Both the position numbers and the translations under genes were made by a program. This document shows positions 1 to 64,000 of a stretch of DNA of 64,000 nt, piece by piece. The stretch covers positions 94,612,001 to 94,676,000 of the forward strand of contig NC_067399.1 of the NCBI RefSeq assembly GCF_016432865.1, written 5' to 3'. Source of the stretch: Antechinus flavipes. Lineage: Eukaryota. Numbering within the stretch: the stretch's first letter is position 1; every line of letters begins with the position of its first letter. A model generated the notes under the pieces. It worked only from the letters and a program-made list of their open reading frames with translations, did no database searches and had not been told where the DNA came from.

Positions 1-3000
1 ATTTTTAAATATGACTATGTAGTTTTGTTTTCTTCATTGGAAAACTGCCTTGTTCACATTGTTTGAAATTTATCAATTGGGGAATGATTTATTTTCTTAT
101 AAATTTAATAAAGTTTTTTGCATATTTGAGATTTGAGATGTTTATCTAAGAAACTATCTATAAAATATCCCATCCCCACAATTTTCTATTTTCCTTCTAG
201 TCTTGGCTTCATTTGTTTTATTTTTACAACCCCTTTTAAATTTAATTAATCAAAATTACTCATTTTATGTCTCATGATGCTCTCTATTTGTCTATTCTTA
301 AATTTTTCTGTTCATAAATCTAAGAAATATATTCCATATGCTTCTGTGAGATCTCCATTTATATTTAGGTCATGTATCTATTTTTACCTTATCTTGGCAA
401 ATGGTGTAAGGCATTGGTTTAATTTCTATCAGACTGCTTTCCAGTTTTCCCAACAATTTTTTAAAGTGTAAAATACTTCCATATTAGTTATTTTGTACAA
501 GAAGATTTGAATGAAAGAAAAAAGTGAAAGAGAGTCAAAAAAAATTAGCATGCTTCAGTCTATATAATCAGTCAATATCAGTTCTTTCCCTGAAGGCAGA
601 TAATATGCTTCATCATTAGTACTTAGGAATTGTCAAGACATTCACAATTCTTTATTGAATATAATTACATTTACCATGTATGACATTCTCCTGATTCTGT
701 TCATTTCACAATGTATCAATTCATATAAGCAGCTTTTTTTTCTGAAATGATCCTGCTTGACATTTTTTATAGCACAATAATATTCCATTGCAGTCATATA
801 TCACAGCTAGTTTATCCATTCCCCACTTGATGGGTATCCCTTTGATTTCTAGTTCTTAGCCTTTGCAAAAATTGTGGCTATAAATATTTTTACAAAATAT
901 ATGTAATTAAATCAAACTTATTAATTTAAATATCAAATTAATTATTAAATATTTGTATATAAATAAAATAGCAAATTAATAAAATAAATCAATATCGAAT
1001 TAATTAATTGAATTAAATTATGAATTTAATTAATATATTTAATAAATATAAATATTTTATAAATATATCTTTTCCCTTTTTTTGGCAGTCTTTGGTTTAT
1101 AGACCTAGCAGTGCTACTGCTGGATCTAAGAGTATGCATAGTTTTATAGCCATTTGTATCTAGTTTTAAATTGTTCTCCAGTTCACAATTCAACTAGTAG
1201 TGCATTTGTGTCCCAGTTTTCCTACATCCAGTATTTTTCTTTTTTGTCTTATTAGCCAAAATAATAGGTGTGATAGGTATGATATATCTGATAAATGTGA
1301 AGTGATAATTTAGGGTTGTTTTAATTTTCATTTCTCTGATCATTTTTGATGTAGAGCACTTTTTCGTTTACCTAGTAACTTTGATTTCATTGTCTGTAAG
1401 CTGCCTGTTCATATCCTTTGATCATTTATCAGTGGGGAATGAATTGCATTTTTATCAGTTTGACCTAGTTCTCTATAAATTTGAGAAATGAGGCTTTTAT
1501 CAGAGATTACTTTTTGCAAATTCTTTTCTTCTCCCCCATTTTCTGCTTTCCTTATAATTTTGGTTGCATTGTTTTTTTTTCATGCAAAATTTTTGATTTT
1601 TTTCCCCTAATTTATTTATTTGTTTTTAATGTGCATTGCTTTATGAATAGTGTTGAGAGAGAAAAATCAGAACAAAAACCAAAAGAGAGAGAAAAAAAAA
1701 AAGAAAAAAAGAAGTGAACATAGCATGTGTTGGTTTTCATTCAATCTCCATAGGTTTTGTTTGTTTGTTTGTTTGTTTTTTGGATGCAGATGGCATTTGC
1801 TATTCAAAATCTATTAGGATTGCTTTAGATCACTGAACCTCTGAGAAGAACCAAGTTTTCCCGTAGTTGATATTGCACTTTCTTGCTGTTTTTTGTGTAC
1901 AATGCTTATTTCACTCAGCATGAATTTGTGCAAATATTTCCAGGCCTTTCTAAAATCAGCTTGTTAATTATTTTTATAACAATAATATTCCATTACCTTC
2001 ATATACCCCATCTTATTTAGCCATTCCTCAGTTGATGGGCATCGACTCATTTTCCAGTTCTTTGTTATCACACAGATCTGTTACACACATTTTTGCACAT
2101 GTGAGTCCTTTTCCCTCCTTTATGATTTCCTTAGGATACAGGCCCAGTAGTGGCACTGTTGAATCAAAGGATATGCACAATTTTATAGCTCTTTGGGCAT
2201 AGTTCTAGATTGGTCTTCAGGGTGGTTGGATCATTTCACAACTTCACCAAAAATACATGTGTCCCAATTTTCCCACATCACCTCCAACATCTATCATTAC
2301 CTTTTCCTGTCATTTTAGTCAGTCTGAGAGGTGTGAAGTAGTACCTAAAGAGTTGTTTTAATTTGCATTTTTCTAATCAATAGTGATTCAGATTATAAAT
2401 GGCTTTAATTTCTTCATCTGAAAATTGTTCATATTCTTTGACCTTGTGTCAATTGGGGAAGGACATATGTTCTTATAAATTTGACACAGTTCTTTATATA
2501 TTTTAGAAATGAGACCTTTATCAGAAACACTGTCTGAAAAGATATTTTCCCCAACTTTGTACTTCCCTTTTAATCTTGCTTGTGTTGGTTTTGTTTGTGC
2601 AAAAACTTATTAATTTAATCCAATCAAAGTTGTCCATTTTGCCTTTCATAATGTTCTCTAGTTCTTATTTGGTCATAAATTTTTCCCTTCTCCAAAAATC
2701 TGATAGGTAAATTATCTCTTGCTCTCCTAATTTGTGCAAAATCTTTTTACTTTTGTGTAATCAGAATTATCTACTTTAAATTTTTAATACTTTTTAAATC
2801 ATCTTTTTGTTCCTATTCTTTTCCTTATCCATAAATCTGACAGATAAATTATTCCATGCTTTCTCAATTTGTTAATTGCATCAACCTTTAAGTTGAAATC
2901 ATGTCCCCATTTTGACCTTTTCTTGTTATACAGTATGAGATGTTGGTCTATACCTAGTTTCTGCCATATTGTTTTCCAGTTTTCCCAACAATTTTTATCA

Positions 3001-3909
3001 AATAATAATTTTTTTTGTTCCAAAAGCTATTCTATCATTTTTTTTTGCCAAGTAGTTGGATTTTTATCCCTAATGCTTAAATCTTTACATTTTTCAAACA
3101 CAATATATTGTATGTCTTCTCTGTTCTACTGATTGATCTTTCTGTCTCTTAGCCAGTACTAGATTTTTTTGATAATTACTACTTTATAATATAGTTTAAG
3201 ATATGGTACTACTAAATAAACCTGCTTCCTTTACATTTTTTCATTAATTCCTTTGATAGCTTGACCTTTTGTTTTTTCCAATGAAATTTTTTTGTTGTTT
3301 TTTCTAGATTTATAAAATAATTTTTTTTTTTTTTTGCTAATTTAATTGGGATGGCATTGTATAAGTAGGGTTAGCTTAGGTAGAATTGTCATTTTTATTT
3401 TATTGGATCTGCCTACCCACAAACAATGTTTCTCCAATTATTTAAACCTGACTTGTTTAAAAAAGTGTTTTATAATTATATTCATTTAGTTCCTGGGTTT
3501 GTCTTTGCAGATGCACTCCCAGGTATTTAATGTGGTGTATAATTACTTAAAATTTCTTCTTGCAGAGTTTTGTTAGTAATATATAGAAATATTGATGGTT
3601 TTATATGTGCTTCTTTTATATCCTGCTATTTTGCTAAAATTATTTTGTCCTACTAACTTTTAGTTACGTCTCTGGGATTTTTCAAGTTTATCATATCATT
3701 ATCATTGCAAAAAAGAATGGCTTTTATTACCTCATTACCAATTCTTATTCCTTCAATTTCTTTTTCTTCTCTTATTGCTCTTGTTAGCATTTCTAATATA
3801 ATATTGAATAATATTGTTAATAATAGGCATCCTTGTTTCACTCCTGATTTTATTAGGAAGGGGTTCCAGCTTTTCTCCATCACAAATAATATTTGCTGAT
3901 GGTTTTAGG
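1..3909 (-). mobile_element. Stacked older L1 (LINE-1) fragments: ORF2 and 3' ends
   Basis: ORF 3653..3883 contains L1 RT motifs (GVKQGC..LFNIILE..EIEGIRIG). ORF 2799..3023 (WENW..WQKLGIDQHL) is the ORF2 C-terminal region. Segments 274-470 and 2870-3000 are homologous, implying at least two copies. Confidence 0.85.
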
Positions 3910-3926
3910 TAGATGCTGCTTCTTTT

Positions 3927-4568
3927 TTTTTTTCTTATTAGAGCTGTATTAATATTTTATTCTCTCTCTTTCTCTCTTTTTTTAAATAACTTTTTAATTG
4001 ACAGAACCCATGCCAGGGTAATTTTTTACAGCATTATCCCTTGCACTCACTTCTGTTCCGATTTTTCCCCTCCCTCCTTCCACCCTCTCCCCTAGATGGC
4101 AAGCAGGCCTTTACATGTTAAATAGGTTATAGTATATCCTAGATACAATATATGTGTGCAGAACCGAACAGTTTTCTTGTTGCACAGAGAGGATTGGATT
4201 CAGAAGATATAAATAATCCGGGAAGAAAAACAAAAATGCAAGCAGTTTATATTCATTTCCCAGTGTTCTTTCTTTGGGTGTAGCTGCTTCTGTCCATCCT
4301 TGATCAATTGAAACTGAATTAGCTCTCTTTATCGAAGAGATCCACTTCTGTCAGAATACATCCTCAAACAGTTTCATTGTTGAGGTATATAATGATCTCC
4401 TGGTTCTGCTCATTTCACTTAGCATCAATTCATATATGTCTCACCAGTCCTCTCTGTATTCATCCTGCTGGTCATTCCTTATAGAACAATAATATTCCAT
4501 AATGTTCATATATCACAATTTACTCAACCATTCTCCAATTGATGGGCATCCATTCATTTTCCAGCTTC
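3927..4568 (-). mobile_element. Young 5'-truncated L1 3' end inserted into the older L1
   Basis: Exact 17-bp TSD tagatgctgcttctttt at 3910-3926 and 4569-4585; poly(T) at 3923-3933. Confidence 0.9.
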
Positions 4569-4585
4569 TAGATGCTGCTTCTTTT

Positions 4586-4880
4586 AAGGAAAAATCCATT
4601 TATGACTATATTTTCAAATTTGTTTAATAGGAATGAGTTGTATTTTGTCAGAAGCCTTTTCTGCATCATTTGGCACAATCATAATGATTTTTGTTACTTT
4701 TTTATTGAGATAATCAATTATGTTAATAGTTTTCCTTATGTTAAATCATCCTTGCATTCTTGGTATGAATCCTATTTAATCACAAAATATAATACTTGTG
4801 ATATATTATTGTAGTCTCCTAGCTAGTATTTAGAATTTTTGCATCCATATTCATTAATGAAATTGTTCTATAACTTTCTT
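4586..4880 (-). mobile_element. Continuation of the older L1 ORF2 after the nested insertion
   Basis: Sequence resumes L1 RT-region homology immediately after the right TSD. Confidence 0.7.
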
Positions 4881-4972
4881 TAAATTGCATTATGCCAAAT
4901 CATAATATATATCATGTTTTGGTTCCACATAAATGATGAAGGGAAGATTTTTGTGTGAAGAATTAATTCTTT

Positions 4973-5124
4973 GGAGCAGCTAGATGGCACAGTGGATAAA
5001 GCAGCAGCCCTGAAGTCAGGAGGTTCCGAGTTCATATGTGGCCTCAGACACTTAACACTTCCTAGCTGTGTGACCCTGGGCAAGTCACTTAACCCCAATT
5101 GCCTCAGCAAATAATAAAAAAAAA
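4973..5124 (+). mobile_element. WSINE1-type marsupial CORE-SINE
   Basis: ggagcagctagatggcacagtggata...tgtgaccctgggcaagtcacttaaccccaattgcctc plus A tail. Confidence 0.85.
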
Positions 5125-5471
5125 GGCACAAGAATTATTTATTTGTTTTTTGAAAATATTTATTTTACAAAATTAAATCTTTATTTTGCATATTTAAAAA
5201 TTGTATTTGAACTTGGTTATAGTACTAATATTTCAGTATTTTGTGGCTAATATTTTGATATCTATTTGAACTGGTAATTGACTTTTACCAAAAGGAAAAA
5301 CACCACAGACACTTTAGAGAATAATTTGAAAAAAGGTTTATTTGTGTTTGTATTAGAGTATAATGTAGTAGAAAGTTATCACTTAACCAATGAGATTCCC
5401 TGGCATCCAGAATCTAACTGAGAGAAGACAAAGATATTCTTGATGATAGAATAATGGCTCTTTCTTCTCAG

Positions 5472-5636
5472 TTTTTTGAAGCTGATGAACAACATAAACA
5501 CATGGAGGCAGAACTGAGAAGTAGATTGGAGACATTGGAGACAGAAGCAGCACAGCACCAAGCAGTCGTAGATGGTTTAACAAGAAAGTACATGGAAACC
5601 ATAGAAAAACTGCAAAATGACAAGGCCAAATTAGAA
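5472..5636 (+). CDS. PPP1R21: PPP1R21 exon 5 (FFEADEQHKHMEAELRSRLETLETEAAQHQAVVDGLTRKYMETIEKLQNDKAKLE)
   Basis: ttctcag| acceptor, |gtaagc donor; 165 nt, phase 0-0; lies within ORF 5454..5657. Confidence 0.96.
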
Positions 5637-5785
5637 GTAAGCTTTTCTCTTTGTTAAAAATGTCTCCTCCTGTGTGCTTTTGAAAAACAGGATGTTACTT
5701 AAAATGAGAATCTTATCTGAAGTACCTCTCATGTGCTTTTATTTACAAAATGAGGATTTTTGGCTTTTCTTTTTTTTAAATTCAG

Positions 5786-5844
5786 GTAAAATCACAAACA
5801 CTAGAAAAGGAGGCCAAGGATTGTCGACTTCGAACAGAAGAATG
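5786..5844 (+). CDS. PPP1R21: PPP1R21 exon 6 (VKSQTLEKEAKDCRLRTEE[C])
   Basis: ttcag| acceptor, |gtatgt donor; 59 nt, phase 0-2. Confidence 0.95.
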
Positions 5845-6305
5845 GTATGTTTAAGAGTGTTGAATGTCAGATTCAGAAAACTTGCTTTCTCTTGTCTTGG
5901 CTTTGCTATTAACTAGCTACATACAGACAGGTCATTTAATGTGTCTGTGTTTCAATTGCATTAGCTAACTTCTTATGTATCACTTATATCTACAATTTTG
6001 TAATCTTAAGCAATTTGTTCATATAATCCACATTCTAGTATCTTGCTTGAGGTTTTACTTTGTGTTTTGTCTTCGTAATTTCAAAATTTTATAGGTATAG
6101 CACCATCAGCTGCACTGTCAGGATTATATTAGTTCCTATTTTAAGTGACTTGAATCAAATGCCCTGCAGGTGATCTGTGAAGTTGACACAGAACTGAGTC
6201 TTGGCTATGATAATCTGAAAATGAAGTAACTTGCAGTTGATGTATATAAATATTTGGCTTAAAATTTGATTTAAAATGTTAAGGATCTTTTTTCCTTTCT
6301 TACAG

Positions 6306-6400
6306 TCAACTTCAGTTAAATAACCTTCATGAGGATTTGTCAAGTAGATTAGAGGAATCCTTGTCTATCATCAATGAAAAAGTTCCTTTTAATGACACAA
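6306..6400 (+). CDS. PPP1R21: PPP1R21 exon 7 (QLQLNNLHEDLSSRLEESLSIINEKVPFNDT)
   Basis: cttacag| acceptor, |gtaggt donor; 95 nt, phase 2-1. Confidence 0.95.
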
Positions 6401-6669
6401 GTAGGTATTATATAATTTTTCTCATTCACTGTTGGGACATGTCAGACTGAATGGTTCTTATTTATGTGGATAGAAGACTGATGTGGCCATTTTTGTTCTT
6501 TTGTTTGTGTCCAAAAGTGTAACTTTATATCCGATCACAAAATAGATATTGGTGACTTTAAGTTCTCTTATATTGTAGAACAGTACTGATTTTAGGGTTA
6601 AAATGATTCTCTGTTGGTTTATGTAAATGGAAATCTCACATGCTCTGTGTAACTCTCTTTGTCTTCTAG

Positions 6670-6722
6670 GATTTAGTCAGTATAATGCTCTGAATGTTCC
6701 ACTACACAATAGGAGACATCAG
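6670..6722 (+). CDS. PPP1R21: PPP1R21 exon 8 ([R]FSQYNALNVPLHNRRHQ)
   Basis: cttctag| acceptor, |gtaacc donor; 53 nt, phase 1-0. Confidence 0.95.
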
Positions 6723-7239
6723 GTAACCCTCTAGTTACATTTTTTCTTTTTTAGTGATTATTCTTTTAAAAAGACCAAAGAATTGGTAGATCTTATTGAA
6801 GGGTCATTCAACAGATGATTTAACTTGTTTTTGCTTATGAAATTTGTACACTGTTATTGTTGGCAACCATCAGAAAAAAGGCCCATTTAAAATAGTTTTT
6901 CTATGTGGTATATCCTGAAGTTCACTAGTTCTTTAAGCATACCATCTGGAGCTTTTAGTTGGCTAATCTAACATTTTAAACTTAGTAAGTCATTTGTGTT
7001 GCAAATTATTTTTATTAATTGAAAGAGATGTATTTGCCAGTTTTTCCTATCTCTCTTGTTAGTTAGGCATGGATATTAAAGGTTGGGATGGGAGACTTTA
7101 GTTTAAATTAAGTAATTCTTTACTTAGAAATATTGAGATGGCTTTAAAAGGAGAAACAACTTCAAAAATATTATGAAATAGTAGTTTGGCAATTGCATTC
7201 TTTTGCCCCATTTTTAATTGTGTATTTATAATTTTAAAG

Positions 7240-7389
7240 CTGAAGATGCGGGATATTGCTGGGCAGGCCTTGGCTTTTATTCAAGATCTTGTGACAGCTC
7301 TTCTGAACTTTCATACCTACACAGAACAGAGAGTCCAAATTTTTCCCATTGATTCTGCCATTGATACTATATCACCATTAAATCAGAAG
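7240..7389 (+). CDS. PPP1R21: PPP1R21 exon 9 (LKMRDIAGQALAFIQDLVTALLNFHTYTEQRVQIFPIDSAIDTISPLNQK)
   Basis: ttttaaag| acceptor, |gtaaat donor; 150 nt; lies within ORF 7186..7425. Confidence 0.96.
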
Positions 7390-7469
7390 GTAAATTTTCT
7401 CAATTTTTTTTTCACTTTGGTTTGAACAAAAAATTTTACTCATCTGACACTTTTAATATTTAACACACT

Positions 7470-8250
7470 GAACTGAAACAAGTATATTCAGTTTATGAAC
7501 ATTTATTAAGTGCCTTCTATATATAGTTATGGTGCTAGGTGCTTGGAGGATGTGAGGTTGGTTTGCCAGAACTACATTCTAGTTGGACGACAAACCATAA
7601 ATATGTCAAGTTAAATAACAGTACAGAATTAAATGTGAGAGATATCACAAAGTAGTTCATAGTTTGTTGTTAACGAATGAAAAAATATGATGAGTCCAAA
7701 GAAAAGAATACTCATTGGATGGGAGTAGTTGACAAATCATGGTAGATGTCTCAGTTCAGTTTACTCTGAAAGAATTGTTAGGATTTTGGTAGGCAAAGAG
7801 GAAATAAGTACGCAAGAAAATTGTGGATTAGTGTGCAAAGAGTGTGTGTGTGGGGGGAGGGTAGAAATTGGGAAGAGGTAAGGTAAAAGAGACAATGATT
7901 AGTCCAACTTATCTGTAAGTAACTTATAGGAAACATGGTAGATATGGCCAGAAATACATATTAGGGCCAGATGATAGAGAATCTTGACTTGATTAGGTAT
8001 TATTTTATTTTTGATAGGCTATTTTAAATTCTTGATATGTTTTAGGGCTCAACTAGAAATGTTCAAGGAAGCATTGAAAAAAAAAACAGGAGAACTGGGA
8101 TCAATGTCTGTTTTTCTACAAACTAAGCTCATAAGTGGTATTTTTAGAATGGGACTGAAAAGTCAAAGAAGAGTTACAGTTAGGAATGCCACTAGTCCCA
8201 GGCACAGGCACATGATAGGAGGAAAAAATCTAGTTTTGTGAAAGTCAGTT
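7470..8250 (-). mobile_element. L2 LINE relic
   Basis: Begins with the L2 3'-end motif (aacatttattaagtgccttcta...), followed by degenerate purine-rich body. Confidence 0.55.
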
Positions 8251-8539
8251 TCAGTGATATAGTGTACTCCTAAATTAAGGTCTCACTGAGTCTTTTAAGC
8301 CTATCCTCATTCTCTGTGTCAGGGTAGCTTAGTTGTTTGATAGGGTTTTATAGTAGGTTTGATCCTACTTAAGCATGTTTGGTTTTCTATCTCTAATGTT
8401 ACAATCAGGGAGGTCTAGACATCTGGGACCTGGAAAAATTTAGGTCAGCAAGTTCTAATTGTTCCTGCATCAACTCTGGTGGATTTCAGGGATTTGGGTT
8501 TGACATATTGTAAACAATGAGTTGTATAAAGGCCTAATT

Positions 8540-8667
8540 GGCATGTTTTTCAAATTAGTACAAAGCGGGGATGGGGAAAATTAACTCATTGGGACACAGG
8601 ATTCCAAAAAATTCTGATGGGCTTGAATATTGGTCTGAATATAATGAGATGAAATTTAATAAGGATC
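8540..8667 (+). mobile_element. CR1/L3 LINE RT fragment; its 3' part resumes at ~9900-10535
   Basis: gatgggcttgaatattggtctgaatataatgagatgaaatttaataaggat resembles the CR1 motif DRLE.W...N.MKFN..K. The downstream segment ends in a CR1-like 3' terminus (ctgaggtctcttctgac...gtgatt). Confidence 0.6.
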
Positions 8668-9462
8668 CAGCCATTCTGGAAAACAATTTGGAATTATGCC
8701 TAAAGAATTATCAAACTATACACATTCTTTGACCCAGAAGTGTTTCTACTGGGCTTATATCCCAAAGAGATCTTAAAGGAGGAAAAGGGACCCACATGTG
8801 CAAAAATGTTTGTGGCAGCTCTTTTTGTAGGAGCAAGGAACTGGAAACTGAGTGGATGGCTATCAGTTGGAGAATGGCTGAATAAGTTATGATATATGAA
8901 TACTATGGAGTATTACTGTTCTATAAGAAATGACCAACAAGATGATTTCAGAGAGGCCTGGAGAGACTTACATGAACTGATGCTGAGTGAAATGAGCAGA
9001 ACCAGGAGATGATTTTTACATGGCAACAACAAGTTTAAACGATGGTTAATTCTGATGGACCTGGCTCTTCTCAACAATGAGATGATTGAGATCATAGTTC
9101 CAATGATCTTGTGATGAAGAGAACCATCTATACCTTTCTATACCCAGAGAGAGGACTGTGAGAACTGAGTGTGGATCACAACATAGCATTTTCACTTCTT
9201 TTGTTGTTTGCTTGAATTTTATTTTCTTTCTCATTTTTTCCTTTTTGATCTGATTTTTCTTGTAATACAAGATAATTGTAGAAATACATATGCATATATT
9301 GTATTTAGCATATATTTTTACCATATTTAACATATATTGGATTACTTGCTTCTAGGGGAGGGAGCAAGGGGGGAAATTGGAACAAAAGGTTTTGCAAGAG
9401 TCAGTGTTGGAAAATTGTCCTTGCATATGTTTTGAAAATAAAAAGCTTCAATTAAAAAAAAA
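8668..9462 (+). mobile_element. L1 3' end, sense orientation
   Basis: ORF2 C-terminal and 3' UTR motifs (cccaaagagatc...ggaactggaaactgag), AATAAA at 9437-9442, A tail. Confidence 0.85.
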
Positions 9463-9464
9463 GA

Positions 9465-9845
9465 TTTTGAGCTTCAAATTTTTTTCTTTCCCCCCCTCAA
9501 GATAGCAATCTGATAAAGGTTATGATATCTGATATGATATGATAAAAGTTATACATGCAACTCACTGTTGCATGTATAATCATGTTAAACATTTTGACTT
9601 TAGTCATATTGTAAAAGAAGAAATCGGAATAAAGGGGAAAAAAAACATAAGAAAAAACAAAAAAAAGTGAAAATACTATGCTTTGATCTGCATTTAGATT
9701 CCATATTTCTTTCTCTGGATGTGGGTAGATAACTTTTTCCATTATGGTTCCTTTGGAATTGTCTAGGATTACTGAGAAGAGCTAGATTTATCACAGGTGA
9801 TCATTACACAGTGTTGCTTTGTACAGTGTTCTCCTTGTTCTGCTT
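9465..9845 (-). mobile_element. Older L1 3' end, antisense
   Basis: Homologous to the L1 3' end at ~1600-1900 (gatcattac...tgtacagtgttctcctt). Confidence 0.65.
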
Positions 9846-11368
9846 ATGAAGTTGATTTTTTTAAACCCAAGTTTAAGATAGAGTTAATGGTTTTTTAGCA
9901 ATTGAAAATAATCTGAAGGTTTTAGTGGATTGTAATCTCATTATGAGACTAGTATTAAGATATGATGGCCAAGAAAGTTAGTATGACTTCCCGCTGCCTT
10001 GAGAAGTACTTTGTATCCAAGAATTAGGAGCTTTTAAAAGTTCAAATTCAGACATAGCTCAATTATATTTGAACTCCAGTCTTTATTTCTGGGTGACATA
10101 TTTTAAGAAGAACATTCATAAGCTGCAATCCCTTCAAAATAATGTTAATTAGGATAATGAAAGGTTTCAAATTCATGCCATTTGAATGTTTAAGGAACTA
10201 GTGGCCTAGAGAAAGAAGTCTTAGAGGAGAATTGATAGCTATTTAAAAATATTTGAAAGATTCATTTGGAAGAAGGGGTAGATTGGTATTGGTTGCCCCA
10301 GGACAGAACTAGAAACAGTGCGTGGGAATTGTAAAGAGGAAATTTTGGATTGATGTAAAGAATAATTTCCTAATAATTAGAGTTCTTCAAAAATAGAATG
10401 AGCTACATTAGGAAGTAGCATGTTACTTCTTCACTTAAGATTTTTCATTGAAGAATAGATAATTATTTGCTAGGAGAAAAATGCTTTTTTCAGGTAATCC
10501 TGAGGTCTCTTCTGACTTTAAACTTTAGTGATTTTATAGTAACTTGAAGCCCAAGAATATGGGTCAGTTAAGTGATTGAATATCTACTTTTAAAATGTTG
10601 CTTAGCTTATTGCTACGTTACATTTACTTTTGAACCAAACAATTGTTTGCTTGCATTCAACACATAAGAATTAGGGAAAACCTTTGTTAGAGTATCCTAT
10701 ACTATAGGCCACTTAGCAGCCTTACAAGATTTTACCTTAGACAGTATGACCCAAGGTAAAAATCACAGAAATCTAGGATTGGGTAAGCCCAATATGTATA
10801 TAAATAAAATCTACATTTGACATACTAATAGGAGAAGCCATGCTTCATTTGTTTGAAGATCTTCAAAAAGTCCACTAACTTCAAGGCAGCCCATTCTACT
10901 TTGAGAAAGTTCAGATTTTTAAGAACTTTTTCCTTGATATCAAGCCTGATTTATCTTCTTGTAACTTCCCGTTATTCCAGTTACCAATGCCACTTTTCAG
11001 TAACATCCACAGTAATAATAGGATATAATTTATCTCAGCCTTGACTTTGTAGTTATCAAAGGTATGTTAAATGGTCTCCCTCCTTATCTTGTTTAGTAAT
11101 ATCTTTTTGCTTTTTTGTTTTGTTGCTTTTAGCCCAAAAGTCATTCTCTTCAGCAAGAAAATAAGCAAAATAAGAAATGGAAACTTCCTTTATCTCTATT
11201 ATCTTAGCCCATCTTCTCAGCACATCTTTTCTTTCATTCTGATAATTTTCCCAATGTAACTTTTAAAATAATTTCTCAATCCTTTTTGTTGTCATTAGTT
11301 ACCTTGTCAACCCAAACTCAATCTGGACTTTTACTACTCCTGACAACTTTCTTGTTGGATTATGCAAC

Positions 11369-11530
11369 TTTTTTTTTTTTGTTTGTTTGTTTGTTCTGCT
11401 GAGGCAATTGGGGTTAAGTCACTTGCCCAAGGTCACACAGTTAGAAAGTGTTAAGTGTCTGAGGTCAGATTTGAACTCAGGTCCTCTTGACTTCAGGGTG
11501 CTTTTTTCCACTGCGCCACCTAGCTGCCCT
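11369..11530 (-). mobile_element. WSINE1-type SINE
   Basis: Reverse-complement consensus; approximate TSD ggattatg(c/t)aa at 11357 and 11531. Confidence 0.88.
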
Positions 11531-12514
11531 GGATTATGTAAATTTATTTTTACTGTCCTTTTAAAATATTAAAAACAACAACAACAACAACAACAAAATT
11601 GGTTGATGAAATTTCCAAGCATTAACAATCTTAGTCTCTTAGCTCTTGAAATCATAGATATGATCAAAATTAAAAACAAAATACAAGAAAAATACCTGAT
11701 ATCATTAAAGAAACATTAAGGTAGTGTGTAAAGAGGCCTCAGCCTCTGCAGCTATTTTCTCCTCTGTAAACTGAGGAAATAATACTTACTCTGGGATGTT
11801 TGGAGAAAACATTCATAAGCTTTGCAAAGTACTGTATGAGTCTGCATTATTATTGTTAAGATATTTTCTCTGCAAATGTTAAAATGAGGACGTTGTTGAC
11901 AATGTCAATCCAGAATGTAGTGGACATAGCTCATAGCATGTAATAAAGACTGATAAGGTTAGTCACTTGTTATTATTTTTTAAAGAGGGAGATATGCTGG
12001 TACTTTGACTCACTGTTACAGTGATTAATTGTTACCCACCCAACTCTTTTTTCCATGTTTATGTAGCACCTGTAAGGAAAGAATAGAGTTCTGTTTGAGG
12101 GTCCAACTTGCAGTGAATTTCCATTGTACTAGAATCTCAGAATTAAAAAGAGATGCTAGAGTTCAGCCAATCTCCCAACTAATATTTCCTTGAAGCAGAA
12201 AATTTTCCAATAAAATCTTGACCTTTTTGGTAAAAGACATATCTAGCTGCTTCACTTGGTGTTTTTCCTGCTGCTACCCATTCTTGCCTTGAAGGGAGAG
12301 TAAAGATTTTAGAACTAGCCAGAATAGGAGATAGAGAGGGGGGAAAGGGAGGAATCCCTTCTCATTTAAAGCCTGAATTTTCTTTCTAGGTAATTTATCC
12401 TCATTAAAACAATCTTAAGTATTTGTTATACAGTCCAGTAAGTTCACTCATGAACTTGTTGACATTTTTTGTTTTCAATAATTTAGCTCATAGGCCTTTT
12501 ATTTTTCTCTGCAG

Positions 12515-12616
12515 TTTTCACAGTACCTTCATGAAAATGCATCCTATGTTCGCCCTCTTGAGGAAGGAATGCTTCGCTTATTTGAGAGTATTACTGAAGA
12601 TACTGTGACAGTCTTG
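12515..12616 (+). CDS. PPP1R21: PPP1R21 exon 10 (FSQYLHENASYVRPLEEGMLRLFESITEDTVTVL)
   Basis: ctctgcag| acceptor, |gtattt donor; 102 nt. Confidence 0.95.
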
Positions 12617-12707
12617 GTATTTCCTTCCACTTATTATTTCTGGGAAATGGGAGTTCTTTTTTTGTGCAAATAATTCTATTAACCCTGTGAAAATTTTTCT
12701 TTTCTAG

Positions 12708-12796
12708 GAAACAACTGTGCAATTGAAAACTTTTTCAGAACATTTAACCTGCTATGTATCTTTTCTTAGGAAGATTCTTCCTTATCAGTTAAAAAG
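12708..12796 (+). CDS. PPP1R21: PPP1R21 exon 11 (ETTVQLKTFSEHLTCYVSFLRKILPYQLK[S])
   Basis: tttctag| acceptor after a 91-nt intron, |gtactt donor; 89 nt, phase 0-2. Confidence 0.95.
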
Positions 12797-15700
12797 GTAC
12801 TTTTCCCTTGAGGTCAGTTAACTTCATGAATTGCCTCCTTGTAGCCTGAACTCCTCAGAATATCATTGAAATACAAATGTTCATCTTGTGTCATATCCGA
12901 ACTTGTTTGATCTACTCCAGGTTTGAATTTTTATTGAGGAAAAAGAAGGAAGCATGGCTTGAGTAACAGTGATAACTCCCATCTATGAGTGCTTTATATT
13001 CCATAGAATTCTTTCTTCACAACAATCTTTTGAGATATTTAGCTCAAACATCCCCATTTTACTAGGAGGAAACTAAGACTTAGAGAGTGACTAACTGAGG
13101 AAAAGGATATGAAGTCATTTCATTCTCCAGATAAATTTAAATTCTGAGTAAACTTGATGCAAAGTCTTGAATTATAATTTCTCCAGCTGTTCTTTTCAGT
13201 GACTTGTGATACATAGAAAAAAATTGAAAAAACATGATAATTACCATTCCTAAACAATACATTTATGAAAAATGGATGATTTTTCTTTGTTGCTTTTTAG
13301 TATTTTGAGATATATGATATACTGACATACTAATATTAAGCCAAGGCCCTCATGTGAAATTTACATGAAAATGTTTTTTGTAAATCCCTATTTTAAAATT
13401 TGAATTTATAAATAGATTTTGGGTATAAATTTTGTATGCTAGTAATGATAGTGAAGTAGTAATTCTTTGAGTTTACATGTAGGTGCTAGTCAGAATTTGC
13501 ACAATTTAAAAAAAATTTTTATATGATATCCTAATATTTAAAATGGTACCACTTTTAGAGTATTTTTAACAGTGAGGAATAAGTTTAAAACTATTAGATT
13601 GTTGTAAAAGTCTTTAATATTCTGTTTTAAAATTTCTGGGGAAGGAGAGGAAAATAATGTGAAAAACAAGATACTTGCTTGTCCTGCCTGCTGACTAAAA
13701 CTTTAAAAAAGATAAAATTCAGAATTGGCACACTTTTCCTTTTTTTCTGCAAATCATAGTTCTTCCTAAATAGTGTCTTTGGGCTTAATTTTTCAGGGGA
13801 AGAGGAGGGAGGGGAAAACTAAAATAAAATTGAAACTTTGTGCCATAATAATATTATTAAGGTATTAGTGCATAAGATATATTGAATTTTTTTCCTTGTG
13901 AAAACAATAAGCTTTCTCAGCTTCTTTGTTCCTATTAGTGCCAACACTGTTTATGATTATGTCAAAAATTATTGTGAATTCTGATTTGCCTAGCTCTTCT
14001 CCTCACCTTAAGATTTATAAGTCTTGTCATTGTAACCACCAGGAAATAACAAGGCTGGAGCATAATAGAAAGAGGAACAATGGTTCATATGTTACAAAAT
14101 AAAATTCAGAAAATATTTAAATGTGGCTCTCCTTATCTATAGTAAGAAAATGCAGCTAATTTTAATTGGCAAATCTTCAGTTTTGTATTATTTGTGATAG
14201 AAATAGTAAATTTTAAGTGTAAGTATTCTCCTCTAATCAGACCTATTTTTTGTTTTTAAATTAAATTAAAAATGGGTAAGGGCTAGGTTATTCTTTAATT
14301 TTTTTGTTAAAATAATTTTTTGTAAATAACCTGTGGATCTTCAAGTTATTCTTATAAGAAGATATTTTGGGATCAAGAAATTGTGACCTCCACTACTTCT
14401 TCCCCCTCTTTCAATTAAATTTTATTGAGGTATGATTTTCTAACAACTTGCATAATTTTTTAAAAAGAAATAAACAATTTCAAACTCTAGAATTTAGCTA
14501 GTATTCAAGTTGTATTTTGACGAATACATTTTTTTATTCAGTGTTAAATTCTCATTGCACAGAGTTGCGTTAAATATCCCTTATATATGCTGAACTTGTT
14601 TTTCAAGGGGCTTTCTCTCAATTTTTGACTAATCTTTGAGAGATGCTGGGGGCAAATAAAAACCTAACAGTATAATAGTAGTAGTAGCAGCAGTGGAGAA
14701 GGCAATTTTTTCTTCCTCTTGTGTTTAAGGCTTGTTATGTCCAAGGAGAACATCTGTGAGATTTAACATTATACAAGCTTACATCTTCCCATTTCCTTAA
14801 GAGGCAAGAAAATTAGAAGAACTTTTGAAAGAAAAACATGAGTTATATGAATGTCAAGATAAGAGAGGAAGTTGTCCTAACAGTACTAAGTGGTCTTTCT
14901 TGCCTGTGACTAGAGTGAGTCTTTGTTCATTACTATTGCCATTCCTGAGTACAAGAAAAGGAGATCATGAGACTTAGTAATTAGGCTCTTTAAAACATAT
15001 ACAAATCTGGCAAAAATCCTGTTAACTTTACTGTACCAGAATTGTATTCCCTCTCTCTGCTCCTACCCTGTAGCTTAGCATCCTGGGGCTTGCCCTTACC
15101 CCCTCAAAAAAACCCCAATAAAAACTAAAAACAAAGAAAAATCCTTTAAGTGAAAGCAGAAAGAGGGATGCAAGGAGAACCCCCATTGCTGTCAGACCAG
15201 AGCTTGGATTGAGACCCCTCCCTCTACTAACTCACTTCCTTGTCCAGTCCTGTGTGTCTGTCTTGTATCCGTCTGCACTTGGACACTCCATGTCTATTGC
15301 TGGTCCCCACCTGCTACCTGTCCTTCCAGCATCTGTGGCCCCCATCTTTCTGCTCCCCCCTTCCCATGTAATTTTCCTTTTGATTCTGGCTAGGCTCTTT
15401 TGTTCTCATTGCTCTTCCCAGCCCCAATGTGTACCAGGTCCTCCACATGTATACTGTTCTTTCCTTCTTTTTTCCCTCCCTCATGTCCTCGCACAGATTT
15501 TTTATTATTTAAAAATCACTTTAGTAGAGGTCTGTGGAATGGACCAGTTATGCACAGCAAGAGCTGTCTATACCTGTTAAAAGGGGAAACCTAGTTAAAA
15601 TGTTACAGAAGTTGAATCAAGTTGAGACTTTATGCAGTTTGAATAGCATACAGCCCACATTTGAGATACTTCTAGCAGCAGAATAATCTACTGCCTAGTC

Positions 15701-16499
15701 CTTAGGAAAAATGCTTAGTGATGTATATTAGACAATACACCCATTCTCAAGCATACTTTTTTGAATAGTTATCCTTCCTTGAATACATGTCTTTTAAACC
15801 TTCCATTCTTATTGATCTGGACTAAAAGTAAAGGATGATGCCAAGCTTCTTGAGGATATCTAACCTTAGCAATCAGGAAATAGGAACTCTGATACTTAAA
15901 ATTCAAACTGTATTTACATTTTGTCTTAGAATCTCTGCATGGTGTTCACTAAATTCACATTTTCTTTTTATTGGAATGTAGATGTTTATGTTGACAACAT
16001 ATAATTTTGTATATAGATGATTCTAAACCCTGCTCATCATTGTTGCCCATTCTTACAATATTGAGCTCTCTTAAATATTCAAAGTTTATAAACTACCTGT
16101 TGCATTTGAACAAAGGCAGTTTTGAGTATGCCTGCTGAAAGATAGTTTTCCTTGCTCTGTATTTAAAAACCAAAGAAAACATTCCTTCATATTCTGGTCC
16201 ATCTGGACTGGCCCCTGTAATTACTTACTTATTGGTGCTTAAAATAAAATCCAAAAGAAGCTTTTCCTTAAAACAAATTGTTAAAAATGAAAAACCCTCT
16301 TTGGGCAGTGGGGGCTAGAAGTAGAAAGAAGCCACTCATTGATTTATGTTAAGAGATTTAATTCTTCTGTAAGGAAGGCCAGTAGTAGCACATTTCTACA
16401 TCTACCAAAGTCTTACATATGACAGCATTTAATAAGTTTTGTTCAGTAAAAATGAGTACTTTGTAATATATACTTAGTTTAAAATAAGATCACTTGTTT

Positions 16500-16844
16500 T
16501 GGCAAAATGGTATGATTTATCAAAGCAAGTGATTTTCATGTCTAAAAGAATTGGCCCTATAAGCAATAATCTAGAAAAATACATGCAATAATGAGTATAC
16601 ATAAAATGGTAGCCAGAATTTTAGAGACAGTCTCATAGATTTTTAAAAAATCCAGACATGATATAAAAATGTGCAAGAATGAATAGTAATCTGAGGTAAG
16701 CATTAAAAATTTAAATGACAGCTATGTAGGAAAACTCCAGACACTTTTAAAAATATTTAAAATTTACCCATTCTCAATATTTCATACCACTTTTATATAA
16801 AGAGTGTTCTTGTATGTTTTTGTATGTGTACCTGAATGGCCACA

Positions 16845-16882
<38 letters not shown>

Positions 16883-17705
16883 AATATAATGTATACCGAT
16901 TTACAAGAGATTCAAAAAACACAAAAATCCCCAGAGAACAGGTATACCTCAACTAATTTCAAAACCCATCAAGCCACAAAAGGAAGTCATTGTCTTTGGA
17001 TCAGCTCTTTATTTCACTAAGAGGAATGTTGACCTCTTCCTTGGCTTGCTTGTTAGGAAACAGTTATTCTGAGAATTCAGGATGGCCTTCCTCCTGAGCA
17101 ACTTAGTGGGTATAAAATAAAGCAAAAACTTGGGCCTTACGCATTTCTTCCCAACTGCACATGTTAGGTTTGAAATCATTGCATTTATCCAGAATCTTCC
17201 TTCACTATTGTGGCAATATGTTGTGTAGTATGCTGAGCCAAACCCTTTCTCTTGATGCATGACAGCAGCAGACAAATCATCAATAAAGTAGTCTGGTCCA
17301 AGGAAATTTATTGACTGTCAGTAGGGTTCCAACTTTAGGCATTGATTAAAACCAAAAGATACCCCCATTTACTTTTCTGTGATTATTTCCTGACCACCTG
17401 AATCATTCTAAGTAGTCTAAGAATCTGTGGTAGTCAACACACTAAAAGCTGTTTCTGGGCCTCCGTGAGTTATATTGGTTTTAAAGAAAATTTCCTGTCT
17501 TTTGTGTTAATACTGGTCATACAAAGATATTGCCTTCTAAAGCTTCAGTTTCCATGAGGTTGGCCAACATTTCAGTAACCAAGTAGGGATCCTGAGAAGT
17601 CATTTCTTTTCCATTACTAAAATTTTCTGGAAATTTTAGTGACAGGTCTCTGAAAGATTCTGTGATATTTGATTTATCATCACATGCAATACATAACAAG
17701 ATACA
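16500..17705 (-). pseudogene. USP44: USP44 processed pseudogene, 5'-truncated (C-terminal USP domain plus part of 3' UTR), antisense in PPP1R21 intron 11
   Basis: The minus strand reads [24 protein letters not shown]...[21 protein letters not shown] / LTEAQKQLLVC*LPQILRL / FRWSG / FIDDLSAAVMHQEKGFGSAYYTTYCHNSEGRFW / ...SEIKS*. This is collinear with USP44 ([24 protein letters not shown]...LTEAQKQL...FRWSG...[30 protein letters not shown], recalled). It has stops and frameshifts and no introns. The stop is at 17001-17003. The 3' boundary is approximate. Confidence 0.9.
16841..16880. repeat. (CA)n microsatellite within the USP44 retrocopy 3' UTR
   Basis: Read directly; one T interruption. Confidence 0.95.
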
Positions 17706-18684
17706 GGCTGAGCCTCCATCTTGCAAGCTTATTAGCTAGCAGGTGTGATGGCAGCCATAAAACTACTTGTTTTGGTCTGAATGTCCTAAGATTCAGTAGA
17801 ATTACATGTATGACACTTGCCTTTTCCAGAACATTTCAGGAAACTTGAACTTATATCAAAAACAATGGAATTTAGAACTTTTGAAATTAGACTTATATAT
17901 AAAGTATCATAGTATTGTACTTTTGTTTCTATTTTGTTATGTATTTACTTTGCTTATACTTGGAAGAGATCTGCCTCAGAATCTCTTGAAAAGGACTTAA
18001 GACTAAAAAAGCCCTTTCCTGAGTTTTTTTTTTTTCCTAGAATATCGTCCATAAACTCTTAGACTTATCTAATAGGACTAATCATTTTAAGTAAACCTTT
18101 ACTATATTTGTTCAGATGAGTTAAGTGGCCAAAAACAAAAAACAAAACAAATCTCAAAACCAAAAAAAAACCAAAACCTCATCACACAAAAGTTGGGTGT
18201 CCTAGGGATTGAGTATGTATGAAATTTAAATGAAGTTATGCAATTAAGTCATGAGGGGGAAAAATAGAGAAAATCCCTAAGAAGTCTTTCCAAAGATAAT
18301 TTCCAGAGCTTTCTAGCTATGCTAAAAGGTTCCACTTTTTTCTCCCCTGAGGTAAATCTTTCTCTAGATAACTTGTTCAGTTTTAAAACTGAATTGTAGC
18401 TTATATGTTAGGAATTAATTTTTAATATAAGAATTCAGATTTATTCCTTTCTACTGCTATTTTTTTTGAAAGATGTAGTGATAACTTATAGTGAAATGCT
18501 TATTTTTTTCATTGATATTGGTTTCTTAATGAGCCTCTTTGTACTGGTTTGTATAGGTAACAATAGTATCTACTATTGTTTTTATGGATTCCCTTGTAGG
18601 AATTGTCTTTGAAATGATTTTTTTAAATCCCAGAGTATTACTGTGGGGGCTAGGGAGAGCTAGTACCTCTTTAGAAGAGAGTAC

Positions 18685-18747
18685 CACACGTGTGTGGGTG
18701 TGTGTGTGTGTGTGTGTGTGTGTGTACACACATACACATACGCGCGT
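18685..18747. repeat. (GT)n-(AC)n-(CG)3 alternating purine-pyrimidine tract
   Basis: Read directly. Confidence 0.92.
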
Positions 18748-19021
18748 AAGCATATTTTTATTCTTGGTCTCAGTGATTCACTGGTAGCTACAGCAAAAGA
18801 ATAAGCAGCAATTTTGTGTATCATTGGGAAAAAAGGAGACCTTTATAAGACTAAACTCTTATTTCTTTTAAATCTCAGAAGCCAAGGGTAATCATTTTAG
18901 GACATTTATTTTCCACTTAGCAATATATAACTATTTCAGAACCTAGGTAGTAATAAAAGCTTTCTATGGGTAGTTTAAAATCATTCAGGGTGCTCACTTT
19001 AAAAAATTTACCTATTCCTAG

Positions 19022-19158
19022 TTTGGAGGAAGAATGTGAATCTTCTGTTTGCACATCTGCATTAAGAGCCAGAAATCTAGAATTATACAGTGATGTGAAA
19101 AAGATGACTGCTGTGTTTGAGAAGCTCCAGACTTATATTGCTCTTCTTGCATTGCCAA
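19022..19158 (+). CDS. PPP1R21: PPP1R21 exon 12 (LEEECESSVCTSALRARNLELYSDVKKMTAVFEKLQTYIALLALP)
   Basis: ttcctag| acceptor, |gtaagt donor; 137 nt, phase 2-1; lies within ORF 18966..19235. Confidence 0.96.
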
Positions 19159-19964
19159 GTAAGTTTGTTTTGACTCTCTTATTGGTTCAAATGGAACAAC
19201 TTACTCTTCTTAGAACTTACAAAAAAGTTGAATGAAGACTTTTGATGTCTTAAGTGGAGGAGAACAAGCTTTAGGAATTCAAATCAACTTTTTACTGAAT
19301 AAGATTATCTTTACTAGAATAATTATAATTTATTCCCTTCTGCGCCTTATATTTAAAAGCATTTTTTCTCCTTGATGATTGAAATGGGTAGTTAGTTATG
19401 ATGCTTTCTCAAAAGCTTTAGAGCTTCCCTATGCTTGGATGTTTAATTGTGTATTGAGTAGTATTGAATAAATTCTAAAATGTGTATAGTCATTGAATAT
19501 AATCAGAAAAAAGAGGTATTAGAAGGTACCAATGATTATGAGATAAGAAGTCTTTTAAAGCATTCACATTTGAAAAAGGATATGAAAGATTTAATTTCTT
19601 TTAATGATTTGCTTTCTTTCTTAACCATCACAGCATTCTCGGAGACTCAAGGATTTATTCATTCAGCCAAGCAGCAATTATTTGTTAAATGGATACTTTG
19701 TACTAGATGCAACTTGAAACCTTTTTAAAATTCTTCCTGTATTCTTTAAAAAGACAAAATTTATTATGTATATTTTGATGATCATGATTTATATTTTAAT
19801 GCTCATGTATTGATTTCAGTAAACACCTGCTATATACCACATACATTGCTTTGTGGTATTCCATCTTCCCTTTTCTAAAACTAATTGGTGGTGATAGAGT
19901 GTATTTAAATTTTCAGGGAGAATATATTCCAAAAATGTTTAGATTTGCGATTTTGATATTTCAG

Positions 19965-20057
19965 GTACAAAGCCAGATGGACTACTTCGGGCAAACTATA
20001 ATTCAGTATTAACACGTATTGCTGTAGTTCTTCAAGAATTTCATGATGTCATGAAAG
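19965..20057 (+). CDS. PPP1R21: PPP1R21 exon 13 ([S]TKPDGLLRANYNSVLTRIAVVLQEFHDVMK)
   Basis: tttcag| acceptor, |gtaagg donor; 93 nt, phase 1-1. Confidence 0.95.
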
Positions 20058-22084
20058 GTAAGGTTCAAAAATAAATGCAAATAAACGTTGAAATTCTTGC
20101 TATGTCAGGATGCTGTCAATAATTATAAATCCCAGATTAAATCCATATTAGCATTTGGCTTATATTTAAATGTGCAGCTTATTGTCCCTCTGTTCTTAAC
20201 ATCTGTTTTGTTTTTAAAACTGAGATGCTGAAATACTGAATACATTTAGGAAAGGAATATGAATTTTACTTGTATGTATTCATATTTTTTATGTGGTCAG
20301 TTTTGCAGTCTTGTATAAAATGCAAAACCCTTATTACTGAACCCCAAATTCCAAAGATCTGAGAAAACAAAGGTTTAAATTCTTCTGAATTTTTATCTTA
20401 TCACATATTCTATTATGTAAAAATTTAATTTGAATTTGGGAAGTTCCTATTTGACATACAGGATATTTATTTATTTGTTTTTTTTGTGTCAAGTGGATAT
20501 TATACTATGGCCTCCTAGAACTAGTCGAAGATGATTATTTTGGATTATTTAGTAGTCGGTTACTACTTTGTTGGGAATACAGGATGTGAATAGAATATCC
20601 ACCCTTATTCCCCGTTTCATATTGTAGAGTCAGGATTATAAGAAGGCCAAGTAATTGCTCTTTGTTTATGTTGCTCTCCTTGTAGGAATCTCATTGTAAG
20701 ACATCCCAAGTTCTGGGAACCTCGCCTTGGCACTGGTATAGGGTCTTGTAAATTCTGAAGAAGTATGTTGTTACAGTTTAAAAATTCTAATTATGCTCTT
20801 CTGATATTCGAGTAATCCAGAGTACCAATGTAAGATGAGAGAGATAATTAAAGGAAAGCAGTAAAGAGAGGGAAAAAATTATGGGGAAGCCACCTAAATT
20901 CTTGCATTATTTTTCCATGCCTTAAAGATAATGTAAGTTGATCTCCCCCCCCCCCCAAAAAAAAAAAAAAAAGAAAAAGAAAAGATATCTTTTTTTTTTT
21001 TTGATCTTTTACCAACTTAATATGAGGATTTGATTAGATCTTAAGAGTATTCTTTATGAGTTCCTCCAAAGGGGGAACGGGGAGACAGGAACTTTGTAAA
21101 TAAACCACTTAGTATTATCTCAAATCTTACCCCTTCTTGTTTTACTCTGATCAAATGGCTGTGCTAAGATTTAGCAGGAAGAGTTTTTGGGTGAAAGCAA
21201 AATTTGGAACACTATGTGTTCTAATTGTAACAAAATTTAAAGACTATCTTTAGCATATGATAATGTGCATTTTAAATATTATGTTTAAACTTAGCTAATG
21301 TTGAGTGTTTTAGGAGATTGAAAATGAGTAAATGACTAGACATTAAAAAAAAGAGTTTAATTCTGAGTTGCCTCATTTTCTGGTATTAAAATTGTCAAAA
21401 AAAAGACCCAAATAATCAAGACATCTGGATTTGATTGTCATAAATAATTGAAACTGTAGATATGATGGTAGTAGTACTATGGTAGCATTATTGTTTGCAG
21501 TAAAAACTATGGCAGCCTTTTTGTATGTATTCTTATTTGCCAATTATGTTAGGGATTTCATGAAACTGCCAAAAACTAGATGAATTCTTACAGATTTGTA
21601 GGATTTCAATAAACACAAAAGAGTTTAAGTTTAGCTTAGCCACATAAGAAAATGCTTTTCTCAGTGAATGGAAAGTTGATTGTGTAGGAAATACTACTTC
21701 AGTTGAATTTTCATTTAATGAGAGACATGTTAATGAAAACATACAGAATTGTATTTTATTTTCAACATTTTAATTTTTTTGTTGTTTTATAATGGCCTCT
21801 TACATTCTTCCTAATTATAACAAAGTTAACATGTGACTTATTAAAACTTTTTGTCTATATTCTTCCATTATCCACAATCTACTTTTTTTTTTTGGTGGGG
21901 GGGAGGGTCATGAGGCAAGGAGAGGGAGCTTGTTCCCTGGACACTTATACTTTGTGGATACCAGTATAGAATTTTATTCAATCATCATATAATGATTATG
22001 CTATCAGCTAATACATGTAATGCTTTTATTACATTATAAATGTTTTGTTACATTTATGTACAAAGTATTTGTACATACATTTCT

Positions 22085-22241
22085 TTTTCCTTTTTGTTTT
22101 TTGACAAGGCATTTGGGCAAGACAAAGTGACTTGCTAAGGTCACATGGCTAGTAAGTGTCAAATGTCTGAGGCCAAATTTGAGCTTAGGCCCTCCTGACT
22201 CCAAGGCTGGTGGTCTAGCCATTATGCCACCCGGCTGCCCC
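22085..22241 (-). mobile_element. WSINE1-type SINE
   Basis: T tail followed by gtgacttgctaaggtcacat...ggctgcccc. Confidence 0.8.
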
Positions 22242-22673
22242 TTTGGGCATTTCAGCTGATCGTTACATTGTTATTTTTATCTGCATTCTACAGTTGTGGA
22301 AACTGAATGTCTGAAAGGTTAAGACTCACATTTAGACTTCTAAATGAAAGAAGTGGGATTTGAAGCCAGAGTTTCTTCTATTTAGTTTGCACACTTTGCA
22401 CTGTGCCATATTGCTGTTTCTAATGTTCTATAGAAAAATTTTTTTTATACTTTTCTGGTCATGTAAATGTATGAGCCTCTTTTTCCAATATTTTCATTCA
22501 ATAGTATCAGAATAGATTGTTCTTAGATTAGAGACAATAGCATTTAAAACTAAAGAATGGATGTAATGTCTTAAGATTTGGAGGCTGTTGTCTATGATGC
22601 ATACACACATATAAACAATAATGTATAGAAGTCATGTGAAGTAATGTGAGTTTTCATTTGGTATTTCTTTTAG

Positions 22674-22801
22674 ATATTTCCAAGCACTATAGTCAGAAAG
22701 CTACCATAGAACATGAACTTCCAACAGCTACTCAGAAGCTCATAACAACTAATGACTGCATTCTGTCTTCAGTAGTGGCATTAACAAATGGAGCAGGAAA
22801 G
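22674..22801 (+). CDS. PPP1R21: PPP1R21 exon 14 ([D]ISKHYSQKATIEHELPTATQKLITTNDCILSSVVALTNGAGK)
   Basis: cttttag| acceptor, |gtaatt donor; 128 nt, phase 1-0; lies within ORF 22646..22834. Confidence 0.96.
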
Positions 22802-22942
22802 GTAATTTTCCCCATTTTATTCCAATTGACATAAAGCTCAGTTCTTTAAAAAACTATGAAAAGGACTATGGAAAGAGTACTGAAATTGGGTCAGATCTTG
22901 CTTCTTTTTCCTATATAGGTGATAGAATGATAATACTGACAT

Positions 22943-23168
22943 TTAGGTGGTACAGCAGAGACAGGAGGACCTTTGGGAATTGTGCCATAGACAAAGCTGT
23001 GTGGTCTTAGGCAAGTTCCTTAACCACTCCTACCTTCAGTTTTCTTCTCAGTAAAGTTGTAATAAAAATAGTACCCACCTTGTAGGGCTCTTGTGAGGAT
23101 CCAATGAGATAACATATGTAAAGTGCTTTGCAAAGCTTAAAATGCTATATACATGCTAGCTATTACTA
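22943..23168 (+). mobile_element. MIR SINE
   Basis: Core gcaagttccttaacc...ttgtgaggatccaatgagataac...gctagctatta. Confidence 0.75.
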
Positions 23169-24764
23169 TGGTGATGAGGACTACAACTATTATATTGGCA
23201 GCTACCATTTAACGTCTTTGTGTCTCAGTTGACTCTTCTGTTAAATGAGAGGTGTAGATTAATATCCACTTGGCTTTTATCTCTAAAATCGTATGGACCA
23301 ATTTTTATTGAATAAAAGAACTTTGGGGATATGAAACAGTCTAAGTTCAATAAATTTGCTATCATTGAACATTTAATAAATTTCGTTGTTAATAAAAAAG
23401 ATTAACCGATGAAGTCTGACCAAATTATACCTTCTTAATTTTTTTCATTGTTCTGATCTATGAAGAATTAGAGCTCAGTTTGTGTGTGTGCAATTACTTT
23501 TGTTTTTGTCAAATACTTAAAAAATAGAGTCTGCTGTGATCCATATTTCAAAATGGTTGTGTCAAGTTATAGAGTTGTAAGGCTCAAATAGCATTGTTAT
23601 TACAAAGATTATTTCAATCTTGGATTCTGTTTCAGCAAACTCACAAATTATTTTACAGATGGGTACTAATTTCTATTACTGGATTTCTAAAAAATATACT
23701 ATCTGACAAATAGAACATATTAGACAAAAAAAAGTTTCCTGAGATCATGCTATATATCTGATAAAGTTTACTTTTTCTAAACTCCAGTATGATGTCTTAA
23801 CAGTTCAGTCTAAATAATGCTTTATGACCATCGTTGAAGACAGCAATTATTGGGCTCTTTTAGACTTGTTATATTAGATTTCTGAGCTAGAAAGCCTTCT
23901 TTGTTACTTTTTACTCTCTTCTCGTGTATAGACTATACCATAAGTTTCTCAGAAGTAACTTTATTTTAGCCTTATTTTTAACATACATATCATTAATGGC
24001 TTTTGTCTTTCTATTATAACCATTTCTAGAAAGGAAAACCTTTTGGATTCAAAAAAGAATTTGTACAAAGATCTTATTAAAAAAAAAAAAAATAAAGGAA
24101 ACCAAGCCAAAACACCCTTCTGAAAAAGAAAAAAAGAAATCCTCTTAAAAAGACCTCTATATCCACCCCTTCTTTGAAGCAAAAATAATTAAGCAAAAAC
24201 AACCAGTGCAGTTCCCAGTCCTGACAAAGTATGTAGAATTCTTTTCTTGGAGTCTCTCACCTCTCTGCCATGGAAGAGGGATGTCTTGTTTCCTCATCTC
24301 TAAAACAGTCCTTGGTTTTTCATTACTCCAAGGTCAGCTTCCTCTTAGTTATCCTTTCATAGGTTCTGCTTATTTCCCTGTGCATCACTTCCTATAAATT
24401 TATGAAAGTAATTTTATGTAAATTTCACTTAAAACCATTTCTAGGAAAAATAATTGATTGCTGTCCAAAATCAACACATATCTTGACTTTTAGACTCTTA
24501 TCTTTGCACTATCACTTCATGAAGAATGGAAATGACCAACCATATGACATATCTGTTCCCAGAATTTAGGACAATTACCTTTTTCTTTGATCAGTTACTG
24601 CTTATGGGTATTCAACACAAATTGATGCATTTGAGGTTTGGGGCAGGATAATGAAATTTAATTTTCATCCCTACCAACTTTTAAGCATTTCTTTGAAAGG
24701 TGTTGCTGCATGTTGGATATATTCTTTAAAAATACAATTTGTCTTCTTGTTATCCTTTGTTTAG

Positions 24765-24917
24765 ATCGCATCTTTCTTCAGCAACAATGTTGACTACTTT
24801 ATTGCTTCACTGAGCTATGGGCCTAAGGAGGCCAATGGATTCATCAGTCCTCTCTCAGCAGAATGTATGCTGCAATACAAGCAAAAAGCTGCTGCTTATA
24901 TGAAGTCTTTGAAGAAG
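24765..24917 (+). CDS. PPP1R21: PPP1R21 exon 15 (IASFFSNNVDYFIASLSYGPKEANGFISPLSAECMLQYKQKAAAYMKSLKK)
   Basis: tgtttag| acceptor, |gttaga donor; 153 nt. Confidence 0.96.
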
Positions 24918-25628
24918 GTTAGAGAAGACCACAGAGACAGATGGCACAGCCTTGGCAATGGCCTAGAGTTTTATTAGAGCTCCTTTTATTGTTAGCCTAT
25001 CATTGAAAGAGTCCATCTAGTCCTACCCTCTCATTTTAGAGTAAGGAAAACTGAAGCGCAAGAAGTTTAGTGATTTTCCTGTAGTCACACAGGAGTTATA
25101 TATGAGAGGCAGGATTTTAAACTCAGTTCCTCTAACTCCAGAGCTAGTGCTCTTTTCACATTCCCATGGCCCCTTCCAGATAAAGAAACTAAAATTCAGA
25201 AGGAAACTAAAATTACTTGCTGCTATTCTTATAGTTAGGAAGTGTTAGACCTTAGATTCTAACCCTGATCCTGAGACTCCAAGACCAGTACCATTTCTAC
25301 CAGATTATTATTTAAAATCAAAGGGGGGAAAAAAGAATATATTTCCAGAATGTTTCAGGAACATTTATGTTCTATATCATTTAGATTCAACACATTTCTT
25401 TTTGATAGTGGGTCAGGATAAGGACAGATTCAATTTGACAAAGTCTTAACGAGTAAATTAACCCCTTTAACTTCAAGAAGTACCTGACATTCTCAACCCC
25501 AGAATGGGTGACCTGAAATTATATAACATTTAGTACCCCTGTTTGTACATGTAGCATGAGAGAGACTAGAAAAAATGCTTCTCAACTTCTCCTTCTGCCC
25601 TTACTTGTTGGTGATGACTTTACTGCAG

Positions 25629-25721
25629 CCCTGTTTGGAGTCGGTGCCTTATGAAGAAGCTCTGGCCAATCGTCGTATCCTTTTGAGTTCCACGGAAAGT
25701 AGAGAAGGTCTTGCACAACAG
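25629..25721 (+). CDS. PPP1R21: PPP1R21 exon 16 (PCLESVPYEEALANRRILLSSTESREGLAQQ)
   Basis: tactgcag| acceptor, |gtatgg donor; 93 nt. Confidence 0.96.
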
Positions 25722-25832
25722 GTATGGAATCTCTAACATTAGTGATAGGAAAATCAAAGTATTGATTTTATACAGTGACCTTTTAAAAGAGTATATAGAC
25801 ATATAGGCATGTTTAATGTTATAAGCGGGAGG

Positions 25833-26095
25833 GAGATAGATGGCACATAGTAGACAGAGTGCTTGGCCTGGAGGTAAAAAGACATGAGTTCAAATTCTTG
25901 TTCTTATACTAGCTGTGTGATCCTGCTCTGGGCAAGCCACTTAACCACTGTTTGCATTAGTTTCCTCTCTTACAAAATAGAGTTTAAAAACAGTACCACC
26001 TCTGAGAATTTTTGTGAGGATCAAATAAGATAACTATAAGTACCTGGCACATAATAGGTATTATATAATTATTAGCTGCTATTATTGTTATTGTT
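25833..26095 (+). mobile_element. MIR SINE
   Basis: gggcaagccacttaacc...gtgaggatcaaataagata...ctggcacataatagg. Confidence 0.78.
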
Positions 26096-26790
26096 AGTTT
26101 TATTAAATATGGAGGATCATTTCTGAAGGATAGTCAAATAAAAAAACATTTTTTTCATATAACTTCTGAGTTTATACTAATTGTTACATTCTTTAATGAT
26201 TGTATATTTGAGTATAGTTTTCAATTTCGTGGAGAAGAAAAAGAGGAATTATTCATTTTTTGGAATGAACTTTTTTTACTCAATCCTGTCTATCCTGTCT
26301 ATTGGTTTTCATTTTGTATTCCATTTAAAAAATTGTTATAGGCATAAAGTATTGCTTAATATGTTAAATAGTATTTTGATTCAATTGATGACTTTAAAGA
26401 CATTATTTAGTCTTTAGTCCTGATTATTGATACTTTATGTAGGTTGTAGAACTAGAAAACTTTCAAGTATCAATATGGTTGTAAACATTTTGGATTATTT
26501 TCATCTCCTGACTCAGCAGAACACTATTTCATTTTCTGTCTTTAATTGGTCACTTTTTTTTTTTTAGTTAATATTACTGAAGTGGTTCCAGAGACATACT
26601 GATTTAAGATATGTTACAAATGTATTTGTTTTGTGATATCTGCAGATTGTTATCATTGCAGAATAAAATATACAACATGGGATAACCTACTGTATAAGTA
26701 TTCATCATTTTACACTAAAACCTTCAATTTCAATTTTGTTTATTGCTGTATTAAATTTACAGATTTAAAATAATCAGCAGAATTAATTTT

Positions 26791-28181
26791 TAAAAAATAT
26801 TTTATTTTATTTTATAATAACTTTATATTGACAGAATCCATGCCAGGGTAATTTTTTTACAACATTATCCCTTGCACTCACTTCTGTTCCGATTTTTCCC
26901 CTCCCTCCCTCCACCCTCTCCCCTAGATGGCAAGCAGTCCAATATATGTTAGATATGTTGCAGTATATCCTAGATACAATATATGTTTGCAGAACCGAAC
27001 AGTTCTCTTGTTGCACAGGGAGAATTGGATTCAGAAGGTAAAAATAACCCGGGAAGAAAAACAAAAATGCAAATAGTTCACATTCATTTCCCAGTGTTCT
27101 TTCTTTGGATGTAGCTACTTCTGTCCATCATTTATCAGTTGAAACTGAGTTAGGTCTCTTTGTCAAAGAAATCCACTTCCATCAGAATACATCCTCATAC
27201 AATATCATTGTTGAAGTGTATAATGATCTCCTGGTTCTGCTCATTTCACTTAGCATCAGTTCATGTAAGTCTCTCCAAGCCTCTCTGTATTCATACTGCT
27301 AGTCATTTCTTTCAGAACAATAATATTCCATAACATTCATATGCCACAATTTACCCAGCCATTCTCCAATTGATGGGCTTCTATTCAATTTCCAGTTTCT
27401 AGCCACTATAAACAGGGCTGCCACAAACATTTTGGCACATACAAGTCCCTTTCCCTTTTTTATATCCTTTTTATCCTTTTTGGGATATAAGCCCAGAAGT
27501 AACACTGCTAGATCAAAGGGTATGCACAGTTTGATAACTTTTTGGGCATAATTCCAGATCGCTCTCCAGAATGATTGGATTCATTCACAACTCCACCAAC
27601 AATGCATCAGTGTCCCAGTTTTCCTGCATCTCCTCCAACATTCATCATTATTTTTTCCTGTTATCTTAGCCAATCTGACAGGTGTGTAGTGGTATCTCAG
27701 AGTTGTCTTAATTTGCATTTCTCTGATCAATAGTGATTTGGAACACTCTTTCATATGAGTGGTAATAGTTTCAATTTCATCATATGAAAATTGTTCATAT
27801 CCTTTGACCATTTATCAATTGGAGAATGGCTTGATTTCTTATAAATTAGGGTCAGTTCTCTATATATTTTGGAAATGAGGCCTTTATCAGAACCTTTAAC
27901 TGTAAAGATGTTTTCCCAGTTTGTTGCTTCCCTTCTAATCTTGTTTGCATTAGTTTTGTTTGTACAAAGGCTTTTTAATTTGATATAATCAAAATTTTCT
28001 ATTTTGTGATCAGTAATGGTCTCTAGTTCATCTTTGGTCACAAATTTCTTTCTCCTCCACAAGTCTGAGAGATAAACTATCCTATATTCCTCTAATTTAT
28101 TTATAATCTCTTCTTTATGCCTAGGTCATGAACCCATTTTGATCTTATCTTGGTATATGGTGTTAAGTGTGGGTCCATGCC
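26791..28181 (-). mobile_element. Young 5'-truncated L1 (ORF2 C-terminus plus 3' UTR)
   Basis: 20-bp TSD taatcagcagaattaatttt at 26771-26790 and 28182-28201; ORFs 27581..27811 ([21 protein letters not shown]) and 27751..28062 are L1 ORF2. Confidence 0.92.
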
Positions 28182-28242
28182 TAATCAGCAGAATTAATTT
28201 TGGACCCAAACAATACAGGGTAGAATTATTATTATTATTATT

Positions 28243-28398
28243 AGTTTTATTTATTTTTTTTTTGGTAAGGCAATTGAGGCTAAGTGACTTGCCTAGGGAC
28301 ATAGCTAGGAAGAATAGTTAAGTGTCAGACCAGATTTGAACTCAGATCTTCCTTTCTTCAGGGGTAGTACTCTATCCACTGCACTATCTAGTTGCCCC
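28243..28398 (-). mobile_element. WSINE1-type SINE
   Basis: Reverse-complement consensus; flanks agggtagaatt / agtgtagaatt are TSD-like. Confidence 0.8.
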
Positions 28399-28499
28399 AC
28401 AGTGTAGAATTCTTTGTTTATTTCTGTTTTTTTTTTTTTTTCCCAAGTCAATATGCATTTATTGAGCACTGTGTGTCATGCAATTTACTAAGTCTTAGG

Positions 28500-30792
28500 G
28501 ATTTTTTAAAATTAAATTTATTTTATTTGAAAAAATAGAGAAGAAAAAAAAAGAAAAACAGAAAAGGAATACAAAACAAAGTTAAGCAAAACAAAAGAGA
28601 ACATTATCATGTGCCCGACTGAACTTCAGGGAGAATTAAAATATATATAATAACAAATATAAGTTCAAGAAAGTAAATACATATTAGTAGAAGAAATTAT
28701 AATCATGAGTATCCATCTTTTCTTTACTTCTTTGTAAATTGTTCTTTTGTTTTCTGCTGTGCATCTTTTTTACTTTATCCTTTTTGCCCCCTTTCATTCT
28801 CCTTCCATCCTCAAGCAAGCTATAGTTAAGAAAGGATATATTTAGATACATACATATACACATATACATATACACATATTCCCACACATAGGCACATTCA
28901 TCTCTTTCCTATTTCTGTTGACTCTGCTTTAATTCTGCTCTTGACTTGCCTTGCTCTTACTTAACCTTCCCGCCACCCCTGGATCCTTTCCTTGTCTTCT
29001 TCCCACACCCTTTGCTTCCCTGTCCACCCATCCCTCCTCTCTTATTTTTTTTTTTTACAAATTTTGGAGGGTGCTATGCTCTTGATATATATATGTAGTG
29101 TTAGCTATTGAATCCATTCCTGATGTAAGTTTTCAGAATTAGGAGCCCTCATCCCCCCTCTAATGAGTCTGTATCTAGTCTTCCTCTGCCCCTCATTTGT
29201 ATAACATGATTACTATTTTTACCTTCCTATTATTGATGTGAATCTTAAACATATAATATACATATATAAAAAACCAAATTTTTGTCCATATTTAAACAGT
29301 TTGTCAATGTTAAATTCCTTAAAATTGATCTTTGATATTGACTCTTATGTTAAATTTTCTGTTAAGTTCGGTTTTAGTTGTTAGATAGTCCTACAAATCT
29401 GCAAGTTCATTGAAGGTCCATTTTTTCTCAATGAAAATTATAGATAATTTTGCTGGATAGGATATTTTTGGCTGCAGGCCTAGTTCTTTTGATTGTTAGT
29501 AGATATGATTCTAGGACCTGTAGTCTTTTATTGTAGCTCCTGCTAAGTCTTGTACAATTGTAATTGTAGCTTTGGTGTATTTGAATTATTATTATTTTTT
29601 TGTTTGTTTCTTTGCAAAATTTTCTCTTTGATATGGGGATTTCAAAATTTGGTAATAATATTCCTATGTGTTTTTCACAAAATATCTCTTTGAGATGGTT
29701 ATTGGGTGGATTTTTTCTATTTCTACTTTGCCCTCATGTTTTATCATTCCAGGACAATTTTCTTGGATTATTTCCTGCATTATTATGTCAGAGTTCTTTT
29801 TTTTTTTTTGTCATAACTTTCAGACAGTCCAATTATTCTTATGTTTTTTCTTCTTGATTTTTTTTTTCCACATCTGCTGTTTTTCAGTGTTTCAAATTTC
29901 CCATTCTTTATAATCTGTTGTGTTATTTCTTGGTCTCTCATAGCTTCAGTGGCTTCTCCTGGCCCAATTCTAATTTTCAAAGAATTATTTTCATTTTTGA
30001 GACTCTACCTCCTTTTCTAGTTGGTTAACTTTTTTTTTTCATAATCTTCTTGTTTTTCTTGGATGATTTTTCTTTTTCTTTTTACTTTTTCCTTAATATC
30101 TATCATTTGATTTTAAAATTCTTTTTTGAGTTCTTGTCCTCCTCTGAAGATGAAATCCCAGTCTTCCTCTTCCCATAATGTTTCAATGGTGAGGTTCTTT
30201 CTTCTTTATTCATTTTTTTTTAAAATAAGAGATATTAGTGTAAGCACCATTAGTCCTGGGGTGGGGGGTTAGTGCCTCAAACTTCTATCCAGCTTTCTCT
30301 TCTGACCTGGAACCCCAAACTAAGAACTCTCCCCTCCATCAAGTGCCCACAGCCAGCAGCATCCCTACCCTGCTGCCTCAGCACTCACCAGGAACTGGTT
30401 TTTTCTCATCTAGTCTCAGCAGCACAGCTGGGCCTGAATCAGTTCCCAACCAGCAGAGACTTACTTAGTCTTTGTGGACTCAATCTCCCACTCCACAAAC
30501 AGACCGGGAAGTAAAAGTCTCTGTGATTTCTGCTGAGAGTTCAGCCACATACAGCTACCCCAAGAGGACCCCACTTGCTGTTTCTACAGAGCTAGCCTAG
30601 AGGTGTTTGCACTTTGGAGGGGTTAATCTCTAGCCTGGGGTCTTTCTTGGCATCTTCTTGTGTTATATCAGGAGGATCCCTTTTCTGCCCCAAGTCTTCT
30701 TGATTTTTCACCAGTGTATGTTCACTCTAAGGTGTAATTTTTTCTATTTGTGGGAGAAATTGGGAGAGCTTGAAATGAATGACTATTCCACC
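28500..30792 (-). mobile_element. HAL1-like element (5' UTR plus ORF1 relic, no ORF2)
   Basis: The minus strand has L1 ORF1p motifs RRKNIRIIGLSE (ORF 29783..29980) and LGLQPKISYPAKLS (~29430-29480), then goes directly to an A-rich 3' end at ~28500. Confidence 0.7.
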
Positions 30793-31323
30793 ATCTTCCC
30801 AGAATCCTCCCAGAATTCTTAAAAGTAATTTCTAAATCTATAATAAATTTAGTTTTTGTTTACCACTCAAAATTAGACATTTAAAAAGAAAATTCAGAAA
30901 TTGTTTTTTTTTCCAGTTCTTTTGGGGCTCTGGGAAAGATGATATTGTGGAGCAGTAAGACAGGCAGTTGTTGCTTTTCTTTTGGATTTTGGCCAACTTT
31001 TGAGCCATATTTTAGGCTTTTACATTTCATATAACAAAGCAAACTTAGCTAGAACTCACGTTTCAAGGGTTGTGACCTGGTTAAAAAATTAATTTGAAAA
31101 AATAAGTGGAAAAACTTCTATTAAGAGCAAAAATTTAAGTAGCAGTTTGAAAAAAAAAAAGCAATTATATTTATTTCAATGGTTTGTCCAGTAAGTCTGA
31201 TTAGTTTTCTAAATATATTTGTATCTTTTGAAATAGCTTTGATTTGATCACATAAAGTCTCTAGATCTTTCAGTTTTGTTTTCATTTCATATTCAAATTA
31301 GTAATTATCTTTCAATTTTGAAG

Positions 31324-31572
31324 GTCCAGCAGAGTTTAGAGAAGATTGCCAAACTGGAGCAGGAGAAGGAACATTGGATGCTGGAAGCCCAGCTAGCCAA
31401 AATCAAGTTGGAAAAGGAAAACCAGAGAATGGCAGATAAGGGGAAAAATGCCAGTGGAGCCCCGCTGGTTCAGAATACCCAGGAAAATCCTGTTGTGGTG
31501 AATGCCACTGTACAAGATCAGGAAGAACCATCTGACAGGACTTGGCAAGAACCTGTTCAGAGTACCAGTCTG
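31324..31572 (+). CDS. PPP1R21: PPP1R21 exon 17 (VQQSLEKIAKLEQEKEHWMLEAQLAKIKLEKENQR...EPVQSTSL)
   Basis: ttttgaag| acceptor, |gtaagg donor; 249 nt; lies within ORF 31276..31596. Confidence 0.96.
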
Positions 31573-31989
31573 GTAAGGTTATTCCTTCTGTTTTGATTCT
31601 TTGATTCCCTTGTTCTTTTTATTCTCAGTAACAAAGGTCCCACCTGCCTTCCCAAGATGAACATAAAAAACCCATGCAACATACATCATGTTCTTGAAGT
31701 GAAACTCCATCTTTCCTGCAGAATTCAACCTGCTAATCAGAATGCTTTTCAAAGGGGAACAGAAAGGCATCATTATGGTGTAGTGGGCAGAGGGCAGGAT
31801 GGGAAGTAGGGAGACCATGATTTGTATTCTGCCTCCCACACTTACTAGGTGTGTGGCCTGGGGCAAGTCACCTCTGAGCTTTAGTTTCCGGATTTTTATG
31901 ATGCTGTTTTTGTGTGATGTCATCAATGAGGGTATTCTCTATTTGTGCAAGCTGTAAATATTCTTTTGTATCTGTGTATAAGATTTCTA

Positions 31990-33800
31990 CAGAACTGAGT
32001 GGGGAGATGGAAAAGGCAGGCTGACATTTAAGAGGTATATCTTGACATCTCTTAATATTGAATGGCTACTACCAGGGGGATATGTGACATTCCATTGGTT
32101 TATCCTGAGCATATTTGGCCCAACCATCTTTTCTAGTCTGCATCTCTCTAATAATAGACCTAATGACACCTTAGATGCATGAGTTTTCTTTGCTTATGGT
32201 GGTCTTCTCTTCATCTTTTTTTTGCCTTTTGGGTGACTCTTAGCTTCAGTTCCTTGGTTATTGTGGCCATTCCATGTCTTATAGCCAAATATCAGCACTG
32301 GAAAATTATTGTTCTTAAACTTCTTGGCTTTTGTTTTAAGTAGGATTTTGTGACTCATTAAAAGTTCTGAAATTTCTCAAAGGAAGTCTAGATTCTTCCA
32401 TTTTGGCCCTAGAATATTCCCCAAAGACAACATCTTTTCAAGATATATGTAGTTGATGGTTGGTCTCTATGGACTTTTCATCCTGTGGTATTTCATATAT
32501 AGTATCATTTATAGAGACATTCTTCATTCACTTCGTTTTTCCTGTGTGAATAGTTAGGTACCCTTGTATATAGATTACTCTTTTGAGTGATTATGTATCT
32601 CATTTATAAAGTGCTGTCAGGACTTTATAATATAATGTTGTTCCCAAAGAGGAGTATCTGAAGGATCTCACCTTCTGCAGTGAGACCTTTGGTATACTTC
32701 TTCCATTAGGATAGTAAATACCTTTGACAAATATATGCCTACCATTTTTATGCGTTGCTTGATTTTGATAATCAGAACAAAGTTAACTCCTTCTAAGGAA
32801 TTTTACATGGTTTTAGTATATGTGTAGAAAGCATCTCCTTTGGGGAGAGGCTTTAAGAGAATATTTGGCTTTACCAGGTCAAATGCTTTTTTTGTAGTAA
32901 TAAATAGAGTAGTATCTTGTGTTTTCTGTAGTTTTCAGTCTATAACTAAAACAGTCTACAGTGAGAGATTGTAAAGATGTGATCTAATTTAGGCTATTTA
33001 CTTGCAAAAGCCTCCTTGTTCTCCTTGATGCATGTGCAGATTATTCTCCTAAATATTTTGCATAATGTGAAGATAAATTTATGGTTTGGCAATTATTGTT
33101 ATTTTCTCACTTAGACTTTTGATATTAATAAAGTCTAGGATTTTTTCTTACCTTTGTCATATCCTAGACTTTTTCAGCTTTGAGAATCATTCCCTCTCTA
33201 TGTCTAAAATGTTCACCTTTAGCACAGATGATAAACTTGGATCTAGACTAGTTACTTGTTTTTTTAGTAATATTTCTGTACTCACATATATAGGTCCTTC
33301 AATGAAGTAAAGGAGGAAAGACTTTGTTAGAACAATTAAAAAAAAAACTTTTTGCATTTTAAAAAAGTTCTGTCTTGTTTTTTTCATCAAACTTTCTGTA
33401 ACTTTGCTCCCCTCTACTGCTTCTTTGCTGTTTTATGAGGCAATGCTACTTCATAAACTTCCAGGATCATTTCTCTGTAAAGATTTTACAAATGATTTTT
33501 GTTTTTGAAATGAGACCTACATTAAACTATTAAAACGTTTATTGGCTGAGATACTTTTTAGGTTTTTTGAGCCTTCTCATTGTGGTGATTGATTTATATT
33601 GGCTAATCTTCTGGAAATGTTGAAAAAAAAATTCTGTGTTGTTGTCAATTCTTTTAAACTTGTTCTATTTTTGATATTAATAGTTTGCTTAAATAGATTG
33701 GGTTGGCATTTGCTCTATTGTACATCATGTTATCTTCTCAATTTAATTCTGATTTGTTTTGATTTTGATCTTTAAGATGCTATTTGCCTGATTGTATATA
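31990..33800 (-). mobile_element. RTE-clade LINE relic
   Basis: Degenerate minus-strand RT motifs (..KVFTILMEE..GEILQILLFGNNIIL; KLRVTQKA), homologous to the plus-strand RTE at 49560-52860. Confidence 0.7.
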
Positions 33801-35345
33801 GACTCAATTGAGAAATATTCCTAAATTAGTAAATTTAGCAAATTTACTAGTATTAGTAAATTTCTGTCTATTAAAGTATAAGCAAGTGCATTTTTTTTGT
33901 TGTTATTTGGCGTTTGCTTTGTTGCTTTTTGACTTTCTTCTTGAAGAAATTATTTGTGATACGTAGTTAGAAGTTTTCAATATAATCTAAGTCTAGCTTT
34001 AATTTAATTTAATTTTAATTTAATGCTCCAGAACTAACATTTTAGTTCATATCCTTCCCTTTGCGTTGAATTAAAATATCAAAATTTATGTTGATTTTAT
34101 TAAAACAGGGGTTAATTTAATTAGAACCTGTGGTTTGTGAACATATTTTCTTAATATTTTAGTAACTTGATTTCAACATAATTAGTTTATTTTGTTATCC
34201 TGTGTTTTATTTTATGCTTTAAAAAAATAAAAGGTGGTTATTAAATAAAAGAGGTGAAGGATCTCTTATTTAGTATAGGTATAATCAAGTTCTTTATAGA
34301 ATTTCCTTATTTCCACATTTTTTGCCACAAATATCAATCTATAAGCAATGACTGTTTTCGTAAGTCTTTTTTTTCCAAATGCTTATCCATCTGTATAGCA
34401 AGAGATTACGTTTACTATGAAATAATGTTGTTGCTTTTGAATGCACAATAAAACTAACTATACAGTTCATTTATTTGACTCTCCTAGAGAACCTGGGAGA
34501 TATCCTATTTCCCCATTCTTTATTCTTTCTATCTTCTGGTTTCATTTATAGAAAGAATGTTAAGATTAATATGATTCATTCCTTCTTGTAGCATGTCATT
34601 TAGTCACTGGGACAAGGATCTTACATTTATAATGCAACTACTGAAATTTGGGTTTAGAGATCATTTAAACTTACATAATTCTTAGCATCTTCTGCACTTT
34701 TTTCTGCCACCATCATTGTTGAAGTAGAAGGAAGTTGCAGAAAGCTCAAGGCTATGTTATAGTTTTCTTTGTTTATTGAGTTGCCATAGTCAGCCTGCTG
34801 GTGGTGAGCCTGTCTTCTCTGTTCTTAGACTGGTTCTTAAAAAAAAAAAAAAAATGCCACTTCTTGTTAGTATAATATTTGAAATCTGTACAGTAAAGAG
34901 GCACCTCCATGGCACAGTGATGGATCAGAATTGACTTTGAGATAATAGATATACTCGTAAATCATTAAATACATTTTATATAAATAGCTAAATAAGCCAT
35001 CATCTTTTTGCTTAATTATACTTGTCTCAAATGTAACAAATTCATCCAATCCATGTGGGAATCATACTCAGTTCAACTGTGGGAATGATTTATAATAGCT
35101 CGTAACATGTATAACATATATATAAATAATGTGGTATATGTTATTATGTTAACATGTTATATATTAATATAACATTAATATATAGTATTTAATAATATAT
35201 CATAATAATATATTTAGATAATTTTGAACACATATTAGAGGTGCAGTATATCATAGTAGATCAAGGGCAAGCCTGCCAAGTCAGGAAGATCTGGTATTTA
35301 AGTCCTGCTTCTGACAGGTATTAACCATGTGCCCATAAATTCATT

Positions 35346-35367
35346 CACACACACACACACACACACA
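35346..35367. repeat. (CA)n microsatellite
   Basis: Read directly. Confidence 0.9.
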
Positions 35368-35449
35368 TATATATTATATATACATACAATTTCACTTTGC
35401 CAAAACCTGTATGTGTACGTGTCAGAATCAGGCATTGCATTCAGGTCTT

Positions 35450-36905
35450 CCTTTTTTTTAAAATTTAAACTTTATTTAAATTTTTATTTTCACATTCCTC
35501 CTTTCCCTGCCTACTCCATTCATTGAGAAGGTAAAACTGTACATATACAATCATATAAAACATATTTCACATTATAGCCATGTCCTGAAAGAAAAATGAA
35601 GAAAGGAGGAAAAACATGTTTCAGGCTATACTCCATACTCATCAGTTCTCTATTTAGAGCATTTTATATTATGAATTTTTGGCGTTGTGATGGATCATTT
35701 TGATCAGAGTTAATAAGTCTTTCACAGTTTATTTTTCTTGCAACATTGTTGTTACTATACAGATTTTTCCCATTTTTCCTACTTCACTTTGCCTCAGTTC
35801 ATATAGATCTTTTCTGGTTTTCTGAAACTATTTTGATCATCATTTGTTATACACAGTATTATGTTGATATGTTATAGAGCTATTTTCCCAACTGATGGAC
35901 ATCGCGTCAGTTTCTAATTCTTTGATAACACAAAAAGAGCTGCTATAAATATTTTTGTGTATATGGGTCTTTTTCTTTTTTTTCCTTTTTTTTTTTTTTT
36001 TTTTTTAATCTTCTTGGGGTACAAGCCTACTAGTGGTATTGCTGAATCAAAGGGTCGGCATAGTATCATTGCCCTTTGGATGTATATGCAAATTGTCTTC
36101 TAGAACAGCAGGATTAATTCACAGATCTACCAATAATGCCTTAATGTAATTATTTTCATATATTCCCTCTAGCATTTGTCATTTTCTTTGTCTGTTACTT
36201 TAGCCAATCTGATGTGTATAAGACAGTATCTTAAAGTTGTTTTAATCTACATTTCTCCAGTTATTAGTGATTTAGAGTATTTTTTCATATGACTTAATAG
36301 TTTTGATTTCTTCCTCTAAGAACTGCCTATCAATCTTTTGACCATCAATTTAAAATTGGCTGTTATTTTTTATAAATTTGGTTCAGTTCCGAGCCAAGTA
36401 TTTGAGAAATGTAAGCTTTACTTGGTAAATTTGATACAAAAATTTCCCGTTTCCTGCTTTTCTTCTAATTTTAGCTTCATTGTTTTTGGTTTGGGCAAAA
36501 AACTTTAATTTTATTTAATAAAATATCCACTATACCTCCTGTGACCCTCTATATCTTGTTTGGTCATGAACTTATCCCCTATCTATATTTCTTTTTTTTG
36601 TTTTTTGCTTTTGGTGAAGCAGTTGGGGTTATGTGACTTGCCCAGGGCCACACAGCTAGTAAGAATTAAGTGCCTAAGACTGGATTTGAAGTCAGGTACT
36701 CCTCAGAGCCAGTGCTCTATATGCTATACCATGTAGCTGTTCCATCCTGTCTATGCTTCTGACAGGTAATTTCCTCTATGCTCTCCTAATTTGCTTATGA
36801 TATCTTCATGTCTAAATCATGTACTCATTTTGAGCTTATCTTCCTTTATGATATAATATGATGGTCCATGTATAGTTTCTGCCAGTCTGCTCTTTAGTTT
36901 TTGTC
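35450..36905 (-). mobile_element. Older L1 3' end and ORF2 C-terminus with a nested WSINE1
   Basis: Motifs aaaagagctgctataaatatttttg and gctgaatcaaaggg shared with the other L1 copies. Confidence 0.75.
36588..36743 (-). mobile_element. WSINE1-type SINE nested in L1
   Basis: ggggttatgtgacttgcccagggccacacagctagt... Confidence 0.8.
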
Positions 36906-37124
36906 AGAGAGTTTTTGCTGGGAGCTCTGCCATTCAATTCTTTTGTATTTGGAAATTATGACCCGTATATTTTTTCACCAGTAAACTAGATTTGATACCC
37001 AGTGGTTAAATGGGTTGCTCCATTTAAGACTAGGATATATAGTCTTTTTGAATAAAAGCATTTATAATTGCTAACATTTACATTGTATTTTAAGGTTTGC
37101 TTAGGATTTCATTCTTTTCTCAGT

Positions 37125-37370
37125 TGAGGCAAAGTAGATTGTAGTGATTAGAGTGCTAAGCCTAGAGTCAAGAAGACCTGAGTTCAAATGTTGCTTTAGC
37201 TTTAATAGCCCTGGTCAAGTCATTTAACCTTTGATTATCTAAATTTTCTCATCTGATTACCTAACTAAAATGGAGATAACAAAAGCACCTACCTATCATA
37301 GTTGTTGTGAGGATAAAAATAAATATTTATAAAGTATTTTGCCGACTTGAAGCATGATTATAAATTATCA
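37125..37370 (+). mobile_element. MIR SINE
   Basis: gagtcaagaagacctgagttcaaat...gttgtgaggataaaaat. Confidence 0.72.
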
Positions 37371-39142
37371 TTCAGATAATAAGTATTTAAGGTAGGGATT
37401 GAATTGTTTTCCTAATTTTTCTTCCATACCTCTGGAGAACAGATAGGTATAATATCTTAATGGTCTACAAAGAGCTTAGCTCAAAATATCACTGCTAGAA
37501 AGTAGTAAAGGTGTTATTCCCATTTTTCAAGTGAGCAAATTGAGGCCCAGAACCAGCAAACTGACCCTTTTTAGTTCTACTTTTTTAATGCTTCCTAATC
37601 TGAATTTATAATTATATGAATACTAATTTATTACATATATATTTATAGTAGATGATTCTATATTGGAAATGAATGTTCAGCATGCCATTTAAAAACTTTA
37701 AAAAATTGTTTTTGTTTCTGGAGGCAAGTTTGTGTCTAGTTTAAAATACAAGGTTGATTAATGTGAGCTCTTCATTTTAATATTAGCAGAAGAGGGCTCT
37801 AATGTTGAGCTCATGGAGTCTATACAAATGAAAAGACATTAGAAAAGATGGAGGGTGGGAGATGACAGAGGAAATAAAATTTCATAATCTATCCCCCCAT
37901 AGAATATACCAAAAGAAATATTTTAAATTGTTTCTCTTAGTGAAATTTACAGTTTTTGAAAGTACAGCATAATTTATTATCAATAATGGTAGTAAAAGAT
38001 ATCAGTTGATGAAGAAAATTTGTGGACCTTTCCAGACCTTTATTTTCCTCAATTATTGTTACGTTAGAATTAAAATACATTTTAAAAATGTAATCCCATT
38101 TATCATGACTAATTTCAATTTACATAAATAACACTCTTTTGAAGAGTGTTTCTCAAATCTAGAGTCAAATGGAAAATGAGAAAGAGAAAGAAATGCTGGC
38201 AGGGGCTGGGAGGGGCAGAGAGAGAAACATAACTTGCCCATGACATCCCTATTTAAATATGTATTTTAAAATATATGACTAAATTAATTGATATCTTCCT
38301 GTAAACTTTTTCTAACTGAAAGAGAAAATTAATTGAAGCTACTGTTTCAGACATTACTTGTACAAATAATTTTTTTTTTAATTTACAGAAATTTCTTTAG
38401 ATTTGAAATACACTTTCATTATGAAGAATGCTCTTAATTCACTAATTATAACTGTCTTCTTTTGAAATCTTAAATTAACAATCTTTCCAGACCAGAATTA
38501 AGAAACATCAATATGTTTAAAACTGCACTTTAATTTTTATTAATGTAAACCTTACAGAAACTGATATCTGTATTATATTGGTTTCAAATGAATACTGTGA
38601 AACTGTTGTTGCTTTTTTTCTTCTGTTCTTTATCGTGAGCTCTTGTCTGGAGACTTTGTTGCTGATGTTTTTGGTTCACCAGTGTTTACTATGATACTTA
38701 CTATAGAATAAACATTCCTATTATTTCTTTTCTTTAGATATAGCAAGCATATAAAAAATGATAGGAGTTGGGAGCCAAGAAACTGAACTTGGCCTTTTTT
38801 CCTTCTTATAAAAGAATAGTAATTTAGTATAATGTCATTTGAAAAATTTGAAAAATCTTATACTGAGAGCATTTTGATAGATAGTTAAAAGTCACTGTTT
38901 ATTCCCTGCTGAGTGTGTTATGGCAATAAATGTCAATGTATGTAATTGCCTGTAGGCAAAAGCATCCTCAGTACTGAAAAAGAATCCAAGGGAAATCTTA
39001 TTCTGATCTTAATGCCTAATAAGAAACTCTAAACACAAGTTGAAGTTGAAAACATTCCATCCATACAAAGTATTGTGCAATGAGTTCTTAATGAAAAAAT
39101 TGTAGCTTATTCTGAATAATTTTTTCTTCTCTTGTATTCTAG

Positions 39143-39175
39143 GTTGGAATGTTGGTGAAGACATCAGACAGTGAG
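39143..39175 (+). CDS. PPP1R21: PPP1R21 exon 18, 33-nt mini-exon (VGMLVKTSDSE)
   Basis: long pyrimidine tract ending tattctag|, donor |gtactg; corresponds to human IGTLTRTSDSE as recalled; not captured by the ORF track. Confidence 0.9.
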
Positions 39176-40423
39176 GTACTGTGTAGTTGACAACTCTTAC
39201 ATTTTTCTAAGCTAATATCCAGCAGCATTTTTATGTAAATCAATTCCTTGAAATTCTTAATCTTCATCTCATTTCATTTTTATTGAAGATTCTTATAAAT
39301 GGAAAACAAGTTTTCTTTTTTCAGTGATGATTCTTAAGTTTTCCCCTTTCAATTCAGTTTTAACTGTCAGTGACAAATTACAACTCTGTTTGAAATTATC
39401 TTGTTAAATGATTTGAATTAGCAATGTAGCAAGTTAGACTCTTCCATAAACTCACAAGCTTGGTATAGGAGACAAACAACTATATTCATTAGTTATCTTG
39501 CTCATTTCTTTCTGGTACATGATACTTGAAATTCACAATGAAAAATCAGTAAAATCTTTCAGGGCATTGATAAGCAACATATTTATTGTCTCTTGACAAG
39601 ATTATACAAAGAGTTTAAACCAATGTGCCCTGGTCAAATAAATTTACTACATATTTGAAATTTTTATTTTAACATATCCTTAGAAATTATCATTAAAATA
39701 TGTGTTTCATTTCATTTTACTACTAGTCTTTGTTCTCCAATGAAAATAGTAGACTGATTATATATTTCATATCGACAAAGTCTTGGAATGCTGTTACAAG
39801 GCTGTTCAGGATAAACTTTGACCAGCCTCTTGCTTTTTAAGTTAACCAAAAAGTTTGTATCTATCAGCTTTAGATGTTATGAACCATGAAACTCTTGATT
39901 ACTGAATGGAGAAATAACTAGTTGGATATGAAAAGCTTTTAAGGTATTTCTGAACATTGTATCTCTTTTGAGATTTTGAGAAAACCTATATGAGATTTTT
40001 CCTTTGAAAATCCAGCAGAATGAATTTATGAAATGGGATCACTACTACTATAAGTAGTAGGATCATGTAATTTTTAGGCTGATTAAACAGTCACCCTAGT
40101 GATTAAACAAACACCCTATGTCTAATCATTGATCTCATTTTATAGATGAGGTTACTCCAATTGGGAACATTTTCAACATTTCAAATATAAAGTAGAAAGT
40201 GGTTCCTTCCATATTTTCTGTGTCCTACCTAGTGAGAAACACCATACTCTTATCTTGAATTCTGCTTTTATTTTTCCCTTTTGCCCTTTCATTGCCTGGG
40301 AAAGCTTTCCAGGGACCTAAAACAGAGTTCTTATGGTCTCATTAAAACTTTTTCAGTATGTATGTGATGTGGCAGTGTTATCTATAGGAACAATTATAGT
40401 ATACTCCTTTCTGTTGATATTTC

Positions 40424-40576
40424 TTTTTTTTTTTTTTTTCTTGCTGAGGCAATTGGGATTAAGTGACTTGCCCTGGGTCACAGAGTTAGGAAGTGTTAAG
40501 TGTCTGCGACTAAATTTGAATTTAGGCCCTCCTGACTTCAGGGCTGGTGCTCAATCCACTGTACCACCTAGCTGCA
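40424..40576 (-). mobile_element. WSINE1-type SINE
   Basis: TSD t(t/c)tctgttgatattt at 40409-40423 and 40577-40591. Confidence 0.88.
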
Positions 40577-41604
40577 TCTCTGTTGATATTTGTTAATCTA
40601 AATGATCTCCATGCTCCATATAAGAAAATGCTTCTAACAGTTGTCCAATTACTGGACAGAAGGTAGCTATCAAGTATATTAGAGAGGTTTATTCTTTAGA
40701 CATGGATTTGATTTAAGATTTGACTTTAAAATTTTTTGATTTTTTGGGGGGCCTCATTTCTCTAACAGGTTTATCCATGGCACTTTCCCCTCATTCCCAC
40801 ATATAAGTATAGAATTGTGACAACTTTTTCTTCACTTTTCACAGAGGCCCTCTCTATAGCATGAGCTTGTATAATGAACTCTTTCCACACAAATCCCTGC
40901 TGAATTGCTGTACAAGGGTTATTAGTTTTCATCTTGTAAAAATTGGACTCATTTGCACAGTGCCTTGTATTCAGTGAACATGTGATAAATATTTGATGAT
41001 GACATAAAGTAAATTAATCCTGATACTTGTGCTTTGGGCATGATTTGTCTTTTCTTTGTTCAAGGTTATGTCTGAAATGTTTAGTTTTTTCAGCATTGTA
41101 TGAACCACGGCTAGACTTTATGCTAATTTTTGTGTTAATGAATGAATGCCTTATAATAAAAATTGCCAAAATATGTCTTGTTAGATAAGCAATCAGATTT
41201 TGGAATTTGAGTTAGTATTTAATTGTGCTGTAGTATACTAAGTTTTTCCAAATGGAAAAGAACATTGCTTATAAAGATTAAATAAGGTAATCTACATTTC
41301 TTTCTGATAAGTTTCTTAGGAGCAGGTAAAGCTATTGAAACATTCAGCTTTCTTGCTTCTTTGCCTCTGATTATAATTATATTTCAAGACAGAAAGCAGG
41401 ATAATGGATACTGGACAGTTTAAGTTTATTTAGCTTGTCCGTTCTTTTCTGATTGGATTGCTGAAGTTTCTTTAAGGGGTAGGAAAACTGGTTTGCTACT
41501 GAGTATTAAATCCAATTGCAGATTGAAGAGATATATTTTCTTTCTTTCACTGAACATAGAATGTCTTTTTTCTTTTGTTATTTGCCATGTTCTTTTTCCT
41601 CCAG

Positions 41605-41721
41605 GTTCCAGATGTTGAATCCCGTGAGGATTTAATAAAAAATCATTATATGGCAAGGATAGTGGAGCTTACATCCCAGCTTCAGTTGGCTGATAGCAAA
41701 TCGGTGCATTTTCATGCTGAG
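41605..41721 (+). CDS. PPP1R21: PPP1R21 exon 19 (VPDVESREDLIKNHYMARIVELTSQLQLADSKSVHFHAE)
   Basis: cctccag| acceptor, |gtaagt donor; 117 nt. Confidence 0.96.
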
Positions 41722-42271
41722 GTAAGTTGCTCATGATGGGATCTTTTGTTATTTCCAAGTCTTATAGGATTTTGCTTTTTCAGACACAGTTAATGAGTGA
41801 GACATTAAAGTGAAAAGTTGTATATTCTACAATGACTTAGATATATTATAGTTTGTGACTGCCTATCTCACATTCCAAACAGCTAATTCTGTACTTCAGG
41901 TTAGGGACTATCTTTGGTTTTATGATTTAAGAGACTGATATATCCTCAACTTTTTCAATGAACATTTTGCAGTTTTATAATGTGAATAATTTAGCATTAC
42001 AAATTATATATAGATGGATAACAATGGAAAGACTAGCAGTGATTTTTATAGGACATTTATGTAGACTGTTTTCAAAACAAAATCAAAACACTTTAAAAGA
42101 AGCTTAGGTTTTTATTTACCATTAAAACTAAGAAAACACCTAGAAATGTGGAACCTGTGAAAAATGTGGAATTATGGACATTTAACATAATAATTCCAGG
42201 AAATATTAGGAAAAATCTAGTCCTTAAAAATGTTTTAATTCCTTTCTTTTTAACAAAAATAAAAGTGTACA

Positions 42272-42272
<1 letters not shown>

Positions 42273-42304
<32 letters not shown>
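42273..42304. repeat. (CA)n microsatellite
   Basis: Read directly. Confidence 0.95.
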
Positions 42305-42306
<2 letters not shown>

Positions 42307-43058
42307 AATTGAAAAATTATCCCTTGCCTATCTCATTTCTAACTTCCGAAGATAACTACTCTTTTCCACTCCACTTATAGAAGTTTTAGCCATTAGTTGA
42401 GAGAAGTTGGGGAAATGGACTTGGAAGGTGTGTATAAAAGTAGTGGCATCCAAACTGCAGTGGGCTTTGCTTTCATGCCTTCTTTCTTGCCCTTCCCTTT
42501 CCCCTTGAATCACCTGTCTCCAAACTCAGGTGCCTAATAATGTCCACTATACTTAAATTGCCCTGTGGATACAAGTAAAAGAAGGGGGAAAAAAAAAGAC
42601 AATTCTTGCCTTTAAGGAGCTTACATTCTAATGAGAGGAATGTAGCTTATAAAAGGCAGTTAGGAAGGGGATCTGGAGAATGGGTTTGGAATAAATCTGT
42701 TGAAGCTGAGGTAGAAAGGTCTGGAGAGTGAGAAGTGGATCCAGGACTGATGTAAGCACGACCTGACTAGGAAGCAGTGTTAAAAGTACATTAGTTGTAT
42801 TCACATCGTAGCACCTTACCCATACTAGGTTTTTAATAAATGCCTATTGAATATTTTTATTAAGTATATTAATTATATTGAACTATACTTAGCAGGGTTT
42901 ATTGTGAAGATAGTGCTTTATAAGATTGGGACTAATAATAAACCTGCATACTAGTAATTTACTGTTTGTTAAAAAAAAAAAAAAAAAAGAGATATAGTTT
43001 AATGTTAATATGATAGTATCATTGTCCATTTATATGACCATTTAAAAGTTGCTTTTAG

Positions 43059-43497
43059 CAGCTACACCCAAAGAAAGAACACTGGGAAACGAATGTGAAC
43101 TATCTGCATTTTTGTTTTTCTTCCCGGGTTATTTATACCTTCTGAATCCAATTCTCCCTATGCAACAAGAGAACTGTTCGGTTCTGCAAACATATATTGT
43201 ATCTAGGATATACTGCAACATATCCAACATATAAAGGACTGCTTGCCATCTAGGGGAGGGGGTGGAGGGAGGGGAAAAAAATCGGAACAGAAACGAGTGC
43301 AAGGGATAATGTTGTTAAAAAAATTATCCTGGCATGGATTCTGTCAATATAAAGTAATTATTAAATAAAAATTAAAAAAAAAAAAAAGGACTTATGCTTT
43401 AGGACATCTGCAAGTGATCCTGCTGGAACAATTTGAAATGTAATTAGAAAATGTTTTATAAAATAAATAAAAATACAATCCAACATTAAAAAAAAAA
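43059..43497 (+). mobile_element. Young short L1 3' end with ~100-bp 3' transduction
   Basis: 16-bp TSD taaaagttgcttttag at 43043-43058 and 43498-43513; two A tails (43374-43387 and 43488-43497). Confidence 0.88.
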
Positions 43498-44689
43498 TAA
43501 AAGTTGCTTTTAGATATTATGCTCATTATATATTTTTATTTTACTTTTGGGTTCTTCACTTTGCTTCACTTCATAGAGGTCTTCCTGTGTTTTTTTAAAT
43601 TCTTCACATATCCTCTCTATTCATTTACTGTATTTTTTTTCTATCTAAGGTCATTTGTAGGTTATAGAATTTAATCTTGTAGTATTTTTTAAGGCTTTAA
43701 TAGCAATTGATGAGAAAAGATATATTAGAACCTTGCTTTATTTGTGCTTTTGTATATTCTTTGCTTAAGAAGTCAGTGGATTGTGGAGGAGTCGGGAATG
43801 AAGAAATTATATGGACTTATGGATAAAAGTTGATTGACTTTGTTCTTTTCCTGGTACTTTAAGTGACAACTATAGTGACTAAGCTGGTAAACTGTTCAGA
43901 ATGTGGAATAGAGAAAGAAGCTTCACTTCTTTTCACTGAATGGGAAGAAACTTTTGCTATTGAACTCCTAAAATATTTTTTAACAGTTGAATATGGCTGT
44001 GGTATAAACATTTTAGAAATCTCTCTAGTGTTGCCTTATTTTATAAAGTATTGACTTCTTATAGATTTTTGTTAGTATGATTAGTCTGAACATCTAGGTA
44101 CCAGTACTGAATCTTAATGTGGTTCATATGGAATTTCTTTATTGGCTTCCTTGGTTTTATCAGAAAATTTTGGAAGGAAGTTGATTAAGTTTCGTACTCA
44201 GATTTATAGTTTGCCTTTTAATAATGTGGCCTGTTTGAAGTAGTAGTATATTAGAATTTTATATCCATCTCCTTTTTTTAAACAAATATAATTCCAGCTC
44301 TGAAAGAAAAGGATAGACATCTTGAATGTCATGACTACTTTTTCATGTATATAATATGTATATGTTTATATGCATGTATATTCATGTATGTAATTGATTA
44401 ACTGATGGGATTGTTGAAAACATTGCTCGTGTAATTTGGATAGAAATTAAAGAAAAAGTACTTAATGTCTCATGCACTATCTTACATGATTAGAAACTTT
44501 TAATAGTCTTAGATATATCTGCTTGCCTTGTTCAACCATGATAAGCAACAAATAGTACATACTGAGTAATTAATAGAAACCACAGATGTCATTTGTAACT
44601 ACTTAGAAGTGGCAAAAGCACCAACAACTTTACCATTTGAGTTGGCTGATAAACTTTTCCCACTCTTCCGGGAAAATACATAATGTTCT

Positions 44690-45140
44690 GTTAGTCATTC
44701 AAAATCCTTGATAACCTAATCCCATCTTCTTACACATTGCTCCTTAACATACACTCTTAATTTATTGTCCCTGACCTAACTAATCCATGAACACTCCATT
44801 TCCCAGTTTCAGATAATCTCTGATTCTTCTTCCTTTTGGAATGTTCTCCCTCCTTCACTCTGACTACTGACTTCCTTGGCTTCCGTTAAGTCCCAATTAA
44901 AGTCTCACCTCCCATAGGAAGACTTTCCCCAACCTCTCTGATTTCTGGTACCTTCCTTTGGTTAATTATTTCCTGTTTATCCTTTGCATAACTTGCTGTG
45001 TATCTATTTGTTTGCATGTTGCCTCTACCATTAGATTGTAACCTCCTTGAAAGCAGAGAATGTCTTTTGTCTCTCTTTTGTATTCCTACTGCTTAGCACA
45101 GTGTCTGGCACAGAATAGTAATATTTATGGAATGAATTGA
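44690..45140 (+). mobile_element. L2 3' end
   Basis: cattagattgtaacctccttgaaagcagag...gcttagcacagtgtctggcacag. Confidence 0.75.
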
Positions 45141-45258
45141 GCTTTATTTGAAAATAGCTTTTGCATTTGAATTTTTGTTGTCAAATTTTGCCTTAAATTG
45201 AAATGAATTACAGAGAACCTTTTTTCTTGTGCTGACATAATGTTTTCTAAATTGACAG

Positions 45259-45357
45259 TGCCGAGCACTCTCCAAAAGATTATCTTTAGCAGAAAAGTCT
45301 AAAGAATCATTGAATGAAGAAATGAAATTAGCTAGTCAGAACCTTAGCAGACTGCAG
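45259..45357 (+). CDS. PPP1R21: PPP1R21 exon 20 (CRALSKRLSLAEKSKESLNEEMKLASQNLSRLQ)
   Basis: attgacag| acceptor, |gtaagt donor; 99 nt. Confidence 0.96.
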
Positions 45358-45477
45358 GTAAGTTCAGAAATGTTAATAAAGTAATTTAAATCTATTTTCT
45401 ATTGGGTTTTCTTGGGCAGAAAAATCAATTTTTTGTTATCAAGAATGGTGACAGTGCTTTTAAAAGTACTTATTTAG

Positions 45478-45954
45478 AGCAGGACCAGGAGATCATTATA
45501 TACTTCAACAACAATACTAGATGATGATCAATTCTGATGGACCTGGCCATCTTCAGCAATGAGATGAACCAGATCAGTTCCAATGGAGCAATAATGAACT
45601 GAACCAGCTACACCCAGCGAAAGAACTCTGGGAGATGACTAAGAACCATTACATTGAATTCCCAATCCCTATATTTTTGTGCCCGCCTGCATTTTTGATT
45701 TCCTTCAGAGGCTAATTGTACAATACTTCAGAGTCCGATTCTTTTTGTACAGCAATATAACGGTTTGGACATATATAATTATTTTGTATTTAATTTATAC
45801 TTTAACGTATTTAACATGTATTGATCATCCTGTCATCTAGGGGAGGGGTGGGGGGAAGGAGGGGAAAAATTGGAACAAAAGGTTTGGCAATTGTCAATGC
45901 TGTAAAATTACCCATGCATATAACTTGTAAATAAAAAGCTATTAAAATTTTTTA
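45478..45954 (+). mobile_element. Young 5'-truncated L1 3' end, sense, 120 nt downstream of exon 20
   Basis: 16-bp TSD aaaagtacttatttag at 45462-45477 and 45955-45970; AATAAA at 45930. Confidence 0.9.
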
Positions 45955-46554
45955 AAAAGTACTTATTTAGTAACTCATTTCCAGATGGTTTGAATTAAAT
46001 AACGTTCAAATAAACGTTAAGATTGCGTTTTTTGTTCCTCTGATAGCATTTTACTTTAATAATATCTAATAGGCTAGACTTTGACTTTGTTTCTCTGCCC
46101 CACATAAATATTTGGTGAGTTGGCAAATGAGATTATTCTGTGCTATTAATCTGCATTTTCTTCTTTCCCATCCTCCCTGATCAACAGTATCTATCTTCTG
46201 CTGAAAGTTCACTCCTGCTACAAAAATACTTCCCTCAAAACAGTCAAATCTAAAGTCCTTACTATTTATTAGCTTTCTTACTTGTATTAAAGCTTTGTCT
46301 TCATTAAGCATCTATTAAAATGAAAATATTATTCAATACCCAGGCTAGTGTGTTTTGCATTTAGAAGGTGATTAATATTTGTTGAATGGAGTTCTCTTAT
46401 TGAGAACAGTTTGGTGTTTATTTAGTGCCAATTCCCTTTGACTAGGGAAAAACTAGGTGATAAGGAAAGCAGTCGTGAATCAGGGAAGCAGAAGGGAACA
46501 ATGAGGGTGTTGTCAGAGAGAGACACCTCAAATTGGCCTATATTTACAAAAACA

Positions 46555-47925
46555 TACCTTTTTTAAAATTAAAGCTTTTTATTTACAAAGCATATGCATG
46601 GGTAATTTTTTAACATTGACCTTGCAAAACCTTTTGTTCCAAATTTTCCCCTTCTTCCTCCTACCCGCTCCCCTAGCTGGCAGGAAGTCCAGTATATGTT
46701 AAATATGTTGAAATACTTGTTGGATCCAATATATGTATATATATTTATCTTGTTGCACAAAAAAATCACATCAAGAAGGAAGAAAAAGAAAAACTGAGAA
46801 AGAAAACAAAATGCAAGCAAATAACAACAGAGAGAGTGACACTGGTTTGCTGTATTCCACGCTTTGTTCCCATGATTCTCTCTCTGGGTATAGATGGCTC
46901 TCTTCATCACTGAACAATTGGAACTGGTTTGAATCATCTCAATGTTGAAGAGAGCCACGTCCATTAAAGTTGATCATCATATAATCTTGTTGCCATGTAT
47001 CACCATCTCCTGGTTCTATTCATTTCACGCAGCATCAGTTCATGTAGGTCTCTCCAAACCTCTCTGAAATCATCTTGCTGGTTGTTTCTTAAAGAACAGT
47101 AGTATTCTATAGCATTCATATACCCTAACTTGTTCAGCCCTTCCTCTACTGATGGGCATCCATTCAGTTTCCAGTTTCTTGCCACTACAAAGAGGGCTGC
47201 CAGAAACGTTTTTGCAAATGTGGGTCCCTTTCCCTCCTTTAAGATTTCTTTGGGATTATATCCCAATAGAAACATTGCTGGATCTAAGGGTATGCACAGT
47301 TTGATAACTTTTTGAGCATAGTTCCAAATTGCTCTCCAGAATGGTTGGATCCATTCACAATTCCACCAACAACTCGTCATTATCTTTTCCTTTCAGCCAA
47401 TTTGACAGGTATGTAGTGGTACCTGAGAGTTGTCTTAATTTGCATTTCTCTAATCAGTAGTGATTTGGAGCACCTTTTCATGTGACTACAAATAGTTTCA
47501 ATTTCTTCATCTGAAAATTGTTCATGTCCTTTGAGCATTTATCAGTTAGAGAATGGCTTGAACTACTATAAATTTGAGTCAAATCTCTATATATTTTAGA
47601 AATGAGACCTTTATTAGATCCATTGGATATAAAAATGTTTTCCCAGTTTATTGCTCCCCATTAGTTTTGTTTGTACAAAAACTTTTTAACTTAATATAAT
47701 CAAAATTATCTATTTTTGATCAATAATGATCTCTAGTTCTTCTTTGGTCACAAATTCCTCCTCCACAAATCTGAGAAGTAAACTATCCTATGTTCTTCTG
47801 ATTTGTTTATAAATATCATTCTTTATGTCTAGATCATGAATCCATTTTGACCTTATCTTGGTATATGGTATTAGATGTGGATCTATGCCTATTTTCTGCC
47901 ATCTTAGTTTCCAGTTTTCCTAGCA
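46555..47925 (-). mobile_element. 5'-truncated L1 (ORF2 C-terminus plus 3' UTR)
   Basis: ORF 47000..47380 (CWWNCEWIQPFWRAIW...DPAMFLLG.NPKE) is the L1 ORF2 cysteine-rich region; imperfect TSD aaaac(t)atacctt. Confidence 0.88.
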
Positions 47926-48219
47926 GAAAAACTTATACCTTGAAAATGAGATAGAGCAAATGAATTTTTATGGTAAAACTTTAAATATTGCATTGGCAGA
48001 ATTCTAAAGATTTGCTGAAAGAGATTTAAAACATTTTTTAAAGCCACAAAAAAATTCTTTAAAACATTTTCTCTTGTTTGCTTTCACAGCATCTATGTAC
48101 CTCAGTTTGCATGCTCACCAGGCAGTTTGCTCTCCAAAATTTCAAAGTAACTGAATGCAGTGAATACTATTGATCTTTGGAAAGTGAGCCACTTTTGATT
48201 CTTTTCTTTCACTGTTTAG

Positions 48220-48348
48220 GATGAGTTGACAACTACTAAGAGGAGCTATGAGGACCAGCTCAGTATGATGAGTGACCATCTTTGCAGTATGAATGAAACC
48301 TTATCTAAACAGAGGGAAGAAATTGATACCCTAAAGATGTCTAGTAAG
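48220..48348 (+). CDS. PPP1R21: PPP1R21 exon 21 (DELTTTKRSYEDQLSMMSDHLCSMNETLSKQREEIDTLKMSSK)
   Basis: tgtttag| acceptor, |gtgtgt donor; 129 nt; overlaps ORF 48226..48471. Confidence 0.96.
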
Positions 48349-48583
48349 GTGTGTAAAAGGGATGTGTGTTTTTTCTTCTCGGAACAAAAAGATTCTTGTA
48401 ACAATATGTATGCATTTGTGTGCATAAATGCCTCATCTTGTTTATGGATAGAAATAAGCAAGAGAACTTAGTATGGTGAACAAGGGCTGGTCTCCGACTT
48501 CATTTCCTGCCTCAACATATACGAGGCTGTGATTCCTAGCAGGGAATTGTAATAGAGATCACTTTAGAGTCACTGCTCTAGAG

Positions 48584-48769
48584 CCTAGCTTCTTAAACTA
48601 TGGATTTCAGTCACCTAAGAGGCCTTGTAACTGAATGTAGAGGCCACGGAATTGTGATTTATTATCAGCAAATGTTTGATTTGTATACCTATTTTATATA
48701 CTTGGGGTCATGTAAAAAATTTTTTTGGGCAAAAAGAGGTCATGAGTGGAACAAGTTTAAGAGGCCCTA
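48584..48769. mobile_element. hAT (Charlie-type) MITE
   Basis: Inverted termini gcttcttaaact...agtttaagaggc; 8-bp TSD ctctagag (48576-48583) / ctctagta (48770-48777) matching the NTCTAGAN target. Confidence 0.75.
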
Positions 48770-50644
48770 CTCTAGTAAAGTTCTCTATAAGTTGCAGAGA
48801 AGGTGCTCATTTTCACTAACTAATCAGAGTTTCCTTATGCAGGGAGTATCTTTGAATTCAAAGGTCTAGTTTCTATCTGTATGTGTGTTTGTGTATTTGT
48901 ATATGATATGATCTATAGATTATTATATATAATATTTATTCTTGCATTTTAGTGCTAAATTAAATATAAAAGTCAAAGTCTCATTTAATAGAATATGCCT
49001 AAAAGTAGAATATTTAGGTTCTTTTTGGAATTCTATGCCAGAAAGATCTGAACTTTGAAGCTCTGTACAGTGTTTGCTAATTAGCATCTTTATTTCTTAA
49101 AATGTGCTTGCTGTTACACTGGTGACAAACTATACAGAGTAACTTAGGTCAAATAACTTCCCTGAAAATACTGCTTTTGTGTGTTTTTGTAAAAGAGGTG
49201 CTTTTATGACAGTTCTTTGCAGTTTAGGTTAAGGGTTCCTTGGTTAGCTAGCTGATTGTGAGAGGGAAATCCTTTGAATTTCTCACAAATCTTTTATTCT
49301 TTAGGTTTGGGTTAAGTCAATGTCTTATGATACATTTACATAAGTAAAAAAAGATCATATTTGTGCACATAAAAGGAAGTTGCTATTCACTCTAAAGACT
49401 ACTCGTAAGCCTTTCTTGGAGAGACAAAGAAGTTGGCAAAGTTGATTTGATTGTTTATCCAAAGTAAGAAAAATCAATTCATGAGACAGGTACTCAATTT
49501 TTATTGCATGGCTCATGTTAATTATTTGCAAGTGACAACATTAAAAATCTGAAATTTCTAGGCCACTGTCACAAAGAATGAAGGGAAATTCTATGAAGAA
49601 CTTGATAATAATCTCCAGATTAAGTCAGGTTATGTATTTATATCTATAGATATACATTTTATATATATACACACACATGTACTTTGATAGTTGGTGATTT
49701 TAATGCAAAAATAAGCATAATAAAAATGTATTAGAAAATATAATTTGTGATCTATAGAGAAGCTTGCATCTACATATTGTAAAGACTTTATTTGAAAAAG
49801 AATTAGGAGATGCTGACCATACTGGGCACCAAATAACATCACAGAAAGGAAATTAATTATATTTTGAGAGGAAACTCATTATTGATAAGAGTTACATCAG
49901 CTATGTGCAGTCAGACTATTAATGATAGAGGGCAGATAGCAATTAATATAAAATAAGAACAATAAAAACAAGAAGAAGGTGTCATGTGCAATAAAAATAA
50001 GTCCAATGTCATTGATTTAGGAAAACTTGATGTTAAAAATAGGAAATGAATGGAAGAATGTGTATCACCATCCACTATTCTTAAACTAAATTCTTAAATT
50101 AGAAACTAGCCAACCACCAAATATTTGATATTCTTGTAAAACAGTATAACCAAGAGCAGTTTAGAACAGAATCTCAGTTTTAAACCTTAAAGAAAAACAT
50201 AATCGAAGGACTTAGTGGTATTGTCTCATAAAACAGTAAGAAACTAGAGAGGAAAAAAGGAGTTTAACTTGGTTAGAAATTCAATCAGGAAAAGACATCC
50301 TTGGAACATTTAAGGATGAAATTGGAAAACAGACAGGCTAAAACCCCAAATTTTTGAAAACTTTTATGATAAACTTTTATTAGTCAACACTTATTAACAC
50401 TTACTATATTATATTCCCTGGGAATACAAAGAAGGGCAAAAGATAGTCCCTGCCCTCAAAGAGCTCCAGTCTAATGGAGGAGACCACTCACAGATTATTG
50501 TATACAAATAAACCAAAGATAAATTGAAGATAATTTGTAGAGAGGAAAGGCCCTAGTGTTGAGGAAAATTGGAAGAAGCCTACTTGGAGGGAGCACCTTA
50601 CCACACAAGACCTGATTATCACAGTACTGCTAATTCTATTAGAG

Positions 50645-50865
50645 GCAACTGGTGGCACAGTGAGTAGGACCTTAGGTCTTCATATCAGAAAACTTGAATT
50701 CAAATTTGACCTCAAATTATCTAGTGTTTGCCAGCCTAAATTTCTTCATCAATAACCCAGGGATAATGACAATCCCTATTTTCCAAGATTGTTGTGAGAC
50801 GCAAATGAGATAATGTTTGTGAAGTGCTTAGTAAATTTGAAAGCACTATATTAGTACTGTTATTG
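50645..50865 (+). mobile_element. MIR SINE
   Basis: gttgtgagacgcaaatgagataatgtttgtgaagtgcttag. Confidence 0.68.
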
Positions 50866-51337
50866 TAGAGGAGATGGGAATGGCTAAGAAAAAGAAAAAG
50901 CAGCTGAAGTAGACTTGAAGGTGGTCAGAGATGATTCATGATGGAGATGACAAAATTGTTGAGGTTTTCAACAATTCTCAAGTTAGCTGAAAAGGAGGAG
51001 GACCTTTCAAAGATGTGAAGAAAAAAAAGATCGCAGGAACTCCCCCTTACTCAAAAACTTTATGAGAAAGTTACAAAAAACTAATAGGCAGTTTCCATAG
51101 TTGGTATTCTACAGTAGGCCATATCTCTATACTCCACAATTGATGCAAGACATATTGGGAATACAGGTTCCCAATGTGCTTAGTGTGTTTGACTAGGAAA
51201 ATAAGTTTGGTTCGGTGGAATGAACTGCCAACTAAAAGGGAAATTATTTTCCATGCTTACATCAAAATCATTTGTAGTGAATATGCTCTGGCATACCAAT
51301 TGGCATACCAATCTAGAACCAGGCTGACTATATTTGT

Positions 51338-51497
51338 CTATCTTGATTCTAAGTATATTCTGAAAGGCTTGAGGATCTTTTTATATATATGTGTATATAT
51401 ATATATACACATACATATATATAAAAGCTATCTTGATTCTAAGTATATTCTGAAAGGCTTGAGGATCTTTTTATATATATATATATATATGTAAAAG
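51338..51497. repeat. Tandem duplication, 90-nt period
   Basis: ctatcttgattctaagtatattctgaaaggcttgaggatctttttatatatat is identical at 51338 and 51428. Confidence 0.92.
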
Positions 51498-52012
51498 CTT
51501 TTTATTTTCAAAACACATGCATAGATGAGGATCTTTTTTTCTAGTGACAGTGTCTTGAAGCCCCCAACAGTTGTGTTCCTCATTATTAGCCACTAGTCAC
51601 TAGCACTTCAGTTTTAATTTAACCACTTAATATCACTTAACTTTTTCTAAGAAATGTTTACTTTGAAGACATAGCAATTACAAAAGTACAAACATTTTTC
51701 TCCTAATTCCTTGGAGGCACATTCTCTCTATGCCTTGGTCTCTGAGAAGAGTGAATCTGAAATAAGTTCAGTTTGTATATAACGTTGGTCTTACACCAAG
51801 TTTATGTCCAAATGGAGCATGACTGTTGTATGATACTTAACCCCCACTGAACTAGGTCTGAAAGGTCATTATTTGTTCCTTGTAGCACTGATGCTGAACT
51901 GAATATAAAACTCAGAATAGATTTTGACTCTTGTGATTTTTCCTCTGGGATCTGGAGGTTTATGGTCCTGAACTCCCCAAATTCCCAAGGATAAGAGTGT
52001 GGATTAATTTCC

Positions 52013-52250
52013 TTTGTTGTTGTTCAATTGTTTTAGCCATGTCCAGCCCTGAATAAGCCATTTGGAGTTTTCTTGGCAAAGATAAGTGGAGTGATTAGCC
52101 ATTTCCTTCTCCAGCTCATTTTGCATTTGAAAAACTGGGGCAAATAGGGTTAAGTGACTTGCCCAGGGTCACACAGCTGTTAAATTTGAGGCCCCTAAAC
52201 TCAGGAAGCTGAGTCTTACAGATTCAAAGCTAGTGCTCTATATACTATGT
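52013..52250 (-). mobile_element. Mar1-type CORE-SINE (RTE/BovB-like tail)
   Basis: ttcttggcaaagata..ggagtg...gccatttccttctccagctcatttt...gttaagtgacttgcccagggtcacacagct. Confidence 0.78.
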
Positions 52251-52945
52251 TGCCTTTTTTACCTAGAATGAAGATACTGAAGCAGGCAAAGAACCAAGAC
52301 CCAATTTCATGGAACTACATGATCTTGGGGGCGAGGGGGCGAAGAAGGTATAAAAACCTCCTGGTACAGCATTGTTTCTTATCAGTGCCACCAATAAAGG
52401 AATCAAACCAGTATGGTTTAGCTGGAGAGAAAATGGCTTTTTGAATGCTTCTGCAGTCAGAGCCTCCTATGCAACATGTGGATAGTTGACCAGATTCAGT
52501 TACAGAGTAACTCTTTGTTTCCAAAGTGTTTCCAAGGTTCTTCTATGGTATGTGATCATGATTCTTTTGAAGGAAATGTTCTTTATTCATATGAGGAGGT
52601 GCCCTCAGAGATGTTCTGAATATATGCCAGACCCCATTCTACATCTAAAATTCAGTGAAAGATCTGACCAAGAAAAGTTGTTATTAATATCAAATGGCAA
52701 ATAGGGAGATGCATTCTTGCCAAATATGTTTGCCACCAGTGGGAAAGATACCTAAGGATACAGTCAGATGACAGAGGAATTCTCTTTAGTTGATGAAGGC
52801 CTCAGGATGCATCTTTTTGCAGATGACATTGTGTTGATTATATCAAGCCCTAGAACATTACAAGGAAGGAGAGAAAGGGTAGTTTTTAGAAGGGTGAATT
52901 TAGAAAATACTGTTTAAGGTAGGAAGAAATGCTGCAATGGGAAAG

Positions 52946-52947
<2 letters not shown>

Positions 52948-52985
<38 letters not shown>
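52948..52985. repeat. (GT)n microsatellite
   Basis: Read directly. Confidence 0.95.
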
Positions 52986-52986
<1 letters not shown>

Positions 52987-53089
52987 CTGAATGAATTATG
53001 AACTATCCATTTAATGGTATATATCAGTCTGGACAACAGGTATTCTACATCTATGATCAATTTGTTTTAACATGAATATTTAGGCTTAA

Positions 53090-55000
53090 ATCTTTTCAGT
53101 GATTATGACTAAATTTAAGAGGAAGGCTGAGCTATCTTATATGTAGAATTAATTGGATATGGGAGAGGAGGTAAAGGAGAGCTAGTAGTTGAGGATGTTC
53201 TAAACCTGGGTGACTTGGAGACTGCTTATATCCATAATAGAAATAGTGGAGTTTGGAAGAGAGGAGAGTTTGAAGAGAAAGATGATCAGTTCTGTCTAGG
53301 ACTTGTTGAATGTGAGATGCTGATGGGATGTCCAGATAGAGATTTCTAGTCAGTCATTAATTGTGTAAGATTGGGATTCTGGTCAAAGATCAGATCTGGA
53401 GATGTGCGAGTCTGTGGGAGCTGATGAGATAATCAGGAGAGAAACTGAAGAGAGAAGACAGAGCCCAGGACAAACCTGTAAGATGCACTCTTCATCAGAC
53501 AAGAATGAACAATAGAATAGACTGAGAGGAGGAAGAATCAGGCTAGTAGAAGAAGAACCAGAGCAATACCATGGAAGCCAAGGGAGAAAAGCATAGTCAG
53601 GACAAGAAGTGGTCAAAAATATCAAAAGTGGTAAAAAGGGCAAGGACTGAAAAAAAAAAAAAAAAAAAAGATCCTTAGATTTAGCAGCTAGATTTTTTTG
53701 AGACAGTGAGTTTCAGTGATATGGATGGAAACCAGATTGCAAAGGGTGGAGAAGTGAGTAGATGGAGAAAATGAAGCCCATTATGCAGAGGACTCCTAGA
53801 GTGACCGAAGAATGGAGTACAGTAATTTGAAGAGATGGATTGGATTTTTACAAATTGTAAGTATCTGAACATTCCTGGACTGAGGGGAGGAAGCCAGTAG
53901 AAAGGAAAAGATTTGAAGATGAAAATGATGTATGAATACACATTTCTGGAGGAGATAAAAATGATGTGTCTGGGATAGTGGGAGACTGAAGCCTAGGAGA
54001 CAGTCAGAGGGATTGACATTGGCAAAGGAAGAAAGGAAGAGGAGACGTCTGTAGAAGTGTTTTGGAATATGGAGTAAGGAACTGAGGGAGATAGCAGATG
54101 GCCTTGGTTTTTCTCAGTAAAGGAGTTTGAGAAAGTTATAAAAGATTGAGAGAGAAGGTTTGGAATAATGGCTGTGAGAGTGACCCCGAGTCAATTCAGG
54201 AAGTCTAAAAGGATTGCTGTATTACATGAAGGCCCATCTGAGAATGGGTGACATGAACTTGTCATGAGTCCAGATGGCATGACTTCATTATTTCCTTCAG
54301 TAACTAGGAGCAGAGAAGGTGATGATTAGGGCTGGACCCAGACGTGAAGACAGGATGTAAAATATGAGAACAGAATGAGTCTAGAGGGTAATGATTGGAA
54401 GATGGCTTCTCATCATAGTTTTTTATTCTGCAATCAAGACTCTGAAAAGAAAATGAGACCAAAGGAGGAGTGACAGATTTGAATTGGGGTCAGTGACAAT
54501 GAAGACTATATTTTGGAGCAGTGAAGGCAGAGGAAGAGATAAAAAGATAAGAGATTGTGACCAAAAAAGGGAATTTTAGAATTCAGGCTTATGATGATGG
54601 CGTCAATTGGAGGTGGTGGTAGGGACTAAGGCTATCTCTGTGAGGAGCTGAGGTAGAGTGAAGATGTAATGAGGACATTGATGAAGTGAAAAACAGCATA
54701 TTTACCAGGCCATTACAGCAAATATAAAGGCTCTCTAATAAAGGGCAGTAGTTGAGATGGGGAAGACTGGGCCAGACACTCATCTTGTTGAGGAAGGAGG
54801 ATGAGTGACCGTGGGGCCAAGACACAGCAGCCACAAGGATCTATCTGGACAGGGCCATGTTGATAGAGTGTGTGAGTCTCAAAGGGGAAGAGGTTTCTGA
54901 ATCCTTGTGGTAGGGCAATCCTTATAAGTAACTGGGGTGCAAGCAATATTCTTAAGAGACATGAAAGGATCAGCTGGCACTAGAGAGCACTAACAGAGAT
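53090..55000 (-). mobile_element. L2 LINE relic
   Basis: Purine-rich degenerate L2 body (gagaggagagtttgaagagaaagatgatcagttc...). Confidence 0.55.
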
Positions 55001-55996
55001 GAAGTGTTTTCTGGAAGTTAAATTTCTGTGAGTACAAAAAAAGATGGAAAGAATGGTAGGGAGAAATCTAAGAAAGTAAATTTCAAGATTGAGATTTTAG
55101 GGGCTAAATGGAAGGGAAGACCACATGCTGAGAAGAGGTCATAAAAGAGAGATAGATATACCTTAGTAGATTGCAACTCTGAATCGCAAAGATTGAAGAG
55201 TTGAAGATGGTAATTTTCTAGCTACAGGTTATTTGACTACTAATTTTAGGTTAGTTTGATTGATTAATGGAGGACTTCTCTGGAAATTAATGTTGTCAGT
55301 ATGTAAGAATTTTTACTTTGTACATTTTGCTTTTCATTGTAATTTTGTGGTATTTGCTTGACTTCTGGTTATCATGGAGACTGTTTTTGTGGGTGTCTCT
55401 CTGAAAGCATCATGCAAAGTGATGAATTGAATGAGTGTGTGTTTTTTTAAAAATAACTTCTGAGGCAATAGATACTTCAGAAAACTGGGATTTGAGGCAA
55501 AATATTTCAAGTATCTCATCTTTTGGCATGCCCTCAGTTTTCCCTTGCTATGTCATTAATACAAGGTTACCTAATGAGATGGAGAAATTAATTCATCTAC
55601 AACTCCTTGATGGCCTTTTTTGCTATTTTGCCATAAATAATGTTTGCTATTTTGTAGATTCTTGTTTATTTCGGTATGATGGTAAAATCTGATTTGCTGT
55701 AAGGTCTTTTAAATCAAGCTTGGGTTCAAAATTGGAGTAGGAATATCCTATTGAATATATTAGTGATAGGGAACAAAAGTTTTGGTGGTTCACATGTAAC
55801 TATCAACTTAACATTATGGAAGCCTAGCTTTTGAGTTTCCTCACAAAAACAATTCACTAACTATTTTTAAGAGGGTCTATTTCATCTCCCATTATTTGGT
55901 TAACAAGTAATAACAAGAATAACAATAGATTCTTTAAAAACTGATCTGTCCTTATTGGCAGGAAAGACAATTTTAGCCAAGCTGAAAAAATTTTAA

Positions 55997-56158
55997 GGTT
56001 TTTTTTGTTTATTTGTTTGTTTTCTGAAGCAATTGGGGTTAAGTGACTTGCCCAAGGTCACACAGCTAGGAAGTGTCAAGTGTCTGAGAACACATTTGAA
56101 CTCAGGTCCTCCTGACTTAAGGGCAGGTGCTCTATCCACTGCGCCATCTAGCTGCCTC
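55997..56158 (-). mobile_element. WSINE1-type SINE
   Basis: gcaattggggttaagtgacttgcccaaggtcacacagctagg...ctgcgccatctagctgcc. Confidence 0.88.
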
Positions 56159-58549
56159 CTGTAGAGTATTTTCAAGTGAATCTTAGAACCCTTAAAAAAA
56201 TTTTCAATCTCTTTTTCAAACCATCTAACATCAGTAGTTAATAAAACTCAATCCATCCATATATTCCCCTTCTAGATTATTAATTGCATTTTAGTTTTTT
56301 ACATACTGATTTGTCTCTTTTGTTTGATACCTATTTTTTCCTGTTTGTTACTAATTCAGTTTGTCAGGTAAAGCTTCAGACTATTACTGAGTCAATGTTC
56401 TCATCGTTGGATACCACATAAACATCCTGAAGAACTTCTGGTTGCCATTAACATGTTCTTTGTATTGTATGCATTTCTCACTTATATTGATTTTGTTAAA
56501 TACTTATATTTAATGTTTAAATGTAGGAATATGATTAAAGTGGTTCCCCTCTTTCAAATAAAAACATGTGTGGTTATTCAGAATTAGTACAATGGGGTGA
56601 GCTAGTTAAGCAAGAAAAAAAGAGTGCTGGTGAAAAGATATTTCTCTAGCTTTAAAAAGCCCCTTTGAATTTAGATTAAAATAAATTTATATGATTTTGG
56701 TGAATGCCAAGTCAGTAGTTTTCTCATATTATAACTGGGTGGAAATGGCAAGGGAAATTCCAAGCAGCGAGAAGGAAGAAATTAGTGAAATGTACAGAAA
56801 TAAGCAGAAGAAATGTTAGGTGACTTAAGACAATAAGAATTGATTTTCAAATGGAGCACCATTTTTTTTTTTAAGCCAAATTATCAAATTGTGATATATA
56901 AAGACTTAGAGCTATAAAGGACTTTAGAAATCATTAATTTTTCCTTTTCCTTATAAATTAGGAAAACTCAAGCTCAAAGCAGAGGTCAGATTAACTTGAT
57001 CAAGGTTATACAATATTCAGATTTAGGAAATATTAAGAACACAGTGTGTATAGGGCATAGTGCTAAGCCCTGGGAATGAGATGAACTTTGGATAAGTGAA
57101 GCCTAGTGGAGTTCATGGGCCACTTGGAGGATAAGATAAAAAATGATTGTACATGAAAATTACATTAGAGTTTAAAATAACCTTTATTATATAAAGTTTG
57201 AAGAGGAAGATGCTTATCCAAAGGAAGAATCAGGGAAATATTTATTTAACAATTGATGGTTGAATTGGATTCAAAGTATGGTCAGAAATTCAGTGGTCAT
57301 ACAGGGAAGGAAGAACATTCTAAACTTATGTCAATATGAGCAAAGACATAGACAAAAAATTCCAGGACATATTCAGGGATCAGGAAGAAGAAATATTAAA
57401 TAAGGCTAGAATGCTAGATGAGTTCCAGATTGTATAGGATTTTGAATGTCAAATATTGCAATTTGAACTTTGAAAGAAGTAGAATGCAACTCTAGGTATT
57501 TTGAGCAGAGGCAAGACATGGCTGTATCTATATATCATATTGATATTGTTTTTAGAAGAATTGTTAATGAACCAAACATTTCTTGGGTAGATATTTTTCA
57601 ACCTGGAAATAGATTTTGAAGTGAAAGGTATTATCCTATAATGGATAAATTCAGTTTTTGGCATTAGAAAGATCTGTGTTCAGATAAAAACTTTGTGAAT
57701 GTTGGCAAATACATATAACTTTGTGAATATAGACTTTGTGAATCTTGGCAAATCACTGAACTCAATAGCATGCCAGGAAACCTTTGATACAGAGTATTTA
57801 CATATATACATTGAAGGGAGGGGTTTCATCAAGGAGAATTCTTTTCAGTCTTATGTTCTCCATTCTATCCTCCATCAGAGTTGACAAGATTGTTTTCTTC
57901 CATTTGATATGAATCTTAGAAGTTGTGAAAATTGTTCTTTAGCTATACATCAGACATTATTTTGTTATCAGTATGAAGGATAAATTAGATAGGGGTAGAG
58001 AAATTAGAGGTATGAAGATAAATCTAGGTGAGTAATTATTAGTAAGAATAGAGCAGAGGATGTGGATCTGAGAAATGTCCTTTAGGCAGGTTGAATTTAT
58101 AAGATTTGATAACTGATTGGTTGAAGACTAGAAGAAGAAAAGGAATAAGAAGAATCAAAGACAGTTTTAAGGATGAAAATGTGGAAAACTAAGGGAATGG
58201 TGGTAACATGAACTGAAATGTTAAAGTCATAAAGAGCAGTTTTAAGAGAAAGATTTTGAGTTTAGTTTTGGACATACTGAATTTGAGGCCTCAGTGAGAC
58301 ATTGAGTTCATTTAGACAAACATTTATTAGATTCCTTCTATATTCAAGGTACTGTGGTATTGCTAGGGTTATAGAGATGAAAAATGACAGACCCTAATTT
58401 CAACTAATAAAAAATTGCCTGTGAGGATGATATGTGTATAATTCAAGGTAGAATTTAATGAAGGCCAAGCAAAAATCTAGGTAGTATTCTAGAAAAATTT
58501 AAGAAGGAAGATAATATTTTTAACTGAGGGGACCAGGGAAGATTTTAAT

Positions 58550-58715
58550 AATAATATCTTCCTTATTATAATAGCTAGCATTTGTAAAATGTTTTAAGGT
58601 TTATAGTGTACTTTACAAAAATGACCTGATTTGATCTTCACTGCAATCTATGGAGTTGGATACTGTTGTCTCTGTTTTAAAGAGAGGAAATGTTGGCAGA
58701 GAAAGTTAAGTGACT
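58550..58715. repeat. Dispersed duplication copy A (MIR-derived); copy B at 60338-60555
   Basis: 4 mismatches over 166 aligned nt, plus a ~52-nt insertion in copy B. Confidence 0.9.
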
Positions 58716-60337
58716 TATTTAGTTATACAATTAGTAAGTGTCTGAGACTAGATTTGAACTCAGGTCTTCCTGACTCTGGGTCCAGCACTATTATCTGCGG
58801 TATCACCTAGATTTCATGGAAGATTTGGTACCTAAGCTGAGCTGGAAAGAAGAAGATCTAAATGTCGAGATAAGGTAAAAATACATTGCAGCAAACTGGG
58901 GGAGGGGATAGAGAGTGGGCATTGCCTTTGAGAATAGTGAATTAGGACATGGCATGGTCTAGGCAAGGCTTTACACAGCTTCAAAAGTAAATTTCTGAAA
59001 TACAGAGAACTGGTTATTTCTATTGCTCAAAATCAGAAACCAATGGAATCAGTTGGTGACTTAATAATAGAACCAGATGTAATCTGTTCTGTAGACTTAC
59101 AAATATAGATCTGGAAAACACAAGAGAGGTCAGGGCTAGAAATTAAGATTTAGGAGACATAAAGGTAATTGAAATGAGACTGAATAACATCTGATTCAAC
59201 AAATCTTTATTAAATACCTACTATACACAAGGGATTTGGAGATAAAGAGACAAACAAGAAACAGACACGGCCTTCAGAGACCTTATATTCAAATGGGGAA
59301 CATAGCAGAAAATCATAGGTTTAGAATTGGATGGTACCCAAGAGAAGATCTAGATGACTAACAGTAAGGACAATTAGTCAGGAAAAGCTTCCTATAGAAG
59401 ATGTCACTTGAGTTCAGCTTTAAAGGAAACTGAGGATTTTAGGAGGCCAACATGAGTGCATTGTGAGTATGGGTGGTAGTTCCCAGTCAGATAAACAAAA
59501 TTTGGAGGTAGCTGGAAACAGCTGATAGTCAGGTTTGGCTGAAACAAAGAATTGGTGAAAGGGAAATGTGAAAGAAGTCTTGGAAGATAAGTTGGAGCCA
59601 GATGTGAAGGGCTTTAAATGTCAGTGTGAGTTTTGGATTTTATTGTAAAATTTTTAAGGAATCACTAAAAATTTGAAGATTGTTTTGGCAGTTGTGTGGA
59701 ATATATTATAGGAAGGAAAGTGACTAGAAGTAAAGAGACCAATTAATAGGCTTTGGTAATAAGTCAGGCAAGAAGTGATAATAAGTACCTGCTTTGGTGG
59801 GGTGTGGTAGTGTGATTGGACAGAATGAATTTGGTGCAAAAGACGTGGAGATAGAAGGAACAAGATTTAGCAGCTGCTTGGGTATAGAATGTAAGAGAGA
59901 GGGAAGAGTTAAGGGTGACTACCTCATGGTTGTGAATCTGCTTGACTAGAAGAATAGTGTTTTTCACAGAAACAGGGAAGTTGAAAAAAGTGTTCTCTTT
60001 AGGGAGATGAATCCCATATTGGGCATTTAATCAAACTTAGCATGTTAGGATTGTCTATTGGATGCCCAGCAGGAAGTTGGTTATATGAGACTGCAATTTA
60101 GGATAGAGAGGACTTGATTTAGAATCATTTGCAAAATGATGTTAATTGAACCTATGGGAGATAAAGTGTTGCTCCAGAAAAAGTGTGCAGAGAGAGAAAA
60201 GAAGCAAGCCTAGGACATAGCTTTGAAGGAAGAAACTTATAGTACAGAAGCTGGAAGATGATCAAGCAATGTTTAAAGTAATATTTTAAAACGCAAAAGT
60301 AAAACAGGAATATTACAAGAGAATGGTTAAGTTACAG

Positions 60338-60555
60338 AATAATATCTTCCTTATTATAATAGCTAGCATTTGTAAAATGTTTTAAGATTTATAGTGTACT
60401 TTACAAAAGTAAAGTGTATTTAGTATTATAGTGTAAAGTATTATAGTGTATTTTACAAAAATGACCTGATTTGATCCTCACTGCAATCTGTGGAGTTGGA
60501 TACTGTTGTCTCTGTTTTAAAAAGAGGAAATGTTGGCAGAGAAAGTTAAGTGACT
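60338..60555. repeat. Dispersed duplication copy B
   Basis: Starts aataatatcttccttattataatagctagc and ends gaaagttaagtgact, exactly as copy A. Confidence 0.9.
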
Positions 60556-60736
60556 ACAAGAGGGAAGGGAGAGGATGTAGTAGAAGAAAGGTCAGGAGAG
60601 GGAAGAAAAGAAGGACAGAACAAAAATCTTTGGGGAAATACTTGGCAAAGTGAAATGTGAGAACTTGGCTTACTACCTATAAAATATATTTTCTTTTAAG
60701 TTTTTTTCCTAATTGTTGATGTTTTTCTTCATACAG

Positions 60737-60766
60737 GGCAATTCTAAAAAGAACAAAAGTCGATAG
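60737..60766 (+). CDS. PPP1R21: PPP1R21 exon 22 coding part (GNSKKNKSR*)
   Basis: cttcatacag| acceptor; GGC AAT TCT AAA AAG AAC AAA AGT CGA TAG. Confidence 0.95.
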   Translation, partial: GNSKKNKSR

Positions 60767-60981
60767 TTTACAAATAGTTGGGTCAGTCAGGGGACTGTCC
60801 TTTCTGATGCTGCTGCTGCCCAGAACTGCAGGTGCTGAAAATCCTTGTCCATTTCTGGAGTCAGCCTTTTCAAAAAACTGAAGTATTATTGGACCTAGTC
60901 ACAAGTCAATGCTGTATATGGCTATGAAAAAATTAGAATGTATTTGTAACCAGTAAGGTAAATATAGAATTTGATGTCAAC

Positions 60982-60987
60982 AATAAA
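60982..60987 (+). terminator. proximal polyadenylation signal AATAAA
   Basis: Canonical hexamer about 215 nt after the stop codon. Confidence 0.45.
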
Positions 60988-61352
60988 ATGCAAAACAATA
61001 TACAATACCATGAATCTTGTAGAAATTTCCTTAAGCTGTTTTTACTGTGCACTTTTTAAGATTAGGCTTTAATTTCAGTATGTAAGAACAAAGAAGATTT
61101 TGTATATTTTCAAACTCAATTATTTGGCAACAGATTTGGTATCAGTGCAATAGATGTATGTTTCTGGATAAAATGTTTAAATTAGCAACTTTTCACTGTT
61201 TCTTGCTATAATTGAAAACAGTCTCCAGATTGTTTATGGAGACCTCTCCATTATTTTTTTGACCATTCAAACTTAGTTCTTGTGGGTTTATTATTGTCTC
61301 TGTTTCCTGAATCACTCTGTATTAGGATGATTAGCTTATGGAAGTTGATGTC

Positions 61353-61418
61353 AATAAATTCATACTTAAAGCAAATTGTATCTGTCTTTCTAATGTATGT
61401 TCAATAATGGAAATTAAA
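61353..61418 (+). terminator. distal polyadenylation signals (AATAAA 61353-61358; ATTAAA 61413-61418)
   Basis: Hexamers followed by T/GT-rich downstream sequence. Confidence 0.55.
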
Positions 61419-62559
61419 AACTTTTGGGATATGATAAAATCAAAACCTTAAAACATCTTTCTGATACCTTTGTGTCATTTGAATTAGGTATTTCAGTTAA
61501 TTTTTTTTAAAAGATTGATGAAATTTGATCAATGAAAGATGCTCTTTTAGCTCAGCCCTGAATCAAAACTCCTAAGTCCTTTTCCATTCCTTCTTGTTAT
61601 TCCTCAGTTCTCCCACGTATAGTCTATGTACAAACTTTGTTGCTATTGCTTCCTTCATAATGTTGCTTATGTTTGTTTACCTTTCTTTCTATTCTTGTAA
61701 TCGAATAACTTAGACCAGCATTTGTGTATCTTAAAACTACAATACTATAACCTCCTAACTTTAGATAGTAAGGTATGATTGTTTTTTTTAAGATTATTCT
61801 AACTGAACATTAATGAGAAGAGTCTTCCAACTCTTCTGTAACTTAAGCATATGAAGGCAAAGATAGTAATATAGTTGATAGTGGTTGAGAAAACATCTGG
61901 CACAGCAGCACCTCCTCTATGGGAATAGTTTGTTCTAAAATAGAGGAAGTTTCTTTTCCCAGTGGAGAGCCATGTCCTTAGACTTTAAGGAGATTAAGTG
62001 GGAAACCTTGCCATTAAAGTGACTGCCACTTTGCCTTTAATTTTTAAGTACTTTTGTGATTAGCTACAAATTGGGAAATTAGTTTGCAGTCAGAGCCTTT
62101 TAGTATTGCTTGTAGCACATGTGAACCATTGAAATAAAGAATTTGAGTGGATAGTCCTAGAAAGCTATTCTCTTCATAATTAGAACTTTTTTAAAAAAGG
62201 GAAAGAAGAATTATCTCCTAAATGGAGACTTGCTGGAGGTCCTTGTTTCATTTTCAGGATATAAGTTAGAAAAAAAACAGAACAGATCTAGCATTCACCT
62301 CTGCTATATCAAGCCCATGTAGCTTTTTATCTTTTGCTTTACTGGGAGCACCAAACTCATCTCTTGAGTCCAATTCCAGCTTTTCCATAGAAAACAGCAT
62401 ACAACAATGTGGCCAAAAGGAGGCCCCCTGTAAGCCCAAGAACAGCACCTTAACCAGATGCTTTCATTCTGCACAGATCATAACTTCACCCAATTCATGT
62501 ATAACTTTGAGTCATAGGCAATCTGTGTGGAACAAATGCTGAAGAATATGCTTACATGT

Positions 62560-62770
62560 AACATTTTGTGATATTATTTATTATCTCGAACCATTTGTGT
62601 CTTGCTTTATTTTGCTTTTCATCTGTTTATGTTTGTCTTCTCAACCAGAGTGTAAGCTCCTTGGGGGCAGGGACTGTCTCAGATGTCTTTGTATCCCCTG
62701 CAGGGCTTACCACAGTGCCTTGCACTCAGTAGGCGCATAATAAATGTTTGTTGGATGATTTATTGTTGAG
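62560..62770 (+). mobile_element. L2 3' end
   Basis: agagtgtaagctccttgggggcagggactgtct...cagtaggcgcataataaatgtttgttgg. Confidence 0.75.
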
Positions 62771-64000
62771 TGAATACATTTGGGGGAGTAGATCAAATGA
62801 CAGAGACATATACAGAAGTAAGCTACTGCACAGAACAAAGGGAAGAATGATGTTTTCATTGTGGTTCTCTTTACACTTTGCAACTGGGGCAGGCAAGAAG
62901 GTCTTTTAGGAAGCATAGTGCTTGCTGCATTTAATTGATCATCTGGCAATTAGGTCATTCAGCTTGCCTGGTGAGTGTTCATTGTGCTTTATAAATCATC
63001 ATATTCAATTGACACGTTTGTCTTGAGACAGCTGTTATTTATTTGCTTTAAAACTGTTCCCAGAGTACTTCGGTTTGCTAAAATTAGAAGCCAACGGCAG
63101 AAAGTTGGTTTAGCAATGATGGCTTTCTTGTCTTCAAACTAGCTAGCATCACATGCTGTAATTGCTAAAAATGTCCCTAGCCAGAAACTTTTTTTTCTCT
63201 TTCTCTATCAGAGTTTTTTATGTAATTGAAGACACCTGTTATCTGACCTTTTATGAATATAGTGCTTAATGGAGTACTACTGTATTGGTGCTTTTATCAT
63301 ATTTCTCCAAGTCTTTAGAGAATAATTTTTTTAGGATTCAAGACTATGTACTACTTCCATTTAGTGAAATTTAATTTTTTAAAATAATCTTATAATTTTT
63401 ACATTCTTAAATTGATCTTGAAAGCTGTAACTTCTCTTTCCAGAGTTAGTACATTTTAAAAACTTGTCTAAATCAATCGCTTTGTTGTTGGAATGGGACT
63501 GGATCTGATTTGATTTGGGATAAGGAATTCCCAGATAAGTAAATTCCCTTTGTTGTTGCTATCTTCAATGTGGAGGATCCCCTATTAAATTATTCAAAAT
63601 TTTAAGTGATAACTGAGAGGAAACTAGGATTGGTGGTAAGGAGATTGTTAACAGAAGTAAAATGCTATTGAATTTATTTGAGTCAGCTTAAAAATACTAT
63701 TTAACCCAGTACCACAGAAGGATACTATGTGGTTTATGTTTTCCACTTTAGGGAGATCTTTCTTCTTGCCATTTTAATTCCTTTTCAGGTTTGGGTTATT
63801 GATTATTTCAATTTCTATATAGGTATAAAACACATATATGCCTATATGTGCTTGTGTCTAAGCACATACATATATTTATACACGTGTGCATATGTGTACA
63901 TAGATTTTGTTACCCCCATTTACATTTATGAAGGAATTGGTAGAGGTAGTTATTGTAGAACAAGCTTTAGAACAAATTATGACATATAGAATTTCAGTCT

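What the first reader, a model, noticed from the sequence alone, without database searches (positions are those of the whole stretch)
16500..17705. Hidden USP44 retrocopy antisense inside PPP1R21 intron 11
Seen: two small ORFs (17517..17726 and 17009..17275, both minus) and the frame-broken sequence between them form one collinear ~700-nt USP catalytic-domain C-terminus: CxxC, DLSL.FP, LTEAQKQL, FRWSG (17388-17402), the His box, then a stop at 17001-17003 followed by TCCAAAGACAATG. Established knowledge (recalled): this best fits USP44 rather than USP49 (LVTEMLA, LTEAQKQL, NSEG, terminal ..EI.S*), and the span crosses about three USP44 exon junctions with no introns, so it is a processed pseudogene. 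It is disabled: no Cys box, the catalytic His of SGHY reads TAC/Tyr (17228-17230), and there are multiple stops and frameshifts. Inference: its presence implies germline or early-embryo USP44 expression in this lineage. Every PPP1R21 pre-mRNA would also carry ~1.2 kb of antisense-USP44 sequence, a possible endo-siRNA or regulatory source.
Basis: partly seen in the sequence, partly recalled or inferred. Interest (0 to 1): 0.78.

Follow-up and report, generated by a model that had tools for sequence, protein, structure and literature searches.

The report
Ancient dead USP44 retrocopy in intron
This is a long-dead, intron-free copy of the last four coding exons and the whole 3'UTR of the deubiquitinase gene USP44, lying backwards inside an intron of PPP1R21 in a marsupial. 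It is real and almost three times longer than first noted, but it is an ordinary molecular fossil with no sign of a function.

Summary
On the minus strand, 17697..14395 (3.3 kb, not 1.2 kb) is a processed pseudogene of USP44.

- **Match to the parent.** It aligns base for base with coding exons 2-5 of the USP44 genes of devil, antechinus, koala and Dromiciops.
- **No introns.** The three exon junctions are contiguous in the window, while the parents have 1-4 kb introns there.
- **3' end.** It runs through the whole ~1.9 kb 3'UTR to the parental AATAAA (14426-14421). An all-purine tail remnant follows.
- **USP44, not USP49.** Bit scores are 255-261 for marsupial USP44 against 198 for USP49.
- **Dead.** Exon 1 with the Cys box is absent. 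The catalytic His codon reads TAC (17230-17228). Four frameshifts and five in-frame stops break the frame, and substitutions are spread almost evenly over codon positions.
- **Host.** It lies antisense in a 6.2 kb PPP1R21 intron (12797-19021), between exons that match human residues 338-366 and 367-413. The label "intron 11" was not verified.
- **Age.** The terminal branch is ~0.31 substitutions per site. The copy branches inside marsupials but outside four Australidelphian parents. Two related species share it at the same site.
- **siRNA idea.** It is weak: identity to the antechinus USP44 mRNA is 71.5%, and 8 of 1414 21-mers match perfectly.
- **One oddity.** The 5' end falls exactly on the exon 1/2 junction.

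The parts
14395..17697 (-). Whole USP44 processed pseudogene (coding exons 2-5, full 3'UTR and tail remnant), 3303 nt
   Evidence: Collinear blastn blocks to the USP44 loci of devil L001, koala L002, Dromiciops L003 and antechinus L004; MAFFT alignment.
17505..17697 (-). Part derived from coding exon 2 (devil aa 479-544). It carries CIAC, DLSL.FP and LVTEMLA. Homology starts at the first base of the exon.
   Evidence: 80.3% identity to devil, koala and antechinus exon 2. Exon model 17435-17633 in L001. No similarity to the end of exon 1 or to the intron upstream of 17697.
17398..17504 (-). Part derived from coding exon 3 (LTEAQKQL); in-frame stops at 17472-17470 and 17436-17434
   Evidence: 79% identity. 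The junctions with exons 2 and 4 are contiguous here, against 1.4 kb and 3.9 kb introns in devil. Stops.
17197..17397 (-). Part derived from coding exon 4 (rest of FRWSG motif, His box); His to Tyr at 17230-17228; stop at 17320-17318; frameshift near 17369
17001..17196 (-). Coding part of the last exon with the native stop TGA at 17003-17001; frameshift near 17185; stops at 17105-17103 and 17066-17064
   Evidence: The first 3'UTR bases after the stop are almost identical to those of the parents.
14413..17000 (-). Sequence derived from the 3'UTR, about 70% identical to marsupial USP44 3'UTRs
   Evidence: blastn blocks 17196-16532, 16230-15843 and 14891-14414 to L001; the same pattern in L002-L004; K2P 0.40.
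14999..15570 (-). 572-nt stretch absent from all parental 3'UTRs (a later insertion of unknown class, partly G/A-rich)
   Evidence: Retro-only block in the pairwise alignment. No similarity elsewhere in the window or in the loci.
14421..14426 (-). Poly(A) signal AATAAA inherited from the USP44 mRNA
   Evidence: Same context (CCTCAATAAAA) as at L001 26250, L002 28607, L003 27110, L004 22683 and in platypus L005.
14395..14412 (-). Purine-only tract, read as the decayed poly(A) tail. Similarity to the parental genomic sequence stops here, about 9-14 nt after AATAAA.
   Evidence: Direct reading. That it was once a poly(A) tail is inference.
12708..12796 (+). PPP1R21 exon just upstream of the host intron (matches human residues 338-366)
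   Evidence: PDB chain 7nd2_A, E 8e-11; AG acceptor and GT donor read.
12797..19021 (+). Host intron of PPP1R21 (GT..AG, 6225 nt); the relic fills 53% of it
19022..19158 (+). PPP1R21 exon just downstream of the host intron (matches human residues 367-413)
   Evidence: PDB chain 7nd2_A, E 4e-21; splice sites read.

Best explanation
A spliced, polyadenylated USP44 mRNA in the germ line of an early marsupial was reverse-transcribed (presumably by LINE-1 machinery) and inserted, backwards, into an intron of PPP1R21. The copy holds only coding exons 2-5 and the 3'UTR. It had no start codon, no zinc-finger or Cys-box region and no promoter, so it was dead on arrival. It has since drifted neutrally, collecting frameshifts, stops, the His-to-Tyr change, a microsatellite and a 572-nt insertion. 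Today it is inert intron filler that is transcribed only as part of the PPP1R21 pre-mRNA and spliced out. The antisense orientation keeps its AATAAA off the host's sense strand, which is the usual reason such inserts survive in introns. Shown here: identity, missing introns, poly(A) end, disablement, host intron, and sharing with related species. Inferred: LINE-1 mediation, the exact age, and the absence of function.
For: The parent is USP44: a phmmer search of a 72-aa piece against 1.84 billion proteins has USP44-named proteins and unnamed fragments at the top (E 8e-14) and USP49 lower (4.5e-6). The X-joined read-through scores 255-261 bits against 12 marsupial USP44 proteins, 241 against chicken USP44 and 198 against bird USP49. 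It is processed: three exon junctions (about 17505|17504, 17398|17397, 17197|17196) are contiguous, while devil, koala, Dromiciops, antechinus, platypus and seal all have introns there. The 3' end is that of the mRNA: homology runs through ~1.9 kb of 3'UTR to the conserved AATAAA, leaves the parental genomic sequence 9-14 nt later, and is followed by an 18-nt purine-only tract. Decay is neutral: differences from the parental consensus are 24.5/16.1/24.9% at codon positions 1/2/3, against 3.6/2.7/17.9% among the parents, and 0 of 12 parental CpGs are kept. There are four frameshifts and five stops. Exon 1 is absent from the whole 64 kb. It is old and fixed: the terminal branch is 0.31 substitutions per site, inside marsupials (support 100/99) and outside the four Australidelphian parents (90/99). 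It shares dasyurid-derived sites only at the background rate, 5 of 29. Contigs of two other coded species, 3.1% and 8.5% diverged, carry it and bridge its 5' junction. The host is PPP1R21: exons on the + strand on both sides match the solved protein.
Against: No target-site duplication is recognisable; the best candidate is no better than shuffles (P 0.21). The tail remnant is short and inferred. The 5' end coincides exactly with an exon boundary, which simple random 5' truncation makes unlikely (rough estimate ~1%). Absence of function is argued from decay, not shown; no usable RNA data from the same species were available. The host species (antechinus, a dasyurid) comes from other agents' notes and was not verified here, and the 'older than the Australidelphian orders' dating depends on it. 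The AU test does not formally reject a join with the dasyurid lineage (p 0.086).
Confidence: 0.93

Rival explanations
1. The relic is a regulatory element. Because it is antisense to USP44 and is transcribed within every PPP1R21 pre-mRNA, it pairs with USP44 mRNA and yields endo-siRNAs or otherwise tunes USP44.
For: The geometry is right: the + strand intron RNA is complementary to USP44 mRNA over about 2.5 kb of alignable sequence. Pseudogene-derived endo-siRNAs are known from mouse oocytes (established knowledge).
Against: Identity to the antechinus USP44 mRNA (the presumed own-species parent) is only 71.5%. The longest exact match is 28 nt of T-rich low complexity, then 20 nt; only 8 of 1414 ungapped 21-mers match perfectly and 35 have one mismatch. 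The decay pattern is neutral with no conserved block. No RNA contig over the relic in the one RNA run laid (another species, weak evidence). An intronic RNA is nuclear and short-lived.
Confidence: 0.03
2. The copy records an alternative USP44 transcript. The source mRNA lacked the large coding exon 1 (internal or alternative promoter, or an alternative first exon spliced to exon 2), so the 5' end at the exon 1/2 junction is original and not a truncation. Some sequence just upstream of 17697 might then be a lost alternative exon.
For: Homology begins at the very first base of exon 2 (17697), with nothing from the end of exon 1 or from the intron. Alternative USP44 promoters are reported in human stem cells and testis (reference 30 cited in PMC5927659). 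A Sminthopsis isoform X2 is annotated.
Against: Sensitive blastn of 17698-18130 against three marsupial USP44 loci, including introns and 3-6 kb upstream, found nothing consistent. After this much neutral decay a short non-coding exon would be undetectable, so the test has little power. A coincidence at about 1% is not extreme for a post hoc observation.
Confidence: 0.1
3. It derives from USP49 or another USP paralogue, or from a DNA-level duplication of the USP44 locus that later lost its introns.
For: USP49 also aligns over the catalytic part (198 bits).
Against: USP44 scores higher throughout. About 1.75 kb of non-coding 3'UTR aligns with marsupial USP44 3'UTRs down to the same poly(A) signal. 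The exact loss of three introns together with an end at the poly(A) site is the signature of an mRNA intermediate.
Confidence: 0.01

Closest known systems
Processed pseudogenes (LINE-1-mediated retrocopies) of mammalian genes, dead on arrival
   Same: No introns, an end at the parent's poly(A) site with a tail remnant, 5' incomplete, no promoter, neutral decay, location unlinked to the parent, antisense inside a host intron.
   Different: No target-site duplication is recognisable any more. The 5' end sits exactly on an exon junction. The copy is unusually old for one that still aligns over its whole 3'UTR.
USP44 (ubiquitin carboxyl-terminal hydrolase 44, peptidase family C19), marsupial orthologues XP_012406030 (devil) and XP_051856864 (antechinus)
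   Same: Collinear with aa 479-717 and the full 3'UTR. It shares marsupial-type residues in the variable C-terminal tail.
   Different: It lacks aa 1-478 (zf-UBP and the Cys box), has the catalytic His replaced by Tyr, and carries nine frame-breaking lesions. It is not an enzyme gene.
Pseudogene-derived endo-siRNA sources in mouse oocytes
   Same: A pseudogene sequence that can be transcribed antisense to its parent mRNA.
   Different: Those cases rest on long, near-perfect duplexes. Here complementarity is 71.5% with almost no perfect 21-mers, and no small-RNA evidence exists.

Membership tests
Processed pseudogene / retrocopy | Parental introns are precisely absent | tested here: met
   Three junctions are contiguous in the window, against introns of 0.9-3.9 kb in devil and conserved exon sizes (199/109/206/~206 nt) in four marsupials and platypus (196/109/206/200 in seal).
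Processed pseudogene / retrocopy | Ends at the parental polyadenylation site with a poly(A) tail | tested here: met
   AATAAA at 14426-14421 sits in the same conserved context as the parents. Similarity to the parental genomic DNA stops 9-14 nt later and an 18-nt purine-only tract follows. Reading that tract as the tail is inference.
Processed pseudogene / retrocopy | Flanking target-site duplication | tested here: inconclusive
   The best flank match (a 9/10-nt match with one gap) is no better than shuffles, P 0.21. Loss is expected at ~0.3 substitutions per site. The 19-nt repeat 16484/17757 lies inside the element and is chance.
Processed pseudogene / retrocopy | Lies away from the parent locus | tested here: met
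   The parent lies next to a Peptidase_M24 gene. The copy lies inside PPP1R21.
USP44 orthology group (against USP49) | Closer to USP44 than to USP49 in the protein, and homologous in the non-coding UTR | tested here: met
   255-261 bits against 198 bits; names; 3'UTR alignment; tree placement inside marsupial USP44 with support 100/99.
Active C19 ubiquitin-specific protease | Cys box and His box with the catalytic Cys and His, in an open reading frame | tested here: not met
   Exon 1 is absent from the whole window; His to Tyr at 17230-17228; four frameshifts and five stops; no Pfam UCH hit on any piece.
Endo-siRNA-generating antisense pseudogene | Long near-perfect complementarity to the parent mRNA | tested here: not met
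   71.5% identity to the antechinus USP44 mRNA; 8 of 1414 21-mers match perfectly.
Endo-siRNA-generating antisense pseudogene | 21-23-nt small RNAs mapping to it | not testable with these tools
   No small-RNA library of this species was on offer. The only RNA run laid was contigs of another species.

The most novel reading that the evidence does not exclude
The relic is a roughly 65-100-million-year-old snapshot of an alternative germ-line USP44 transcript of early marsupials that began at, or spliced into, coding exon 2 without the large first coding exon. It would encode at most a catalytically headless C-terminal fragment. That would explain why its 5' end falls exactly on the exon 1/2 junction.
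Probability: 0.1. Interest if true: 0.3.

Novelty: new member of a known kind. Interest (0 to 1): 0.12.

Why it matters
It matters little beyond annotation. It should be masked or labelled as a USP44 processed pseudogene so that its two small ORFs are not called as genes, and so that reads from it are not confused with USP44. It is a usable rare genomic change: presence or absence at this exact site in the PPP1R21 intron of koala, wombat, Dromiciops, bilby and opossums would be a clean phylogenetic marker for early marsupial branching. It could also calibrate the neutral rate in dasyurids. The exact-junction 5' end is a small curiosity about ancestral USP44 transcripts.

Tried and rejected
- **Single pieces.** Pfam and PDB searches with single pieces gave no USP hit; the pieces are too short and decayed.
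- **Word and Atlas searches.** A word-index search with the 72-aa piece found nothing, because of the length window. The ESM Atlas gave nothing on the 57-aa His-box piece.
- **Direct repeat D5.** It was rejected because the 3'UTR homology continues 2 kb beyond it.
- **Second TSD candidate.** The candidate at 17718-17709 against 14392-14384 is not significant.
- **5' flank.** I looked for exon 1, for intron 1 or for an alternative 5' exon upstream of 17697. There was no signal, and Rfam and tRNA scans of the flanks gave only microsatellite-type sub-threshold miRNA hits.
- **Parental loci.** Opossum, Gracilinanus, wallaby, possum and bilby loci had no DNA served, so no didelphid DNA could be put in the tree.
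- **Host species.** I tried to confirm it from shared repeats. The result is indecisive: the best hit is an 88% L1 fragment shared with devil.
- **Steps kept out of the search tools.** PPP1R21 exons and the USP44 pieces were searched one by one by reference.
- **Human material.** No human contig was fetched or used. Human appears only as the PDB chain 7nd2_A hit and as unused rows.

Full report
**What is there**

The single pieces hit nothing in Pfam or the PDB. An exhaustive phmmer search with the 72-aa piece (17735-17520) found 35 proteins. The best named ones are USP44 (whale shark E 7.6e-14; a duck protein whose close relatives are named USP44). USP49 scores lower, at 4.5e-6.

A word search seeded with the duck protein returned named USP44 proteins from many vertebrates, including Tasmanian devil P0112. 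Its 90% cluster holds 12 marsupial species.

**Protein-level check**

- tblastn with devil USP44 gives one collinear match, aa 481-717 to 17693..17004, ending on the stop codon (E 9e-26).
- A frameshift-aware alignment finds four real frameshifts (near 17519, 17403, 17369 and 17185). It finds five in-frame stops (17472-70, 17436-34, 17320-18, 17105-03 and 17066-64).
- The catalytic His codon of the His box is TAC at 17230-17228, and the native stop is TGA at 17003-17001.
- With X at each break, used in the sandbox only, the read-through scores 255-261 bits against 12 marsupial USP44 proteins. It scores 248 against platypus, 241 against chicken USP44, 234 against a sloth and 198 against bird USP49.

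**DNA-level check and true extent**

I fetched the USP44 loci of devil (L001), koala (L002), Dromiciops (L003), antechinus (L004), platypus (L005) and harbour seal (L006). I derived their exon models, which are conserved: coding exons of 1434 (1422-1425 outside marsupials), 199 (196 in seal), 109, 206 and about 200 nt.

The window matches exon 2 (17694-17512, 80%), exon 3 (17511-17396, 79%), exon 4 (17400-17198, 73%) and the last exon. It then continues into the 3'UTR (17196-16532, 16230-15843 and 14891-14414, 64-72%) in all four marsupials.

The three exon junctions are contiguous in the window, whereas devil has introns of 1.4, 3.9 and 0.9 kb there.

The 3'UTR homology ends at the conserved poly(A) signal: AATAAA at 14426-14421, in the same CCTCAATAAAA context as the four marsupial parents and platypus. 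Nine to fourteen bases later the window leaves the parental genomic sequence and shows an 18-nt purine-only tract (14412-14395), which I read as the decayed tail.

The element is therefore 17697..14395, or 3303 nt. It includes a (TG)n microsatellite and a 572-nt block (15570-14999) that the parents lack.

**The 5' end**

With a 2-nt deletion allowed, homology begins at 17697, which is the first base of coding exon 2 (aa 479). Upstream there is no similarity to the end of exon 1 (37-39% identity in a forced alignment), to the intron, or to anything else in three marsupial USP44 loci (L001-L003). Exon 1 is nowhere in the 64 kb. No target-site duplication is detectable. The exact coincidence with a junction is unexplained: it could be chance truncation, an alternative source transcript or a later rearrangement.

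**Host gene**

ORFs on the + strand match the solved human PPP1R21 chain 7nd2_A:

| Window (+ strand) | 7nd2_A residues | E-value |
|---|---|---|
| 12494-12670 | 302-338 | 1.5e-15 |
| 12708-12796 | 338-366 | 8e-11 |
| 19022-19158 | 367-413 | 4e-21 |
| about 31320-31580 | 568-651 | 3e-25 |

Fragments named PPP1R21 place further exons at 25611-25724, 41605-41724 and 45241-45366. Other ORFs at 5.4, 6.3, 7.3 and 24.8 kb look like further exons but were checked only by eye.

The relic lies antisense in the GT..AG intron 12797-19021 and fills 53% of it. I could not verify that this is intron 11.

**Decay and age**

Differences from the parental consensus are 24.5/16.1/24.9% at codon positions 1/2/3. 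Among the parents the figures are 3.6/2.7/17.9%. None of 12 parental CpGs survives. Almost all of the divergence is therefore neutral, which fits a copy that was dead from the start.

In a GTR+G tree of exons 2-5 plus the 3'UTR, the relic joins the marsupials (support 100/99) but sits outside devil + antechinus + koala + Dromiciops (90/99). Its terminal branch is 0.31, against 0.11-0.12 for the parents measured from the same node.

Holding it with the dasyurids costs 8.2 lnL units (AU p 0.086), so that join is disfavoured but not rejected.

Site counts agree with the tree:

- It shares dasyurid-derived states at 5 of 29 sites. That is the same rate as chance matches to koala-private sites (17/88) or Dromiciops-private sites (21/129).
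- It carries 56 of 99 states that the four parents share against platypus + seal, and it keeps the outgroup state at 27.

Variable C-terminal residues point the same way: they are marsupial-type, but without the Australidelphian, dasyurid or diprotodont changes.

Notes from other agents name the genome as Antechinus flavipes, a dasyurid (not verified here). If that is right, the insertion predates the split of the Australasian orders. With calibrations recalled from memory (therian split ~160 Mya, Australidelphian crown ~65 Mya), its position on the stem suggests roughly 65-100 My.

Independently of that, contigs from two other coded species carry the relic. One is 3.1% diverged (16893-18170). 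The other is 8.5% diverged (15636-17613, and 17592-18364 bridging the 5' junction).

**Function**

Nothing suggests one. Identity to the antechinus USP44 mRNA is 71.5%. The longest exact match is 28 nt of T-rich sequence, and 8 of 1414 ungapped 21-mers match perfectly. The RNA run laid came from another species and was held as contigs. It showed no contig on the relic except a 49-nt piece that probably comes from the parent gene.

Literature searches found no report of a USP44 retrocopy. One review cites USP44 expression from alternative promoters in human pluripotent cells and testis, which fits a gene able to leave germ-line retrocopies.

**Verdict**

This is a correct and careful first-stage observation of an ordinary object: an ancient, dead, 5'-incomplete processed pseudogene of USP44 lying antisense in a PPP1R21 intron. 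It is 3.3 kb long rather than 1.2 kb. The regulatory speculation is not supported. The only mildly unusual points are its age and the exact-junction 5' end.

Noticed in passing
window 5418-5654, 6283-6447, 7177-7422, 12494-12670, 12708-12796, 19022-19158, 24765-24974, 25611-25724, ~31320-31580, 41605-41724, 45241-45366 (+): A run of PPP1R21 coding exons on the + strand. Seven were confirmed against PDB 7nd2_A or PPP1R21 fragments; the ones at 5.4, 6.3, 7.3 and 24.8 kb were recognised only by eye from their ORF translations.
   Followed up: partly
window 14999-15570: A 572-nt block inside the relic's 3'UTR that no parental USP44 3'UTR has. It is partly G/A-rich, has no similarity elsewhere in the window or in six USP44 loci, and carries the 123-aa chance ORF 15209-15580. 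It is probably a later insertion of an unclassified element.
   Followed up: partly
L001 26200-26300, L002 28560-28650, L003 27060-27150, L004 ~22680, L005 ~18197: The end of the USP44 3'UTR (the poly(A) signal context and the GU-rich stretch behind it) is almost identical in devil, koala and Dromiciops. The CCTCAATAAAA core is also present in antechinus and platypus, so this 3'UTR is under constraint.
   Followed up: no
window 18131-18181: An A-rich low-complexity tract that collects contigs at 40-60 times the local depth in all four runs laid. It looks like a very common repeat tail and lies 430 nt from the relic's 5' end.
   Followed up: no
window 16831-16880 and 18690-18725: (CA)n/(TG)n microsatellites that give sub-threshold Rfam hits to the TG-repeat miRNA families mir-297 and mir-466. 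These are not genes.
   Followed up: yes
window 45477-45947: An L1-like fragment 88% identical to two copies in the devil USP44 locus (L001 356-829 and 16430-16903). This was the highest long repeat match to any fetched marsupial locus and is weakly in line with a dasyurid host.
   Followed up: partly
window 17535-17583: A 49-nt stretch of the exon-2-derived part is matched, with 7 differences, by separate larger contigs in three runs, including a 237-nt RNA contig. These are most likely the parental USP44 exon of those species, not the relic.
   Followed up: no
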